Of a stretch of DNA of 64,000 nucleotides, positions 1 to 64,000 are shown piece after piece. Source of the DNA: Hyaloraphidium curvatum SAG 235-1 (lineage: Eukaryota > Fungi > Monoblepharomycota). Both the position numbers and the translations under genes were made by a program. Each line of letters opens with the position of its first letter. Within the stretch, counting starts at the first letter, position 1. Where the stretch lies: NCBI GenBank assembly GCA_025558095.1, contig JAIVFI010000020.1:124001-188000 (forward strand), in the 5' to 3' direction. The notes under the pieces are model-generated. The model saw only the letters and a program-made list of their open reading frames with translations, ran no database searches and was not told the origin of the DNA.

Positions 1-1361
1 CGTTCTCGATGGCGTACATCATCCCATCGGCGACGTCGTCGGGCTGCAGTTTCGGCGGTTCTTAGCAACGAACTGGTGCAGGGAGCGAGGAAACCCACGA
101 CGAGGATCCCGAGCTCGTGCTCGTTGGCCTTGCCGAGTTCGTCCGCCCCCGGGATCGTGGTGAAAGAGGACCGTGCCAGCGGCGTGTTGACGGCGCCCGG
201 GTGGACAGCTGGCAAGTGCAATCAGCGCGTGCCATCTATCGTGCTGCTTGCGGAGCACTCACTGTGGACGCGGACCTTGGGTAGCAGCTTGGAGACGGAA
301 CGGGCAAAGTTGTAGACAAAAGACTTGGTGCCGACGTAGACGGGGAGCGACTTGACCTGCGGTGGAAGCCAGATGAGCTGTTCAGCGCTGGCAAGCGTTG
401 CCGGGGAGTCGACACACAGCATGGAAAGAGCCGATCGAGGCCGTAATGACGATCGTTCCAGGCTTATTCATCTCACGGAATTCAGCCATGGCTAGCTCTG
501 ACAATGGGTAGTGTAAGCGAGCGCCGCGCCGGTCGGGCTCGCGACACGAACGAGTTCCGTAGACAACGGCATTGACGTTGACGTCAACCATGGTCTTCCA
601 AGCGGTGTTGTCAGGGTTCTTCTCGTCAAAAAAGAACTTGTCGCCGTCGCCGATGCCGGCGTTGAGAATGACAATCTGCGATCAGACAACGCGCCGGGAG
701 GCGGGAAAGTCTGAGAATTCGAAAAGAGAGGTCCACGATGCTCCACCCACGTCCACCGTCGCGAAGCGCTTCATGCACTCGTCAAAGACCTTCTTCGTCC
801 CTTCGAAAGTCGACAGATCCGCTTGGACGAACGGGAAGAATCCAATGTCCAGCTCGCCGCCATAGCTTCCCCCGAAGAAAATCAGCTGACGGTCACGACG
901 CCAAAGAGCCCGTCCCACGTCGTGTCCAGCTCCTTCGCGAGTTTCTCGCCGCGCTCCGCGTCCTTGTCGGCCAGCACAACGATGGCACCCTGAAAGCGAT
1001 TCGTAGACGACGCCCGCAGCGACCAGAGACGGCATTCCGCAAGAAACCCGCGGCGGTGGGATGTAACGTTCGGCAAGGCACCGGAAAAACGCCCGGGGCG
1101 GGGGGAGACAGCGTTCCGGCAGACACGGGAGACAGGGAAACAACAAGGTCGACACCGTCAGACACGTCAATCTTGCCGCATGGGCACCGTACCCTAGCCG
1201 CGAGTTGCCGAGAAATGGCTTCGCCGCTATAGCAACGGACGATGAGAACCTTCAAGGGCCAGGAGGCCAGCAACCCACAATCCCGATGCCGCACCGGTCA
1301 CAATGCACACCTTCCGAGTCAGGTTCTTCTTGTGCGCCACGGCAGGACCTGCGGGAGCCAT
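1..1361 (-). CDS. Short-chain dehydrogenase/reductase (15-hydroxyprostaglandin dehydrogenase-like), multi-exon, 3' end runs off the window
   Basis: ATG at 1361 gives MAPAGPAVAHKKNLTRKVCIVTGAASGL (TGxxxG). Later exons give VLADKD, NAG, MVDVNVNAVVYGT, IVITASIGS and PVYVGTK (YxxxK). Confidence 0.85.
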
Positions 1362-1686
1362 TCTTTGGTCTAGAAGAGTAGGATTCCCGCGGTCGATTCG
1401 TTCAGGGGAGCTGCGGGTGCTTTGTTTGAACGACTGCCGGTTGCCGGACTTGCCGATCCGATCGCGGCCGGCGCTGCGCATGGCACGACATCGTGGAAGC
1501 GCGAAGTCCGTGCCGCGCAACTAAATGATTCTCTCCAACGTCTAACAAAGTAGAGCTTTCGAATCAATGGTCACATTCCTAGTCCGGCAGCTTGATGCGG
1601 CCGCCGGATCTCACTGTTTACGTCACTCGTGTCACGCGCTCCTAGTGCAAACTATCGCAAACAGCGGCCACTCGGCCATTTGAACC

Positions 1687-2828
1687 ATGGGCTTCGTTGG
1701 TGTCATGTCGGTATCTGCTTAGCAGCGCGTCCTTCGCGTTTCTGACGGCCGCGGCCGGGATCCAGCGTGGGAGGCACCCGCGGCATTGGGCACGCGCTCG
1801 CGAAAGCTCTGGCCCAGGACGTCGCGTCGAGCCAAGACGGGGGTGTCGTCTACCTCACCGCGGTGAGCGAACGTGCTGGAACAGGCGAAGTACACGCTGA
1901 GGCTACAACGCTTCCAGCGCAACGAGGAATCGGGCCGCAAGGCCGTTGAAACAATCCCGGTCCCCGCTGCCGGCAGTACCTCCGTCAAATACCTCGTTGC
2001 CGATCTTTCGGATCCCTCGACACTCGATTCTTTGGCAGAACACGTTCGCAAAGAGCACCCGGAAGGGCTGGACGCGTTGGGTGGGCACCCACCTCCTTGT
2101 CACTGAGGTCTCAGACTCATTCGTGCCCTTTTCACCTGATTCGGCTGTTGCCTCTTTCCCAGTCATCAACGGGGCCTATGCACCCCGCGACGGAATCCCC
2201 GCCGACGAAGATGCCCCCCTCATGATTAGGACCAACAACCACGGCACCGAGCACCTCCTCCGTACCTTCCCGACGCTGATGAAGCCCGGCGGAAGGATCC
2301 TTGTTGTCGCATCGGGATTTGGGATGCTGAAGAATATTCCGGGCAAGGCAACAAGGGACAAGTTCCGGGCGGCTATATCGAAGGGCGACATTTCTGGGGT
2401 TGGAGCGTTGATGGACCAGTATGTGGCCGAAACTTTAGCCGGCACCGAGTCGGAGGAATGGGGAGGGTGGGTCAATGGGCCTTCGAAAGGTGGATTGGAA
2501 CTGCATTGCCTTGTCGCCTGGGCAGTCTTACAAGTCCCTCCTCGTGCGGACAGTCGGTCAAGTCGCTGCCGCCCGCGCCCTCGCAACATCTCTTGCCTCG
2601 CAACCTCCGTCTTCCCGGCCCTTCATCATGGCTGTTAACCCTGGGTGGACTTACACTGACGCGGCGGGCCCGTACATCGCCAAGAGCGAGGACCTGCAGA
2701 AGATTGCGAAGCAGCCTGACGAGGCCGCCGCTTACCTGCTTGGGTACGTGAAGGAGCCGAAGCCGCAGTGGTTCGGGGAGCTGGTACGCTACAACGAGAT
2801 CCAGCCGTTCGACGAGGAGAAGCCTTAG
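1687..2828 (+). CDS. Carbonyl-reductase-like SDR, copy 1 (atypical, lacks the catalytic Tyr), spliced
   Basis: MGFVGVI|VGGTRGIGHALA, VYLTA, ADLSD, VINGA, TNNHGT, VVASGFG, WVNGPSK|VGQVAAAR, AVNPGWTYTD; several short GT-AG introns. Confidence 0.85.
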
Positions 2829-3189
2829 TGTAAAGAGGATTGGATCTTCTTCGCGAATGCAGCTGTCCCGGCCCGCAGGTCACGTGAGCAGCATACAGTA
2901 TGCTCTTTTGGTTAATCCTGCTTCGGCAGGCTGACTGAGGAAAGGAGCGCGAAGCTTGGGGGACAAAGACGCAATCCCGACCCTCGCGCTGGCGAATAGA
3001 CCGACATTCAATGCAGCTTCACATGAGCTGCTTTCTTTTGAGGTCCCTCTGAAGGCAGGCTTTCGGTTCAACGTCCAATGAATGCTAACGCCGTGGGCTG
3101 CTAATGCGGCCGGTGGATCCGACTGTTTACGTCACCCCGCGTCCTATTTGCAAACCATCGCGGACATCTCCGTCGCACCGAGTTGAGCC

Positions 3190-4331
3190 ATGGGCTTCGT
3201 TGGTGTCATGTCGGTATCTGCTTAGCAGCGCGTTCTTCGCGTTTCTGACGGCCACGGCCGGGATTCAGCGTGGGAGGCACACGCGGAATCGGGCACGCGC
3301 TGGCGAAAGCTCTGGCCGAGGACGTCGGGTCCGGCCAAGGTGGAGGTGTCGTCTACCTTACGGCGGTGAGAGAGCGTGCTGGAGACATCGCGAGCATAGT
3401 CTCATGCTACGACGCCGTCAGCGCAACGACGAATCGGGCCGCAAGGCCGTTGAAACAATCCCCGTCCCGGCCGCGGGCAACACTTCCGTCAAATACCTCG
3501 TTGCCGATCTTTCGGATCCCTCGACACTCGATTCTTTGGCAGAATACGTGCGCAAAGAGCACCCCGGCGGGCTGGACGCGTTGGGTGGGCACCTACGGCC
3601 CGCCGCGTGTATCCCCGGACTCATTCGTCTTCTTCTAACCGGATTCTGCTTTTGCCTGATCGTAGTCATCAACGGAGCCTATGCCGCCCGCCCCGGTGTT
3701 CCCGCCGCCGAAGATGCCCCCCTCATGATTAGAACCAACAACCAGGGCACCGTGCACCTCCTCCGTAGCTTCCCGGCGCTGATGAAACCCGGCGGAAGGA
3801 TTCTTGTCGTCGCCTCGGGGTTCGGCTTGCTCAAGACAATCCCGGGCAAGGCAACGAGGGACCATTTTCGGGCGGCAATCGCGAAAGGGGACGTTTCTGG
3901 AGTCGGCTCGCTCATGGACGAGTACGTGGCCAAGACTTCGGCTGGCACCGAGACGGAGGAATGGGGAGGATGGGTCAATGGGCCTTCAAAAGGTGGCTCG
4001 ATCTGCAGTGCCCCGTCGTGAGGTGGCTTTTGACATTTCCGTCCTCGTGCGAACAGTCGGTCAAGTCGCCGCCCTCCGCGCCCTCGCGACCTCTCTTGCC
4101 TCGCAACCTCCGTCGTCCCGGCCCTTCGTCATGGCTGTCTGTCCCGGCTGGACGTACACGGACGCTGCGGGGCCATATATCGCCAAGAGCGAGGACCTGC
4201 AGAAGATTGCGAAGCAGCCCGACGAGGCCGCCGCTTACCTGCTTGGGTACGTGAAGGAGCCCAAGGAGGAGTGGTTCGGGGAGCTGGTGCAGTACAACAA
4301 GATCCTCCCGTTCGACGAGGGGAAGCCTTAG
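3190..4331 (+). CDS. Carbonyl-reductase-like SDR, copy 2 (tandem paralogue)
   Basis: Near-identical exon structure and sequence to 1687-2828, including intron and upstream sequence; ends ILPFDEGKP. Confidence 0.85.
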
Positions 4332-4581
4332 GACTCGAGATGGTCAGATCGGGAGATCCTTTGCAGGTGCACGTGTGCCGGCCCACAGGTCGCATGTAGT
4401 GCGTGCTCTCGTAAATCAGTCTAGTGCTCGCGCGTTCTCATCGTGGAAAAGAGCGCGACGTAGAGTGCATGGGAGAGGCGGGAATCAGTTTCCGCCTGCC
4501 GCCACTCCGCCCGCGGACAGGTCTCCCACGAACACCGTTCTCCTCTCGCGGTCCTCCTGGTCCTCTTTTCTCGTACATGAC

Positions 4582-5360
4582 ATGGCGTTAAACGCCGATC
4601 AACGGGCTGCCCACGCTGAGACGCTGTCGAAGGTGGGACGCCGTGGAGAGCGTGCGAGGTTCGCCGTTCCCGCCACCTGCGGTCGACGCAACCCCCGCTT
4701 CCCCGCGTGCCTTGGGGCCGAAGACTTCGCAGCTGACACTATGCCGCCTTCCGCACTTGCTCTCCGCGCCATTTCGCGGCTCCCTTGTGCTCGGTCTGCG
4801 TCTGGATCCCTGCGTGCTCTCTCTCTCCTCCGCTCCTCCCCTTTTCCTTCCCCGCTTTCCCTCTTCGCCGTCATCTTCGACAGATTCAGGAGATCCTCGA
4901 CGCACACGGCTACTCGGACGCTACTCCCCTTTCCCGTGTGCCCAACATCTTCAAACCGTCCCACTGCCATCCCTTCGACGCCATGGGAATCGTTTTCGGA
5001 GGGCGTTTCCGGGTGCGGACGGACGACAACGTCTTTGACTGTGTGCGTACTCAATGTCTCGTCTAATGGAGCTTCTGATGCGAACATTTGATTCACCAGG
5101 CACCCGATCCGAAGACGAGGATCTCTCAACCCTTCTTTGTTCCCAGCATGACGCTGCACACCGAGGAGACGTGGGGACAGGGCGCCATGATGGTGATCGG
5201 GCGGAAGTGGCCGGAAGGCGACCTCGGTGCGTCCCGCCATCCACTTTTGCTTCTTCAAGAGCTGACTGTCCACGATCGGGCAGAGCAAATAACGGAGGGC
5301 AAAATCACGAAGCTGCCGCAGAAGTCGGAGGAGGTCGTTGGGTCCAAAAACAGGCTCTAG
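4582..5360 (+). CDS. Small cupin-fold protein, spliced
   Basis: MALNADQRAAHAETLSK|..EILDAHGYS..PSHCHPFDAMGIVFGGRFRV..|..FFVPSMTLHTEETWGQGAMMVIGRK. The HxH and distal H match the cupin motifs 1 and 2. Confidence 0.6.
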
Positions 5361-5506
5361 AATAGAAGGCCGCGTTGAGTGGACAAGATGGATGCCATGG
5401 ATGTTCGAGGACGTGCGTCACGTGATCGCCCGGCCCGCGAAATCAGCCGTCCTCGATTCCCGCACACCCCCTGCCGAAGGCCAGGGCAGATAGCGACGGG
5501 CCCAAA

Positions 5507-6868
5507 ATGGCCACCGTGGCGGCCTTGTCCTCCGCGCCGTCTTCGGCGGTCAACTTCTTCGACTCCACGACGGAGATTCGCCGGGTCGGAAACACCAACG
5601 AATACGTCGGCCGGGTCCACAAGACCTGGGCGAACCCCGACAAGGGGGCCTTTGGCGGGGTGGGCTTCGGTCGGCCCCTCTTCTTTGCGCTTCTGACCTC
5701 GATTGCCCCGCCAGGCCGGCGTCATGTACATGCTGCGGGCTCTGATCCTCCACGCGACACAGATTGGCTTCCCCACGCCGGTCTCCTTCACGTGCGGCTT
5801 TCCCGGGGCGCCAAAGGAGGACAACTTCTTTCGTATCCAGACCGAGACGGTGCGCAAGGGCCGCTCGCTCCTTTTCGTTCGGGCCACCATGGCCGGCGCG
5901 AAACCCGGCGACGATCCGCTGCTCGTGGCCCAAGGCATGTTTGCCTCGCGCACCCGGCAGGTCGACATCTTCCCGCCGAGGGCGCTGCCGGGGATGTCGT
6001 CGCCGCAGCCGAAATCGGACGACCTGGTGCCGCTGCTGCCCCTGATCGGCATGCAGGGCGTGATCAAGCACTTTGAGGCGCACGCGGACCTTCGTGTCTC
6101 GAAGTCCGAGTATTTGAGGGCCGCTGTGGAGTTGAGGGACCTTCTGGCCAACGTGAAGGATGGCGCGGACGCCGAGGCGATCATGTTGCGGGCGTGGTCG
6201 GTGCTGACACCCGACATCTGGGTCGCCCACAAGCCCGATCCCGCGCTTGGCGGCCGCAGGAGGCGCCCCGACGAGGTTTCAATGGGATACTGGTCAGACG
6301 TTTTCATGACGATGGCGCAATCGGCGCTGCTCCCTCTGGACCTGGTGAAGACCATCCCGAAGCTGCTGAAGCGGGCCGAGCAAAAGGGGAGCGAGCACCT
6401 CCGCGATGTCGTCGACGGCTTGGAGGCGCCGAAGCTGGAGAACATCGCCTTGGCCTACCAGACGGGCGAGGACGGAGAAGGACGGGTGGGCAGGAAGCCG
6501 GGCCCGAAAGGCATGGCTGATGTTGGTGAATTCAAGTACTTGCGCCCGAGGTGAGGCTCCTCGTCGGTCATTCGATCGCTAGTGCTGACTAGGTGCCTGC
6601 CCCATGAAGCACGAGCAGCTTGACGATGCATTGGCTGCCTCTCCCCCCTGGCAGCCCCATGGACCGCCTGGACGACGGCCCGCTCCGATCCGACGACGAG
6701 GACTTTAAGAGCTCCGCCGTCGTGCTCCGCGTCCAGATGACGGCGCAGGCGCGCGACGTCTCGGAGCGGGAGGTGCAGATGTTCCTGCCGGACGCCCAGG
6801 GCACGTACCAGATGGTCTGCGTGGCCCGTCAGATCCTCTTCTGGCGCTACCTTTCCGTCAAGCTCTGA
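5507..6868 (+). CDS. Acyl-CoA thioesterase (TesB-like double hotdog), spliced
   Basis: YVGRVHKTWANPDKGAFGG, ETVRKGRS, CPxSTSSLTMHW, SEREVQMF..VCVARQ; introns near 5660-5713 and 6551-6592. Confidence 0.7.
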
Positions 6869-7169
6869 GGAATGCGGGCTGATTCTACTTTGGCGACATC
6901 GCTACGACAAGCAAGCTCGGAGTTTCCGAAGATTGTGCTGCTGAAGGCGTGCCGAATGAAGGTGCCAGGTGCTGCTGATAGACAGAAGCTATTGCTAGAT
7001 GTAGAATCGCCCATAGAATTGTGACATTTAGTTAGCCATCGCTGGGAGTGGGGTGCGATGAGTCCGGCTGCCGGGCGGCGAGGCGGGCGGAGCTTGCGAT
7101 CGCCACGACGCTCAAAAGTCGGACCCTGACCTCCGCTTGCGACTCACCGCCCGGGATCAACGCAACCGC

Positions 7170-8240
7170 ATGGGAGGTTCATTCTCGACGCAGCCCGCTT
7201 CCGCCGAGCAGCTCGACGTTCCGCGCTCCGGCACGATGGCCGACGCCGGGCAGTCGAAGGCCCCCTCGTTCGGGCACCCTCTCGATGTGCACATCCCCCC
7301 GTCGGAAACCCACACGCCCGTGGTTTCGCCGTCGCAGCTGCGGCGCGGCGATGCCGTCTACTACGTCTTCTCCCTTTCCGATCACAAGGTGGACGGCAAC
7401 CCCTCTTCCTTGGGCTCCTCCCTCCCCGCCAACATCCTGGCCTCGGCCAAGGCCCCGCCCAAGGGCGGCGTGCACCTCGCCCTGGACTTTGACGCCCTCT
7501 CCCTGGACGCCCGCGCCCGCCACGTGGCCATTTACGTCGGCACCGCCTGCGTGCCGTGCCGCAGGCCCCTGCCGATGGAGGCCGCCGAGTGCGACCAGTG
7601 CGGCCGCAAGGCGCGGCGGGACCTGCTCGTCGAGCGCATGAACGAGACCGCTATGATCATCCCTCCGGACTGCAACGGCGCGGACGACGAGCTCTGCGCG
7701 CTCGAATGGGTCGAGCAGCGCAAGCTCGCCAAGGGCACCCAGGCCGGGGCCGTCAAGAAGGTCGCCGTGCTCTGGTCCACCTTCCCTTCCTTCCTCGCGC
7801 GGGCCTCGAAGCTGCACATGCCGGTGTGGCGGCTCGATGCTCCCAGGGGGGCCAAGGACATCCACCCGGACGAGCGCGCCGCGCGCGCGCTCTACTTCCT
7901 CGGGAAGGAAGAGGTCGGCGGGATGCCCTACTCCCTCCTCGCCAACAACTGCGAGACCTTTGCCGCCTGGTGCTGCTGGGACGTGATCGAGAGCGCGCAG
8001 GTCCAGCACGCGCTGTCTACGGCCTACTCTGGCGCCATGGGGTTGCTGGGCGTCGGGCTGGCCGTGATCGCCGCGTCGTTCATCTACGGCGCCGTGCGGA
8101 GCGCCCGCAGCGACCCGGAGCCGCAGCCCATGGAGGGCAGGCCGCGGAGCCGCAGCCGCAGCCAGGAGCGCCGGCCGTGGGAGTTTGAGTCTTCTGGTGC
8201 AGCGAACGCTGCGATGATGATGCACGGCAGGCCGTCTTGA
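7170..8240 (+). CDS. LRAT/PLAAT-type (permuted NlpC/P60, NC domain) protein with C-terminal TM helix
   Basis: LRRGDAVY, RHVAIYVG, YSLLANNCETFAAWC, then hydrophobic LLGVGLAVIAASFIYGAV; the N-terminal MG is a possible myristoylation site. Confidence 0.8.
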   Translation: MGGSFSTQPASAEQLDVPRSGTMADAGQSKAPSFGHPLDVHIPPSETHTPVVSPSQLRRGDAVYYVFSLSDHKVDGNPSSLGSSLPANILASAKAPPKGGVHLALDFDALSLDARARHVAIYVGTACVPCRRPLPMEAAECDQCGRKARRDLLVERMNETAMIIPPDCNGADDELCALEWVEQRKLAKGTQAGAVKKVAVLWSTFPSFLARASKLHMPVWRLDAPRGAKDIHPDERAARALYFLGKEEVGGMPYSLLANNCETFAAWCCWDVIESAQVQHALSTAYSGAMGLLGVGLAVIAASFIYGAVRSARSDPEPQPMEGRPRSRSRSQERRPWEFESSGAANAAMMMHGRPS

Positions 8241-8334
8241 CGGACGAGGCCGCTCACGAACACTTGGACACCGCACAAAGCAAACGGAGTTTGTTGTAAC
8301 TTGCGAATTAGATGCCATTGCACTGCACTTTCTA

Positions 8335-9265
8335 CTACAGTTCGGGCCAGACCATCTTGCCGCTCGCAACTTCCCACGCTTTGCCCGTCAGAAACACCCT
8401 CTTCTTTTCGCGGTCCCACCTCACGCCAATCTCCCCGGTCCTCGCACTATCCTGCCTCCCGCGCATCTCGTCCGCCCCGAGCTTGGGAGCCCAAAGGCAC
8501 GCGAGCGTGCAGTGTGCGGAACCTGTCGCCGGGTCTTCCGGGATGCCGGCGTTGGGGCCGAAGAAGCGCGAGAGGAAGTGCGGTCCGCCCTCTGGACCGC
8601 GCACGGTGACGATCACTCCGCGGCCAGGAATCTTGGCCTGCTTTCGCGATCAGACGAAGTGCGACACGGGAACCAGCAAGTACCAACCAGCGCCGTCATG
8701 TTGGTCTTCAGATCCCGCAGGTTGTACCCCTCCTTGAGCACCACGACGACGTCGTCCTTGCCCCTCCCCGTCCACTCGACCGCCTCCCTGGCGACCCCGA
8801 GCCCGGCCGTGATTCCCGTCCATATCGCCTCCTCGTCCGCGGCCTGCGGCACGTCCTCCGGGAAATCGAGCTCCACCTCGTCCCCCTTCCGACGCGCGAC
8901 GAGGGTCCCGGAAAGGGTCTCGAAGTCGATGCTCTGCAGCGACGCGTCGACGGAGAAGAGGTGCGCGGCCGAAGCCAGCGTCGCGTGGCCACAGAGGGAG
9001 ACCTCGACGGCGGGGGTGAACCACCGCAGCTTGTGCTTTCCGGGCGACTGTGGCATCAGGAAAGCCGTTTCGCTGAGGTTGAACTCCCTGGAATGGCCCG
9101 TCAGGGAGGCAGACCGAGGAGGCAGCTCGAGGAGACAAACGCGGCAATCTTCTTCAGGACCTCATCGCCGGGCCACGACGGGCCGGAGAGCGGCACGATG
9201 GCGGCGGGGTTCCCCGCGAACGGGCGCGCGGCGAACGCGTCGACGACGGCGAACGCGAACGACAT
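8335..9265 (-). CDS. PhzF family epimerase-like protein, spliced
   Basis: VVDAFAARPFAGNPAAIV, NLSETAF, LRWFTPAVEVSLCGHATLA, SRFFGPNAGIPEDPATGSAHC. Confidence 0.93.
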
Positions 9266-9301
9266 AGTGAGCGGGGAGTCGACGACGGCGAACGCGAACG
9301 A
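9239..9301. repeat. 24-bp perfect direct repeat spanning the PhzF start
   Basis: gtcgacgacggcgaacgcgaacga at 9239-9262 and 9278-9301. Confidence 0.9.
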
Positions 9302-9735
9302 AGTGCGCCGGCGGGCGGAGTTGTCTGGTGGCGCGGTTGGCGCGGGTCGGCCGGGATGCACCTCGAATCTTCCGCGCAGAGAAGCCACGGGTCTCACTCC
9401 AAACATTGAAACATTGGCCGATCGGCTACAAATGGACTCTATTTGCGTCTGTCGGATCGTTTCAGGGGACTCGCGACGCTCCGCCCGACCGGAATGAATT
9501 GCCTTTCCCCCCCCCGCCAGTCAGTCCCACACAGCCAGACGCGCCAGCTCGCCAGCAGTCGCAAGCTCTGCCATCCTCGCACGGCGTTGGGGTCCTCCGT
9601 CGGACGCGGCGCTGCGTCAGCCTTGCGCTCGGGGCGGTGCGCGGGGACCCCATCGCAACGCCAGTCAGCCATCTATAAACATTGCGACGCGCCGCGCCGA
9701 TCGGCCCGACGAAAACAACTGGACTCCCGCAGACC

Positions 9736-11390
9736 ATGCAATCTCCGACAGACGGTGCTTGCGCTCCCGCCGACGGCACGCTGCCGGCCATGGACGGCCC
9801 TGCGTCTCCCCCGGCCTCGCAGCCCTCTGCATCGCCGCCGCCGGCCTCTCCCCCTCGACCCGCCCCTCGCCCCCGCCCGCCGCCCATAACCACCATCACA
9901 ACCGCCCCCGCGCCCTCGCCTGTCACGCACCGCCGCGTGCCGTCGCGTCCCACCCCCGCCGCCAACGTGCCCGAACACCCCGTTCCGCGGCACCCTCCCC
10001 CGCGGGTGGAGTCGGCGCCGCACCGCCCGCGCCTGCGCAACATCGTGTCGCCGCTGCTCGCTGCGGGCCCGGCGAAGCAGACGGACGACGGCGGTGGGAT
10101 CTCATGGCCCGGCCCCGGGGGCGGGAAGGTGCAGGAAGACGGGAAACCGGCGAGCCCGGCGCGGGTGATGCTGGAGCCCAAGACGAGGTGCGGGGGGCAT
10201 TGCGGGGCCGGTCGGGGGTTCTGGGTGCTCGTGGTGCTCGGTGGGCATTTCATTCGCCTTTGTCGGGTCCGCACCGTGGTTGACGGGTCGCGCCGCGTTT
10301 GACAGGTGTCGTGGTGCTGCTGACCGTGGTCATCGCGCCGACTGCTGTGGTCTTTTCGAGGTCGTCGGAGGTTGAAGCGGACACCGGCAGCCCCAGCGGC
10401 GGACTTATCGAGATACCGTTGTCTGCGACCACGTTAATGTACCCCTCCCCGACGCCGGTGCGGACCACGCGTCGGACCACGACGGTGAGCACCATCTTGC
10501 CCCATCGCACGCACCACTCGGAGCTCACCGATCCTCCCGCGGACCAGAAATCCCGCACTACGACGACCACCACCACCCGCCGCACCCTCCCCGCGCCCGA
10601 CGCCCCCCTCCCCCGGGTCGCCCCGCTTCCGCCGGCCCAGCCCATCCGCGGCTGCGTCGTCCCGGGCACCATGGCGCTGACCTTCGACGACGGCCCCTCG
10701 GCTGTGCACACGGCGAGGATACTGGACGTGCTGGGCCGGGAGGGGGTGCCGGCGACCTTCTTCGTGGGTCTTCCGTTTGCGGCCCGACGGCGGGGCATGC
10801 TGATCCTTCCGGGTCCTCAGATCAACGGCCGCAACGACGGCGACATCACCCGCGAACCCTGGCTCTCTATCGTCCGCCGCATGCCCGCCGAGGGCCACGC
10901 CGTGGCCAGCCACACGTGGTCGCACCGCGTCCTGCCCTGGGCCACCGAAGCTGAGGTCCGTTCGGAGCTGGCGATGCTGGAGAACGCGACTTGGCACCAG
11001 TACGGCTTCCGCGCCGCCTACTTCAGACCGCCCCAGGGGAAGCACGGCGAGGATGTGCGGAGGCTACTGGGGGAGCACGGGTACAGGAGGATCGTGATGT
11101 GGAACGTGGACACGGAGGACTTTGCGTCGCGGGAGGACCCGGAGCCGCCGTTCCGCGCCTTCCTGCGGGACATCGCGTTCGTGGACAAGGAGAGGGAGGG
11201 GGCCATCGTGCTCATGCACGACCTGTACGGGGGCACGGCGAGGGGGCTCGTGGAGATGGTCGTCAAATGGGCGAGGGGCAACGGGTGGAGGCTGGTGCCG
11301 CTGCACGTCTGCCTGGGGGACAGGGCCGAGGAGGTCTACAAGCCAGGTGCCAGGCCCATCAACGAGCACATCTCGCGGTACCATCGGTGA
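9736..11390 (+). CDS. Polysaccharide/chitin deacetylase (CE4) with Pro-rich N-terminus, TM helix and Thr-rich stalk; copy 1
   Basis: CVVPGTMALTFDDGP, ATFF, HTWSH, FRPPQG, WNVDTEDF, IVLMHD; TM segment FWVLVVL|GVVVLLTVVIAPTAVV. Confidence 0.88.
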
Positions 11391-11639
11391 TGGCTGGAGA
11401 GGGACTCCGGGGAGATGAGGGGATCGGCAGGGCAACGGGCCGGCCAAGGGCGTAGGGGCCCTGGATACAACCTACAAGAACATGTAGACGAGCTAGAACT
11501 ATACCAATGCTTTGTCACTCCGTTGCTTTGGCAGCTCTGGCTGTTTGCTTGGGGGCTTTCGGGACCGGCCAGGGGCAAGGAACCCGCCCGCGTGCGGACG
11601 CTCCCCCAAACAACCGATCGAACCCCGAATCCCGGCCCG

Positions 11640-13584
11640 ATGGACGGCGCCCCGGGGCCCGGCGTGCCGCCGCACGGCCTCAAGCCGCTCGCGGTGCCGC
11701 GGCACAAGCCGCGCCGGTCGGCGGGCGTCGCGGCGCAGTCGGCCACGCTCCACAACCCGCCGCCGGCGGAGGGCGACGCGCGGCGCCGCTCGGCCGAGGC
11801 ATCGCGCGGCGCCGGCGCAGGCAGCACTTCGGCGACCCATGTCCGCCGCTCGTCGCACCTCGCGGAGCCGCACGTCGTGCAGACGTCGGCCGCCCGCGTG
11901 TCGCCGACGTCGCCGGTCGCCCACCGCGCCGGCTACACCGCCGCCGAGGAGGCGTACTACCCGCCAGCCAGCCCCGCGCACGCAGCAACCCCCGTCTCGG
12001 CTGCCGACGCCGCCCCGCACAGGCCCGTCAGCATCTTCACGCGGCTGCAGGCGCTGGTGGCCGGCGCGGGCAGGGTGCAGCCCATCTCGCCGACCTCGGG
12101 GCCGCAGTCGTCGACGCCGTCCAAGCCGTCGGCACTGGCCAAATGGCCCGCCGTCGCCGTGGTGTCGGAGGACTGGAGCACGGGCAGGGCGTCGGGCGTG
12201 GACTGGAAGGACTCCGCGGTAGCGGGGCCGGACAAGATGGACGACGAGGACGACAAGGCCTCCAAGCCCTCGTCGCCGTCCATGATCATGCTGCAGCAGA
12301 AGCAGCGGTGCGGATCGTGGTCGGCCACGCGCATCTGGGGACTGGTCATTCTCCTGCTCGGTGGGCTTGAATCCGCCCCCAGACGGAAAGGACTCACGCC
12401 CTCCCGCAGCCGTCATCACCGTGCTGGTCATCGTCATTGTTCCCACCGTGGTCGTCGTCAAGCAGACCCAAGATGCCGGCCTGGTGGCCCAGGAGTTCGA
12501 TGCCCCGGTCGAGCAGTACGAGACCTACGCGGTCACGTCGTCCTCGACCTCGTCGACCACCTCGCGGACAACCAGCCGGACGGCGACGCCCACAAAGACG
12601 AGGACGCGGACCACCACCGCCACCACCGTCCGTATCCTGGCTGCAGTGCCTTGTCGACGTGCCCCGAACTAACCTAAATCCGCTTTCCTCCGCAGACGCA
12701 GACCACGACGACGACAACCCGGCGCCTGCCGGACGCCTGGGATCCCCTGCCCTGGACGGACCCCCTCGGCCCCGCCAACGTCGTCAACCGCTGCGTGGAA
12801 CCCGGAATGTTTGCGCTCACCTTCGACGACGGTGGGATGCGGCGCGGCCGAAGAGCTGGGTTTCGAGGATGCTGACAGCCGTCTGCCTCCAGGTCCGATG
12901 GACTGGACCAACATCCTGTTGGACCAGCTGGCGCAGGAGGGCGTGACTGCGACCTTCTTCGTTGGTACCTCGTCCTGCCGTTCCTCGCATCCCGCTCACC
13001 CGCACCCAGATCAACGGCCGCAACTTCGGCGACATCCGGATGCAGCCCTACATGTCCATGGTGGACCGCATGACCTCCGAGGGCCACGTTGTCGCCAGCC
13101 ACACCTGGGGCCACCGCACCCTCCGGGGGCTAAGCGAGGACGACATACGGTGGCAGATGAACAACCTCGACAACGCGACGGTAACTCGCCCCTTCCCCCG
13201 CGCCTCTCTCGTCCGGAAGATCTGACGCGTGCGCGGCAGTTCTACCAGTACGGCTTCCGCCCGCGCTACATGCGGCCCCCCTCGGGCCGGTACGACGACT
13301 CGGTCCGCCGCGTGCTCGGCGAGCTGGGCTACCGCGACATGGTCCTCTGGACCGTGGACCCGGAGGACTGGTCCACCCCGCAGGACCCCGAGGGCACCTT
13401 CCGGCGGTACGCCGGCATCATGCAGGGCTTCGACCCCGCGCGGGACGGCATCATCCTGCTGCTGCACGACGTGCACGAGTCGACGGCGCGGACGCTGGCG
13501 AGGAGGGTGGTCAGGCATGCCAAGGACAACGGGTGGAGGTTCGTGACGATGGATGCGTGCTTGGGGCAGTGGGGGCAGGCGTAG
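11640..13584 (+). CDS. Polysaccharide/chitin deacetylase (CE4), copy 2, same topology
   Basis: CVEPGMFALTFDD|GP, HTWGH, MRPPSG, WTVDPEDW, ILLLHD; TM segment IWGLVILLL|AVITVLVIVIVPTVVVV. Confidence 0.88.
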
Positions 13585-13837
13585 TGAGTCTTGTCGCGCG
13601 GTTCGGTTTCCGAAGGCTTCCTGATGCCGTCCGTGCAGCCGCGAGAGGCCGGTAAAGGACTATTACGCTCCATGAGCACAATGTTTCGTTTCATGTAGGG
13701 CGAGCGGCGCGGCGGCGAGGGACTCTGACGGACAACATGTATCTCTTTCCACATCCGCGGACGGCGGCAAGGCAGATACCCCGAAATAGACGCCTGGGCG
13801 ATCCTGACACCATACACTCCAACCCCGCCGCGCGTCT

Positions 13838-15862
13838 CTAGTTCTTCAGGGCAACCTTGAAGTCCGCCCCCGTCGTCGCCCGCACGTCCTCGACCGTGCT
13901 CCCGGGCATCAGCTCGACGAGGGTGAGGCCCTCCTTGGGGTCCACGTCGAACACGCACTGTCGGTCCGGGGAGTGAGTCGGCAATGACCGCAACGGCCGT
14001 GTCAAAGACGCACCTTCTCCGTGATGATCCGCGAGACGCACTTGGTGCCCGTGAGGGGCAGCGTGCACTTTTTCAGGATCTTGGGCTTGTCCTGGACGTG
14101 GTCGGGGTCTGTTAGCATGTCCGGCGGCTTGAGATCGCCGAGGCCACATACCCCTTTCGCGGTGTGCTCCATCGTCACGACGACCCTCGTCTTTTCCGGG
14201 CTCGACACGAGGTCCATCGCGCCGCCCATGCCCTTGACCATCTTGCCGGGAATGATCCAGTTGGCCAGGTCCCCGTGCTCCGACACCTCCATGGCCCCCA
14301 GCACGGTCAGCTGCACCTTGCCGCCGCGGATCATGGCGAAGCTCTGGTCGCTCGAAAACACCGACGACAGGGGGAGCAGCGTCACGGTCTCCTTGCCGGC
14401 GTTGATCAGGTCCGGGTCCTCCTTGCCCTTGACCGGGAACGGCCCGAGGCCGAGGATGCCGTTCTCGGACTGGAGGACGACCTTGGTCCCGGGGGCGATG
14501 TAGTTGGACGCGAGCATGGGCATGCCGATGCCGAGGTTGGCGTAGGTGCCGTCGCTGAACTCGGCGGCCGCGCGGCGGACGATGAGCTCGCGCTTGGCGT
14601 GGTCCGAGCTGGGTTTCTTGGACTTGACGGTGGTCGCGCCCGACGGGTCCGACAGGGTGAGGCGCTGCGCGGGTTGCAAGAATCAGTGCCCTCCCACTCC
14701 CGATTTGTGACCAACACACCTCAATCCGCTTCTCGTAGCTGGGCCCCTTGACCACCCGGTGGACGTAGATCCCGGGCAGGTGGATGTTGTCCGGGTCCAG
14801 CTCCCCGACCTCGACCACCTCCTCCGCCTCGACGATGCACGTCCTCCCGGCCATCCCGCACGCGGGGTTGAAGTTCCTCGCCGCCATCCGGAACACGCAG
14901 TTGCCCTCCTTGTCGGCCTTCCACGCCTTGACGAGGGAAAAGTCGCCCGTGATGGCCTCCTCCATCACGTGGGGCTTGCCGTTGAAGGAGCGGACCTCGC
15001 GGGGGGCGGAGACGATCTTGGGGACGAGGGTGGGTTTGGAGCCCGCGGGAACCGGCTCGTACGAGATGGGGAAGCCGCCTTCGGCGATGACCGTGCCGTA
15101 CGCGGTGGGAGTGTCTGCCAGAGACTCGGACGTCAAGCTTGGTTGATCTCGGCAGCAGTTGGCAGCGACCCACAGAACGCCGGAATTCCGGCACCTCCCG
15201 CCCTCAGCCGCTCTGCGAGGGTACCCTGCGGGGTCAGTTCGACCTCCAGCTCGCCGTGGAGGTACTGCCGCTCGAACTCGGCGTTCTCCCCGACGTAGGA
15301 GGAGATCATTCGGCGGATCTGCTTCTTCTGGAGCAGCCGACCGAGGCCAAAGTCGTCAACGCTGTCGAATCGACGCGTTAGGCGCCCCGAACGATCGGTA
15401 TCTGGCCATCGGACCCACCCAGCGTTGTTCGAGACCACGACGAGGTCCTTCACATCGTCCCGCTTGTTGAGCGCCGCAATCAAATTCTCCGGGATCCCGC
15501 AGAGCCTGTCCAGTGCCGCGGCAATCAGCTTCAAGCGGGGCTGAACCACGGTGGCCCTCCCACCCGAATCCCCCGACAAGAAGCTTCATTCCGCTCTTGA
15601 TGTCAGCCACCGCCTCGTCCGCGGTCTCGTAGATTTTGTCGCTGGGCTTGCGCGCCTGGACGACGCTCGCAAAGAAACGGAAGGCATGGGCCGGGGATGG
15701 GGAGCTGAGCCTCAGCTGAGGTCGCGGGGAGACTCGCGGACGGGGGGAGGAGTGGGGGACGGCCGCGGCGGTGCGGAATCCCCGCGACGCGCACGGAGCG
15801 GCGGCGCAGGGCCGCGCCAGAAGCACGCCAACAGAGGCGCGGGAACGCGTCGGTGCGAGCAT
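13838..15862 (-). CDS. OXCT1: Succinyl-CoA:3-ketoacid CoA transferase (SCOT), mitochondrial, spliced
   Basis: Arg/Ser-rich presequence, LLVGGFG|[69 protein letters not shown]. Confidence 0.96.
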
Positions 15863-16035
15863 GTCGCGTCGCGTCTGGGGCGGGAGACGGGGCGGAAACT
15901 GAAGGCAAGTTTCCGCTGCCTCCTCCCTCCTCACTTGCCACTCTTCGAGCGTGATCGGTTCGGGACTCTGAAGGCCAAAAGCAGTCGAATCAAAGAAAAG
16001 ACACGCGTAAAAGCTGCTATCTCTCGATCTCGCCC

Positions 16036-17644
16036 TCACTTGCCCGCCGCGAGGTAAACATCCTTGATTGGACCCTTCCACCCAACCTTCTCCGCCCTTT
16101 CGATGTAGCTCTTGAGCATGCGCTTGAGCTCCTCGACCGGGCCCGAGTGCTCCCGCGCCTTGCCCTCGTAGTCGATCGACTCGGCCTCCGGCATTACCGC
16201 CTTGGGATCGGACACGGCGCGCCTCAGGAAATCCGCGATCCTGTCCAAGCAGACCTGCGTCTGGACGAGGAACGGGAGCAACTGGAAAACCTGCACGGAA
16301 AGCACGGCCTGTGAGGATGGACGAACGAAGCCGAATCCGCGAAAGTCACCCACGTGGAACTGATCCAGGTAGATGTCCACCTCCACGGGAGCCCCAGTCG
16401 CCATCCTCGGCACGTAGAAAGCGAGGTCCTTGCCAAGAAGCCTGTCCGCGGTGGCGAGGCAGGCGAGCGTGGGCGGCAGGGCCTTGCCGATCGGGTCGGC
16501 GATCGGGGCGAAGGTCGGGTCGTCCAACTTCTTCGAGTAGATCTCCTTGGATCCGGCGTACGACACGGCCACTGAAGAGGAAGTTCGCGAGTCAATTTGT
16601 AATCCAATGCGTGCGAAGGACGGCCATGGCTCACTGGAATCCGTTTGGTCCCCCAAAGTCTTCGGAAGAATGTCAGCGTCGAACTCGTCGCCGAGGTACG
16701 ACGTCGGGCTGCTTCCACTCAGATCGAGCCAAGGACTGCAAACAGCGAATCAGTGCCTTGCCTGCAGAACGTTTCCATCGACATGGGCACCTGATCGCCA
16801 CGATCCCCGCCACCTGTCCGCCGAACTCAGGGTGCTCGCGCAGGTAGACCGCCGCCGCGTGGGCAAGCCCGCCACCGGCCGAATCTCCGGCAATGCAGAT
16901 CTTCTCGGCGGGGACGTCGGAGCAGCGGAGGTGGCGCCACGCGGAGAGCGCGTCGCAAACGGCCGCAGGGTGCGGGTTCTCGGGCGCGAGGCGGTCTGCG
17001 GTGGGAGGAAAGCAAGCGCTACGGATTTGGCCGGTCACGATTAAGTCAGCCGCACAGTCGATCGAGAGGACGCGGATGCCGCGAGCGGCGATTGCGCCCG
17101 TGATCATGCGGTGGCTCTTGGGTGACATCATAACGTAGCCGCCCTGATCAAATGGTCAGAACTACGCGCTTCACGCCAGCGCATGTCTTACTCCGTGCAC
17201 GTAGATGAGCACCGGGAGCTGCTCGTCCCCCTCGCTACCCTTGGGCTCAAGCCACTCGCCGTGCACTTCTCCCTCGGGCTCCTCCTCCCACCCGGGCACC
17301 TTGAAGCGCGCAAACGTGGTCGGAGTCAGCGTGACGTTGTCAGGCACGGGAGCGACCGGAAACTGCTCGGCCATGTGCCTGTGGAAAGCGGGGTCGAGGT
17401 GAGGAACGTCCCGCTCGTCGCGTCAAGAAGCCGCCCCGGACGCAGACGGACCTTATGGCCTTGACGTACACCGCGACGCCGGACTCGGCGCTTAGGCCGG
17501 CCCTGAAGGCTGCGACCGCGGCGGTCTCCTCCTGCGACCAGCTCGCTGGGTGCGGCGCGTCTGTCCGTCAGCGTCGGAGCGCGTCTAATGGCGCGAGCCG
17601 TGCCCACCAGGAACCTTGGGGAGACCGGCAGTTTGCGTCGCCAT
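16036..17644 (-). CDS. HSL-family alpha/beta-hydrolase esterase, spliced
   Basis: LIYVHG|GGYV, YRLAPENPHPAAVCDA, IAGDSAGGGL, DRLL; start position approximate. Confidence 0.85.
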
Positions 17645-18155
17645 GTTGCGCTCTTGATGTAGCGGTTGATTTCGGCACGATGGGCGAAACGGGAACGGGA
17701 TAGCGGGGGACAGAACAGGACAGGACAGTCGGACAGTCGACGCAAGCGGGCAGTCGGTGACTCGACGACCGAAAGCCCGCCGGCAAAAGCACGCTTCGCC
17801 GGTCATCATTTCCATTCCAGCGAAGATAAGTGAACACTCAGCGAGTTTCAGGATCAAAGTCTCCGGGGAGCTGGAGGAATGGCGGAGTCCTAATATAGGC
17901 TCCTCGATGCCTCCTTCCGATGAACGGTGGAAACGTCTAAGCCGCCTCCAGGTGGTAAGCCGCGCCGGAATGGCAGGCATTGGAGGTCAAGGGTGCTGAT
18001 TGGTAAGAGCTCAATGTATTGTGGGCGGAAACGTGTTGGTTTGTTTTGCGTGGGCGACGGCGCGATAAAAGGCGACAGTTCGGACTGACACCACGCGGCG
18101 GAGTTCCGGGATCCTGCGCGGCGATGTTGATCTTGGTCCATTCATCAGGAGAACT

Positions 18156-19513
18156 TCACGACGAGCTTGCCCATGTTCTGCGCGCCTTGGAAAAGCGACG
18201 CAAAGTGCTCCGGCACCCGCTCGAACCTACGCACGGTGCGGCATCAGCCCCAGAAACATCCCCCGTACGGCGGTGAACCCACCCCTCGACGACCGTCTGC
18301 CTCGCCACCAGCTTCCCCTCCCTCATCCACGCCGTCAGCTTCCCCCTCGCCTCCCCGAACCTGTCCGCGTAGTCCGGCAAAAGGAACCCCTCCATCCTCG
18401 CCCTCCTCGTGACCATCGCCGTCGTATCGAGCGGGTATGAAGGATCCGCTGCGTTGTAAACCGACGCGGCGCCGCACAGCGCTATGCGGGCGCGGTTGGC
18501 GACGATGGGGAGGACGGCGGCCAAGACGGGGCCGCCGGTGTTGTCGAAGAACAGGTCGATACCGTCCGGGGCGAGGGAGAGGAGGGCGGAGCGGAGGGAG
18601 GGGACAGGTTGGCGGTGCGTGAGGGCGTGGTCGGCGCCGATGGTGAGGAGCCAGTCGCTGCGGATCGGGGGGCGTCAGCAGCTTCACCAGCTCAGGCAAA
18701 GGTCGTACCATTTCTCCTTAGAGCCCGATCGCTGCCGATTCTTCAAGATCTGCACGGCCACACAGCCCGTGCCACCTGCAGCCTGTTGATGTGCGGTTGC
18801 GATCAACTGCCCATGCATCCCGAAAGCGCCGGAAAACCCCACCGCAGACACGACCGCGACCTCCCCCGCCTTGGCCTTGAGTATGTCCGTGACCCCGAAG
18901 TAAGCAGTCATGCCCGAATTCACCAGCATCTGCAGCGCCGTCCCGTCGTCCACCCCGTCCGGCACCCGATCGCCCTCGGCCGGAGACACGACGCCGTGCT
19001 CCTTCCAGCCGAGCCTGCACGAGATCCTATCGCCCGGCGCGAAGGAGGGGTGGCGCGAGGCGAGCACGCGGGCGACGCAGGAGCCGGGGACGGGGGAGCC
19101 GAGGGGGGTGGGGGGGAGGTAGCCCCGGATGTTGGGGTCTGCGAGGTTCCGGCAACATCACTCGGCGAGGGAGCGTGAAATGGAGAACGAATGGCTCACT
19201 CATGGCGACCAGGCGCACTGCGAATGGGAAGTCGTGGGAGACATCGCGTCAGAAGGCGATACTCCGACCAACCGGGCATTCCGGAGACTCACTGCCGGCA
19301 TCAAGGGCCAACATAAGATTCTGCACGAGCACCTCGCCGTCCTTTGGTGATGGGAGTTGGCCATGTGGTCGCGGTGGAACGAGTCCGGGGCGTGACCACC
19401 TTCAGCGCGGGCAGGGGCGCCGTCTCGAGCCTAAACGTCCCGACGTCGACCATGGCGGCCGGGTACTCTGCAATCACCCATTGACGCGTCTCGGTCGGCA
19501 GCTTGTCACCCAT
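18156..19513 (-). CDS. NADP-dependent oxidoreductase (prostaglandin reductase/CurA-like MDR), spliced
   Basis: TRQWVIAEYP, GMTAYFGV, GEVAVVSA|AAGGTG, GIDLFFDNTGGPVL, RIALCGAAS, RARMEGF, QNMGKLVV. Confidence 0.85.
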
Positions 19514-19583
19514 ACTGGCAAGGACGAGACTGCGTGCGCGCGTGGCGTCGATCACCCGGCCTTGTTTACGTCGCCACATCGTC

Positions 19584-21167
19584 ATGGGCAAGGCGGCGCA
19601 GGAGGCGAAGAAGCGGCGGCGGGAGCGCGAGCTGGGGTTGGGCCCGTACGCCCATGTCCGCGAACCGGTCGCCGTGGCCGCGGAGGACGGCGATGGGGCG
19701 GACGAGGGGAACGGGGCACCTCCGCTTGTCGGACTTCCCGTGTCGGCCGCCGAGCTGGCGACGGCCTCCCGCGTGCTGGCGGCCCTAGCCGGGGCGCAAT
19801 CTCAGCTGCACCCGTCCGCGGCTGCGGCGCGGGAGCTGAAGCCGCTTCGGCGGGCGGTGCACGCCTTTCTCCGCGCCGAGCAGGAGGCCTCGGGCACCGG
19901 CGCCTCGCTCTCCTCGCGGGTTTCTTTGGCGCTGGCGTCGGGCCGGTTTACGGACGCACGGGTGCTGCTCGCCGAAATGGCCATCAGGGGACTGCCGCTC
20001 AAGCTGGGCCAGGTCCAACGCTGGGTCAGGGAGTGTGACGCCGCCGCCACGTCGGCCGAGGCCGACCGGGCAGAGGTGTGGCGCGCCCTCGAGGGCATCT
20101 TGCGGGCCGCCGGGGAGTACGAGCCGCCGAAAGGCAGCCAAAGTGGTGCCTGGAAACGCGCAACGGACGGAGAGCACGACCCGGGGCAATCGTCGGACGA
20201 GTACGGCCCCGGCGCACCGGTCTTTCGGCACCGCCCCTGGACCGTTGGCGATCCGTCGCCTCTCCAATTGTGGGCGCAGCGCGAAACCGGCACCCTCTTC
20301 GCCCCAGACGAGCTCCAAGCCCTCCGTGCCCCCTTCCGGGACGTCCTCACGACGCCCGGCCCGCAACGGCAACCCCCGAATCTGCACCCCGCCGTCGTCT
20401 GGGCCTCCGAACCCGGCAGCATCCCTCTTACCGCTTCGGCACCCGTGACGCGGCACGACCACCCATCCGTGCCGGGCTGCTTCCTCCTCCGCGACCTGCT
20501 CGACATCGAGGACTGCCGCACCATCCTCCGCCATGCCGAGGCGGTTGGCTACCTCCCCGACCAGCCGCAGGCCAACAAAGACTCGATCCTCGCGCACAAC
20601 TTCATCTGGCTCGCCGACCCGGCGTTCATGTCTGCGCTCTTTTCGCGCGCGCGCGAACTGCTGCCGCAGGAGACGGACGGGGGCCGGCTGCGGGGGATCA
20701 ACCCGCGGTTCCGGTGCTACCGGTACGTTCCCGGCGCGGTGTACAGGCCGCACATCGACGGCGCGTGGCCCGAGAGCGGGCTGGATGGGGAGGGGAACTA
20801 TGTCTACGACGTCAACGGGGCGAAAGGCGAGGCGGTGTGGAGCAGGCTCACCTTGTGGGTCCTCCTGTTCGCCTCATCCTCGCAATCCCTCTTGCTCACA
20901 TTCCCCGCGCGTACCAGCCTGATCTACCTTAACGACGACTTTTCCGGCGGCTGCACGACCTTCTTCCTGCCCCGTCCCGGAGGCGGCCTCGACGCCTTCC
21001 CCGTGCGCCCGCGCGCCGGATGCGCGCTCGTGTTCCCGCACGGGGAGGCGAGGGGGAGCCTGCTTCACGAGGGGTCGGGGGTCGAGGAGGGCGGGAAGTT
21101 CGTGATCAGGACGGAGGTGCTGTACGAGGTCGGAAGGAAGGCGGGGGAGGGGACGGGGATGTTCTGA
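19584..21167 (+). CDS. 2OG-Fe(II) oxygenase (prolyl-4-hydroxylase-like) with conserved fungal N-terminal domain
   Basis: KLGQVQRWVRECD, GINPRFRCYRY, YRPHIDGAW, LIYLNDDFSGGCTTF, FPHG..LLHEGS, KFVIRTEVLY; one in-frame intron near 20855-20917. Confidence 0.88.
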   Translation: MGKAAQEAKKRRRERELGLGPYAHVREPVAVAAEDGDGADEGNGAPPLVGLPVSAAELATASRVLAALAGAQSQLHPSAAAARELKPLRRAVHAFLRAEQEASGTGASLSSRVSLALASGRFTDARVLLAEMAIRGLPLKLGQVQRWVRECDAAATSAEADRAEVWRALEGILRAAGEYEPPKGSQSGAWKRATDGEHDPGQSSDEYGPGAPVFRHRPWTVGDPSPLQLWAQRETGTLFAPDELQALRAPFRDVLTTPGPQRQPPNLHPAVVWASEPGSIPLTASAPVTRHDHPSVPGCFLLRDLLDIEDCRTILRHAEAVGYLPDQPQANKDSILAHNFIWLADPAFMSALFSRARELLPQETDGGRLRGINPRFRCYRYVPGAVYRPHIDGAWPESGLDGEGNYVYDVNGAKGEAVWSRLTLWVLLFASSSQSLLLTFPARTSLIYLNDDFSGGCTTFFLPRPGGGLDAFPVRPRAGCALVFPHGEARGSLLHEGSGVEEGGKFVIRTEVLYEVGRKAGEGTGMF

Positions 21168-21387
21168 CGTCGGCCTGGATCACTTACTGTTCTTCCTGGT
21201 GTGATTCTGGAATTCATGGTGCTCTGCGGATTCTCCACGCATCGCGCACCGATCGTCGCAGCTGCGAAGGCGATTGCGGGAACGCCTGCCAGGCGTTGAG
21301 TCAGAGGCGAAACAAAACAACAAACGTCCCGCCGCCACACCGGCAGTTCCAAGGCGAGCATCGCCGCCTAGAAGGTCCGCCGCCGCG

Positions 21388-23041
21388 ATGTCGACGCCGA
21401 CATCGAAGCGCCCCGCCTCGGGATCCCCCTCGGCGTCGGCTAAGAAGCAGAAGCAAAAGGCCGCCGACATCCCGCCCGTCGAGATCCGAGCGCTATATTC
21501 CGCCGACTCGCCCGTCGTCGCGGCCCTGGGCGAGGCTTTCCGCGGCCACAAGGACCACAAGGACGAGGAATCGGGGGCCTTCGTCGTCGGCGCGCCCTTC
21601 CCCGTCTGCGTTCTCGACGGGCCGTTCGACGACGGCTTCCTCCGCACCGTCAAGGAGGAGCTCGAGGACCAGGAATGGGTGCCCAAGTCCAACGACCTCT
21701 ACGAATTCGTGCAGACCAAGATGGACCTCGGCCGCGCCGACACCCCCGCCATCTCGGCCCTGCGCACGGCGCTGTACTCCCCCGAGTTCCGCGCGCTCGT
21801 GGGGGCCGTCACGGGCCTGGAATTCAACGACACTACCGACCTCTCCTCGCACCGGTACCCGCCCAACGGGTACCTGGCGTGCCACGACGACGACATCGCG
21901 GACGACGCGGGCAACGGCCGCCGCGTGGCGTTCATCCTGTACCTGGTCCCCGAGGGATGGGACCACGAGCACGGCGGGCGGTTGGAGCTGTTCGATACGG
22001 ACGGGGACGGGCAGCCCAAGGAGGTCGGGGCGCGGATCATCCCGCGGTTCGGCCGGTTCGCGTTTTTCGAGACCACGCCGACGTCGTACCACCAGGTGTC
22101 CGAGAACCTGGCCAACATGGACCGGTGGTCCATCAGCGGTTCGTGATCCGGCTTCTCGGCGGGATCTTTGTCATGGAGCTCACCTGATCCGCGATCCAGG
22201 TTGGCTCCACGGCCCGCGGCCAAAGGTCACGCCTCCCAAGCAGCCATCCGCGATCCAGAACCCCGAGCTCTCCCTGCACGACCGCCCCGCGGGCGAGCTG
22301 GCCGACTGGATCAACAAGGAGTACCTGACGGAGAAGCTGGCCGAGGAGATTTCGGACCAGTTCGTCAAGGCGTCAGAGGCCGACCTGCGCCGCTGCCTTG
22401 TGCCGGAAAAGTACGCCGCCGTGGCCAAGCAGCTCGAGGAGGCGTCGTGGGAGGACGTTGGGCCGGCCAACCGCCGGCGGTACGCGATCCTCAGGGACCC
22501 CATGGCCGACAAGGAGACGCCGCTGGCGAAACTCCTCGACTTCGCCACCTCGGCCAAGTTCGCGGGCTACCTCAACAGGCTGACCAACCTCGACCTGGAA
22601 TCCGTCCGCGTCGAGGTGCGCCAGCTCGAGGCCGGGAGCTACACCCTCCTCTCGGACAGCGACGCCGGCGAGCGGCCTACGCTCGACGTGCTCCTCACCT
22701 TCTTCGAGAAGCCCGACGGCACGTGGCCCGAGGAGTGGGGCGGGGAGCACCACTACGTGGCGGGGGAGGACGACCTGCTGGTGGTGTTCCCGTACGACAA
22801 TGCGCTCAGCATGGTGTACCGCGAGGCGGGCGTCATGCGCTTCGTCAAGATGGTCAACCACCAGTGCGAATTTGCCCGGAGGGAGATCGTGCTCACCTTC
22901 GCGGAAAAGGAGCGCGAGCCGGGCGAGAGCGGCAGCGAGGAAGAGGGAGACGAGGATGCGGGCGAAGAAAGCCCGAGCGACGAGGACATCGACGAAGGCG
23001 ACGCGCTCGAGATGGAAGACGAGGACGAGGACGATGTATGA
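21388..23041 (+). CDS. TPA1: Prolyl 3-hydroxylase OGFOD1/Tpa1 (uS12 hydroxylase)
   Basis: KSNDLYEFVQT, YLACHDDDI, RRVAFILYLV, GGRLELF, SYHQV, RWSISG|WLHGP, a second inactive oxygenase domain, and an acidic tail. Confidence 0.9.
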
Positions 23042-23106
23042 GATGTCATGGAGAATCGATTCAAGTTCAACCGTGCCAGAAAGAAGCCATTGTCTGCGGG
23101 TCTGTC

Positions 23107-24278
23107 TCATCCGTCCAACTCCATGTCCCCTTCATCCTCCTCGCTCTCGTCGCTATCGTCGCGCCGCGCCGCCCGACCGGAATCCACGTCCATGGGTTGC
23201 GGTCCTTTCCCGGGACCGCGCGCGGCGCGCCAGTTCCTGACGAAGGCGCCAACGCGCTTCGCAAACTCTTCCTGGGTTCCGGAAAGGACGCCAAGCTCCT
23301 TGATGCAGTCTATGGCGCAGAGCGTATCCGAAACCGAGGGCGAAGTGATCCAGAGCTGACCATTGAGGCCGATGGCGACGTCAAAGGTCATGTGCTGTCC
23401 TAGCGAGGGCAGGAGAGGGTGACTCGGTGCCAGCATCCTAAAAGAGAATCGTCAGGAACGCGCTTAGCATCCACCGAGAAAGAAACCCACTTTCTGCAGA
23501 TGCCGGCGGGTATCTTCGCGACCGTGCCCCCCTTCAGCTCCCCGAAACCTTCCGCGCGGCCGCTAGGTCCCAAACACTCCACTTCGCCCTCACCGGCTCC
23601 GATGCGGGTCACGCGCGCGTACACCAGATCGCCCGGTTTAAGCTCCGGTTTGTTCCTCTTTGTCGCGTTTTCGAAAGCCAGGTACGGGAGCAGCAGCGGC
23701 GGCGCGAGGGGCGCGTACGAGCAGAGGTACGCTTCAGCACCATACGGCGCACGGGCCAGCACCATGAGCACGACCGGGTCGCCAACGCTGGGCTTGTAGG
23801 CCCGCGTGGCGACGCGCTCGATGTGCCACCTCTCCGTGGGCACCTTCCCGCCCTTGGCCTTCTCCATGCCCGTGGACCGGTACAGGATGCCGGCCTGCAC
23901 ACATGTGGGCGTCGAACCGTTGAGCACGATGCCGGGTCCGAGCTTGAGCACCGTCGGCGGCTCCGGCAGGGGAAGCGGCACGACCGCGGGCGGAATCACC
24001 GGTCCGACGGCCACGGGACCCGTCGATCGCGGCTTGGCCGGCGCGTCCTGTTTTGCCTGATCGTCCTTCGCGTCCTTCTTTGGCTGGGCGTGCTTCCCGG
24101 CCCCTTTCGCGGCATCTTTGGCCGCAGGCGCGTCGCGCTCGTCGGGAAGCTTGGGCTTCACAAATCCCGGCGATGGCGACGCGGGGGCGCCGGCCGGCGG
24201 TTTGAGTCCCGGCGGAGGCTTTGCCGCGGTGGCCGGCAGCGGCGAGGCGGGTTTCCGCTTCTGCGGAGAGGGTTTCAT
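23107..24278 (-). CDS. RRP40: Exosome complex subunit RRP40 with extended low-complexity N-terminus
   Basis: KLGPG, YKPSVGDPV, LAFENATKRNKPELKPGDLVYARV, AEGFGELKGG, FDVAIGLNGQLWI. Confidence 0.93.
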
Positions 24279-24435
24279 GTTAGTGGGCAGCGTCGCTCTG
24301 TTTACCGAGCTGTGCGGTTGCCGTCATCCCCCGGTCGTCCCCCACGCTCAGAGGGCACCTGCGCTCGAATAGCTCCGGCAACCACGGCAGCTGACGCGTT
24401 TTCTTCTTCGCATCGCCGCCCGAGGATCCGCGGTC

Positions 24436-25407
24436 ATGGACGCGGTAAAGCAGAGCACCATCGCGTTCCGCAGCGTGAAACCTGCTCGGGCTGCTTCCGG
24501 CGGCGAGAAGAAACCGGAAGACCCGGCACTGATTGCTCCGAAAAATGCCGTGTGGAAGCCGACGAAGGAGCAAATTGCTGCCGCCGCGGGAAAGACCCTT
24601 GAGGACGTCATCGCGCCCGGCCTCTCCATCCTTTTCGTCGGAATCAACCCGAGTCTCTACAGCGCTGCTATTGGACACCATTTCGGGCGGCCTGGGAACC
24701 GCTTCTGGCGCGCGCTTCACCTCGGAGGACTGACCCCCGGCGTGCTCTCCCCGTTCGACGAGCGCGAGCTGCTCTCGCACGGGATCGGGATCACGGACGT
24801 CGTGGACCGCGCGACAAAGTGCGAGGACAACCTATCGCCCGCCGAAAAGCGCGAGGGGGCAAAGAAGCTCGCGGAGAAGATACGCACGTACCGCCCGAAA
24901 GTCGTGGCCTTTGTCGGGATGACGGTCTATCGGGACGCTTTCGGACGGAAGGATGCCGCCGTGGGGCTCCAGAAGGAGTCGCTGGGCGGAAGGCCGGTTT
25001 GGATCCTGCCGAGCACGAGCGGGCTCAACGCGAACTACCAGCTGCCCGAGCTCGCGAAGCTGTTCGGCGAGGTCAAGGCCGCCGCAGACTCGAAGAACAG
25101 CCTCGAGATCGGACCGGACCTTTTGGATGGCATCGATGACCTCCGTGCGGCGAGCTCGAAACCCAAGAGGAGCGAGCATGCGCCGTCAAAGAGGAAAAAG
25201 ATCAAGAAGGAGCACGACGTCGGCAACGGCGGGAAATCCGGAAACATGTTTGCCCAGTTCATGTTTGAATCAGCCGCTGTTGTGGGCGTCGGAACCGATG
25301 CTGAGCCTCACACCGTTGGCGGCGTCACGGAAGCCCCGCAAGTGGAAGTCAAAATCGAGGCACTGGAAGTGGAAGTGAAGATTGAATCCAACTACTTTGC
25401 TAGTTGA
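24436..25407 (+). CDS. mug: G:U/T mismatch DNA glycosylase (Mug/TDG, UDG family 2), intronless
   Basis: LEDVIAPGLSILFVGINPSLYSAAIGHHFGRPGNRFW, GIGITDVVDRAT, LPSTSGLNA. Confidence 0.93.
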   Translation: MDAVKQSTIAFRSVKPARAASGGEKKPEDPALIAPKNAVWKPTKEQIAAAAGKTLEDVIAPGLSILFVGINPSLYSAAIGHHFGRPGNRFWRALHLGGLTPGVLSPFDERELLSHGIGITDVVDRATKCEDNLSPAEKREGAKKLAEKIRTYRPKVVAFVGMTVYRDAFGRKDAAVGLQKESLGGRPVWILPSTSGLNANYQLPELAKLFGEVKAAADSKNSLEIGPDLLDGIDDLRAASSKPKRSEHAPSKRKKIKKEHDVGNGGKSGNMFAQFMFESAAVVGVGTDAEPHTVGGVTEAPQVEVKIEALEVEVKIESNYFAS

Positions 25408-25465
25408 AAGTTGTGATACCTGCGCGATACTGTAGGCATTCTATTCGTTGCTTTTCGTTGAATGG

Positions 25466-26442
25466 TCACGCGGACCCCGGCCCGCCCTTAACGATTCCCT
25501 TCTCTATCGCCTCCTTTGTGATTTCATCGTTGATGGGTCCTTCGGACTCCACGGGCCCTCCATTCCAGCACCACTCGATCCACGACCCGTCGTAGAGCCT
25601 CATGCGCTCGAAAGGGACGCCCAGCTTGGCCAGGTAGAGCGACACCCCGGCCGCAGCGACGCCGGAACCGCACATGGTGACGAGCACCTGGTCCGGATTG
25701 GAAAACTCCACGCCGACCTTCTCGAACGCGGCCTTGAGCCGGTCGTCGGAGACCAGGACGCCGTCCTTCGTGACGAACTCGAGCGCGGGTATGGAAACCG
25801 CACCGGGGATGTGGCCCGACGGCATATACGGCCGCGGTTCAAGGCCCGTGCCGTCGAAGCGGGCGGCCGGCCTGCCGTCGATGATAAGCTGTTCGGTTCG
25901 AGGCAGCGCGTAGGTCCCTTTGACGTCCTCGTACGAAACCCAGGTCGGAGGAGGCGGATTGCTCGAATACCTCGTCGGCTATCGAGCGCTTTAGCGATGG
26001 GTGATTTCGAGATGCTCTGGAGGAGGCTCACGGTCACTTTCGGCTCGCCACTTTCCACCGGGCGACCCTCCGCGATCCATTTCGGCAGCCCGCCGTCCAG
26101 CACGGAAACCTTTTCGTGACCAAACTCCCTGAACGTCCACCACACGCGTGGAGAGGCATTCACTCCGTACGTGTCGTAGACGACAACGTGGCTGTCCTCC
26201 GAAATGCCGAGAGCACCGACCGCGGCGTCAAAGACCTCCTTCGGCGGCTTCATGTGCGGGAGGTTGGTGCTCTTGTCCTTGTGCTCCTCGATGTCGAAGA
26301 AAAGGGCCCCGGGAATGTGCGACGCCCTGTATTCCGCCAGCGCGTCGCGTCCCAGGCGTGGGAGGTGCCAGGTCCCGTCCAGGACGACCACATTCAGGTT
26401 CGCCGCGAGCCACTCCGTGGACACGAGCAGCGGTGCCGCCAT
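25466..26442 (-). CDS. TUM1: 3-mercaptopyruvate/thiosulfate sulfurtransferase (tandem rhodanese)
   Basis: LVSTEWL, HIPGALFFDI, SPRVWW, VLDGGLPKW, SGHIPGA, active-site loop CGSGVAA, LYDGSWIEW. Confidence 0.93.
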
Positions 26443-26612
26443 GAACGCTGTGTCGCGTCACGCGCCAGACGCGTGAAATATGATTGCAACGCGCCCGTGG
26501 AAGTGGGCGACAGTGACAGTGAAGCTCGCGTCATTCGGCAGCTCGCGATCGACGATCGTCGAATCACCTCCCATTCACCGTCTTTCGTCAGTCCGGAGAG
26601 CTCAGCGACGCC

Positions 26613-27183
26613 ACGCGGTTCCTCCTCCTTGTCGTCGTCGTCGCCGTCGCCGGGGCCCTTTTGGCGCCCGTCTCCGGCAACGCCCAGACCACGGTGAACA
26701 TCCCGATCACGTCCCCCACGCAGGGCCAGGTCTATCAGGCGTGCAGGCGAGTGGCTATTTCCCTCAATCACAGTTGCAATCTGACGCTGCTTCCACACAA
26801 GCTGCATCAACATCACGTGGACCTCGCTTGTCGGTGCCGGAGACTTCGACCTTCACTTCGACGCCTGGCGCGCCAACACCACGGTAAGCTCGATCGACTT
26901 CTTCTCCTACCTTTGCAAATGCTGATTGATGCTCTTCTTACGCAGTGGGCCCCGATTCACGTCCAGGACAATGTGCCGTACACCCGAGGCAGCGACGGCG
27001 GCTTCTCCGCGGGCATCCCCTGCAGCGCCAAGCCTGGTACGTGGTGCCAGCAGACTAATGGAGAGTGGCCGCGATGGTCTATTCATTCTCTTAGGTCTCT
27101 ACTACATCACCGGAGGCGGAACGTCGCCGACCGGGGTGGACTTCGTCGGAACGAGCGGCGTTTTCAACATGACCTCGTACTGA
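26613..27183 (+). CDS. Small secreted beta-sandwich (Kre9/Ser-Thr-GPI-like) protein; start codon appears to be ACG
   Basis: Signal-like (T/M)RFLLLVVVVAVAGALLAPVSG, then NIPITSPTQGQVYQAC|INITW..|..GIPCSAKP|GLYYI..SGVFNMTSY; three predicted introns. Confidence 0.55.
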
Positions 27184-27615
27184 GGAGAAGGTTACCGCAT
27201 CGCCGAGGGCGGCCAAGGGCGACATTCTGATCGCCAACCGCACGAATGTGCGATGGGCTTTCTTCTTCACATGTAGGGGATCCTTGGGGGATGATCGGTG
27301 CACGGTTCAGCGAGAGGGGAGAGGGAGCGGCCGCAGACATAAATCTTGATCGGGTTTGGGGACACATCGTCGTCACCGCGCCCTCGATCGGATCCCTGTG
27401 TCCGCAGCGGGCGGTGCAGCTGCGGAGCTCGGCTGCCGCATAAAAGGGCCAGGGATCGCCGGTCGGTCCAACACCTCGGCATTGCATTCCGCCCTGCGAC
27501 CTCGACGATTCTGCACTCCAACAGCAACATGTGCGACCCCGGCGCCCTTGAAGCGAGCGCGATGTCTATGAAGCTGATTGGCCGTCGGCATCCCCCCTGC
27601 TGCAGGATCCCCAGC

Positions 27616-28722
27616 ATGCTCCGACTCTCGCGAGCGGCATTCGTCGTGGCCACGGTGGTCCTTCTCGCCAGCCCAGTGTTCGCCGACCTCTTGTGCCTTA
27701 CGAACCTCGGTGAGTTCCATTCTGCGCTGGAATCCGTGCATGCACTGAGCGTGAGCCCGGATCCCTCAATCCCCCGCTCCCCCGCCACCCATCCGCAGAG
27801 CGCCAGAAGGCCGGCCTTCGTCCTCTGCGGTACAACCAGATCCTGTCCAATGCGGCCAAGGCGCACACCGACGACATGTCATCCAAGGGTTTCATGTGTA
27901 CGTCCTTTCTCGCCGGGGTGCTGCGGAGCCTGATCACTTGACCGTCCTACAGCCCACGTCGGCTCCGATGGATCGAGCCCCTGGGACCGCTTCGCCCGTG
28001 CCGGATTCACCAACATGAGGACCGGCGGCGAGAACGTTGCTGCGTGAGTGCGCTTGCGGGCTCCCGGGAAGCAGTTGATTGACTTCTCCAACAGGGGCCA
28101 GACTTCCGAAGACCAGGTCATGCGCGACTGGATGAACTCTCCCGTACGTCATTTCCGAGCTTTCAGGTCCCCGAGTGCTGATCCTTGCCACAGGGCCACA
28201 GGGCAAACATCCTCAGCCCGGACTTCACCCTCTTCGGCTGGGCTCGCACTGGCAACTACTGGGGTGCGCTGAGCTGCTTGCCTGCTTGACATGTTTGCTG
28301 ACGAGCTCCATGCAGCCCAGGAGTTCGCGGCCACCTTCAACGACGACCCCTCGGTGCCTCCCGTGTGTCCCGGCGCGCCTGCCCCTCCGCCCCCGCCGCC
28401 GCCTGCTCCTGCTCCGCCGCCGCCGCCGCCGCCGCCGGCTCCCACTCCTCCTCCTCCGCCGCCGCCGGCTCCCGTTCCCCCGCCGCCGCCTCCGCCGAAG
28501 ACGACCAGCCCGCTCATCCGTCCGGCGACCACAAAAGTCAACGCCCCGGCGCCGACCAAGAACCTCAGCGCGTACAGGTGGATTATCAACGGCAAGCGCT
28601 GCATGCTGACGTGCCTTCCGGCGTCGTACTTCCGGCCGTCGTCGAACAAGCGCCCGGCCAATGCGAACGAGTACCGCTACATCGTCAACGGCAGGCGCTG
28701 CAGGGCCACCTGCTTGCCTTGA
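27616..28722 (+). CDS. Secreted CAP/SCP-domain protein with poly-Pro linker and two short Cys-containing C-terminal repeats
   Basis: Signal peptide; RQKAGLRPL..AAKAHTDDM, SHVGSDGSSPWDR, GENVA, DWMNSP|GHRANIL, NYW|QEF; many small exons. Confidence 0.82.
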
Positions 28723-28852
28723 ACTTTCGCATCTTAGCAGTGAGGAGGGAGATAGGTAGCGTTCTGCTGGCAAGAGTGCACCGAGGAATAGCAGTCAGTC
28801 TTGGACCGGGATGTAGCTTGCGGTAGCTCGTACCATGATCAACATGATTCAT

Positions 28853-29513
28853 TCAATCATCGGTCTCCACAAATTCGAGTCCACCGGAACCGGCGATCGC
28901 GTCCGGCGGCATCGTGCCGAACTTCGAGAGATACAGCGCCGTCTTGAACGGCCGGAGGCCCGTGCGGTTCTCGACGTACTCCGAACAAACATAACACCTT
29001 CGAAAAGCAGGTAAGTGCCTGACGAATGGAGCCAAAACGGACCAACTAGACTAACCACGTCGACAGATCAGAGAAAGACGTTGCAATCGCGTGGCCGGTC
29101 TCGTTGTGGTGGATCTGGCCGTGTCCATGAACTACCCGCTCTTGTCAGGACCTTCCTCGGAAAAAAGAGCAGTCGGACCCACCATAGCGAGAACAAAAGA
29201 CCTGGTGGCACCGGAGACATATCCAGTTCTCGGGAGACGCTCCGCACACGCTGCACGGGTCCTGCACCGAAATCACGACGTTCGGACCCAAGGGTGCGAC
29301 GCCGGCTTCGGATCTGATATGAGGGCAGTCGAGCTTGGGCTGAACGCTGAAGAATCCGCCCTCCTCGTCGTCGAACGACAAGTCCGGCGGCAACGCGTCG
29401 GCGGAGCCCGAACCCGAGCTGGGACCGCTTGCCGACGCGTTGCCAGTCAATTTGTCTTTTCCTTTGGTATCTGGCACCTCCGCCGGCGCTTTTCCTTTCC
29501 CCTTGTCGCTCAT
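28853..29513 (-). CDS. Stand-alone ZnF-UBP (HDAC6-type ubiquitin-binding zinc finger) protein
   Basis: FFSVQPKLDCPH, CSVC..ENWICLRCHQVFCSRY|VHGH..HH..TGH..SFSDLSTW|CYVCSEYV..LYLSKFG. Confidence 0.85.
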
Positions 29514-29589
29514 CGTCGCAACGATGAAACGGTGCCCAGGATCAGTTGAGAGGTCCCAGAATCCGGGTGACCTCAAATCAAGGTGCCGG

Positions 29590-30844
29590 ATGGCCCTGCT
29601 CGTGAGCACGGTCAACCGAGGACTCCGAGAGCTCGCCGAATGGGACATCGAAGACACCATGGGGGACGCCGCGGCTCTCCTCCGACCGCAACCTTTCAAC
29701 GAGGGCAAAGTCTTTTACAGGCTGACGGGCCGCTCTTCCTCTGGGCTCAAAAGGAGTCACGACGAGATGTCTCGAGAAGGGGATTCTGCGGACGCGGAAG
29801 CTCCATGGAACGATTTGCGCGAAGCTGTGAAGTTGACGGAGCGGCTTCGAACGGTCGAACGGACATTCGCGTGCCTTGGTTTTGAAGCTTTTGACGCAGT
29901 GCCAGCTCCTGTTCAATGGAGCCCCGATGTCGTGTACCAAAGGGTTCTTGATCTCGCCGGCAAGTCGGACTGGAAACTTGGGGTCGCTGCTTGGAGTGCG
30001 GCCCGATCCTGGAAGGGACGGACGTTGGAGGACAGTCCTCCCACCTTTCGCGTTTCCCTCCGCTTCCGGGGAAAGGACAGCAGGCAACCGGACCTGTACG
30101 AACAGCTTTCGGCTTCGATAGCCAGGGCTCTGCAGGGGAACTGGCGGGATACGCTCCCAGAATCGGAGCTTCCCTGGAATGTCGACTTGCAGAGCTACGA
30201 CATCGAGGTGTGGGTTCATCTCAACGATGACGGCATCGTCGTTGGGCTTCCATTGCGTCCGGGTCGCAATGTTTACGGCTCCGGCAACGAAAAGGGAGGG
30301 CTCCGCGAAAGCGTAGCGTGGTGCCTAGCGAGGCTATCTTTTTCTGGAGAGTCACCCGCTCTTGCTGTGGATCCTTGCGCCGGGAAAGGGACCGTGGTTG
30401 CGAAACTGTCTGATTTGAGCCGTCTTGCTTGGATCGTCGCTGGGGATATGGACAGAGACTCTCTTTGCCAAGCACGGGGATGGCATGGTGAACGACACAC
30501 GGACTTTGTCTTGTGGGACTTCACGCGTAAGCTGTTGCCTAATCGCTTCCCTTCGCGGCAAACTGACATTAGAATCAGGACCTCCTGTGAGGCAAGGAGT
30601 CTTTGACCTCGTCGTGTCCGACCTTCCCTTTGGCCACCAACACGCCCTACCTTCGGATTTATATACCCGCCTTCGCCGATCATTCTCCAGGACATTGAGT
30701 CCGGGAGGCAAGGCCGTGCTGCTCTGCGCCGCTCATCGATCGCTGGATCTGACTGCGCCTGATTTCATCCAAGAAAAGGCGCTCTCGACGCGTGTTGGAT
30801 CCATAGAAACACAGATCCTTGTTTCGCGAAGGTCTTCGGAGTGA
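29590..30844 (+). CDS. THUMP-domain RNA m2G methyltransferase (THUMPD2/3-like)
   Basis: TVNRGL, TFRVS, WNVDLQSYDIEV, LRESVAWCL, VDPCAGKGT, WDFT|..DLVVSDLPFG. Confidence 0.85.
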
Positions 30845-30907
30845 CCAACAGACCGCGTTTCTGAATCGGAAGCAATCAGCCCTGCTTTCTTGCCTCCCAG
30901 ATTGCGA

Positions 30908-31324
30908 CTAATTTCCACTTGCACTTTCAGCCGATCTCCGGGAGGGAGAGCAAGAATTCTCGTATGTCCTCCATGCCGCCGTACCCGCAGCTCCGCTGCC
31001 AGGTTCTTGACGAACCACAACTCGTCCCGCTCTCTTCCTGCCCCGGGGGCCAATTTCCGCGAGAGTTCCGTATGCTTCAAGCGAATCAATGTACGCCAGG
31101 ACGATGTTGCACGACGCAATCTGCCGCACGGAACGTTCTGCCAGATCACGCCGGGTGACGCCGTCCACCCCGTGGTCCCTGATCGACGAAGGTCCAGCGT
31201 AGGCCAGACGCTTGCACATTTCTGCGTTCAATTCATGCGTTTTCATGACGTCGCTGCCAAGGATATTGCTTCTGTAGCTGTCTACTCGGCCGGCAAAGTA
31301 GATGCGCGGCCTTTCGGTGCCCAT
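30908..31324 (-). pseudogene. Nucleoside 2-deoxyribosyltransferase-like gene, apparently frameshifted after the catalytic Glu
   Basis: RIYFAG, IASCNIVLAYIDSLEAYGTLAEIG; a plausible continuation (RDELWFVKNL) lies in another frame near 31040. Confidence 0.55.
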
Positions 31325-31534
31325 CCCCCTGCCAAAGAAGCGCTATCAGCCGGAGGTTCTCGCTTTGCTGAATATCAGCGGCACCCGGCAACGCGCGGAC
31401 CCGGCACCTGCTGCACGGATGTGTGTTTGGGGCTAGCTTCCTTATGTGTAATGAGGAGCTAGCAATCCCACCGTACACTTAGCACGAACGCGTTTCAGGC
31501 GCCTGTCTCCCCGCCGTCACCCTCATCGAGATTT

Positions 31535-32722
31535 ATGCCCCGCCTGCGCCGCACTCTAGCCCCCTTGCTAGTTGCTACCGCAGTGTACATCGCGCTCTAC
31601 CGCTACAGTTCTCCGTCGGCCGACCCCGATCCGCCAGTGCGGCCCGCCGCCCGCGAAATGTCCCCCGAACTCGAGAAGCTGCAGAAGGACTACGTCGAAC
31701 GCGCCTTCGGCTCGTTTCTCCACTTCTCCGTCGGTACTTTCACCGACGAGGAATGGGCCAAGCCGAAGCGAACCGACGTCGCGACCATCTTCAACCCAGC
31801 CGAGCTAGACACCGACCAATGGGCCGATGCCGCCGCGTCCGCGGGCATGAAGTACTCCGTGCTCACCACGAAGCACCACGATGGATTTGCGCTATGGGAG
31901 ACGGACATTGACGCTCTGAAGCCGTACTCCGTGTTGGCAACAGAGTGGCACAAGAAGGAGAAGGCCGCCGGCCGTTCGGGTGACATTGTGAAGCGATACG
32001 TCGAATCGTGCCGCTCGCGGGGCATCGCGCCGGGATTCTACTTCAGCATCTGGGACAGGACCCTCGACCTGAGCCTGAAGAAGACGACGGACAAAAGATG
32101 GGCGACGGACTTTGTCAAGGCCCAGCTCACGGAGCTCCTGACCAAGTACGGCGAGATCGCCTGCATTTGGACCGATGGCTGGCTGTGGTTCGACCTGAAG
32201 GAGCCGGGGCCCGTGGGGTACGAGCTGGTGGACTACCAGGAAGTCTACGATCATATCAAGAAACTCTCCCCGCGGACTTTGCTGGTGGAGAACAACCACG
32301 AGCGGAATCTCCAGCACTCTGACATTGTTGGATTCGAGCGCAACGTCATCTGTGAGCCGTGGCCTTCGTCTTGCCGCGAAGCGAACTTCTAACTCTCGCC
32401 GAATAGCAATGCCTCCCCACTCCAACCAGCTGCCGTCGGAAGTCTGCGACACCATCCGTGCCGACAAGTGCGTACTGTTCGTTGGTGCCCGACTTTCGCT
32501 CACGCTCTGTGTGGCAGCCGATGGTTTTACCACCCGGGAGACGACGACGTCAAGTCGGTGGACTTCATCGTCGAGAGCCTCAAGGCCTGCAAGGAGCGCA
32601 ACACGGCGTACCTGCTGGATCTGACGCCGGATCGGAGGGGTTTGATACCTGAGAGCCAGGTGAACAGGCTGAAGGAGGTCGGGAAGGCGCTGGAGGCGCG
32701 CGGAGGCGTAGCGAAACTCTAG
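31535..32722 (+). CDS. Alpha-L-fucosidase (GH29), secreted or signal-anchored, two introns
   Basis: FLHFSVGTF, FNPAELDTDQWA, VLTTKHHDGFALW, YFSIWD, ELLTKYG..IWTDG, WFYHP, YLLDLTPDRRGLI. Confidence 0.92.
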
Positions 32723-32784
32723 AGTCTAGGGAATCCATAGGCCCGCGGAGCCGTGGCGACTAGAGTCTAGAGCAGCATAGGAAT

Positions 32785-33952
32785 CTATAGCTTGGGGTAC
32801 ACGGGCGCTTTCTTTGCCAGAAGGCTCGCCTTGCCGGCCTCCATGTCCTTGCCCTGGTTCACTGGTGAACGGAGAAGCGTGTGTGAGTGACCGGGAGACA
32901 ACTGACTACGGCAAATCTCACCGAAGGCATTGTGGAGATGGTTATACTGAGGGAGAAAGGCGGACATGAGTCCACTACCCAAGCGGGGCCGACCCCACAC
33001 CCACCTTGATCGACGCGTCGACGCTGTGGTCCCGGGTGAAGAGCAGCACGTCCTTGATGGAAGTCGAGGCGATGGGCGATTTGGCTGTCGCAAAACGACA
33101 TGAGCACCTGTCTCCGTGAATCTGGCGGGCCAATCCTACCAGCGATCATCCTGGCCGTCTCGAGGGCGGCTTCGATTGCGGCCTCCCTAGTCGGGAGGAT
33201 CTCCGACACAAAGCCCTGGAACCGGGTGGTCAGCAAGTGCTGCCGGCCGAGGACAGCAGAAACCAACCCCAACGAGCGCCTTTTGCGCCGGAACGTTCCG
33301 TGCAGTGAGCGCGAGGTCCCTGACGAAAGACTGGTTCCCGCAGCTCTTCGAGATCCGCTGGAGACCGCCACCATCCGCGGGAATCCCCATCTCGGCCTCG
33401 CGCAGCGAGAACACGGCGTCCGCGCTGCAGTACCGGATGTCGCAGGCGCTCATAAGCTCCATCCCGCCGCCGATGCAGATTCCGTGGCTGACGGCGATCA
33501 CGGGTTTCCCGCACTCCTCCACGGCGCGGAAGCAGCCCTCGATCGTCTTGCGCAGGCCGCGGACGATCCAGTACGCCTTGCGGGCGGGGTCGTCCAGGTC
33601 GCGGCCCTTCTGGGCCGAGCTGCCGTTGGCTCCAGCGGTGGCCTTGAGGTCCAGGCCTGAACGTCGCGGTAGTAATGTTAGCCTGGCCGTTTTTCGGGCC
33701 TAGGACGGCGTTCTGACCCGCGCAGAACATCCTCCCCTGCGCCGAGATGATGACGGCCCGCACGTCGCCGTCCTCCGGGATCCGCTTGAAAACGTGCTCG
33801 ACCTCCTGGAAGAACCGCGGCGACATGGCGTTCAACTGGTTCGGCCGCGCCATCTCGACGTGTAGGACGTATTCAGCGGGGAAAGACAGCTGAATCGTCT
33901 GGAGGGGCCCGAGGCCGTGGATCGCGTTGTACTGGGCGAGGACGTCGGTCAT
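32785..33952 (-). CDS. ECH1: Delta(3,5)-Delta(2,4)-dienoyl-CoA isomerase (crotonase family), probably peroxisomal
   Basis: RPNQLNAM, MFCA|GLDL, KPVIAVSHGICIGGGMELMSACDIRYC, ADGGGLQR; ends PVYPKL (PTS1-like). Confidence 0.9.
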
Positions 33953-34213
33953 CTCTTTAAGGCGGCGATAAAGAGGTGGCGGTGGGCGGAAGGCGCGAGA
34001 GGCGGGGAGGTGAGGGAGACGGGCTTGCGGACAAACAGGAAGCGCCGGAGCCGAGTCGCGGCCGCGGGCGGATACGTCCACTCCCAACCCCTGAGGCCGC
34101 GCCTATTGCCCATACAGAACTCTAAACACGGATTCGTTGATCCCATGTGTTCCACAGTGAGGTGGCTGGCAACTGCCGGGGCAATGCGCTCTCTATGCCT
34201 ACACTCGGACCTT

Positions 34214-34771
34214 TTATCTAGCCTTGAAATGCCTCGCACACGCGTCGGCCGCCTCCTCAAACGACGAATACACGCCCTCCACGGCCTCGCATATCATAAG
34301 GTTCTCCTCCAGGTCCCTCCCGTCCCTGTGCTGAAAGTGTTCGATCGCGAGCCCCTTCGAGTCCTCCCAGGAGCCGTCGGCCCGCTCCCGCGCGTCGGGA
34401 TCAATCGCGCGGCACCGCAACGCGTAGGATCGCGGCAGCTTCCCGGGATCCAGGTAGGCAAACACGGGCTTGCCCAGCGCCGCCGCGAAACCGACCTCGA
34501 ACGCCGTGCCCGAGTCCATCCCCGGGCCCCTGAACGGATCCAGATTGGCAATGACCGCGTCGGCGCGCCGGACCATGTCCACGTTGGCGACGTAGATGTT
34601 GCGCGCGGTCGGCGCGACCAGCACCGCGTCCATCGGGAAGAGGCCGTCGAGGCCGCGCGCCGCGCACATCGACTTGAGGCTCGCGGCGGCGCCGGCGTGG
34701 TCCGGGAGGAAGACATCGGGGCCAGCGAGGTACACCTGCACCTGCGCGGGGGAGGAAGACGCGTCGCCCAT
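34214..34771 (-). CDS. Nucleoside 2-deoxyribosyltransferase, intronless, bacterial type
   Basis: VYLAGPDVFLPD, IYVANVDMVRRADAVIANLDPFRGPGMDSGTAFEVGFAAALGKPVFAY, IEHF..ENLMI. Confidence 0.93.
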   Translation of the reverse strand: MGDASSSPAQVQVYLAGPDVFLPDHAGAAASLKSMCAARGLDGLFPMDAVLVAPTARNIYVANVDMVRRADAVIANLDPFRGPGMDSGTAFEVGFAAALGKPVFAYLDPGKLPRSYALRCRAIDPDARERADGSWEDSKGLAIEHFQHRDGRDLEENLMICEAVEGVYSSFEEAADACARHFKAR

Positions 34772-34849
34772 CAGTACGCAGGTTGTCATACTACAAACAA
34801 GGGCGCCTATGTCGCAAGGCTCAGAGCCACATCTCCAAAGATACCGCCC

Positions 34850-35185
34850 CCGACCATAGTGACGGCCGCGAACGCTGAGGCTAAGAAGGTGGAATATTTC
34901 AACGGTCGCTTTGCGATCCCGGACCCGGCTCCGGTGGACTATGTTCCTCTCGGCCAAGAGACCCACGGTCGGCTCGGACCCGCGGCAGCGGCCTTCATCC
35001 CGCGGATCGCCCGACGCGCGCACCCCCCGCTGGAAGGATCAGACGGTAAGGAATGGGACGTGGGGGGTTTGATGGCACGGTACACGGCTCGCCTTCGCGC
35101 CCGAATTCAAATAGCGCGGGCCATGGGCAATGATATCCTTTTTCAGGCGTTGCGTGAGGGCAAGCCCCGGGTGAGGCGGCGGTAG
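34850..35185 (+). mobile_element. 3' fragment of an RLE-type (CRE/R2-group) non-LTR retrotransposon ORF
   Basis: AEAKKVEYF..YVPLGQETHGRLGPAAAAFIPRIA..LRARIQIARAMGN resembles the C-terminal restriction-like endonuclease region; no RT domain is present. Confidence 0.65.
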
Positions 35186-35369
35186 CGGTCTTCGATTTGT
35201 ATACGCACTGGAGCCCAACACGACCAAATCCCTCGCCGCGACCGCCTCGACACAACCGTCACTTCCTCCGCGCTAGTCGGCCTCAGCGGACCCTCGCGCC
35301 ATCCGCAACAGAAGGGGGAGTCGTGGGAGGAGATTTGGACCTCGATCGGGGGTAGGCTCACGCTCCCAG

Positions 35370-36055
35370 GATCGGAGCTTCCCTAAGCCGCGCGCGCCCG
35401 CTGAGCTGTCCAATCGAACGCCCACAGAAAAGCCGCTCCCCCGTCGTCGCCGCGATAAGGCCACCTGGAAAGATTTCGACCGCAAACTGTTCTGGAGCGT
35501 CGTCACCGACGCCGCGGCGGGGTACGCAGCCGCCGCTTCAGGGGCCGCCGATGCGCTACTGGCCGCGGACCCGTCCTCCTGGCCACGCCTGTGGGCCGGC
35601 ATGGAAGGAGCGGTGGGAAAGGAGATGCGGCGATGCGCCGTGCCTCTGCGCGCCGTGAAACCCTTCTTCGACTACCACCCGTTCTGGCAGAGGTACGGCG
35701 CCCCGTGCCTTCCCGCCGGCCGCGGGTTGCCCTCGGATACGGCCTCCCCGGCTCTCAAGAACGACGTAGGGCTCGAGGTTTTTGGCGGAGCGTTCGACCA
35801 AGGGCGGCAGTGCGCCGTGAAGCTCGGCCGGATGGCTTCGGCGGCGGGCTGGAAGCCACAGTGGGAGACGGGCGCGACGCCACGGGGGCGCCGGCCAAGG
35901 GCGACCACCCGCTCTACGAGGTCTACCACGGCGTTTGCGGCAAGGTCGCCGGAACAGAGTTCAAGCTGCGCAAGTGCGGGCGCTGCAAGACGGCGCACTA
36001 CTGCTCGCCCGAACGCCAGAGGCGCGCGAGGGCGAGGCGGCCTAATGTACTGTAG
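35370..36055 (+). pseudogene. Degenerate MYND zinc-finger gene
   Basis: VCGKVAGTEFKLRKCGRCKTAHYCSPERQR, with a Cys replaced by Arg and the WxxH..C end missing; the upstream part is split across frames. Confidence 0.6.
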
Positions 36056-36294
36056 CCGTTCACGCGCATTAGATCCGTCAGACTTGAAAGCTGTGCTTTT
36101 GTACACCGGATATACGGACCCTACTCCAGTCGCGTGGTAGAATCCCGAAGTGATCCGCCATTAAGTAAGCTCTTCAAGTGAAGTTATCGGCTCCGCCGGT
36201 TTTATTTCAGTGGAGGCACGAGTTCCAGCGCTTGCGGCGCCTGATCCGAGTTCCAGCCAAGGTCGACGCCCGTCGCCTCCAGCGCTCGCCCGCC

Positions 36295-37990
36295 ATGGAC
36301 TCGGTCGCGACGCCTGCCGATCATGCTGCCGACGGTTCCTCCAAGCCGGCCGGGTTCTTCCTCCCCGAGGACCTCGCCGCAGCGTTCCCGCGGCCCCTGC
36401 CGCCACCGGGCCCTTGGGACCGCGGCAGGCCCTCCAACCCCGCCCCGGCCGCACCGTGCACGGAGGACGCGCTCATGGCCGCGCTGGAGCCGTACCCGAC
36501 CCTGCGGACGCTCGCGAAATGGCATCTGACTCTGTTTTGGATGCCGTCAACGCTCCTGGTGCGCTATTCCGTTACGAGCGCCGTCGTCGTGGCGTTTTGC
36601 GCGTGCGCGCTCGTCTTCGGCGGGGACACTTTCGGGGCGCGCCAGCTTATTGGCGGCTTCGTGCTTGTGGCGATCTACTGCGTCGCGATCCCCACCGTGT
36701 GGTTCGCCGCGCAGGTAGTGTTTGTGGCTCGCCTCGTCCCCGACATGTTCCCGACTTTGGCGGCGGCCGCGCGCATTTTGCTGCGGGGCCAAATCCGGCC
36801 CGCTGTCGACGGAGACAATCTCCGGATGTACATTCTGTCGGGCTACGCCATGGTGCCCGCGTGGGCGCGGTGCGTGAAGGACGGTGCGCTTTTCGCAACC
36901 GGGCTCGGCCACGTGGAAGGCGATTCCGAGTGCACATGCGCCGCTCAGCGTTGCTCCGGCGGCCTATTGACAGCCGCCGCGCGCCAGTGGGCGTTCAGTG
37001 TTACTGCTTGGTTGATCCTGTCTCTGGGGCCGTTCGTTTTCATGGGCTGGACGCCTTTGTTCTCCCTCCCGCAGGTCTGGGCTCACGCATGGGGCATCTT
37101 CCTTGGGGTCTGCTTCTGTGGGTGGCGGGGGCGGCCGGGCTTTGGAGTTTGCCAGCTGACACACCCGTCACCTGTTCCGCCGCGGCGGCAGGTCTCGCAG
37201 TGGTGCACATGGCGGCCGAGCCATTCGCCAATCCGACGGCGGAGAATATGCTCCTCAGATTGGAAGGCCGCGTCCGCAGGAGGCTGCTACGCCGCGCTCT
37301 CGCTGCCTTCCTCGACCGCGCACGGCACGCCGCCCTCGCCGAGAGAGCTTTCCCGGCACCTAAAGATCTTTGGGGATTGCCGGAAGAGCCGTACATGCAG
37401 CTCCGCGCCGAGCTGCGGCCGCGGTGGCGGCAAGATGTCTCGTCAAACACCATCCCCTTTGTCTACCCCATCTTCATCGGCCTCTCGATCCTCCTGATGG
37501 CCGCCAGCATCGTAAGTCAAGCCCTCCCTGCCCCCCAACCCTGCCCCCACTGCCCACCCCCGCCCAGATCATCGGCACCTGCATCCCGGCATGGATGCTT
37601 GCAGTCCTCGCCCACTTCGCTTACTACCTCCTGCGCGACCTCTGGCACGCCGCCGTCGCCAACTCCGAGATCGCCTCCGTCGGAGACCTATACACCTCCG
37701 CGCTCGTCGAAACCCGGGACCTCCTCGTTTCCGCCTCCCCCCCTTCCCCGGACTCCGCTGACGCACCCCGTGTTTCGGCGCTGCGGCGGCACCTCAAATC
37801 CCACGCTGCCGCGCTCGAACTCTACGCCGGCGAAGCCCGCGACGCGAGGCGCCGGTTCCTCGGCGTCGCCGTGGGATTCGGGTCGTTCAGGGGCCTGCTG
37901 GTGTCGCTGGCGACGGTGGTGTTCGCGGCGTGGGGGCTGATGAGGGGTTTCGGGGTCGCGGCGACGCTCGAGACCGTGTGTCCGGGCTGA
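36295..37990 (+). CDS. Multi-pass membrane protein of an expanded family (possible 7TM/gustatory-receptor-like fold), spliced
   Basis: About 7 hydrophobic segments, a CTCAAQRCSGG loop, C-terminus RFLGVAVGFGSFRGLLVSLATVVFAAWGLMRGFGVAATLETVCPG; paralogue at 55666-57132. Confidence 0.7.
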
Positions 37991-38323
37991 TATTGGGGTG
38001 AGCGGGGAACGGCGGACCCGGGCGTACCAGAGGACTTGGAGTAACCTATGCAGCGCAAAACGTGGGTTTCAGCTTTGGCTTGCATGATGTCATTGCGGAG
38101 CCAACCGTCTCTCCTGGCGGCAGTGGAGAACCTGTTTCAACCTGCGGCGGAGAATGAAGATATTCGGCAGCTCCTACAGCGGCCCTTTTTGTTCTTGGTC
38201 GAAATCGAGGCGGCCGTCGGCAGGGAGCTTTTCGGGCGGAGGGTCGCAACGGCCTACAACTAGACGACAGCAGCGAGTACATTTTGCAGCCCAAAGGCCA
38301 ATACAACTTCCATCCACCCTCCT

Positions 38324-39391
38324 TCAAGTCAGATACTGCACTACAAATCTGCTGTCGGCCGGCTGCCCGTCCGCCGCGAAGCACCACACGTCGACGTACG
38401 CCCCGCCCCACCCAAAGATCGAGCACCTCCTCCCCTCGTCCCCGACCGCGTCGACATGCGGGCTGCCCGGTCGCACCTGATCCACCGGCAGGCCGTGGAC
38501 GAAGCGGTAGCGCCCCACTCCGACCCGCGAGACCATGTTCCCCGTACCGGCGGGCTGGGAGCGCCACTGGAACGCCGACAGGGGCGGGTACGAGGCCTGC
38601 GAGCCGGGCCGCTCCGCCAGCGCGTAGGCATGGTTCATGGGAAACGCCGAGAGCGGCTGCCTCTCGGTCCAGATGAGCGAGAAGGGCGAGTCCCCGTCGT
38701 TGATCCGGTACCGGCACCGGACCTGCACGACAAGGGGGCTGCCGCCCCACCCGACCAGCGAGCAGCGGCTCTGACCGCCGCGCACAGCAGTCACCTTGGC
38801 CGTGCCGCGAACACCGTTGACGATGGCGGGGAAGGTGACGTTGTACCTGCCCTGCGCGATGCGTCGGACGGTCGCTGGCGGTCCGGGCGGGCCGGCCTGA
38901 ACCGGGGGAGAGTAGGGCGCGGCCGCGGTGGGCAGGTTGGCCAGGACGTGCGCCCATCCGGGGGGCCGGCCGTCGGCGTTGGTGAACATGACGGTGAAGC
39001 GCGAGTCTTTCAGGTTGGCGGCCTTGTCGAAGCACTTGACCTTCACCCGCACAGCGGTGGCGAGGATCGTCCAGTCGTCCACGGTGCAAAAGTCGCCGTA
39101 CCCGGGGCCGTAGGCCGATGCCGCGACGGCGCCGCGGAAGGGGCCGCCGCCGACGCGGGGGAACCGCACGTCGTAGCGGCCGTAGGCGGTGCGCGTGATC
39201 GAGGCGGACTCGGTGGGTGCGACCGAGTTCCACGCGAACCGGGCCTTTTGGGGCTGGTTGTACGGGGTCGAGGGGTCGGCGCACCACGCGTACGCGGCGC
39301 GGGTGACGGTGGCGGCCGAGGGGGCGGGCGCGGCGAGGAGCAGCGCGGCGGCGAGCGCGAGCAGCGCGGCGGCGGGACCGGGGCGGTGCAT
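38324..39391 (-). CDS. Secreted protein with three ~105-aa Cys/Trp repeats, intronless
   Basis: Signal peptide AAALLALAAALLLAAPAPSAA; three copies of R..GRY.(V/F)..P..G....A...C....W....V.C......DS.F. Confidence 0.8.
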   Translation of the reverse strand: MHRPGPAAALLALAAALLLAAPAPSAATVTRAAYAWCADPSTPYNQPQKARFAWNSVAPTESASITRTAYGRYDVRFPRVGGGPFRGAVAASAYGPGYGDFCTVDDWTILATAVRVKVKCFDKAANLKDSRFTVMFTNADGRPPGWAHVLANLPTAAAPYSPPVQAGPPGPPATVRRIAQGRYNVTFPAIVNGVRGTAKVTAVRGGQSRCSLVGWGGSPLVVQVRCRYRINDGDSPFSLIWTERQPLSAFPMNHAYALAERPGSQASYPPLSAFQWRSQPAGTGNMVSRVGVGRYRFVHGLPVDQVRPGSPHVDAVGDEGRRCSIFGWGGAYVDVWCFAADGQPADSRFVVQYLT

Positions 39392-39981
39392 TGCTTCGGC
39401 TAGTTGACGCGCAGTGGTGGCAGAGCAGCACTTTTGTGTTTGGCGTTGCCGCATCGGGTGGGCCGGAATGACGAAATGCTGTGGCGGGACGAAGCGGAGC
39501 TGTGCTTTTGATCCGTCCGCCGAATCCCGCCCGCTCGCTCGCTCGCTTGCCACGTCCACAGGCCGAACAAATGACTCCACTAAGGTCTGGAGCGATATCT
39601 TCTGCCTTCCAGCTCTCACTGGCCGCGGAAGCGGCGTTGCTTATGCGCAAACGGCCGGCTTGGGGTCCTCCCGCGAGCATGCGGAACGGCTGCCAAGCCC
39701 CGACTGCCACCGCACGACCATCTGCGGCAAATGACGTCAACAGCTTGCGCAAGTGCCGGGCGCTAGACCGCGCACCACTGCTTGGCCGAATGTCGAAGCG
39801 CGCGAAGTGATCGCGGACGTGGGAAGCTTCGGGACCGGAGCTGCCGCATGAGGCGCGGATGGTGTCTCTGATGAAGTTTGGGCAGGATGCTTCCTGGTGG
39901 AGGACACGCCGCACAGTAGCGTTGACCGATAGATTGTTTCATGCGCGATGCTGTGGCAATGGCGGGCGAGCCTGTCCCAAC

Positions 39982-41310
39982 TCATCCAGCATCCGACCCT
40001 GCCTCGCTCCCCGAACCTTCCTCGTCGGACCCAGTCTCCCCTCCCGATCCCCCGCCGCCGCTCCCGCCGTCCCACTCGGATCCGCTCTCGAAACCCTCCA
40101 GCGCCTCCTCCCACCATCCCCCGTCCCGCACGGGGATCTCAACCCGCGGCTGCGCCGCCCAGAACGCCTCCTCGGCCCTCGCGGCGCGCACCTGTTCCGC
40201 GTCGACCCAGGACCCCTCCATCGTGTCCCAATCCGGCTCGATGCGCAGCGCCGTCCGCGACGCGGCCGCGGCGGCCCGCACCGCGCCGAACGCGGCCGGG
40301 GAGAGGTCGAGCCGGCACCGCTCGAGGACCAGCTCCTCCAGCGCGGTCCAGCAGCCGTCCGCGAGGATGGCGGTGCGGTGCATGGCGAGCTCCAGGGAAG
40401 CGAGGCCCGGGAACGCGGCGAGCACGGCGCGGAGGTCGGCGCGGTTCGGGGATTCGGAGCGGAAGCACAGCCGTCTGGCGCGGGGGAAGGCCCCCGGGAC
40501 GAGGGTCCAGAGGGCGGAATCCGACGCGGGGAGCTCGAGTTCGTCGAGCCGGGCGGCGACGTTGGGGAAGCGGCGGATGGCGCTCGGCCAGTCGAGCCAG
40601 CCGGGGGCGGTCCCGGGGGGCGGACCGTCGTCGACCGGGTCGAACAGCGAGAGCGCTTCGAATGTTGCGAGGCAGTCGAGGCGTTGCAGGAGGGGGAGGA
40701 AGTGCGCCGCCTTGGGATCCCCGGCCGGCCGTTCGGGATCGTAGATGCCGTTAATGGTTGCCCGTCGCAGCGCGGCGATGCTCTCGGCCGCGCCGAGGAA
40801 CGACATAATTCCGGCCGTGCAGCTGGCGTAGATCGTGAGCTCTTCCAGCGAGGGGCCGACGCCGGCGAGGAGCGCGGCGAAGAACGGGTCCGCGCAGGAC
40901 ATCCCGACGGAGAGCTTCCTGACCATGCGCAGCTTCCCGAGCCCGAGTCCGTCCGCGAGGAGGCCGCGGAACTTGTCCAGGAAATCGCCCGGGCCGTCGC
41001 CCTGCTCGTCGACGAACTGCAGCGCGGTCGCGTCCCACCTCCGCCGGGGCTCGTCCGTCACATCCAGCTCCCTGACCAGGATCCCCATCCCGAGCTCCAT
41101 CATGGTCCGACACGTGGAGAGCAGGTTGAGCAGCGACCGCCGCTGGAAGCTGCTCAGGAGCAGTTCTCCGAGAAGGAGCATGATGTCCGCGGGGAGCGCG
41201 GCGAACGGTTCGTCGGTCCACTCCTCGGCCGGGTCCGCGGCAGATGCATGTTCATCGGGCTGCGAGGCATCGGTTTCCTGTCGCACATCGGCGGCAGTGA
41301 GCTCTGCCAT
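39982..41310 (-). CDS. F-box-like/RNI-LRR-like lineage-specific protein
   Basis: FAALPADIMLLLGELL..SLLNLLSTCR, then LxxLxL repeats (LEELTI, LDELEL, LASLEL, LEELVL). Confidence 0.65.
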   Translation of the reverse strand: MAELTAADVRQETDASQPDEHASAADPAEEWTDEPFAALPADIMLLLGELLLSSFQRRSLLNLLSTCRTMMELGMGILVRELDVTDEPRRRWDATALQFVDEQGDGPGDFLDKFRGLLADGLGLGKLRMVRKLSVGMSCADPFFAALLAGVGPSLEELTIYASCTAGIMSFLGAAESIAALRRATINGIYDPERPAGDPKAAHFLPLLQRLDCLATFEALSLFDPVDDGPPPGTAPGWLDWPSAIRRFPNVAARLDELELPASDSALWTLVPGAFPRARRLCFRSESPNRADLRAVLAAFPGLASLELAMHRTAILADGCWTALEELVLERCRLDLSPAAFGAVRAAAAASRTALRIEPDWDTMEGSWVDAEQVRAARAEEAFWAAQPRVEIPVRDGGWWEEALEGFESGSEWDGGSGGGGSGGETGSDEEGSGSEAGSDAG

Positions 41311-41426
41311 TGCGACAAACGCGCAAGCGTCGGTCTGTTTATCACCGTCCCCAACTGCCCGACCGAAAGGCTTCGCTTTTCAGTAGTGTACTCGTTTAGA
41401 TTCGGCGTCAGGACCGAAGCGGAAGG

Positions 41427-42341
41427 ATGCGCACGGTCTCCTTCACCGTTTCCGTGCCGCCGCCCTCGCACCCCGACTCGCTGGTCTGGGGCGACGACCC
41501 GGCCCGCGACCCAATCGACCTCGCGTGCCGGCTGGACCGCCGGGGAGGTCCTCGTCAGGGGATCGTTGTCCTGTGCCACGGCCTCCTGGACAACAAGGAG
41601 AAGCCGCTGGTGTCGGCGCTGAGGGAACGGCTGCCGTGCGATGTCGTCTCGTTCGACTTCAGGGGCATGGGGGGTTCCGGCGGGAGCACTTCGTTTGCCA
41701 ATCACGGCTTGGACGCGGACGATATCCACCACGTGATCTCGCATGTGGAGGACCATTTCGGACCCGTCCTCTGCGTGGTGGCACACTCCGCTGGCGGCGC
41801 CGCCGGCTGCATCTGGGCGGCGCGGTATCCTCTGCAATCCGCGCGCGTCGGCCGACTCGTCACCGTTTCGGCGCTCTACTTTAACGGCGTGCCGCCGCCG
41901 GACGGCCACAGGAACCCGGATCCGCTGAAGCTGGCCAAGGGCAGCAGGCCGGAGCCGCCTTACCTGTTTGCGACCTACCGCCGCGGACCGCCAGGAGCGC
42001 GCAACGAAACAGTGGACGTCTTCGTGACCGAGCGCGCGCTACAGCTCCGGAACGAGGTGCTGCCCATGAGCCGGCACGTTCCCCGGTTCCCGCATTCGCT
42101 GTCAATGCTGGCGCTCATCGGCGGGGCGGACAGGCTGATTGTCGCGGAGCGGGACGTGCCGCTCTGGAAGGCCAGCTTTCCCGGGGCCGACATTACGGTG
42201 AAGGTGCTCGACGGGTGCGAACACAACTTCAGGGAGACGCGGGAGCAGGACGTTGCCGTTGCCGAGGTGTCGAGCTGGCTGGAAGCGCGATGGCCCGCGG
42301 AGCTGGAGACGGTAGGAGCATCCGCGGAAGCAAAGCTCTAG
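41427..42341 (+). CDS. Alpha/beta hydrolase with C-terminal PTS1 (AKL)
   Basis: VLCHGL, FDFRGMGGSGG, AHSAGG, GGADRLI, EHNF. Confidence 0.85.
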   Translation: MRTVSFTVSVPPPSHPDSLVWGDDPARDPIDLACRLDRRGGPRQGIVVLCHGLLDNKEKPLVSALRERLPCDVVSFDFRGMGGSGGSTSFANHGLDADDIHHVISHVEDHFGPVLCVVAHSAGGAAGCIWAARYPLQSARVGRLVTVSALYFNGVPPPDGHRNPDPLKLAKGSRPEPPYLFATYRRGPPGARNETVDVFVTERALQLRNEVLPMSRHVPRFPHSLSMLALIGGADRLIVAERDVPLWKASFPGADITVKVLDGCEHNFRETREQDVAVAEVSSWLEARWPAELETVGASAEAKL

Positions 42342-42369
42342 AGCTAGAAGCAACAAGGAAGGATGCCAA

Positions 42370-42858
42370 TCACTTTGCGATTCCGAGAACCTTCCAGACG
42401 GTTTCGGTCGTCCGGAAGAAGGCTCCAACGTGAGGCACCACCCCGTCCGCCGCCGCTGCCGCTCCGTCCACCCCGTTGTTCAGGACCAGCAACGCCGCGT
42501 GCAGAACCCCCATGAACGCGTCGCTGATCGCTAGCGACGCCATGCCCGACGGCCCCTCCCCCTTGGCAACGAGGTACCAAATGGCGGAACCGGCGGCAGC
42601 GTGGACGGCGACGCTGGCCGCGAGGAACCGCGGATCGTCCCGCATCGCGTACTGCAGCGCACCGGCGGTGGCAAAAGCGATGCCGAGGAACTTTGTCGCC
42701 GCGGAGGTCGCAAAGACGGGTGCGGTCGATTCCAGCTTCAGTGCCTTGTTCTGCGCGTCCAACGCGCCGGAAACCAGGTCGCCGCGGCCGAGGAAGAGTG
42801 CCAAGCCACCTGCGATGTTGGAGAGCGCGGAGAACGCCCAGAGAAAGGTCGATGCCAT
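42370..42858 (-). CDS. Small membrane protein (about 4 TM), unknown function
   Basis: 162-aa ORF with four hydrophobic helices filling the gap between neighbouring genes. Confidence 0.6.
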   Translation of the reverse strand: MASTFLWAFSALSNIAGGLALFLGRGDLVSGALDAQNKALKLESTAPVFATSAATKFLGIAFATAGALQYAMRDDPRFLAASVAVHAAAGSAIWYLVAKGEGPSGMASLAISDAFMGVLHAALLVLNNGVDGAAAAADGVVPHVGAFFRTTETVWKVLGIAK

Positions 42859-42956
42859 TTCGGGCGGATTCCGGAGTTATGTTCTGGATGGGAGACGGGG
42901 GGCCGGATGAACTCGCCCTTATTCCGGCGGTCCGTTCCCTCTCATCCAATCACGCA

Positions 42957-44141
42957 ATGAAGTACCCAGCGATTGCCGGCGCGAAGCAATTGCGCGCTAA
43001 GACCAACGGGATCGAGCTGGACTACCTCGAAGCCGGCCCGCCGGACGGCGAGCTCGTCGTCCTCCTGCACGGCTTCCCGGAATCGCTATGGTCGTGGAGG
43101 CACCAGGTCCCGGCCCTCGCCGCCGCCGGCTACCGCGTCGTCGCGCCGGACCAGCGCGGCTACGGCGGCTCCAGCAAGCCCCGCGAGGTGGACGCGTATT
43201 CCTCGGACCAGCTGCAGAAGGACGCGCTGGGGCTCGTGGACGCCGTGACCGGCAAGCCGGGCAGCAAGGCCGTCTTTGTCGGGCACGACTGGGGTGCGCT
43301 GCTGGTCTGGGATCTCGTCCGCGAGAACCCGGACCGCGTGAGGGCCGCCGTGGCGGTGTCGGTGCCGTACACGCCCTGGCCGGCCCCGCCGACCGCGGTC
43401 CTCAAGGCTATGGTGGGGGACAAATTCCATTACATCCGTAGGAGCACCGTCCAGCGTTGTGCCTGGCAGGGACCTCATTTCCTGCCGTCGCCAGTGTACT
43501 TCCAAACCGTCGGCCCCGCCGAAACCGAGATGGACGCCGACAAGTCGGACGTCCTGCGCAAGACCATCTGGGGGGTCAGCGGGGACATGCCCCGCGGACC
43601 AGCCTGGGGCACCCAGAACGACGTGCTGCTCGAGGGCGGCAAGCTCGCGGACACGATGCAGGGCATCCCGGACGGGCTGCCGCCGTTCGTCACCGAGGAG
43701 GACTTTGCGACGTGGAAGGCGGCGTACGACGAATCGGGATTCTTCGGGCCCGTGTCGTGGTGGGCGTTGCCGTGGCGCGTCCGTCGGCTGCGCGTGCTGA
43801 TGCCGCTGCTTTTCAAGGTACCGCAACCTCGACCGCAACTACGAGCGCACGAAGTCGATCCCCGCCTCGGTCGTCAGCTTCCCGGTCTTCTTCATCGGCT
43901 CCGAAGCCGACATGGTGCTCGCCGGCAGGGCAACAGAGGAGGCCATGGACGCCGTGCACAAGGATCTCCCGGGGTACAAGGGGGCCAAGGTGCTTCCCAA
44001 GGCCGGGCACTGTGGGTGGAGGCGGCGGAGACCCGCATCTGTTCTGAACTGCAGGTGCCAGGGACGCAGCAGGAGATACCCGCCGAGTTCAACAGGGAGC
44101 TGTTGGCGTTCCTCAAGTCGCTGCCGCCGGCATCCGCGTAG
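42957..44141 (+). CDS. Soluble epoxide hydrolase (EphA-like), spliced
   Basis: LLHGFPES, APDQRGYG, GHDWGA, W|YRNLDRN, AGH|WTQQE. Confidence 0.92.
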   Translation: MKYPAIAGAKQLRAKTNGIELDYLEAGPPDGELVVLLHGFPESLWSWRHQVPALAAAGYRVVAPDQRGYGGSSKPREVDAYSSDQLQKDALGLVDAVTGKPGSKAVFVGHDWGALLVWDLVRENPDRVRAAVAVSVPYTPWPAPPTAVLKAMVGDKFHYIRRSTVQRCAWQGPHFLPSPVYFQTVGPAETEMDADKSDVLRKTIWGVSGDMPRGPAWGTQNDVLLEGGKLADTMQGIPDGLPPFVTEEDFATWKAAYDESGFFGPVSWWALPWRVRRLRVLMPLLFKVPQPRPQLRAHEVDPRLGRQLPGLLHRLRSRHGARRQGNRGGHGRRAQGSPGVQGGQGASQGRALWVEAAETRICSELQVPGTQQEIPAEFNRELLAFLKSLPPASA

Positions 44142-44257
44142 TCTTTGGGTCGGAATGTGATAAAGCTTGGTTAGAACTCTGCGATGTGCGGCTACAAAAG
44201 CGTCGATCTGTTTACCCTTTCAAGACGCGTTCTAGTGCTTCGTCCACCGTCCCCGCG

Positions 44258-45313
44258 ATGGACGACGAGGCCGCGCTCCGGCAGTGGGACGCCGGCTCGG
44301 TGTCGCACCCGCCGCCGCACGCGCTGCCCGCGGCGGCGCTCGTCCCGTTCCTCAACCCGCCGCCGCGTGGCCGCCCGCCGTTCGCGCCGGTCCCCGTCGC
44401 GCGCCTCGCCGCCGCCCGCGCGCGGTGGAGCGCCCCGCCCGGCGACGCCGCCGCCGTCGTCGACGAGTTCTACGCGGGGCTGGCGGCGCAGCGGGGAGCG
44501 GTGGGCGGGCAGGGCGACTTCGGCGAGGAGGAGGCGGCGGGGGGCGGCGACCAGACCGGCGGGTACGAGTGGGACGGCGAGGGCTGGGAGAAGGGGTACC
44601 TGGACGCGTGGTACGCCGTCGTGGGGGCGCACAACGCGGAGGTCAAGGCGCGGGGCAGCCTGGGCGGGGGGAACGGGACCGGGCTGCAGGCCGCCGGCAG
44701 GAACGACGCCCGCGGGAGGAGCAGGGACGCGCAGCGCGACCGGGACCGCGCGAGGCAGAGGAGCAGGGACCGCAGCGGGTCGCCGCAGCGGGGCGGGGGC
44801 GGGGGAGGCCGGGGGAGGATGCGCACCCCCTCGCGCTCCCGATCCCGTTCCTACTCGCGGTCACGATCGCGCTCCTACTCGCGGTCGCGATCCCGCTCCC
44901 GCTCCCGCTCGCGGCAGCGCTCGCGCGACCGCCGCCGCCCCCCCTCGCGGCGGCGCCGGCGCTCCCCCTCCCGCAGCCGCTCGCGCTCCCCGCCGCGCCG
45001 CAGGCAGCGCCGCTCCCGCTCGCGGACGCCGAGCAGGGACCGTGGGGGAAAGCGCCGCGCGAGGTCACGCTCCGGCTCCCCGCCGTACCGGCCGTCCTCG
45101 CGGTCCCCACCCCGCGGCGGGGGCAAACCGGCAATGGGCACGCAGCGGACCATCGCGCCGCGCCCCAACATGCCCGCTGCGCAGCCGGCGGCGGCGCAGC
45201 AGAAGCCAGCGGACCCGCTGGACGACATGGTGGAGAGGTTCAGGAAGCAGAAGAGCCAGCAGGTGCAGATGATGCTGGGGATGTACGGAAGGAGGCCCGG
45301 CGGGCCGGAGTGA
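44258..45313 (+). CDS. CHERP-like RS-domain splicing-related protein (short form)
   Basis: HALPAAALVPF, VDEFY..WDGEGWEKGYLDAWY, a long RS tract and DDMVERFRKQKS resemble the conserved CHERP blocks. Confidence 0.7.
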   Translation: MDDEAALRQWDAGSVSHPPPHALPAAALVPFLNPPPRGRPPFAPVPVARLAAARARWSAPPGDAAAVVDEFYAGLAAQRGAVGGQGDFGEEEAAGGGDQTGGYEWDGEGWEKGYLDAWYAVVGAHNAEVKARGSLGGGNGTGLQAAGRNDARGRSRDAQRDRDRARQRSRDRSGSPQRGGGGGGRGRMRTPSRSRSRSYSRSRSRSYSRSRSRSRSRSRQRSRDRRRPPSRRRRRSPSRSRSRSPPRRRQRRSRSRTPSRDRGGKRRARSRSGSPPYRPSSRSPPRGGGKPAMGTQRTIAPRPNMPAAQPAAAQQKPADPLDDMVERFRKQKSQQVQMMLGMYGRRPGGPE

Positions 45314-45829
45314 GGCGCCGAGGCGGGACGGCGACGGTGTGCGGTGGGTTGGGTTCGGGAGGGGACGGACCTGAAGGGCGTTCCGTGCGGGATGACAAGG
45401 AAGATCGAATCGATTCTCTCTCCAAGATCGCCCGGTCTTGCCTGCCCTTTCACCCATCCTCGCCCTCCACGCCCTCCTTCTCCTGCACCAGCACCGGGAG
45501 CCCCAGCCTGCGCTGCATGCCCTCGACCGCGCTCCGGCCCGAGGCGTACCAGGCCGCGCTGCCCACCAGAAGCCGGCCGTCGCCCGGCCGTTGCTCGACC
45601 GGGCCGGGATCGGCGCGGAGAGGGGAGCCCGCCTGATCGCCCGGGTCCACCGGAGGCCCGCCTGCATCGTCCGAGCTGGCGGGCTCCTCGGCGATCTCGG
45701 GGTTCCTCGCCAGTTCGCACTTCCTCGAACCTCCTCTTCTTCGGGGGGAGGTGCTCGAGCGCCCTCGCTCGCGCTCGGCGGGTCTTGGGCGGGGAGATCG
45801 GTGCGCGGGCTTTCGCTGCGGTGCTCCAC

Positions 45830-46240
45830 CTCGCGGCTCTCCGCCGGCAAACGATCGAGCCTCCGCTGCGCGAACTCAAGGCCCTGGACAGCTGCCTTGC
45901 GGAACCACTTTGCCGCAGCCACGAGATCCTGAGCGACGCCCTTGCCGTTCTTGTAGCACAATCCGAGGTTGTACTGCGCAACCGCGTGGCCCTGGTCAGC
46001 CGCCTTGCGGTACCATCGCGCCGCTTCGGCAAGATCCTGCGGTACGCCCTCGCCCTTCTCGCAGCGCACTCCGACCTCGAACTGCGCCTCCACGTGGCCC
46101 TGCTCGGCCGCTTTGCGAAGCTATTCCGCCGCCAAGACTGCGTCCCGGTCGACGCCGTCGCGGCCGACCGCGCAGCGCTTTCCGAGTTCGTACTGCGCCC
46201 ACAGGTGACCCCGTTCAGCCATTATGCGGAGGTCCGTCAC
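45830..46240 (-). pseudogene. SEL1-repeat gene with an in-frame TAG
   Basis: AERGHLWAQYELG..AAE*LRKAAEQGHVEAQFEVG..AARWYRKAADQGHAVAQYNLG..AAKWFRKAAVQG; the stop at 46121-46123 replaces the repeat Trp. Confidence 0.8.
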
Positions 46241-47128
46241 CTCGGTGAGGTGCGGATCGCAAGGATTGCGCGCGGTTTGTTTGGTCCTCGGCATCGCGAC
46301 GCACGCGGCTTTGCCGTGCGTTCTGGATGTTGTGGTGGCTGACCGATGACGTGGCCGTGCCGCCTCCGGTCCCGCGTGCACGTCGGTCCGCGCATGCCCA
46401 TCTCCAAATGCCAGGTCGCGGGCCACAGACAATGCGGACAGGAGGATCGAAGGCCGAAATCCTTCCGATAGGAGCCCAGGGCAATCGAGATCGATTCCGA
46501 TGTATTCCTCCCGTCTAAGTCTGCGATCAAGACCACTGTCTGCAGATGTCCTTGTGCTCCTTCCACGCGGCCCGCTGGCAGTTAGTACCGCAGTACCGCG
46601 TGACCTTGCACCCGCCGCATCGCATGAGGCGCTCCGCCTGGGCGCCGCACCGGTCACATAGGTCACCGACTTCGCCGACGAAAAGCTCGTCGTCGTCGTC
46701 TATGGTGCGTCTTCGGGCGGCCGGGGTGCACCGGACTCAATCGCAATCTTCGAGCACCTGAGCTCAAGAGCACCGCTCTTCCTTTGTCGCCGCACGACGC
46801 AAAATGGCACACGTGCCAATGAATCTGAAGACGTCGTACAACGCCGCACCCAACCGAGCCGATCCATCCGTTGGCCGCACCTTGACCTCATCAGAAACTC
46901 CAATGAGTCAACCTTCAGTCCCGCACAGGCATTGGCATCCACCTTAGGCGCATGTTAGCCGGAAGAGCTGAATAAAGAATCAGATGCCCGCGCGGTTGGA
47001 GGCGAGGAGGAGTGTAAGTGGCAAGGGCTCACCAAGGATTTCTCCGCAGAAACGCTCGACTTCCACCGAACGTTCCAAACATCGCTCGGATCTCGCTCTC
47101 CGATTGAAAGCAACTACGTCTTGCTCCT

Positions 47129-48334
47129 ATGGCCGACATGCTGGCTCCTCCGCCCTTTGCCGCTGCGATTCTCTCCGGCGCGCACGGCCGCGTGGTCCTC
47201 GACTCCCCCGGACCCGGCCCGCTCTTCTGGCCCAGTATCCTCGGAGTCGACCGGATTCTGGTCGCCGTCTCGGGGAGCGAAGCGCGGGCAGCAATGCTCT
47301 GCGGGATGGGGCTCGGCGGCGGCATGACAGGCACAATGGCCGCGATGCAGGGCGGAGCGTCGGCGGCCGTGGGGATCGATGTTGCGCGGGTGCTGGCCGC
47401 GGCAGTCGTCGGCGATCCCGGCCGCAACCCCAAAGGTGGCCTTTTGCTTGACGCCGTGGCGCTCGAAAAGGTCGCAGTCGAGTACAAGCGCCCTGCGGCG
47501 ATCCCGGCGTGGCTGGACGTGAGAGCCTCTGCTACGAAGGCGCCCGACGGGACCGTTTCGTGCCGGTCGGCGCTCTGGGACCCCAAAAGGGAAAAGGAAC
47601 TCGTCGTCGTTACCACCGGCTGGATTTCTCGTGAGGCCAGCGCCGGGGACAGCCCGGTCGCCGCTGAGGTCGCCAATGGAGCCGAAAAGGAGCTACCGGC
47701 CGCCCTGCAAGCCCTAGTCGATGCCCACGGCGACGCCGGGAACATTGCAATCACCGATCGTGCCTTTTTGGAATTCTTTGAGGCTGGGCGCCCGGTCGTG
47801 ATTTCGCATCTCGGGCCTCCCGACGACCCGCGGACGCACGCCTTGCCCCCCAGCTTCAGCCGCTCCCAGTTCATCTGGGTCTCACGCAAAGAAGGGAGGC
47901 TGTATAGCCTGTGCTTCTCCGTCTCCTGGCCCAAGGGGCTGGAATCTTGGTACGAGGTTCCGCGGAAGGGCGAGGAGCTCCTCTCCGCCGGAGGAAGCGT
48001 GCACCCCGCGATCCCCTTCACCATTGTGGAGTGGGTGCACTAGATCGGCATATCGCAGTCGCCGCTCTGACCTTCGACGTCTCTCTGCAGCCTCGCCCTA
48101 ACCGGCCTCTCTTTTTCGTTTTCGAAGAAGGTGACTGCCACGTCGACGCTCTCGGTTTCGACCACCCCGGAAGGCCGCCGATTCTTGGGCGGATGGACCC
48201 GCACCACGGGGAAGGTCATCCATGCTACCGAAAAGAGGGTACGAATCACGGGGGAGGTCGCGGACGAGGCGGGACGCTTGCTGATGACGGCGGACGGGGA
48301 ATTCGCGGCGATCGGGCCCCTTTCCATGCTGTGA
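47129..48334 (+). CDS. Tandem hotdog-fold (PaaI-like thioesterase) protein
   Basis: AMQGGASAAVGID..VEYKRP; second domain GSVHPA..TGKVIHATEKRVRITGEVADEAGRLLMTADGEF; intron near 48030-48090. Confidence 0.6.
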
Positions 48335-48691
48335 TCTCAATCCGAACCGCTGCCGCCCGCACGGGCTACCTAGAACGTGCTTCAGGTTCCTGGTGAACTG
48401 CTGCTAGGAGAGAACGTGTCGGGCTTATTTTGGCGGCGAACCCCGAGGCGTCGGCAGAAGTTGACCGCTTGCGCGCCCAGGCTTAGTGTTCTATGCCAAG
48501 TCGTGGAATGCTACAACAGTTAAGGCCTTATATCGAGCTGGATTCGAGACATGGCCATCGGATCGACTGCTCCAGGGTGACGTGTTTGCATGTTTACGGT
48601 CCTCCGTGCGCGTCACTCATAGTTGCGCGCCTTTGCTGCCCCAACGACCTTGACACGGGCATCGCCCTAGCTTTTCGCGACCGTAACGGCG

Positions 48692-49999
48692 ATGGCGCAC
48701 TCGTGCGGCGGCTCGTGCGGCCACGCCCACGGCCCGCCGGCGCGCAACCCGGGCCTCGCGCCCATCGCCCTGTCCACGCCGGCGGGCTCGCCGTGGGCGG
48801 GCTTCGACGCCGCGGCCTTCGCGGACCACGTGTGCGCGCTGCTGGACGGCACCGCGGCCCTGCGCGAGGCGTACTTCGTGCCCGGCTGCCCGGCCGACGC
48901 GGCGGAGCTGTACGCGGTTGCGGCGCGGTATCGCCGCTCGTTGGACCTGTCCAGGTACCTCGTCGTATTCCTCTCGCCGATGGCCATGGTCGAGAAGTAC
49001 AGGAGCGATTGGAAGGGCAGGAGCCCGGAGGAGTACGAGGCCGCGCGGCGGACCCTGGCCGGCTTCCTCCCGGACGGGCGCGCGGCGCCGGAGGAGGCGC
49101 TGCCCGAGGCCACGTTCCACGAGCTGGCGCTGGCGCTCCACCGCAGGACGTACCACCACATCAGGCTGGCACTCATGGAGTGGGCGGACCAGGAGCGTCG
49201 CAAGGCGTGGGGCCTCGAGGAGCTCGACATGGAGGGCGCGCCCGCCTGGGACGCCCTCGCGTGGGACCGGTACGAGCGGTGGAAGGGCGCATACTGGCCC
49301 CTCTTCTACGCTGCCGCCCAAATACTGAACATGCTGACCACGGCCGCGCCCGTGCGCCGCCGGGTGGCTCAAGACATCGAGCTGCTCGACAGGATCGCCG
49401 TCGGCATGCTTCTCATGCCCGAATTCTACCTTTTCGCGCGGTTCCCCCGAGGACCCCCACCCGCCTTCTTCCCGCCCCGCTCCCGCGCCGACCTCGCCAG
49501 CCGGGGCTTGTGGGAGTTTGTCAACTTTCTCCCGCTCCTGCCCAACATCTTCGTTGTCCATCCCGGCCCGTGGCGCCGGCACACCCGCGCGCTCCTCCGC
49601 GCCGGCCGCTTCGCCCCCGGCGCTTTCCTGTGCGACGCCATCGGATCGTTCCTCCGCGCCCCGGAGCTCGATGCCTTGCCCGAGCTGCACGACGAGGTGC
49701 ACCAGATGAACCACACGCTTGCCATGATGAGGGACGGGCTGCGTATCGGGAGGAGGGAAGAGATGACGGACTACGAGCGGGACTGGAAGGACGCGGCGCG
49801 CGGGCTGGGCGCCATCTCGGACACGTGCGACAAGTGCGGCAGGGTCCCCGAAGAGGGACAGAAGTTCAAGAAGTGCGCGAGGTGCAAGGCGGCCTGGTAC
49901 TGCGGGCCCGAGTGCCAGCGCGAGGCGTGGAAGGCGTGGCACAAGGAGGTCTGCGTCGAGGTCGCGGACGGCGCCGGGGAGGGGGCGTCGGCGGCATGA
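48692..49999 (+). CDS. MYND zinc-finger protein
   Basis: C-terminal CDKC..KKCARCKAAWYCGPECQREAWKAWHKEVC; His/Cys-rich N-terminus. Confidence 0.85.
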   Translation: MAHSCGGSCGHAHGPPARNPGLAPIALSTPAGSPWAGFDAAAFADHVCALLDGTAALREAYFVPGCPADAAELYAVAARYRRSLDLSRYLVVFLSPMAMVEKYRSDWKGRSPEEYEAARRTLAGFLPDGRAAPEEALPEATFHELALALHRRTYHHIRLALMEWADQERRKAWGLEELDMEGAPAWDALAWDRYERWKGAYWPLFYAAAQILNMLTTAAPVRRRVAQDIELLDRIAVGMLLMPEFYLFARFPRGPPPAFFPPRSRADLASRGLWEFVNFLPLLPNIFVVHPGPWRRHTRALLRAGRFAPGAFLCDAIGSFLRAPELDALPELHDEVHQMNHTLAMMRDGLRIGRREEMTDYERDWKDAARGLGAISDTCDKCGRVPEEGQKFKKCARCKAAWYCGPECQREAWKAWHKEVCVEVADGAGEGASAA

Positions 50000-50083
50000 C
50001 CGGAATCGTTGTGATTGTTTCGTAGAGTGTCGGTTGTTCTGAATCCTCTTGATTTATATCTCATCGTGCTTTAGTCAATTGCG

Positions 50084-51451
50084 CTACGCCCCGGCTTGCT
50101 GCGCAACCAGCCCCGTCCGCTCGCAGATCGCCCTCTGCACCTCGGCCGCCCTCCTCACCACCTCGCCCGGATTCAAATTCACCATCCTCCCCGCCATCTT
50201 GAGCACTCTCCCGTCAACCACCACCGTGTCCACGTTCGCCGGCGCCGCGTGCTGCACGAGCTGGAACGCCGGGTCCGCGCCGGGCGCCGGGATCATGTTG
50301 GGGTCGCCGGTGCGCACGAGGATCAGGTCGGCGCGCTTGCCCGGCGTGAGGGAGCCGGTGATCGCGCCGAGGCCGAGCACTTTGGCGCCGTTGAGCGTGC
50401 CCAGCTCGAGGATCTTGCGGGGCGGGAACAGCGGCACCGGCGGGCCGGCGCCGAAGAGGTCCTCCGCGACCACGCGGTCGAACGACGCACCCGGGCCGCG
50501 CTGCGCGACGCGGGCGGCGTTGCAGAGGATGCGTACCGAGGCGAAAGGGTCGGCGGGGGTCTGCGCGGTCACGTCGACCGAGAAGGAGATGTCCTCGAAG
50601 GGCACTCCGGCCTCGAGAAGCTGCTGCAGCGGGGGGTAGCCGGCGCCGATGAGCGGGTCCGTGGCGGGGCAGAGGGAGACCTTCATCCCCGATTGGGCGA
50701 CGTGCCGAAGCTGCTCGGGCGGAGCGCCGGCGCCGTGCGTGAAGAGGCAGTCGGGGCCCACGAGCTCGGGGTGCTTGGAGTAGTCCGCGTGCAGGCCGAT
50801 CGTGGGCAGGCCGAGCTCGCGGGAGGCTTTGATTTCGTCGGCCAGGGCGGCGCCGTTGTGGATCGCAAGGCCCAAGGTGAGCCTGCCGTCCCCGTGCTCG
50901 GCCTCCCATTCTTTCGCGCGCCTCAGGTCGTCAACCGTCAGCGGCTTCTGCACCAGCGGGAACGAATCGCAGTAGCCGAAGCGCGCCCGCAGGCCCGAAT
51001 CCACCAGGGCGCGCATCTCGGCCTCGGCGTCGGCAAAGTCCTTGAGCGAACTCGTCCAATTATGCACCGTCGTTATCCCGGCACTGACCGCCTCGAGCGC
51101 GGCGTAGCGCACGGCGTCGTAGTGGTCCTGGGCCGTGAACGCGCCCGCCGTGCGGCCCGTCATGGCGAAGTAGCCTTTCGCGTCATGCGTCAGGCCGCGG
51201 AGGACGCCGTTCCACATGTGCCAATGGGTTTCGACGAAGCCCGGCATCGCGATCATGTCGGTGCCGTCGATCACCTCGGCTCCCGCGGCGTCCAGCATGC
51301 CCGTGGGGCCGACGGCCGCGATGCGCCCGTCACGGATCAGCACGTCGCCGGCGGGGAAACCGCCAAGCGACGCGTCCATCGTGAGAGTGTGAGCGCCCTT
51401 GATCAGGAGGTCCTGCCGTGGCATGGCTCCGGGGGTGCGAGCGGCCGCCAT
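50084..51451 (-). CDS. Metal-dependent amidohydrolase (SsnA/MTA-SAH deaminase-like), intronless
   Basis: GDVLIRDGRIAAVG, MPGFVETHWH, SAGITTV, FSVD, TLNGAKVLG..GSLTPGKRADLIL, NVDTVVVDGR. Confidence 0.9.
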   Translation of the reverse strand: MAAARTPGAMPRQDLLIKGAHTLTMDASLGGFPAGDVLIRDGRIAAVGPTGMLDAAGAEVIDGTDMIAMPGFVETHWHMWNGVLRGLTHDAKGYFAMTGRTAGAFTAQDHYDAVRYAALEAVSAGITTVHNWTSSLKDFADAEAEMRALVDSGLRARFGYCDSFPLVQKPLTVDDLRRAKEWEAEHGDGRLTLGLAIHNGAALADEIKASRELGLPTIGLHADYSKHPELVGPDCLFTHGAGAPPEQLRHVAQSGMKVSLCPATDPLIGAGYPPLQQLLEAGVPFEDISFSVDVTAQTPADPFASVRILCNAARVAQRGPGASFDRVVAEDLFGAGPPVPLFPPRKILELGTLNGAKVLGLGAITGSLTPGKRADLILVRTGDPNMIPAPGADPAFQLVQHAAPANVDTVVVDGRVLKMAGRMVNLNPGEVVRRAAEVQRAICERTGLVAQQAGA

Positions 51452-51919
51452 CGCGGAGAATGTGAAGTGGAAGACACCGTGAGCGGGAGGCAAGGTTGGG
51501 GCGAGGCGGGTGAGGAACCGGTCCGTGCGCATTCCCCCTCGCCTACTGCTCCCCTGGGCACTAGCCAGTTGAATGCATGGGCAAGAAGATGCTGGGACGC
51601 CGATGAATGGAGCTTGGCCCCACGCGTCACCGGCGGATGTGTCTCAAGCTCATGTCTTGTTTCGGCGGCCCTCTGGCGCGGTAATGAAGCCTACGCGGCG
51701 CGTAGCCCGGTCGATGATTTCAGTTTCGCACCACGACGAGCAGAGAAGGCAGGCTGCTTCCGATTTCCGAACATTCTTGGGGATTGTGCGCGGGTGAATG
51801 GTGTGAAGCCTTGCAAGCCGACCGATGACTTTCACCTGCCGCACCGGACACGCGTCGCACGGCACTCCGCGTCCACCGCGTCTTCCGGCCACTTCCGCGC
51901 CACGACAGCTGCCAAGGTG

Positions 51920-53510
51920 ATGCGCTCCGACGGTGCCGACGCGTGGCGCTCCGGGGCCGCGGCCGGCGACCTCTTCGCGTGCGAAGCCGCGTGGCTCGCG
52001 TCGGCGTCTCCCCGCCGCGACAGCTCCCGCTCCGGCCGCCGGCGCGTCGCTCTCGGCGCGGTCTCAGGAAGGAGCCTGCCGCCCGCGTGTGACGGCCCGC
52101 GCCCGACCGCCTGCGCCTTCGCCTTCCGCGCTGCCGTCCCGCCGCCGAACCCCGTCCGCGAACCGCGCCCCGCGTCGCCGACCGCCCGCCGCATCCTCGC
52201 GCGCTACGCTCTTGGAAGCGATCTCGGCTCCGACGAAGACGGCCGTGCACGTCTTGCCGCCCTCGCGCTGCTGCACGACCAGCCTGTCGCTCTGCTCTCC
52301 GCCCTTCGCACGCTCGACGGGAACTTCCTCTGCCCGGACCCCGACAAACCACGCAGGGTGGACTGGCACCCCGGCCTGGACCCCGGCAGCTACCCCTCGA
52401 CGCTTTCGGTCGCGCTCGTCGCCGCCGCCGTCGACGCGCCCGCGTGCTTCATCGCGCTCCCCGGCTCGGCGGCGGCAGACGTGCCGATCGGCGACGTTCT
52501 GCGCACTGCGGTCGAGAACTTTTCCGTCGGCGTCGTCGGGGTGCTCGTCTCGCTCGCGGGGAGGCCGGGCTGCATGGCCGCGGAGGAGCTTGCTGGGCCC
52601 TGGAGGGACTCGGTGGCGGGGGTGCTGGACAAGGCTGAGGACAGGCGAAAGCTGGTCGACAGGGCGTGGAAAGGGGAGCTGGAGCTCAGGAAGCTGCACG
52701 GGAAGGAGGGAGAGCTGCCGGCCGAGTGGGAGGCGAGGATCGCCGAGACGATGGGGCTTCTCAAGGTGACGTGCGCTGACGTGCGCCTTCCGCTCGACGA
52801 CTTACCATCCCCCCACCGCACAGGCCGCCTTCCTCCGCATCGAATCCGCTTACCCCACCCTCGCGGACCTGTACACGCTCGACGGCCCGCACTCTCACCC
52901 TGTCCTGTACCCGCCGCGCCTCCCCAACGCCCCGGTCGTCTCGTCGCTCCTCTCCTCCGAGCTGTCGCACGCCGTGCTGCCCTGCCACGCGGAGCACGCG
53001 TTCCCGGGACTGCTCATTGCCCCGGCGATGCCCTCGACCGCGTGCGCCGCGCTCGTCCGCATGCTCTCTTCGTTGCCGCGCGCATCCGCCGCCGAAATGC
53101 TGCCGCCCTACCTCCCGCAGCTCCTCTCGCGTTGCCGCTCCCCCAAGGTGATGCGTTTCCTGGTCAAAGAAGGCATGCTCCCCCCCTCGGGCTGCGTTGC
53201 GATGTTCCTCGCGGGGGAACCGCCCGATGGGAGCGGACTGCGCGCGCTCAAGGTGCTCCTGGACCACGCCGCGCGCCGCTCCCCTCTTTCGCTCGTCGGG
53301 CTGCACGGACGCTACGTTGCCCGCCTCTCCCGGCGCGGCGATCGGGGAGCAGGAGGGGCGGGGAAGCTGCTCGCGGTGTACGACCCCGTCGCGCAGGGCG
53401 AGGACGGCGAGGCGGGGAGGGCGTGGAGGGGGTGGTTGCGCACGGGAGGATTGGGCGGGCTGCCGGAGGAGGTGGGGTGGGAGGTGGCGCTGCTGAGCTG
53501 GGGGGCGTGA
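51920..53510 (+). CDS. Hypothetical protein, possibly divergent ankyrin-like, one intron
   Basis: Long ORF with coding-like codon usage; intron near 52766-52823; ends GGLPEEVGWEVALLSWGA. Confidence 0.5.
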
Positions 53511-53720
53511 TCGGGCGGCGGAGGCGGGACGGGTCGGTGATCGGAGGCAGGAACGGGCAGGGGACGGTTGTGCGATACCCGGATACAACGAAGTGCTTGT
53601 CGCGTTGGTGGAAGGGGGTGACGTCCTGCGTGCCGGCTCAGAGGCGGGCCCTCCGCGGCCAGTGAGGGGCGTGCGAATCCAACTCGAACACAACGGCTTC
53701 TCCGTGACTCCACCGCCAAA

Positions 53721-54681
53721 ATGGCCCACCACGCCGCCGAACAGGGCACTCCCGCCACCGAAGCGCAGCCGGAGCCCGGCGTTGCGTCGTCGCCGGGCGC
53801 GGCCGCCTCAAACGCGCAAACCGGGCAGAGCCCCCTTTTCCTCCCGGAGCTGCTCCTCCACGTCGCCTCGGTCCTCCCCGCCGGTTCGCGCAGCCTCCTC
53901 GAGCTGATGCTCGCGTGCCGCGAGTTCCACCGCGCGCTGCTTCCGCACCTCATGTCCCGGTTCTCGGGGAAGTGGCTGCCGCATCGAGGAGTTCGTGGGG
54001 GCGCTGGAGCGGAGCGACAGCCTGCGGTTCGTGAAAGACCTGGACCTGAGAGGTTCCTGCACGAATGGGGAGCGCATGCCAGACGGTTTCAATGGCCGGG
54101 TCCTTCTGCCGTGCAGCGGACCGGAGGCTGCGCTCGTGAGGCTGTCCCTGATCCTGGACAACGAAACGGACGCGCAGATCTTTCTGGACGCAGCTTTCCC
54201 GCACCTGGAATATCTGGATCTCAAACTCGCTGTGATGCCGCCGGAGCCGCCCGCCTTTCGCTTCCCGCCTTGCCCGAAGCTGCGCCGGCTCGTGATACAG
54301 ACGGCCTACGATGATCAGTTCTTCGCTTCCATAGAAGCTGCCTACCCTGCTCTCGTGGAAGCGCATTTGGACGTGGCTTTTCGTTTGGGCAGCCACAACG
54401 CGTGGTTTTCCATGTGGTTGCTGGCCAGAACCTCGACATTTACGAGCTACCACCCGTTCAAGCTCGCCCATCTCGCAAACGTCCCGCAATTCGCGCCCAA
54501 AACTCTCAAACTCAGGATGCCCAAACTCACGGTGGCTGCACCTGCCGTCTCGCGGTGCAGCAGCGTGGATCCGACGATTCGGACGGTGGCAGCGAAGCAT
54601 CCGATCTCGAAAGCGAAGGAGCACACTCCGGCAGCGAAGCTGGGCCTGGAGAAGATGAATAGGAGAAGACCGGGCGAATAG
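53721..54681 (+). pseudogene. F-box-like/LRR gene broken by a frameshift near 53970-53995
   Basis: LPELLLHVASVL..SLLELMLACREFH in one frame; LRFVKDLDL..LEYLDL..LRRLVI in another; no clear intron joins them. Confidence 0.55.
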
Positions 54682-54697
54682 ACCTCGATCCGCCACC

Positions 54698-55408
54698 TTA
54701 GTTCACATCTGAGGTCTGCACCCTGCGCATCTCCTTCGTCGCATCGTAGCCCTTGCTCTTCAATGTTTCCGTCACCCATGCCCGATCCCACGTTCCCTCA
54801 TCAATCGCCGTCTGCGTCATTCCCTCCTTCTCGTGGAGCCTCTCTGCGGCTTCCACAACCGCCTCGGCCTCCTCGCGCGGCACAACCACCAAGCCGTCCA
54901 AATCCGCGACGAGGAGATCCCCCGGCATCACCACCAAACCCCCGCAGCACACCGGCACCCCGATCTCCCCCGGCCCGTCCTTGAACGGCCCCGCCGGGGT
55001 CGCCGCGCGCGCCCAAACACCAATGTCCAGCGTCCGCAGCGTGTCGACGTCGCGCACCGCCCCGTCGATCACGAAACCCGCGATCCCTCTCGACGCGGCG
55101 TACGACGCCATGAGCTCCCCGATCAGCGCTACCGTCACGTCCCCCGCGCCGTCGACCACCAGAATGTCCCCCGGCTCCGCGAGGTCCAGCGCGCGATGGA
55201 GGAGCAAATTGTCCCCCGCGCGCACCCGAACCGTCAGCGCGGGCCCCGAGATGGACGCGCGGCCGCCATAGCGATGGAATGGCACGCGGGCGGATTGCAT
55301 GCGCGACATGGCGTCCCCCAGGTTTGCCGCGGGGAGGCGCGACGCGCGGGCAGCGATCTCCGCGGGGGCGCGTGGGAAGTGCGCGACGATGCGGGTGCCG
55401 ACGACCAT
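54698..55408 (-). CDS. RraA-family/HMG aldolase-like protein, intronless, bacterial type
   Basis: LPAANLGDAMSR, GPALTVRVRAGDNLLLHRALDLAEPGDILVVDG, ALIGELM, IDGAVRD, KDGPGEIG, PGDLLVADLDG. Confidence 0.93.
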   Translation of the reverse strand: MVVGTRIVAHFPRAPAEIAARASRLPAANLGDAMSRMQSARVPFHRYGGRASISGPALTVRVRAGDNLLLHRALDLAEPGDILVVDGAGDVTVALIGELMASYAASRGIAGFVIDGAVRDVDTLRTLDIGVWARAATPAGPFKDGPGEIGVPVCCGGLVVMPGDLLVADLDGLVVVPREEAEAVVEAAERLHEKEGMTQTAIDEGTWDRAWVTETLKSKGYDATKEMRRVQTSDVN

Positions 55409-55665
55409 CGCTCGCTCCGGCCAGCGAAGCTGATCTCGGAGCCGATGAATAGGAAAAGGACAGCGCGAGTCGACCTGCCCGGGAGACGTCCAGGATGTGC
55501 TTTGGCCGCGTCGATCACTCGGCTGGCTGGAGCCGGAGGCAGCAAGAGTTGGCACGCGCTCCGTGAGGTCCGTCAGGTCCGTGAGGCCTCGGGATACGCC
55601 ACGTCGCGTCCCGTCGTTGCTACGGAAGCCATCTTTCGGCAGTCCACGCCGGAGCGGGCGAGAAT

Positions 55666-57132
55666 ATGCCTCCCCCGGAGGCCACCGCGCTGTCGGCCGC
55701 GGAATGGCTCGTGCTCTTCCCCGGCGGCAGGACAAAGGCGCCCTCCCGCCCGCTCGCCGACCTTCCCCAGGCTGCGCGACGAGGATCCGCTGACGGCGAA
55801 GCTCGTCGCCGAAACCTTTGCTTCCGCCGGCCTGCGCTCCATGGCCCGCCTGGTGCGCTTCCATGAGCTGGTGCCTTTCGTCCGGATGTAGTTTCGGCTG
55901 CTGCACCTCGTGCTGTGGGGTGTCGTGCCGGCTCTGGTCTGGACGGGTCTTTACGCAACGGAGAACCCATATAGCCAGCGGGCCACCGCGGCCGGTCTTG
56001 TCGTCGCCCTGCTGGTAACATGTGAGCCGTCGATCTACGCCCTCTGGGATTATCTGGCGAAGTTTGGACTCCAAAAGCCAGCTTCTGCCATCCCTTACGA
56101 CACATTGGCTCCCGGAGCCATGGTCAGGTGGCTGCAGCTCTGCAATCGTTGCGGCAGTTCGGCACAGAAGAGCGAGACCTCGGTGCTACTTCTGCACGAC
56201 GAGGACGATGCCATGTGCTCGTGCCCGCGCGAGGATTGCGCCGGCGGACAGCTGACGCGGGACTCGTTTCTTCGTTTCATTGACTTTGTCAGCGACATGC
56301 TCCGTACGTCAATCGTGCTTCCGCTATTGCTGTGGACTCCGATGGTCTCCCTCGCAAACGAGGGTTTCTGGACCTCGTGGTGCGTGACTGGGTTCGTCGC
56401 TGCCCTCATTTGGCTCGTCGTGGTTTGCCCTTTCGCCCTTCATCGCGAGAGATTGCCGTTCACACTGGGGCCAGCGCGAACTTCTTGCGGCGGAACCTTC
56501 ACCGGGCGCTCTCTTCGTCTCTGCGCTCCTTCCTACGGCGCTACCGGGATTTTCTCTCTCAAGGCACCGGCACGAATCCTGCAGCGGTTTCCTCGGTCGA
56601 GCTGCACCCGCGCATTCTTGCCTTGCTGGCGCAAGCTTGGGCCGCCCCGCTTGCCTACTTGGACATCATCCGCCGGCACATTGTCACGACCATAGCCGCC
56701 AACCTCATTGCCTTCGTCGTGAACCTCGCAGTCGGACCCTGCATTGCGGCCTACCAGATCGCCGACGTCGCCGGCCTCATTCTCCTCGTTGCGCGGGATC
56801 TCCTGACCCTCGCGGCGTACAACGCCCAGGTGGAGGACGTGGCCAATCTCTGCACCGCCGCCGCCACCGCTTCCCGCAACCTACTGGCGGAATCTGCGGG
56901 CAACTCGCCCGATCCGGCGGCCTTTGCCGCCCTCCGTGCGCATGCGGACCTGCTCTCGGATGCCGCGGCGTCGGCGCTGGGGCAGCGGGTCAAGTTCCTG
57001 GGGCAGCCGATCGGGTTCGGGACCGCGAGGGGGCTGGCCATCACGGGGATCACGGTCATGTTCGCAGCGGTGGGGGCGATGAGGGGATTCGGGGTGCGCA
57101 TCGTGCTCGAGACGGTCTGCGTCCCCGGGTGA
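55666..57132 (+). pseudogene. Disrupted paralogue of the 36295-37990 multi-TM protein
   Basis: Shares CSC..C.GG and the C-terminus KFLGQPIGFGTARGL..MRGFGVRIVLETVCVPG; in-frame TAG at 55889-55891 plus frame breaks. Confidence 0.65.
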
Positions 57133-57472
57133 AGGTGATTGGCGGGCTTGGTCAAGGAGGGCTGCATGTCAGCATCCTTTCAAGGCAAATCACAATTCAA
57201 GCAGGATCGGACCGTTTTTCCGGTCCGTAGCGCGATGTTAGCACCGCCACCTGCGAATATGCGAGTGATGTGGCGCCGGCTCATTCCGGCTCATTACGGT
57301 TGTTCCTAGAGGACCCCGCCCGCCCGACGACTCCGCCTCACGAATCCCAAGCCCCGACGGTATCCCACGGGCGACACATTCGACGCTGGGAATCCCGTCC
57401 TTGCTCCAGCGATTCTACTTTGTCGCCGACTCCGCCGCTCCTCTTTTGCCCCTCGCGACCGGAGCCGCCAGA

Positions 57473-59296
57473 ATGTCGGCCGCTGGGACCCTCTCGGTCC
57501 CAATCCCCCCCACGCCCCCGTACCTCCTCATGGCCGCCGTCTCCCTCCTCGTCGGCTCCGTCTTCCTCGTCGCCGTGCTCGCGCTGCAGTTCCCGAACCG
57601 CGCCATCTTCACGCGGAAGCGGACCGACGTGCCCCTCGTCAAGGGCGGGAAGCCCCTCATTGGCAACCTCTACGGCGGCCTGGAGCACCACGGGCGCCGG
57701 CTGGAGCGGGAGTTGGAGCAGGTCAAGGAGTACGGCATCGTCAGGAGGGCGACGGCGTGGCCAATCTTCAGGAAACCGGTCGACGCGCTCATCACGCACC
57801 ACCCGCAGGACGTCCGTGGGTGTTTTTGGGCGGTGTTTGCTCCTCCGTGTTCTCATTGACCCTGCCATTCGCAGAATTCGTGCTCTCGGACCCTTACCTG
57901 TTCATCAAGGATCACGGAAGCGACCCGACCTTCAAGGACATGCTCGGCGACGGAATCTTCATCTCTGACGGCCACGCTTGGGCCTCCAGCCGCAAGATCG
58001 CCTCCAAGCTGTTCACGGTCAAGTCCTTCCGCGACGTCTTCAGCCGCGACTTTGTCGAGGAGTGCGACCACCTCTCGGCGCACCTGCGCAAGGCGGCCGA
58101 CCAGGGCGCCGTCGTCGATCTGCAGGAGCTCCTGCTGAGGTGTACTCTGGACTCTTTCACGCGGTTGGCGTTGGGGAAGGACCCGGCCTGCTTGAGCGGG
58201 GAGGGCAAGGTCGTCGACGGACGGTGAGCTGATCGCCCTGCCGTGGCAGTTACGGCCAAGCTGATCCTCTTGTCGTTGCAGGTACACCCTTCCGCCCAGC
58301 GAGTTCATGACCATGTTCGATCTATTCGTGCTCCTGTGCTCGGTCAGGACCATCGACCCCCTCTGGCGCTTCAGCGAAGTCTTCAACGGCCGCGGCCGGA
58401 TGATCGCCGAGTGCAAGCGCGTCGTCCACGGCTTCGCCTCGGAGGTGATCGCCGAGAAGCGCCGCGCCAACGCCGCCAAGGCGGACCGCGAAAAAGCCGC
58501 AGACGACCGCTTCGACCTGCTTGACCACTTCATGCAGAGCCGCAACGACGACGGCTCGGACCTCACGGACGACCAGCTGCGCGACGCCGTGTCCAACTTC
58601 CTCCTCGCGGGCAGGGACACCACCGCGCAGACCCTGAGCTGGTGCTTCTGGGAGATCGCGCAGCGGCCCGAGGTGGCGGAGAAGCTGCGAGAGGAGGCGC
58701 TGCGCGTGCTCGGGCCCGACGGACCGACGACCTACGAAAGCCTGAAGGATCTGCAGTACACGTACTGCGTGTTCCAGGAGGTGCTGCGGCTGCACAGCAA
58801 CGTGCCCTCGATGGGCAAGATCGCCACCGCGGACACTGTCCTCCCCGGTACCGGGACGAAGGTCTATGCGGGGCAGGAGGTGAACTACTCGACCTTCGCC
58901 ATGGGCTACCTGCCCGAGGTCTGGGGCCCCGACGCCGCCGAGTTCCGCCCGGAGAGGTGGATGCTCCCCGGCGGCGGCGTCATGAAGCAAAATACGGTCA
59001 AGCACCCCGTATTCAACAGCGGTCCCCGGCTGTGCCTCGGGATGAACTTTGCGCAGCAGGAGGCGACTGGTGAGCGGCGCTCTGTTCCACTGCCGCTGCG
59101 CATGATTGCTGACCCATTCGCAGTCTTCCTTTCCACGCTCATCCGGAGGTTCAAGTTCACGCTTGTCAACGAGGACGACCCCGAAAAGTGGGGGGCGTGG
59201 AACCCGGATCCGGCCAAGCGGCAAGGCCGGTACACGGAGGCCATCACGCTGGGCCTTCGGAAAGGCGTCGACTTTGCCCTGACCCCTCTGATGTGA
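57473..59296 (+). CDS. Cytochrome P450 (fatty-acid hydroxylase-like), three introns
   Basis: N-terminal TM, LGDGIF, LLAGRDTTA, EVLR (ExxR), FRPERW, FNSGPRLCLG heme loop. Confidence 0.95.
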
Positions 59297-59940
59297 GGAT
59301 CGGCGATGGGCTTATTGGACAGAACCGCTGCGGGCGGGCTCGGGCGATCGGCGGAATGGCAGCCCGTGCGGGGCCGCCAGAAAAAGCAAATACATCGCAT
59401 CCACTTGCTTTGCTGCTTGATCGTGTCCGTCGAGTACTTGCCCGGGACTTTCGTGCGTGCTGATTCTCCCCCTCTGTGCCGGGGCGACATTCGCATGCGC
59501 TCCCGGAACGAGTTTTCCTTCACCGCACAACCCACCACCGCCCGCTCCCCCGGGCCGTCCTCCGCCGCTCCGCCGCCGCCTCGCTCGCGCGCGCCACCGG
59601 TCCCGCCGTCCGCCGCCGCGCTCCGCAGCCGCCCCGCCGCACCGCGCCCCGTGAGTGCCGCCGCCGGCCGGCCGCCCGCCGAAAGCGGGATCCGCGCCTC
59701 GGCCGCCGTCTCCGCGCTGCGACGACGATTCTAACAAGCGCCGCCTCGCCCATCCCGCCCCCCGTCGCCCGCTGCCGTGTGTTGTGCCGGTGCTTCCCCG
59801 CCGCCGCCCTCCCGCCCCGCTGCCCGCCCGCCGCGCACCGCGCCGGAACGCATTTCGCGCCGACCATCGCGCCTGGCCGCTGTTTTCATCGCGCCGCGCC
59901 GGCACGGCCCACAGGTGCGCCTTATCAGACGACTAGCCTG

Positions 59941-59973
59941 CTTTGAACGACCCGTGCGCCGGGGCGTTCAAAG
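59941..59973 (+). promoter_or_regulatory. Stem-loop in the SPE2 upstream region, 1 nt before a tiny uORF
   Basis: ctttgaacg-a-cccg tgcgc cggg-g-cgttcaaag: 13 bp with one mismatch. Confidence 0.6.
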
Positions 59974-59974
59974 T

Positions 59975-59992
59975 ATGAATAGTCGCCTTTGA
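59975..59992 (+). promoter_or_regulatory. Tiny uORF MNSRL* upstream of SPE2
   Basis: ATG AAT AGT CGC CTT TGA; could instead lie inside an intron that starts at 59915. Confidence 0.4.
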
Positions 59993-60100
59993 TTTCGACT
60001 CCGAAACTCGCAGTTTTGCCTACTCCAGCCAGGTGCGTTGGGCGGTGCCGTGTGGTTGCGCAAGCGAGGACTGACCGAGCCGTCCACCTCACCAGCTCGT

Positions 60101-60365
60101 ATGCCTTCTCCGCTCACCTCGGACTATTCTTTTCCTTACGACAGTGTAAAGGACATCCTCTACCGGTGCGGCGATGCGCAGGGCTTTGCTGAAGGCCTCG
60201 CTAACCTCTTTCTTGCGCAGCGTACACTTCGCGGACCACTACAGGTGACAAGCCCAAAGGCAGACCCCTTTGCGCTTGCCAGCGACAGACCACAGCTTTT
60301 GGCTGTGCACCGAACCCCGAAGGAACCACCTTAACCCGACCGGCCGTCGGCTGAAACCGACGTAA
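60101..60365 (+). promoter_or_regulatory. Predicted spliced 52-aa uORF in the AdoMetDC leader
   Basis: Exons 60101-60165, 60221-60244 and 60296-60365 give MPSPLTSDYSFPYDSVKDILYRVHFADHYSFWLCTEPRRNHLNPTGRRLKPT*, ending 57 nt before the SPE2 ATG. Confidence 0.65.
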
Positions 60366-60422
60366 AGCCACCACCGAACACTCCTCGCCGCATTCGATCC
60401 CCCGGTCACCGAGGGATACCGA

Positions 60423-62064
60423 ATGCTGGTGAAAGTCCCTCCCTTCCAGCCTTCGGGCCCTCCCAGCGATGTCGTTGTGAACGACGCCTCCGCGGCCGCT
60501 GATGCGGCCGACTCCCACGCCCCCAACTACGTCACGGCGTCGAGCTCCGGCTTTGAGGGGCCCGAGAAGCTCCTCGAGCTGTGGTTCTACCCCAACGCCG
60601 AAGACTGCGGCTACGACCCCACGGACCCGACCAGCACGCACACCCATGGCGACTGCGGCCTGCGCAAGGTCGCGCGCCCCGTCTGGGAGGACATGCTGGA
60701 CCTCGTGCACTGCAAGGTCCTCAGCGTCATCTCGAACGAGCACATGGACGCGTACCTGCTCTCGGAATCCTCCATGTTCGTGCACTCGCACAAGCTGATC
60801 CTCAAGACGTGCGGGACGACGACGCTGCTGCACGCCATCCCGCGCATCCTCGAGATCGCGCACAAGATGTGCGGGCTCACCTACGTCGACTCGTGTTTCT
60901 ACTCGCGCAAGAGCTTCATGTTCCCGGACAAGCAGACGTGGCCGCACGGCTCGTGGGCCGACGAGGTCAAGTACCTGGACCTCATCTTCAACCGCGGCCA
61001 CTTCCACACCTCGGCCTACATCGTCGGCAAGACCAACGACGACCACTGGAACCTCTACATCGCCACGCCCAAGTACTCCAAGGAGGACGAGGGCCGCACG
61101 CCCGAGGAGATCATGGACCTCGACGACGAGGAGGAGGAAAAGATCGACGCCGAGATGGACCGCATGTACCAGGACGACATCACGCTCGAGGTGCTCATGA
61201 CGGATCTGAACCCCGAGAAGATGAAGATGTTCTACAGCAAGGGCGAGGGCGACGACGGGCCCAGGGTCTACGTGGGTGTTTCCCTCTCGCATGGTCGCTG
61301 ACCGAATGCTTACTTTGCATGCGCAGCACGAGACGGGCATGGACGAGATCTACCCGCACTCGGTGGTCGACAGCTTCCTCTTCGACCCATGCGGCTTCTC
61401 GCTCAACGGCATGCTCGGCCCGTACTACTGGACCGTGCACGTGACACCCGAGGACCACTGCTCGTACGCCTCGCTCGAGTCCAACATCCCCATCACGGCC
61501 ATCGGCAAGGCGCCCGACTCGGAGCACGACCTGTACGGGTCGTACGAGGAGGTCGTGCGCAAGGTCGTCGAGGTCTTCGAGCCGGGCAAGTTCACGTGCA
61601 CGCTCTTCAGCCGCAAGCCCGACGAGCTCACGCGCGAGGAGTCCGACTCGGAGTCGGTGCAGTCGACCAACAGCGGCGGGTCCGGCGGCGGCACGCCCGT
61701 CATCACCGGCACCGTCACCCCGGCGTCGCAGGCCACCGTCGGCGGCAAGCCCGAGCGCGCCCTGTCGCCGGCCCGCAGCCGCGCCAGCAGCGCCGGTTCC
61801 AACGCGCGTTCGGTGCTCTCCCTCGACCCCATCATCGCGCAGGAGCACGCTCGCATGCTGCTGTCGTCCAAGACGGTCGTGGAAGGCTTCAGGCGCCGCG
61901 ACCGGATCGTATTCGACCTCGGCCGGTGGGACCTGGTGTTCTCGCAGTTTGCGCTGGGCAAGAAGCATCTCGCGGCGCGCAAGCCCATCGCGAACGGCAC
62001 GGCCAACGGGCTCAAGGTCCCCGGGGACAAGGACGGCGACGGGATCCCCGATCGCAAGAAGTGA
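60423..62064 (+). CDS. SPE2: S-adenosylmethionine decarboxylase proenzyme, intron 61272-61326
   Basis: FEGPEKLLELWF, DAYLLSESSMFV (autocleavage E|S), LILKTCGTTTLL, YSRKSFMFP, FDPCGFSLNG, WTVHVTPE..SYAS. Confidence 0.97.
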
Positions 62065-62226
62065 CTTTGACATTCCTGCACTTTTGTGCACCTTTGGTGG
62101 AGGGGGGATTCGCGGCCTCAGCCGCGGATGTGGAGAGGGAAGCACGGATATTCTCTCGCGGCGCGCGCGTATGCGCCGTTTCAGTGATATGGGTCTTGTA
62201 CGGGTGAGGGCAGGGTGCCCCGCGGT

Positions 62227-63903
62227 TCAAAGCCGCCAAAAATACAAGAGAGTGACAAAGGCTACAGAAATCGAGCTCCAAGAAGGCGTCCGTGCGTGCG
62301 CCGAGGCGAGCTTGCGCCGGCCGTCGGCCTCGCTCCACGATTCGATGGTGAAGAGCTGCCCGACCGCCTCGACCAGCTCCTCTTCGGTCCGATCGCCCCG
62401 CTGCGCCGTCCCCACGAACGCTGCCTGCCGGCCCCAGATCCTCACCGCGTACCTCGAGCTGCTGGGCAGCCCGCTGGGCACCTTCCAGGCCGCCTCCAGC
62501 CTGGTGTTTTCGACGCCGGCCTCGATCGTCGCCACAAGGGTGGATGCGAGATCGTAGCAATGCAGCTCGACGGTGTAAGACTCCAGCACGGCGTTTCTCA
62601 CGGTCCATTCCACGCTCGCGGGGAGGGATTTGGTCCATTTGTCTTCGGAAGATGGACCGCGGATGAGGATGAGGGGGTTCCGGAAAGAGGCCGAGGGCCA
62701 GGGGTTCGCGGTGCACGCCCAGAGGAGGCGGGAGGTGCCGTCGGCGGGCGATCCGTCACGGCGATGTAGAGGAAAGCCCCAGATGCGGAGAAAGTGGAAG
62801 GTTCCGGCTTCGAGGTCCGGAGGAAGCGGGATCGAGGCGGAGGTGCGCGTCATTGGCTGATCCCGCGCAAGGGGAATGCCGAGGAAGCAAGGTGCGGAAG
62901 CGTTGGAGCAATGGATATCCAGGTTCCACGAAGAGAGTGGGGTGCCTCGGTAGCTGAAGGAAACATGGAGTTCCGCACCCGGGATGAGCTCGTTGGACGG
63001 TGACGGGGACTGGAGGCGGAAGCTCGATGTCGACGGCGGCCGGGAAATGCAAAAAGGGTCGCTGGTGGCATTGACAAGCTGGTCCGGCACTCCAGTCCTC
63101 TCGAAGTCCTGCTCAGACATTCCGCTGACCCGATAGACGTAGTGACATCCTTCGGGCAGGGTGAACGGAATGCTCCAGTGCACCTCTGTCGTTCCCGGGC
63201 TTTGGTTTTCGGCAACCAAGATCCTCTGCAGATCAGTCTCGCTTTGGCTACCGGAAATCTGCCCGCGCGAAACCGGCCTGAGGTCCAGCAGTTCGACCGT
63301 CAAGGGCAGCAGGGCGCCCCAACCCGCCGCATCGAGTTCGACCCGGGCAACGGAGCCGGCGACGACCGGTCGCTCGGGAGCCGCCACCGAGAGGCCGCCA
63401 ATGGCAAAGTACTGCTCGCTGAGCGCGAACCGCGGTTTCGAGCCGTTCCCGGGGAAGGCAAGCAGCCGAAGGTAGTAGACCTTGGCGGGCTCCAAGTGGG
63501 GGACTGTCCACAGGAACGAGTCCGAATCCCCGGGCAGCCCGTTGGCGACACGAACCAGCGGGCGAGATTTGTTTGCCGCCGAAAAGAGGTCCAGCTGGAA
63601 CGACGCCGCGGAAAGAAAGGGCGGCGCCGCCCAACGGACCTCGGCGGCGGCACCGGCAAAGAGCACCGCGTCCGCCGGCGGCGCCAGCACAGAGAGCTCG
63701 TGCACCGGTGGCCGCATGCGAATCTGAGAGTCATGTTTCCTACCGGGCGCCGGCCGCAGAGGGTCCACCGCCTCGGCCGGGTACAGATGCGCTGCGACGG
63801 AGCGGGCGACGCGCACGGCTGTCCGCTCGGCCCCGCCGCCCGAGTAGAAGGCCCATGCCGCGACGCAGAGCAGGAGCACAAAGATTCTGAACGAATTCAG
63901 CAT
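62227..63903 (-). CDS. Cell-surface protein with about 4 Kre9/Ser-Thr-GPI-like beta-sandwich repeats and a hydrophobic C-terminus
   Basis: N-terminal hydrophobic MLNSFRIFVLLLCVAAWAFY; recurring W.VP..L....Y.LR and S..F.I units; C-terminal ISVAFVTLLYFWRL. Confidence 0.65.
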   Translation of the reverse strand: MLNSFRIFVLLLCVAAWAFYSGGGAERTAVRVARSVAAHLYPAEAVDPLRPAPGRKHDSQIRMRPPVHELSVLAPPADAVLFAGAAAEVRWAAPPFLSAASFQLDLFSAANKSRPLVRVANGLPGDSDSFLWTVPHLEPAKVYYLRLLAFPGNGSKPRFALSEQYFAIGGLSVAAPERPVVAGSVARVELDAAGWGALLPLTVELLDLRPVSRGQISGSQSETDLQRILVAENQSPGTTEVHWSIPFTLPEGCHYVYRVSGMSEQDFERTGVPDQLVNATSDPFCISRPPSTSSFRLQSPSPSNELIPGAELHVSFSYRGTPLSSWNLDIHCSNASAPCFLGIPLARDQPMTRTSASIPLPPDLEAGTFHFLRIWGFPLHRRDGSPADGTSRLLWACTANPWPSASFRNPLILIRGPSSEDKWTKSLPASVEWTVRNAVLESYTVELHCYDLASTLVATIEAGVENTRLEAAWKVPSGLPSSSRYAVRIWGRQAAFVGTAQRGDRTEEELVEAVGQLFTIESWSEADGRRKLASAHARTPSWSSISVAFVTLLYFWRL

Positions 63904-64000
63904 GGTCGCTGGTCGGAGAAGGTGACAGAGGGGGAGGAGCTCATCCGGAATTCGAGGCCGTTGGCCGGTTCGTAGTCCATTCTTACACAAGCAAATCCCA

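Follow-up and report, generated by a model that had tools for sequence, protein, structure and literature searches.

S-adenosylmethionine decarboxylase (AdoMetDC) catalyses the committed step of spermidine and spermine synthesis, and its mRNA serves as a textbook example of small-molecule sensing by a nascent peptide. In mammals the AMD1 leader contains the MAGDIS uORF, which is AUG-started, cap-proximal, six codons long and free of proline. Another mRNA of the polyamine pathway, that of antizyme, is decoded by a polyamine-stimulated +1 frameshift at the stop codon of ORF1. A pair of uORFs, one tiny and one small, was reportedly described on plant AdoMetDC mRNAs by Hanfrey et al. in 2005, and Ivanov et al. 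are said to have described the uCC of antizyme inhibitor and ODC-homolog mRNAs in 2008 and 2018.

The small uORF of the plant AdoMetDC mRNAs is inhibitory; the tiny one overlaps its start and shields it (PMC2811004). AdoMetDC uORFs are known from animals, plants, algae, diatoms and Pezizomycotina and have been judged to have several origins; outside the vertebrates they have a penultimate proline (PMC2811004). In Pezizomycotina the AdoMetDC leader contains two uORFs, a leader intron and an SDC hairpin before the gene (PMC2811004; PMC5640933). The uORF of AZIN1 starts at an AUU that precedes a PPW motif by about 30 codons; at high polyamine levels ribosomes stall on this motif, and the resulting queue feeds back on the weak start (PMC9082881). 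A search of the literature found no paper on AdoMetDC uORFs in chytrids.

The locus analysed here lies in a stretch of 64,000 nucleotides (hereafter, the window), in which two neighbouring ORFs encode AdoMetDC (SPE2), as an initial annotation made from the sequence had recognised. Both coding exons match family PF01536, the first over profile positions 2-199 (E 3e-76) and the second over positions 214-310 (E 7e-31). The closest named AdoMetDC proteins, those of Gonapodya (52-55% identity), Cladochytrium and the Spizellomycetales, are all from chytrids, and thus the guess that the DNA came from an early-diverging fungus fits. Two further relatives have AdoMetDC proteins that are nearer than any of the named ones, at 80% and 60% identity.

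The public RNA run X1 contains 73% of the words sampled from 59400-62200. A transcript contig of 3864 nt from this run aligns to the window from 59921 to past 62200, with three exact GT..AG gaps (60033-60095, 60166-60220 and 61272-61326). The last of these gaps restores the AdoMetDC reading frame, demonstrating that the contig is a spliced transcript. The AUG at 60101 and both of the uORFs discussed below therefore lie inside the transcribed AdoMetDC 5' leader. The 5' splice sites used by the gene are GTGCGT, GTGCGG and GTGGGT. All RNA evidence used here consists of assembled contigs, which represent the dominant form of an mRNA, and rare isoforms drop out of such assemblies. The features of the locus are collected in the table. 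The tiny uORF in the first leader exon is not conserved in sequence, and uORFs of 2-6 codons are present at the equivalent position in two relatives, L001 (5 codons) and L002 (6 codons), and in Gonapodya (2 codons).

Features of the AdoMetDC locus and its 5' leader, with positions counted in the window
Feature	Position	Strand	Remarks
Leader exon 1	59921-60032	+	5' end of the transcript contig; the true start site may differ
Tiny AUG uORF, 5 codons	59975-59992	+	In leader exon 1
Alternative candidate start of uORF-B, UUG	60016-60018	+	In frame; 22 nt before AUG 60101 in the mature mRNA
Leader intron, 63 nt	60033-60095	+	GT..AG; spliced in the contig; ends 5 nt before AUG 60101
uORF-A, part 1	60101-60165	+	Weak-context AUG (C at -3); 21 codons + 2 nt; ATGC start in 9/9 leaders
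Intron within uORF-A, 55 nt	60166-60220	+	GT..AG; skipped in the contig; absent from L001 and L002
uORF-A, part 2	60221-60248	+	To stop TGA 60246-60248; 30 codons overall
uORF-B, conserved core	60245-60334	+	GUG 60245 (candidate start) to TAA 60332-60334; -1 frame relative to AUG 60101
Second intron of the initial annotation	60245-60295	+	uORF-B coding sequence, no intron: contig continuous, stretch kept in L002, coding conservation
Small predicted hairpin	60345-60362	+	After uORF-B
Predicted hairpin pairing the main AUG	60391-60425	+	CAUUCG with CGAAUG; z -2.2 for 60320-60425
AdoMetDC coding exon 1	60423-61271	+	PF01536 positions 2-199; transcript contig
Intron in the coding region, 55 nt	61272-61326	+	Transcript contig
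AdoMetDC coding exon 2, with stop codon	61327-62064	+	PF01536; transcript contig

Several observations concern the surroundings of the gene. The upstream neighbour (58307-59453) is a cytochrome P450-like ORF with the heme-binding motif FxxGxRxCxG, and its transcript contig ends at 59453. The interval from 59454 to 59920 is very GC- and CCG-rich and has no contig coverage. At the other end, the AdoMetDC contig extends 1757 nt past 62200 into a convergent gene (ORF 62227-63990 on the minus strand, 587 aa), and so the 3' ends of the two mRNAs overlap or abut. The counterpart of the 587-aa protein in L001 has a faint match to Kre9/KNH. In a biofilm metatranscriptome (run X2), a contig of 206 nt matches 60419-60624 with a single difference (T to C at 60500), and that biofilm may harbour the window organism or a close relative of it.

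The initial annotation had placed two introns in the leader, the removal of which would let the AUG at 60101 open a uORF of 52 codons with a KPT-stop end at 60365. Much of the description behind this model is accurate. The AUG is present with C at -3, the three segments together make up an ORF of 52 codons that ends 57 nt before the ATG at 60423, and the first intron (60166-60220) is real, the transcript contig skipping exactly its 55 nt between GT and AG. The second intron is not. Although 60245-60295 also has GT..AG ends, the contig is unbroken from 60221 to 61271, and therefore the dominant mRNA does not encode the 52-aa peptide. The homologous stretch is likewise retained in the transcript contig of L002, and 60245-60295 shows conservation at the amino-acid level in a different reading frame. 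Nor is the 52-aa peptide itself conserved. Its KPT-stop end is absent from both L001 and L002; in L001, at 80% identity, the corresponding frame has no stop ahead of the main AUG and continues past it. The codons of the RRLKPT-stop end sit on the small predicted hairpin that follows uORF-B, for which a similar pairing, GTCGG..CCGAC, is found in L001. Based on the splicing of the contig, the L002 transcript, the frames in L001 and L002 and the coding conservation in another frame, this peptide was rejected, and the model with both introns removed is extremely improbable. What survives is the more general idea of an intron-interrupted uORF opening at AUG 60101 and of a conserved peptide with a stop-adjacent proline. 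The conserved end, however, is PKEPP-stop at 60332-60334, in a frame other than that of AUG 60101. In what follows, the ORF that opens at AUG 60101 is termed uORF-A (frame A) and the ORF with the PKEPP-stop end is termed uORF-B (frame B).

Comparison of the DNA surrounding AdoMetDC orthologs identified an ORF ending in [S/T/A]PKEP[P/S]-stop ahead of the gene in nine chytrid leaders, which belong to related species and whose counts are not independent samples. These are the leaders of the window, L001 (a genomic contig), L002 (an intron-free contig of 1.7 kb, probably a transcript), two Gonapodya, Gaertneriomyces, Spizellomyces, Powellomyces and Rhizophlyctis; splice sites in L003, L004, L009, L010 and L092 were inferred from consensus. 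In the window, the uORF-B core comprises 29 sense codons, reads unbroken through 60245-60295, and ends TPKEPP-stop 88 nt before the main AUG. In L002 the uORF-B stop overlaps the main AUG, and in the other leaders 37 to 149 nt separate the two. The terminus is P-P-stop in 7 species and P-S-stop in 2, so that the penultimate residue is proline in all nine.

The pattern of substitution in uORF-B is that of a translated sequence. In the invariant P-K-E-P codons none of the 8 first and second positions varies among the nine leaders, whereas all 4 third positions do, and the stop codon that follows may be TAA, TAG or TGA. Over the last 12 codons in the nine species pN/pS is 0.51, compared with 0.89 and 2.38 in the other two frames, and entropy at codon positions 1, 2 and 3 is 0.92, 0.49 and 1.38. 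Third-position variation, pN/pS and the mixed stop codons together constitute a coding signature and not one of RNA structure. As judged from these sequence comparisons, a conserved uORF-B peptide is present in the AdoMetDC leader of nine chytrids.

The conserved stretch might instead be an RNA element, or encode a small protein with a function of its own, rather than a translational sensor acting in cis. Hairpins are indeed predicted directly downstream of it, and the core of the one that pairs the main AUG, ATCCCCCGG..GGGAT, is common to the window (60391-60425) and L001 (L001:3968-4003). The three-base periodicity and the occurrence of three different stop codons at a fixed position nevertheless point to translation, and the periodicity contradicts a purely structural RNA element. 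The ORF always precedes the AdoMetDC AUG by 0-150 nt, the leader being free of ATGs, and the Pro-Pro-stop end of the ORF resembles known stall motifs. A scan of 59400-60500 against Rfam (E up to 10) returned no family and a single chance miRNA-like match. A non-coding or independently acting element at this position therefore seems very unlikely.

Outside the nine leaders the peptide was not encountered. Database searches were made with exons or genomic ORFs, and spliced forms served for translation and codon counts. The uORF-B alignment had no match at E up to 10 in a collection of 5.8 billion proteins, a collection that rarely contains ORFs as short as this. A PKEPP ending was seen in 0 of 80 metagenome AdoMetDC loci, most of which come from other fungi or are leaderless. 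No clear uORF-B homolog was found in Cladochytrium (L005), Basidiobolus (L008), a rumen-type transcript (L007) or Phlyctochytrium (L091), which ends REPG-stop. Within L001, a V-K-E-x-P-F-x-L motif occurs in two similar copies at L001:3716-3790. The AUG frame reads one of them and the conserved frame the other, a pattern resembling an out-of-frame duplication of part of the uORF.

After the splicing seen in the transcript contig, the frame of AUG 60101 runs for 30 codons to a TGA at 60246-60248. L001 and L002 have no intron within uORF-A, and their sequences equal the spliced form of the window. uORF-A also appears to encode a conserved peptide, although to an extent that depends on the clade: conservation is strong in the Spizellomycetales and weak in the clade of the window. 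Between Spizellomyces and Powellomyces, there are 15 synonymous and 3 non-synonymous differences in this frame (pN/pS 0.07, with values above 2 in the other frames), while the comparison of the window with L001 gives a pN/pS of 0.35 (1.5-1.7 in the other frames). The length of uORF-A ranges from 14 to 33 codons across species. Its C-terminus is P-R-stop or P-Q-stop in four species and Y-R-stop in the window.

The equivalent of AUG 60101 is out of frame with uORF-B in 7 of the 9 species and always by the same offset, the distance from AUG to stop being 3n+2. This layout is transcript-supported in 2 of these 7 species, the window and L002. L001, which is without the 55-nt intron, matches the spliced form of the window across the junction, and the out-of-frame layout therefore belongs to the mature mRNA. 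At the stop of uORF-A, the frame under selection changes from A to B. An in-frame ATG for frame B is absent in 6 of the 9 species. Gaertneriomyces has an upstream ATG in frame with uORF-B, and in both Gonapodya the inferred splicing fuses the AUG in frame with the conserved part, giving a uORF of 41 codons. If this splicing is correct, the out-of-frame layout is not universal among chytrids. Measured from the uORF-A AUG, the uORF-B stop lies 176, 176, 176 and 173 nt away in one group of leaders, 146, 146 and 143 nt in a second and 123 and 123 nt in a third, the classes being about one ribosome length apart. L001 and L002 have the same total distance, though their uORF-A stops differ by 7 codons.

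The Gonapodya arrangement raises the question of whether the functional unit is a single AUG uORF, made in the window from a minor isoform that joins AUG 60101 in frame to the PKEPP-stop end. Two such isoforms can be written down, since retention of intron 60166-60220 gives 77 open, in-frame codons, and use of an alternative 5' splice site at 60146 (an intron of 75 nt) gives 52; rare isoforms of this kind would be hidden in assembled contigs. However, the intron is missing from L001, L002 and Gaertneriomyces, which are nevertheless out of frame by the same offset; this disfavours a minor isoform as a general mechanism. At the junction, L001 is an exact match to the window's spliced form. In addition, the GTAAAG at 60146 is unlike the 5' splice sites that the gene uses, and upstream of the uORF-A stop it is frame A, not frame B, that is under selection. 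We consider a single, alternatively spliced AUG uORF unlikely.

Alternatively, the two frames might be joined during translation. In this scheme a programmed -1 (or +2) shift at or near the uORF-A stop would, in most chytrids, produce an A-B fusion arrest peptide in the manner of antizyme, with synthesis rising with polyamines and with the distance from AUG to stall set in ribosome steps of about 30 nt. The leader does share with antizyme a polyamine-pathway mRNA, overlapping frames and a change of the selected frame at a stop codon. That this change falls exactly at the uORF-A stop, that the frame offset is identical in 7 species, that the AUG-to-uORF-B-stop distance is held within the first two classes while the uORF-A stop moves, and that Gonapodya carries the A and B parts fused in frame would all be expected from such a shift. 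The chytrid case differs from antizyme in that neither frame is a protein-coding gene, both being short ORFs of the leader. Moreover, the offset is -1/+2, a direction opposite to that of antizyme. Nor is a shift site conserved: inspection of uORF-A for a shared -1 slippery heptamer gave none, and the codon preceding the stop varies (AGG, GGU, AGA, CGA, CAA), with no re-pairing after a -1 slip by inspection. No stimulatory structure was identified. Recoding, including the polyamine-induced fusion peptide with ribosome-sized spacing, thus appears quite unlikely, and we retain the reading in which uORF-A and uORF-B are translated separately.

If uORF-B is translated on its own, it would have to be entered at a non-AUG codon in most species. 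Between the uORF-A AUG and the main AUG there is not a single ATG in any frame in any of the nine leaders (spans of 148-303 nt), whereas about 21 would be expected in total over these nine spans from base composition. In all 7 out-of-frame species the uORF-A stop overlaps by 2 nt a frame-B near-cognate codon, a coincidence that is partly forced by the letters of the stop itself, as any codon before UGA in this position is near-cognate by construction. The overlapping codons are GUG in the window (60245) and L001, UUG in L002, and AUA in four leaders of the Spizellomycetales and Rhizophlyctis, all with a pyrimidine at -3. Five of the 7 out-of-frame species have a second near-cognate 22 nt ahead of the AUG, with G at -3 in the window, L001, L009 and L010. 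No single near-cognate start codon is conserved in all of the out-of-frame leaders. Ahead of the uORF-A stop, frame B has no greater freedom from stop codons than the third frame, which is equally open in four species, and so the openness of the frame gives no support for an upstream start. The best candidate for the uORF-B start is GUG 60245, 29 codons before the stop, with UUG 60016 as the alternative.

Because the plant tiny/small uORF pair and the AZIN1 uORF fit this anatomy, uORF-B may be read as a rarely entered Pro-Pro-stop staller. On balance, and with moderate confidence, we favour the view that the two overlapping uORFs in the AdoMetDC leader form a polyamine sensor, in which rare non-AUG entry leads into the staller and uORF-A provides a bypass. 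A minority of ribosomes would enter uORF-B at a near-cognate codon. At high polyamine levels eIF5A function would become limiting and termination after Pro-Pro would therefore be slow, and the ribosome stalled on uORF-B, together with the queue behind it, would block access to the AdoMetDC AUG. Ribosomes that initiate at AUG 60101 would pass the uORF-B start while elongating, terminate, and could then reinitiate at the AdoMetDC AUG. In this way uORF-A would offer a bypass comparable to the tiny uORF of plant AdoMetDC mRNAs. Translation of uORF-B, its start codon and its stall are all putative, and the polyamine response of the chytrid leader is predicted by analogy with these better-known mRNAs.

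The likeness to the plant pair is considerable. Both are found on the same gene, both consist of two uORFs in which the end of the first overlaps the start region of the second (in chytrids, its putative start region), and in both the second uORF is a conserved peptide with a stop-adjacent proline, the plant one acting in a sequence-dependent manner. The chytrid first uORF differs from the plant tiny uORF in its length of 14-33 codons and in encoding, in the Spizellomycetales, a conserved peptide of its own. The chytrid second uORF, unlike the plant one, is AUG-less in most species, and the overlap is one of 2 nt with a near-cognate codon. Gonapodya comes closer to plants. Here, a uORF of two codons (ATG TTT TGA; L004:2720-2735 and L003:2680-2695) ends one base before the AUG of the conserved uORF, which closely resembles the plant tiny/small arrangement.

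With the uCC of AZIN1 and ODC-homolog mRNAs, uORF-B shares the conserved but AUG-less reading frame, adjacent prolines at the C-terminus, a polyamine-pathway mRNA and a near-cognate codon that precedes the stall site by about 30 codons, the stall site being putative in chytrids. It differs in that it precedes AdoMetDC instead of an ODC homolog, ends in PP-stop rather than PPW or PS, and is overlapped by an AUG uORF in another frame. A peptide-dependent, polyamine-sensitive termination stall on an AdoMetDC leader, which we infer for chytrids, would also be common to the mammalian MAGDIS uORF, but the sequence of that peptide is unrelated to uORF-B.

A comparison within the fungi is provided by the Pezizomycotina, whose AdoMetDC leaders resemble that of the window in having two uORFs, a leader intron and a hairpin, the last of these predicted in the window. 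Among the 80 metagenome loci, one set of AdoMetDC genes has a Saccharomycotina yeast protein as best named match (42-49% identity) and is probably of Pezizomycotina origin. In the leaders of these ascomycete-like loci, an AUG uORF with a KPR-stop end precedes a second, conserved peptide that ends in RPP-stop (L054:406-498, L041:448-540, L049:450-542, L030:557-649, L073:432-524 and four more). No ATG is found in the RPP-stop loci from the first uORF to the main AUG. The RPP-stop peptide contains an invariant ATT with A at -3, located 16-17 codons before the stop, and the uORF may start at this AUU. This is probably the two-uORF leader that has been studied in Neurospora (PMC5640933). In contrast to the chytrid pair, the two uORFs of the Pezizomycotina-like loci do not overlap and their relative frame varies. 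Alignment of the chytrid and ascomycete peptides with hhalign detected no similarity (probability 0.2%, one aligned column), and thus an analogy is claimed here and not homology.

The chytrid leader unites the dual-uORF layout of plants with the non-AUG, proline-pair uCC of ODC and AZIN1 mRNAs. It offers a testable case of how rare entry at a non-AUG codon, together with a long stall, could serve as an amplifier. The element is present in Spizellomyces punctatus, in which such tests might be made. Taken together, the chytrid and ascomycete-like leaders suggest that a Pro-Pro-stop, eIF5A-dependent sensor on the AdoMetDC mRNA may be widespread in fungi.
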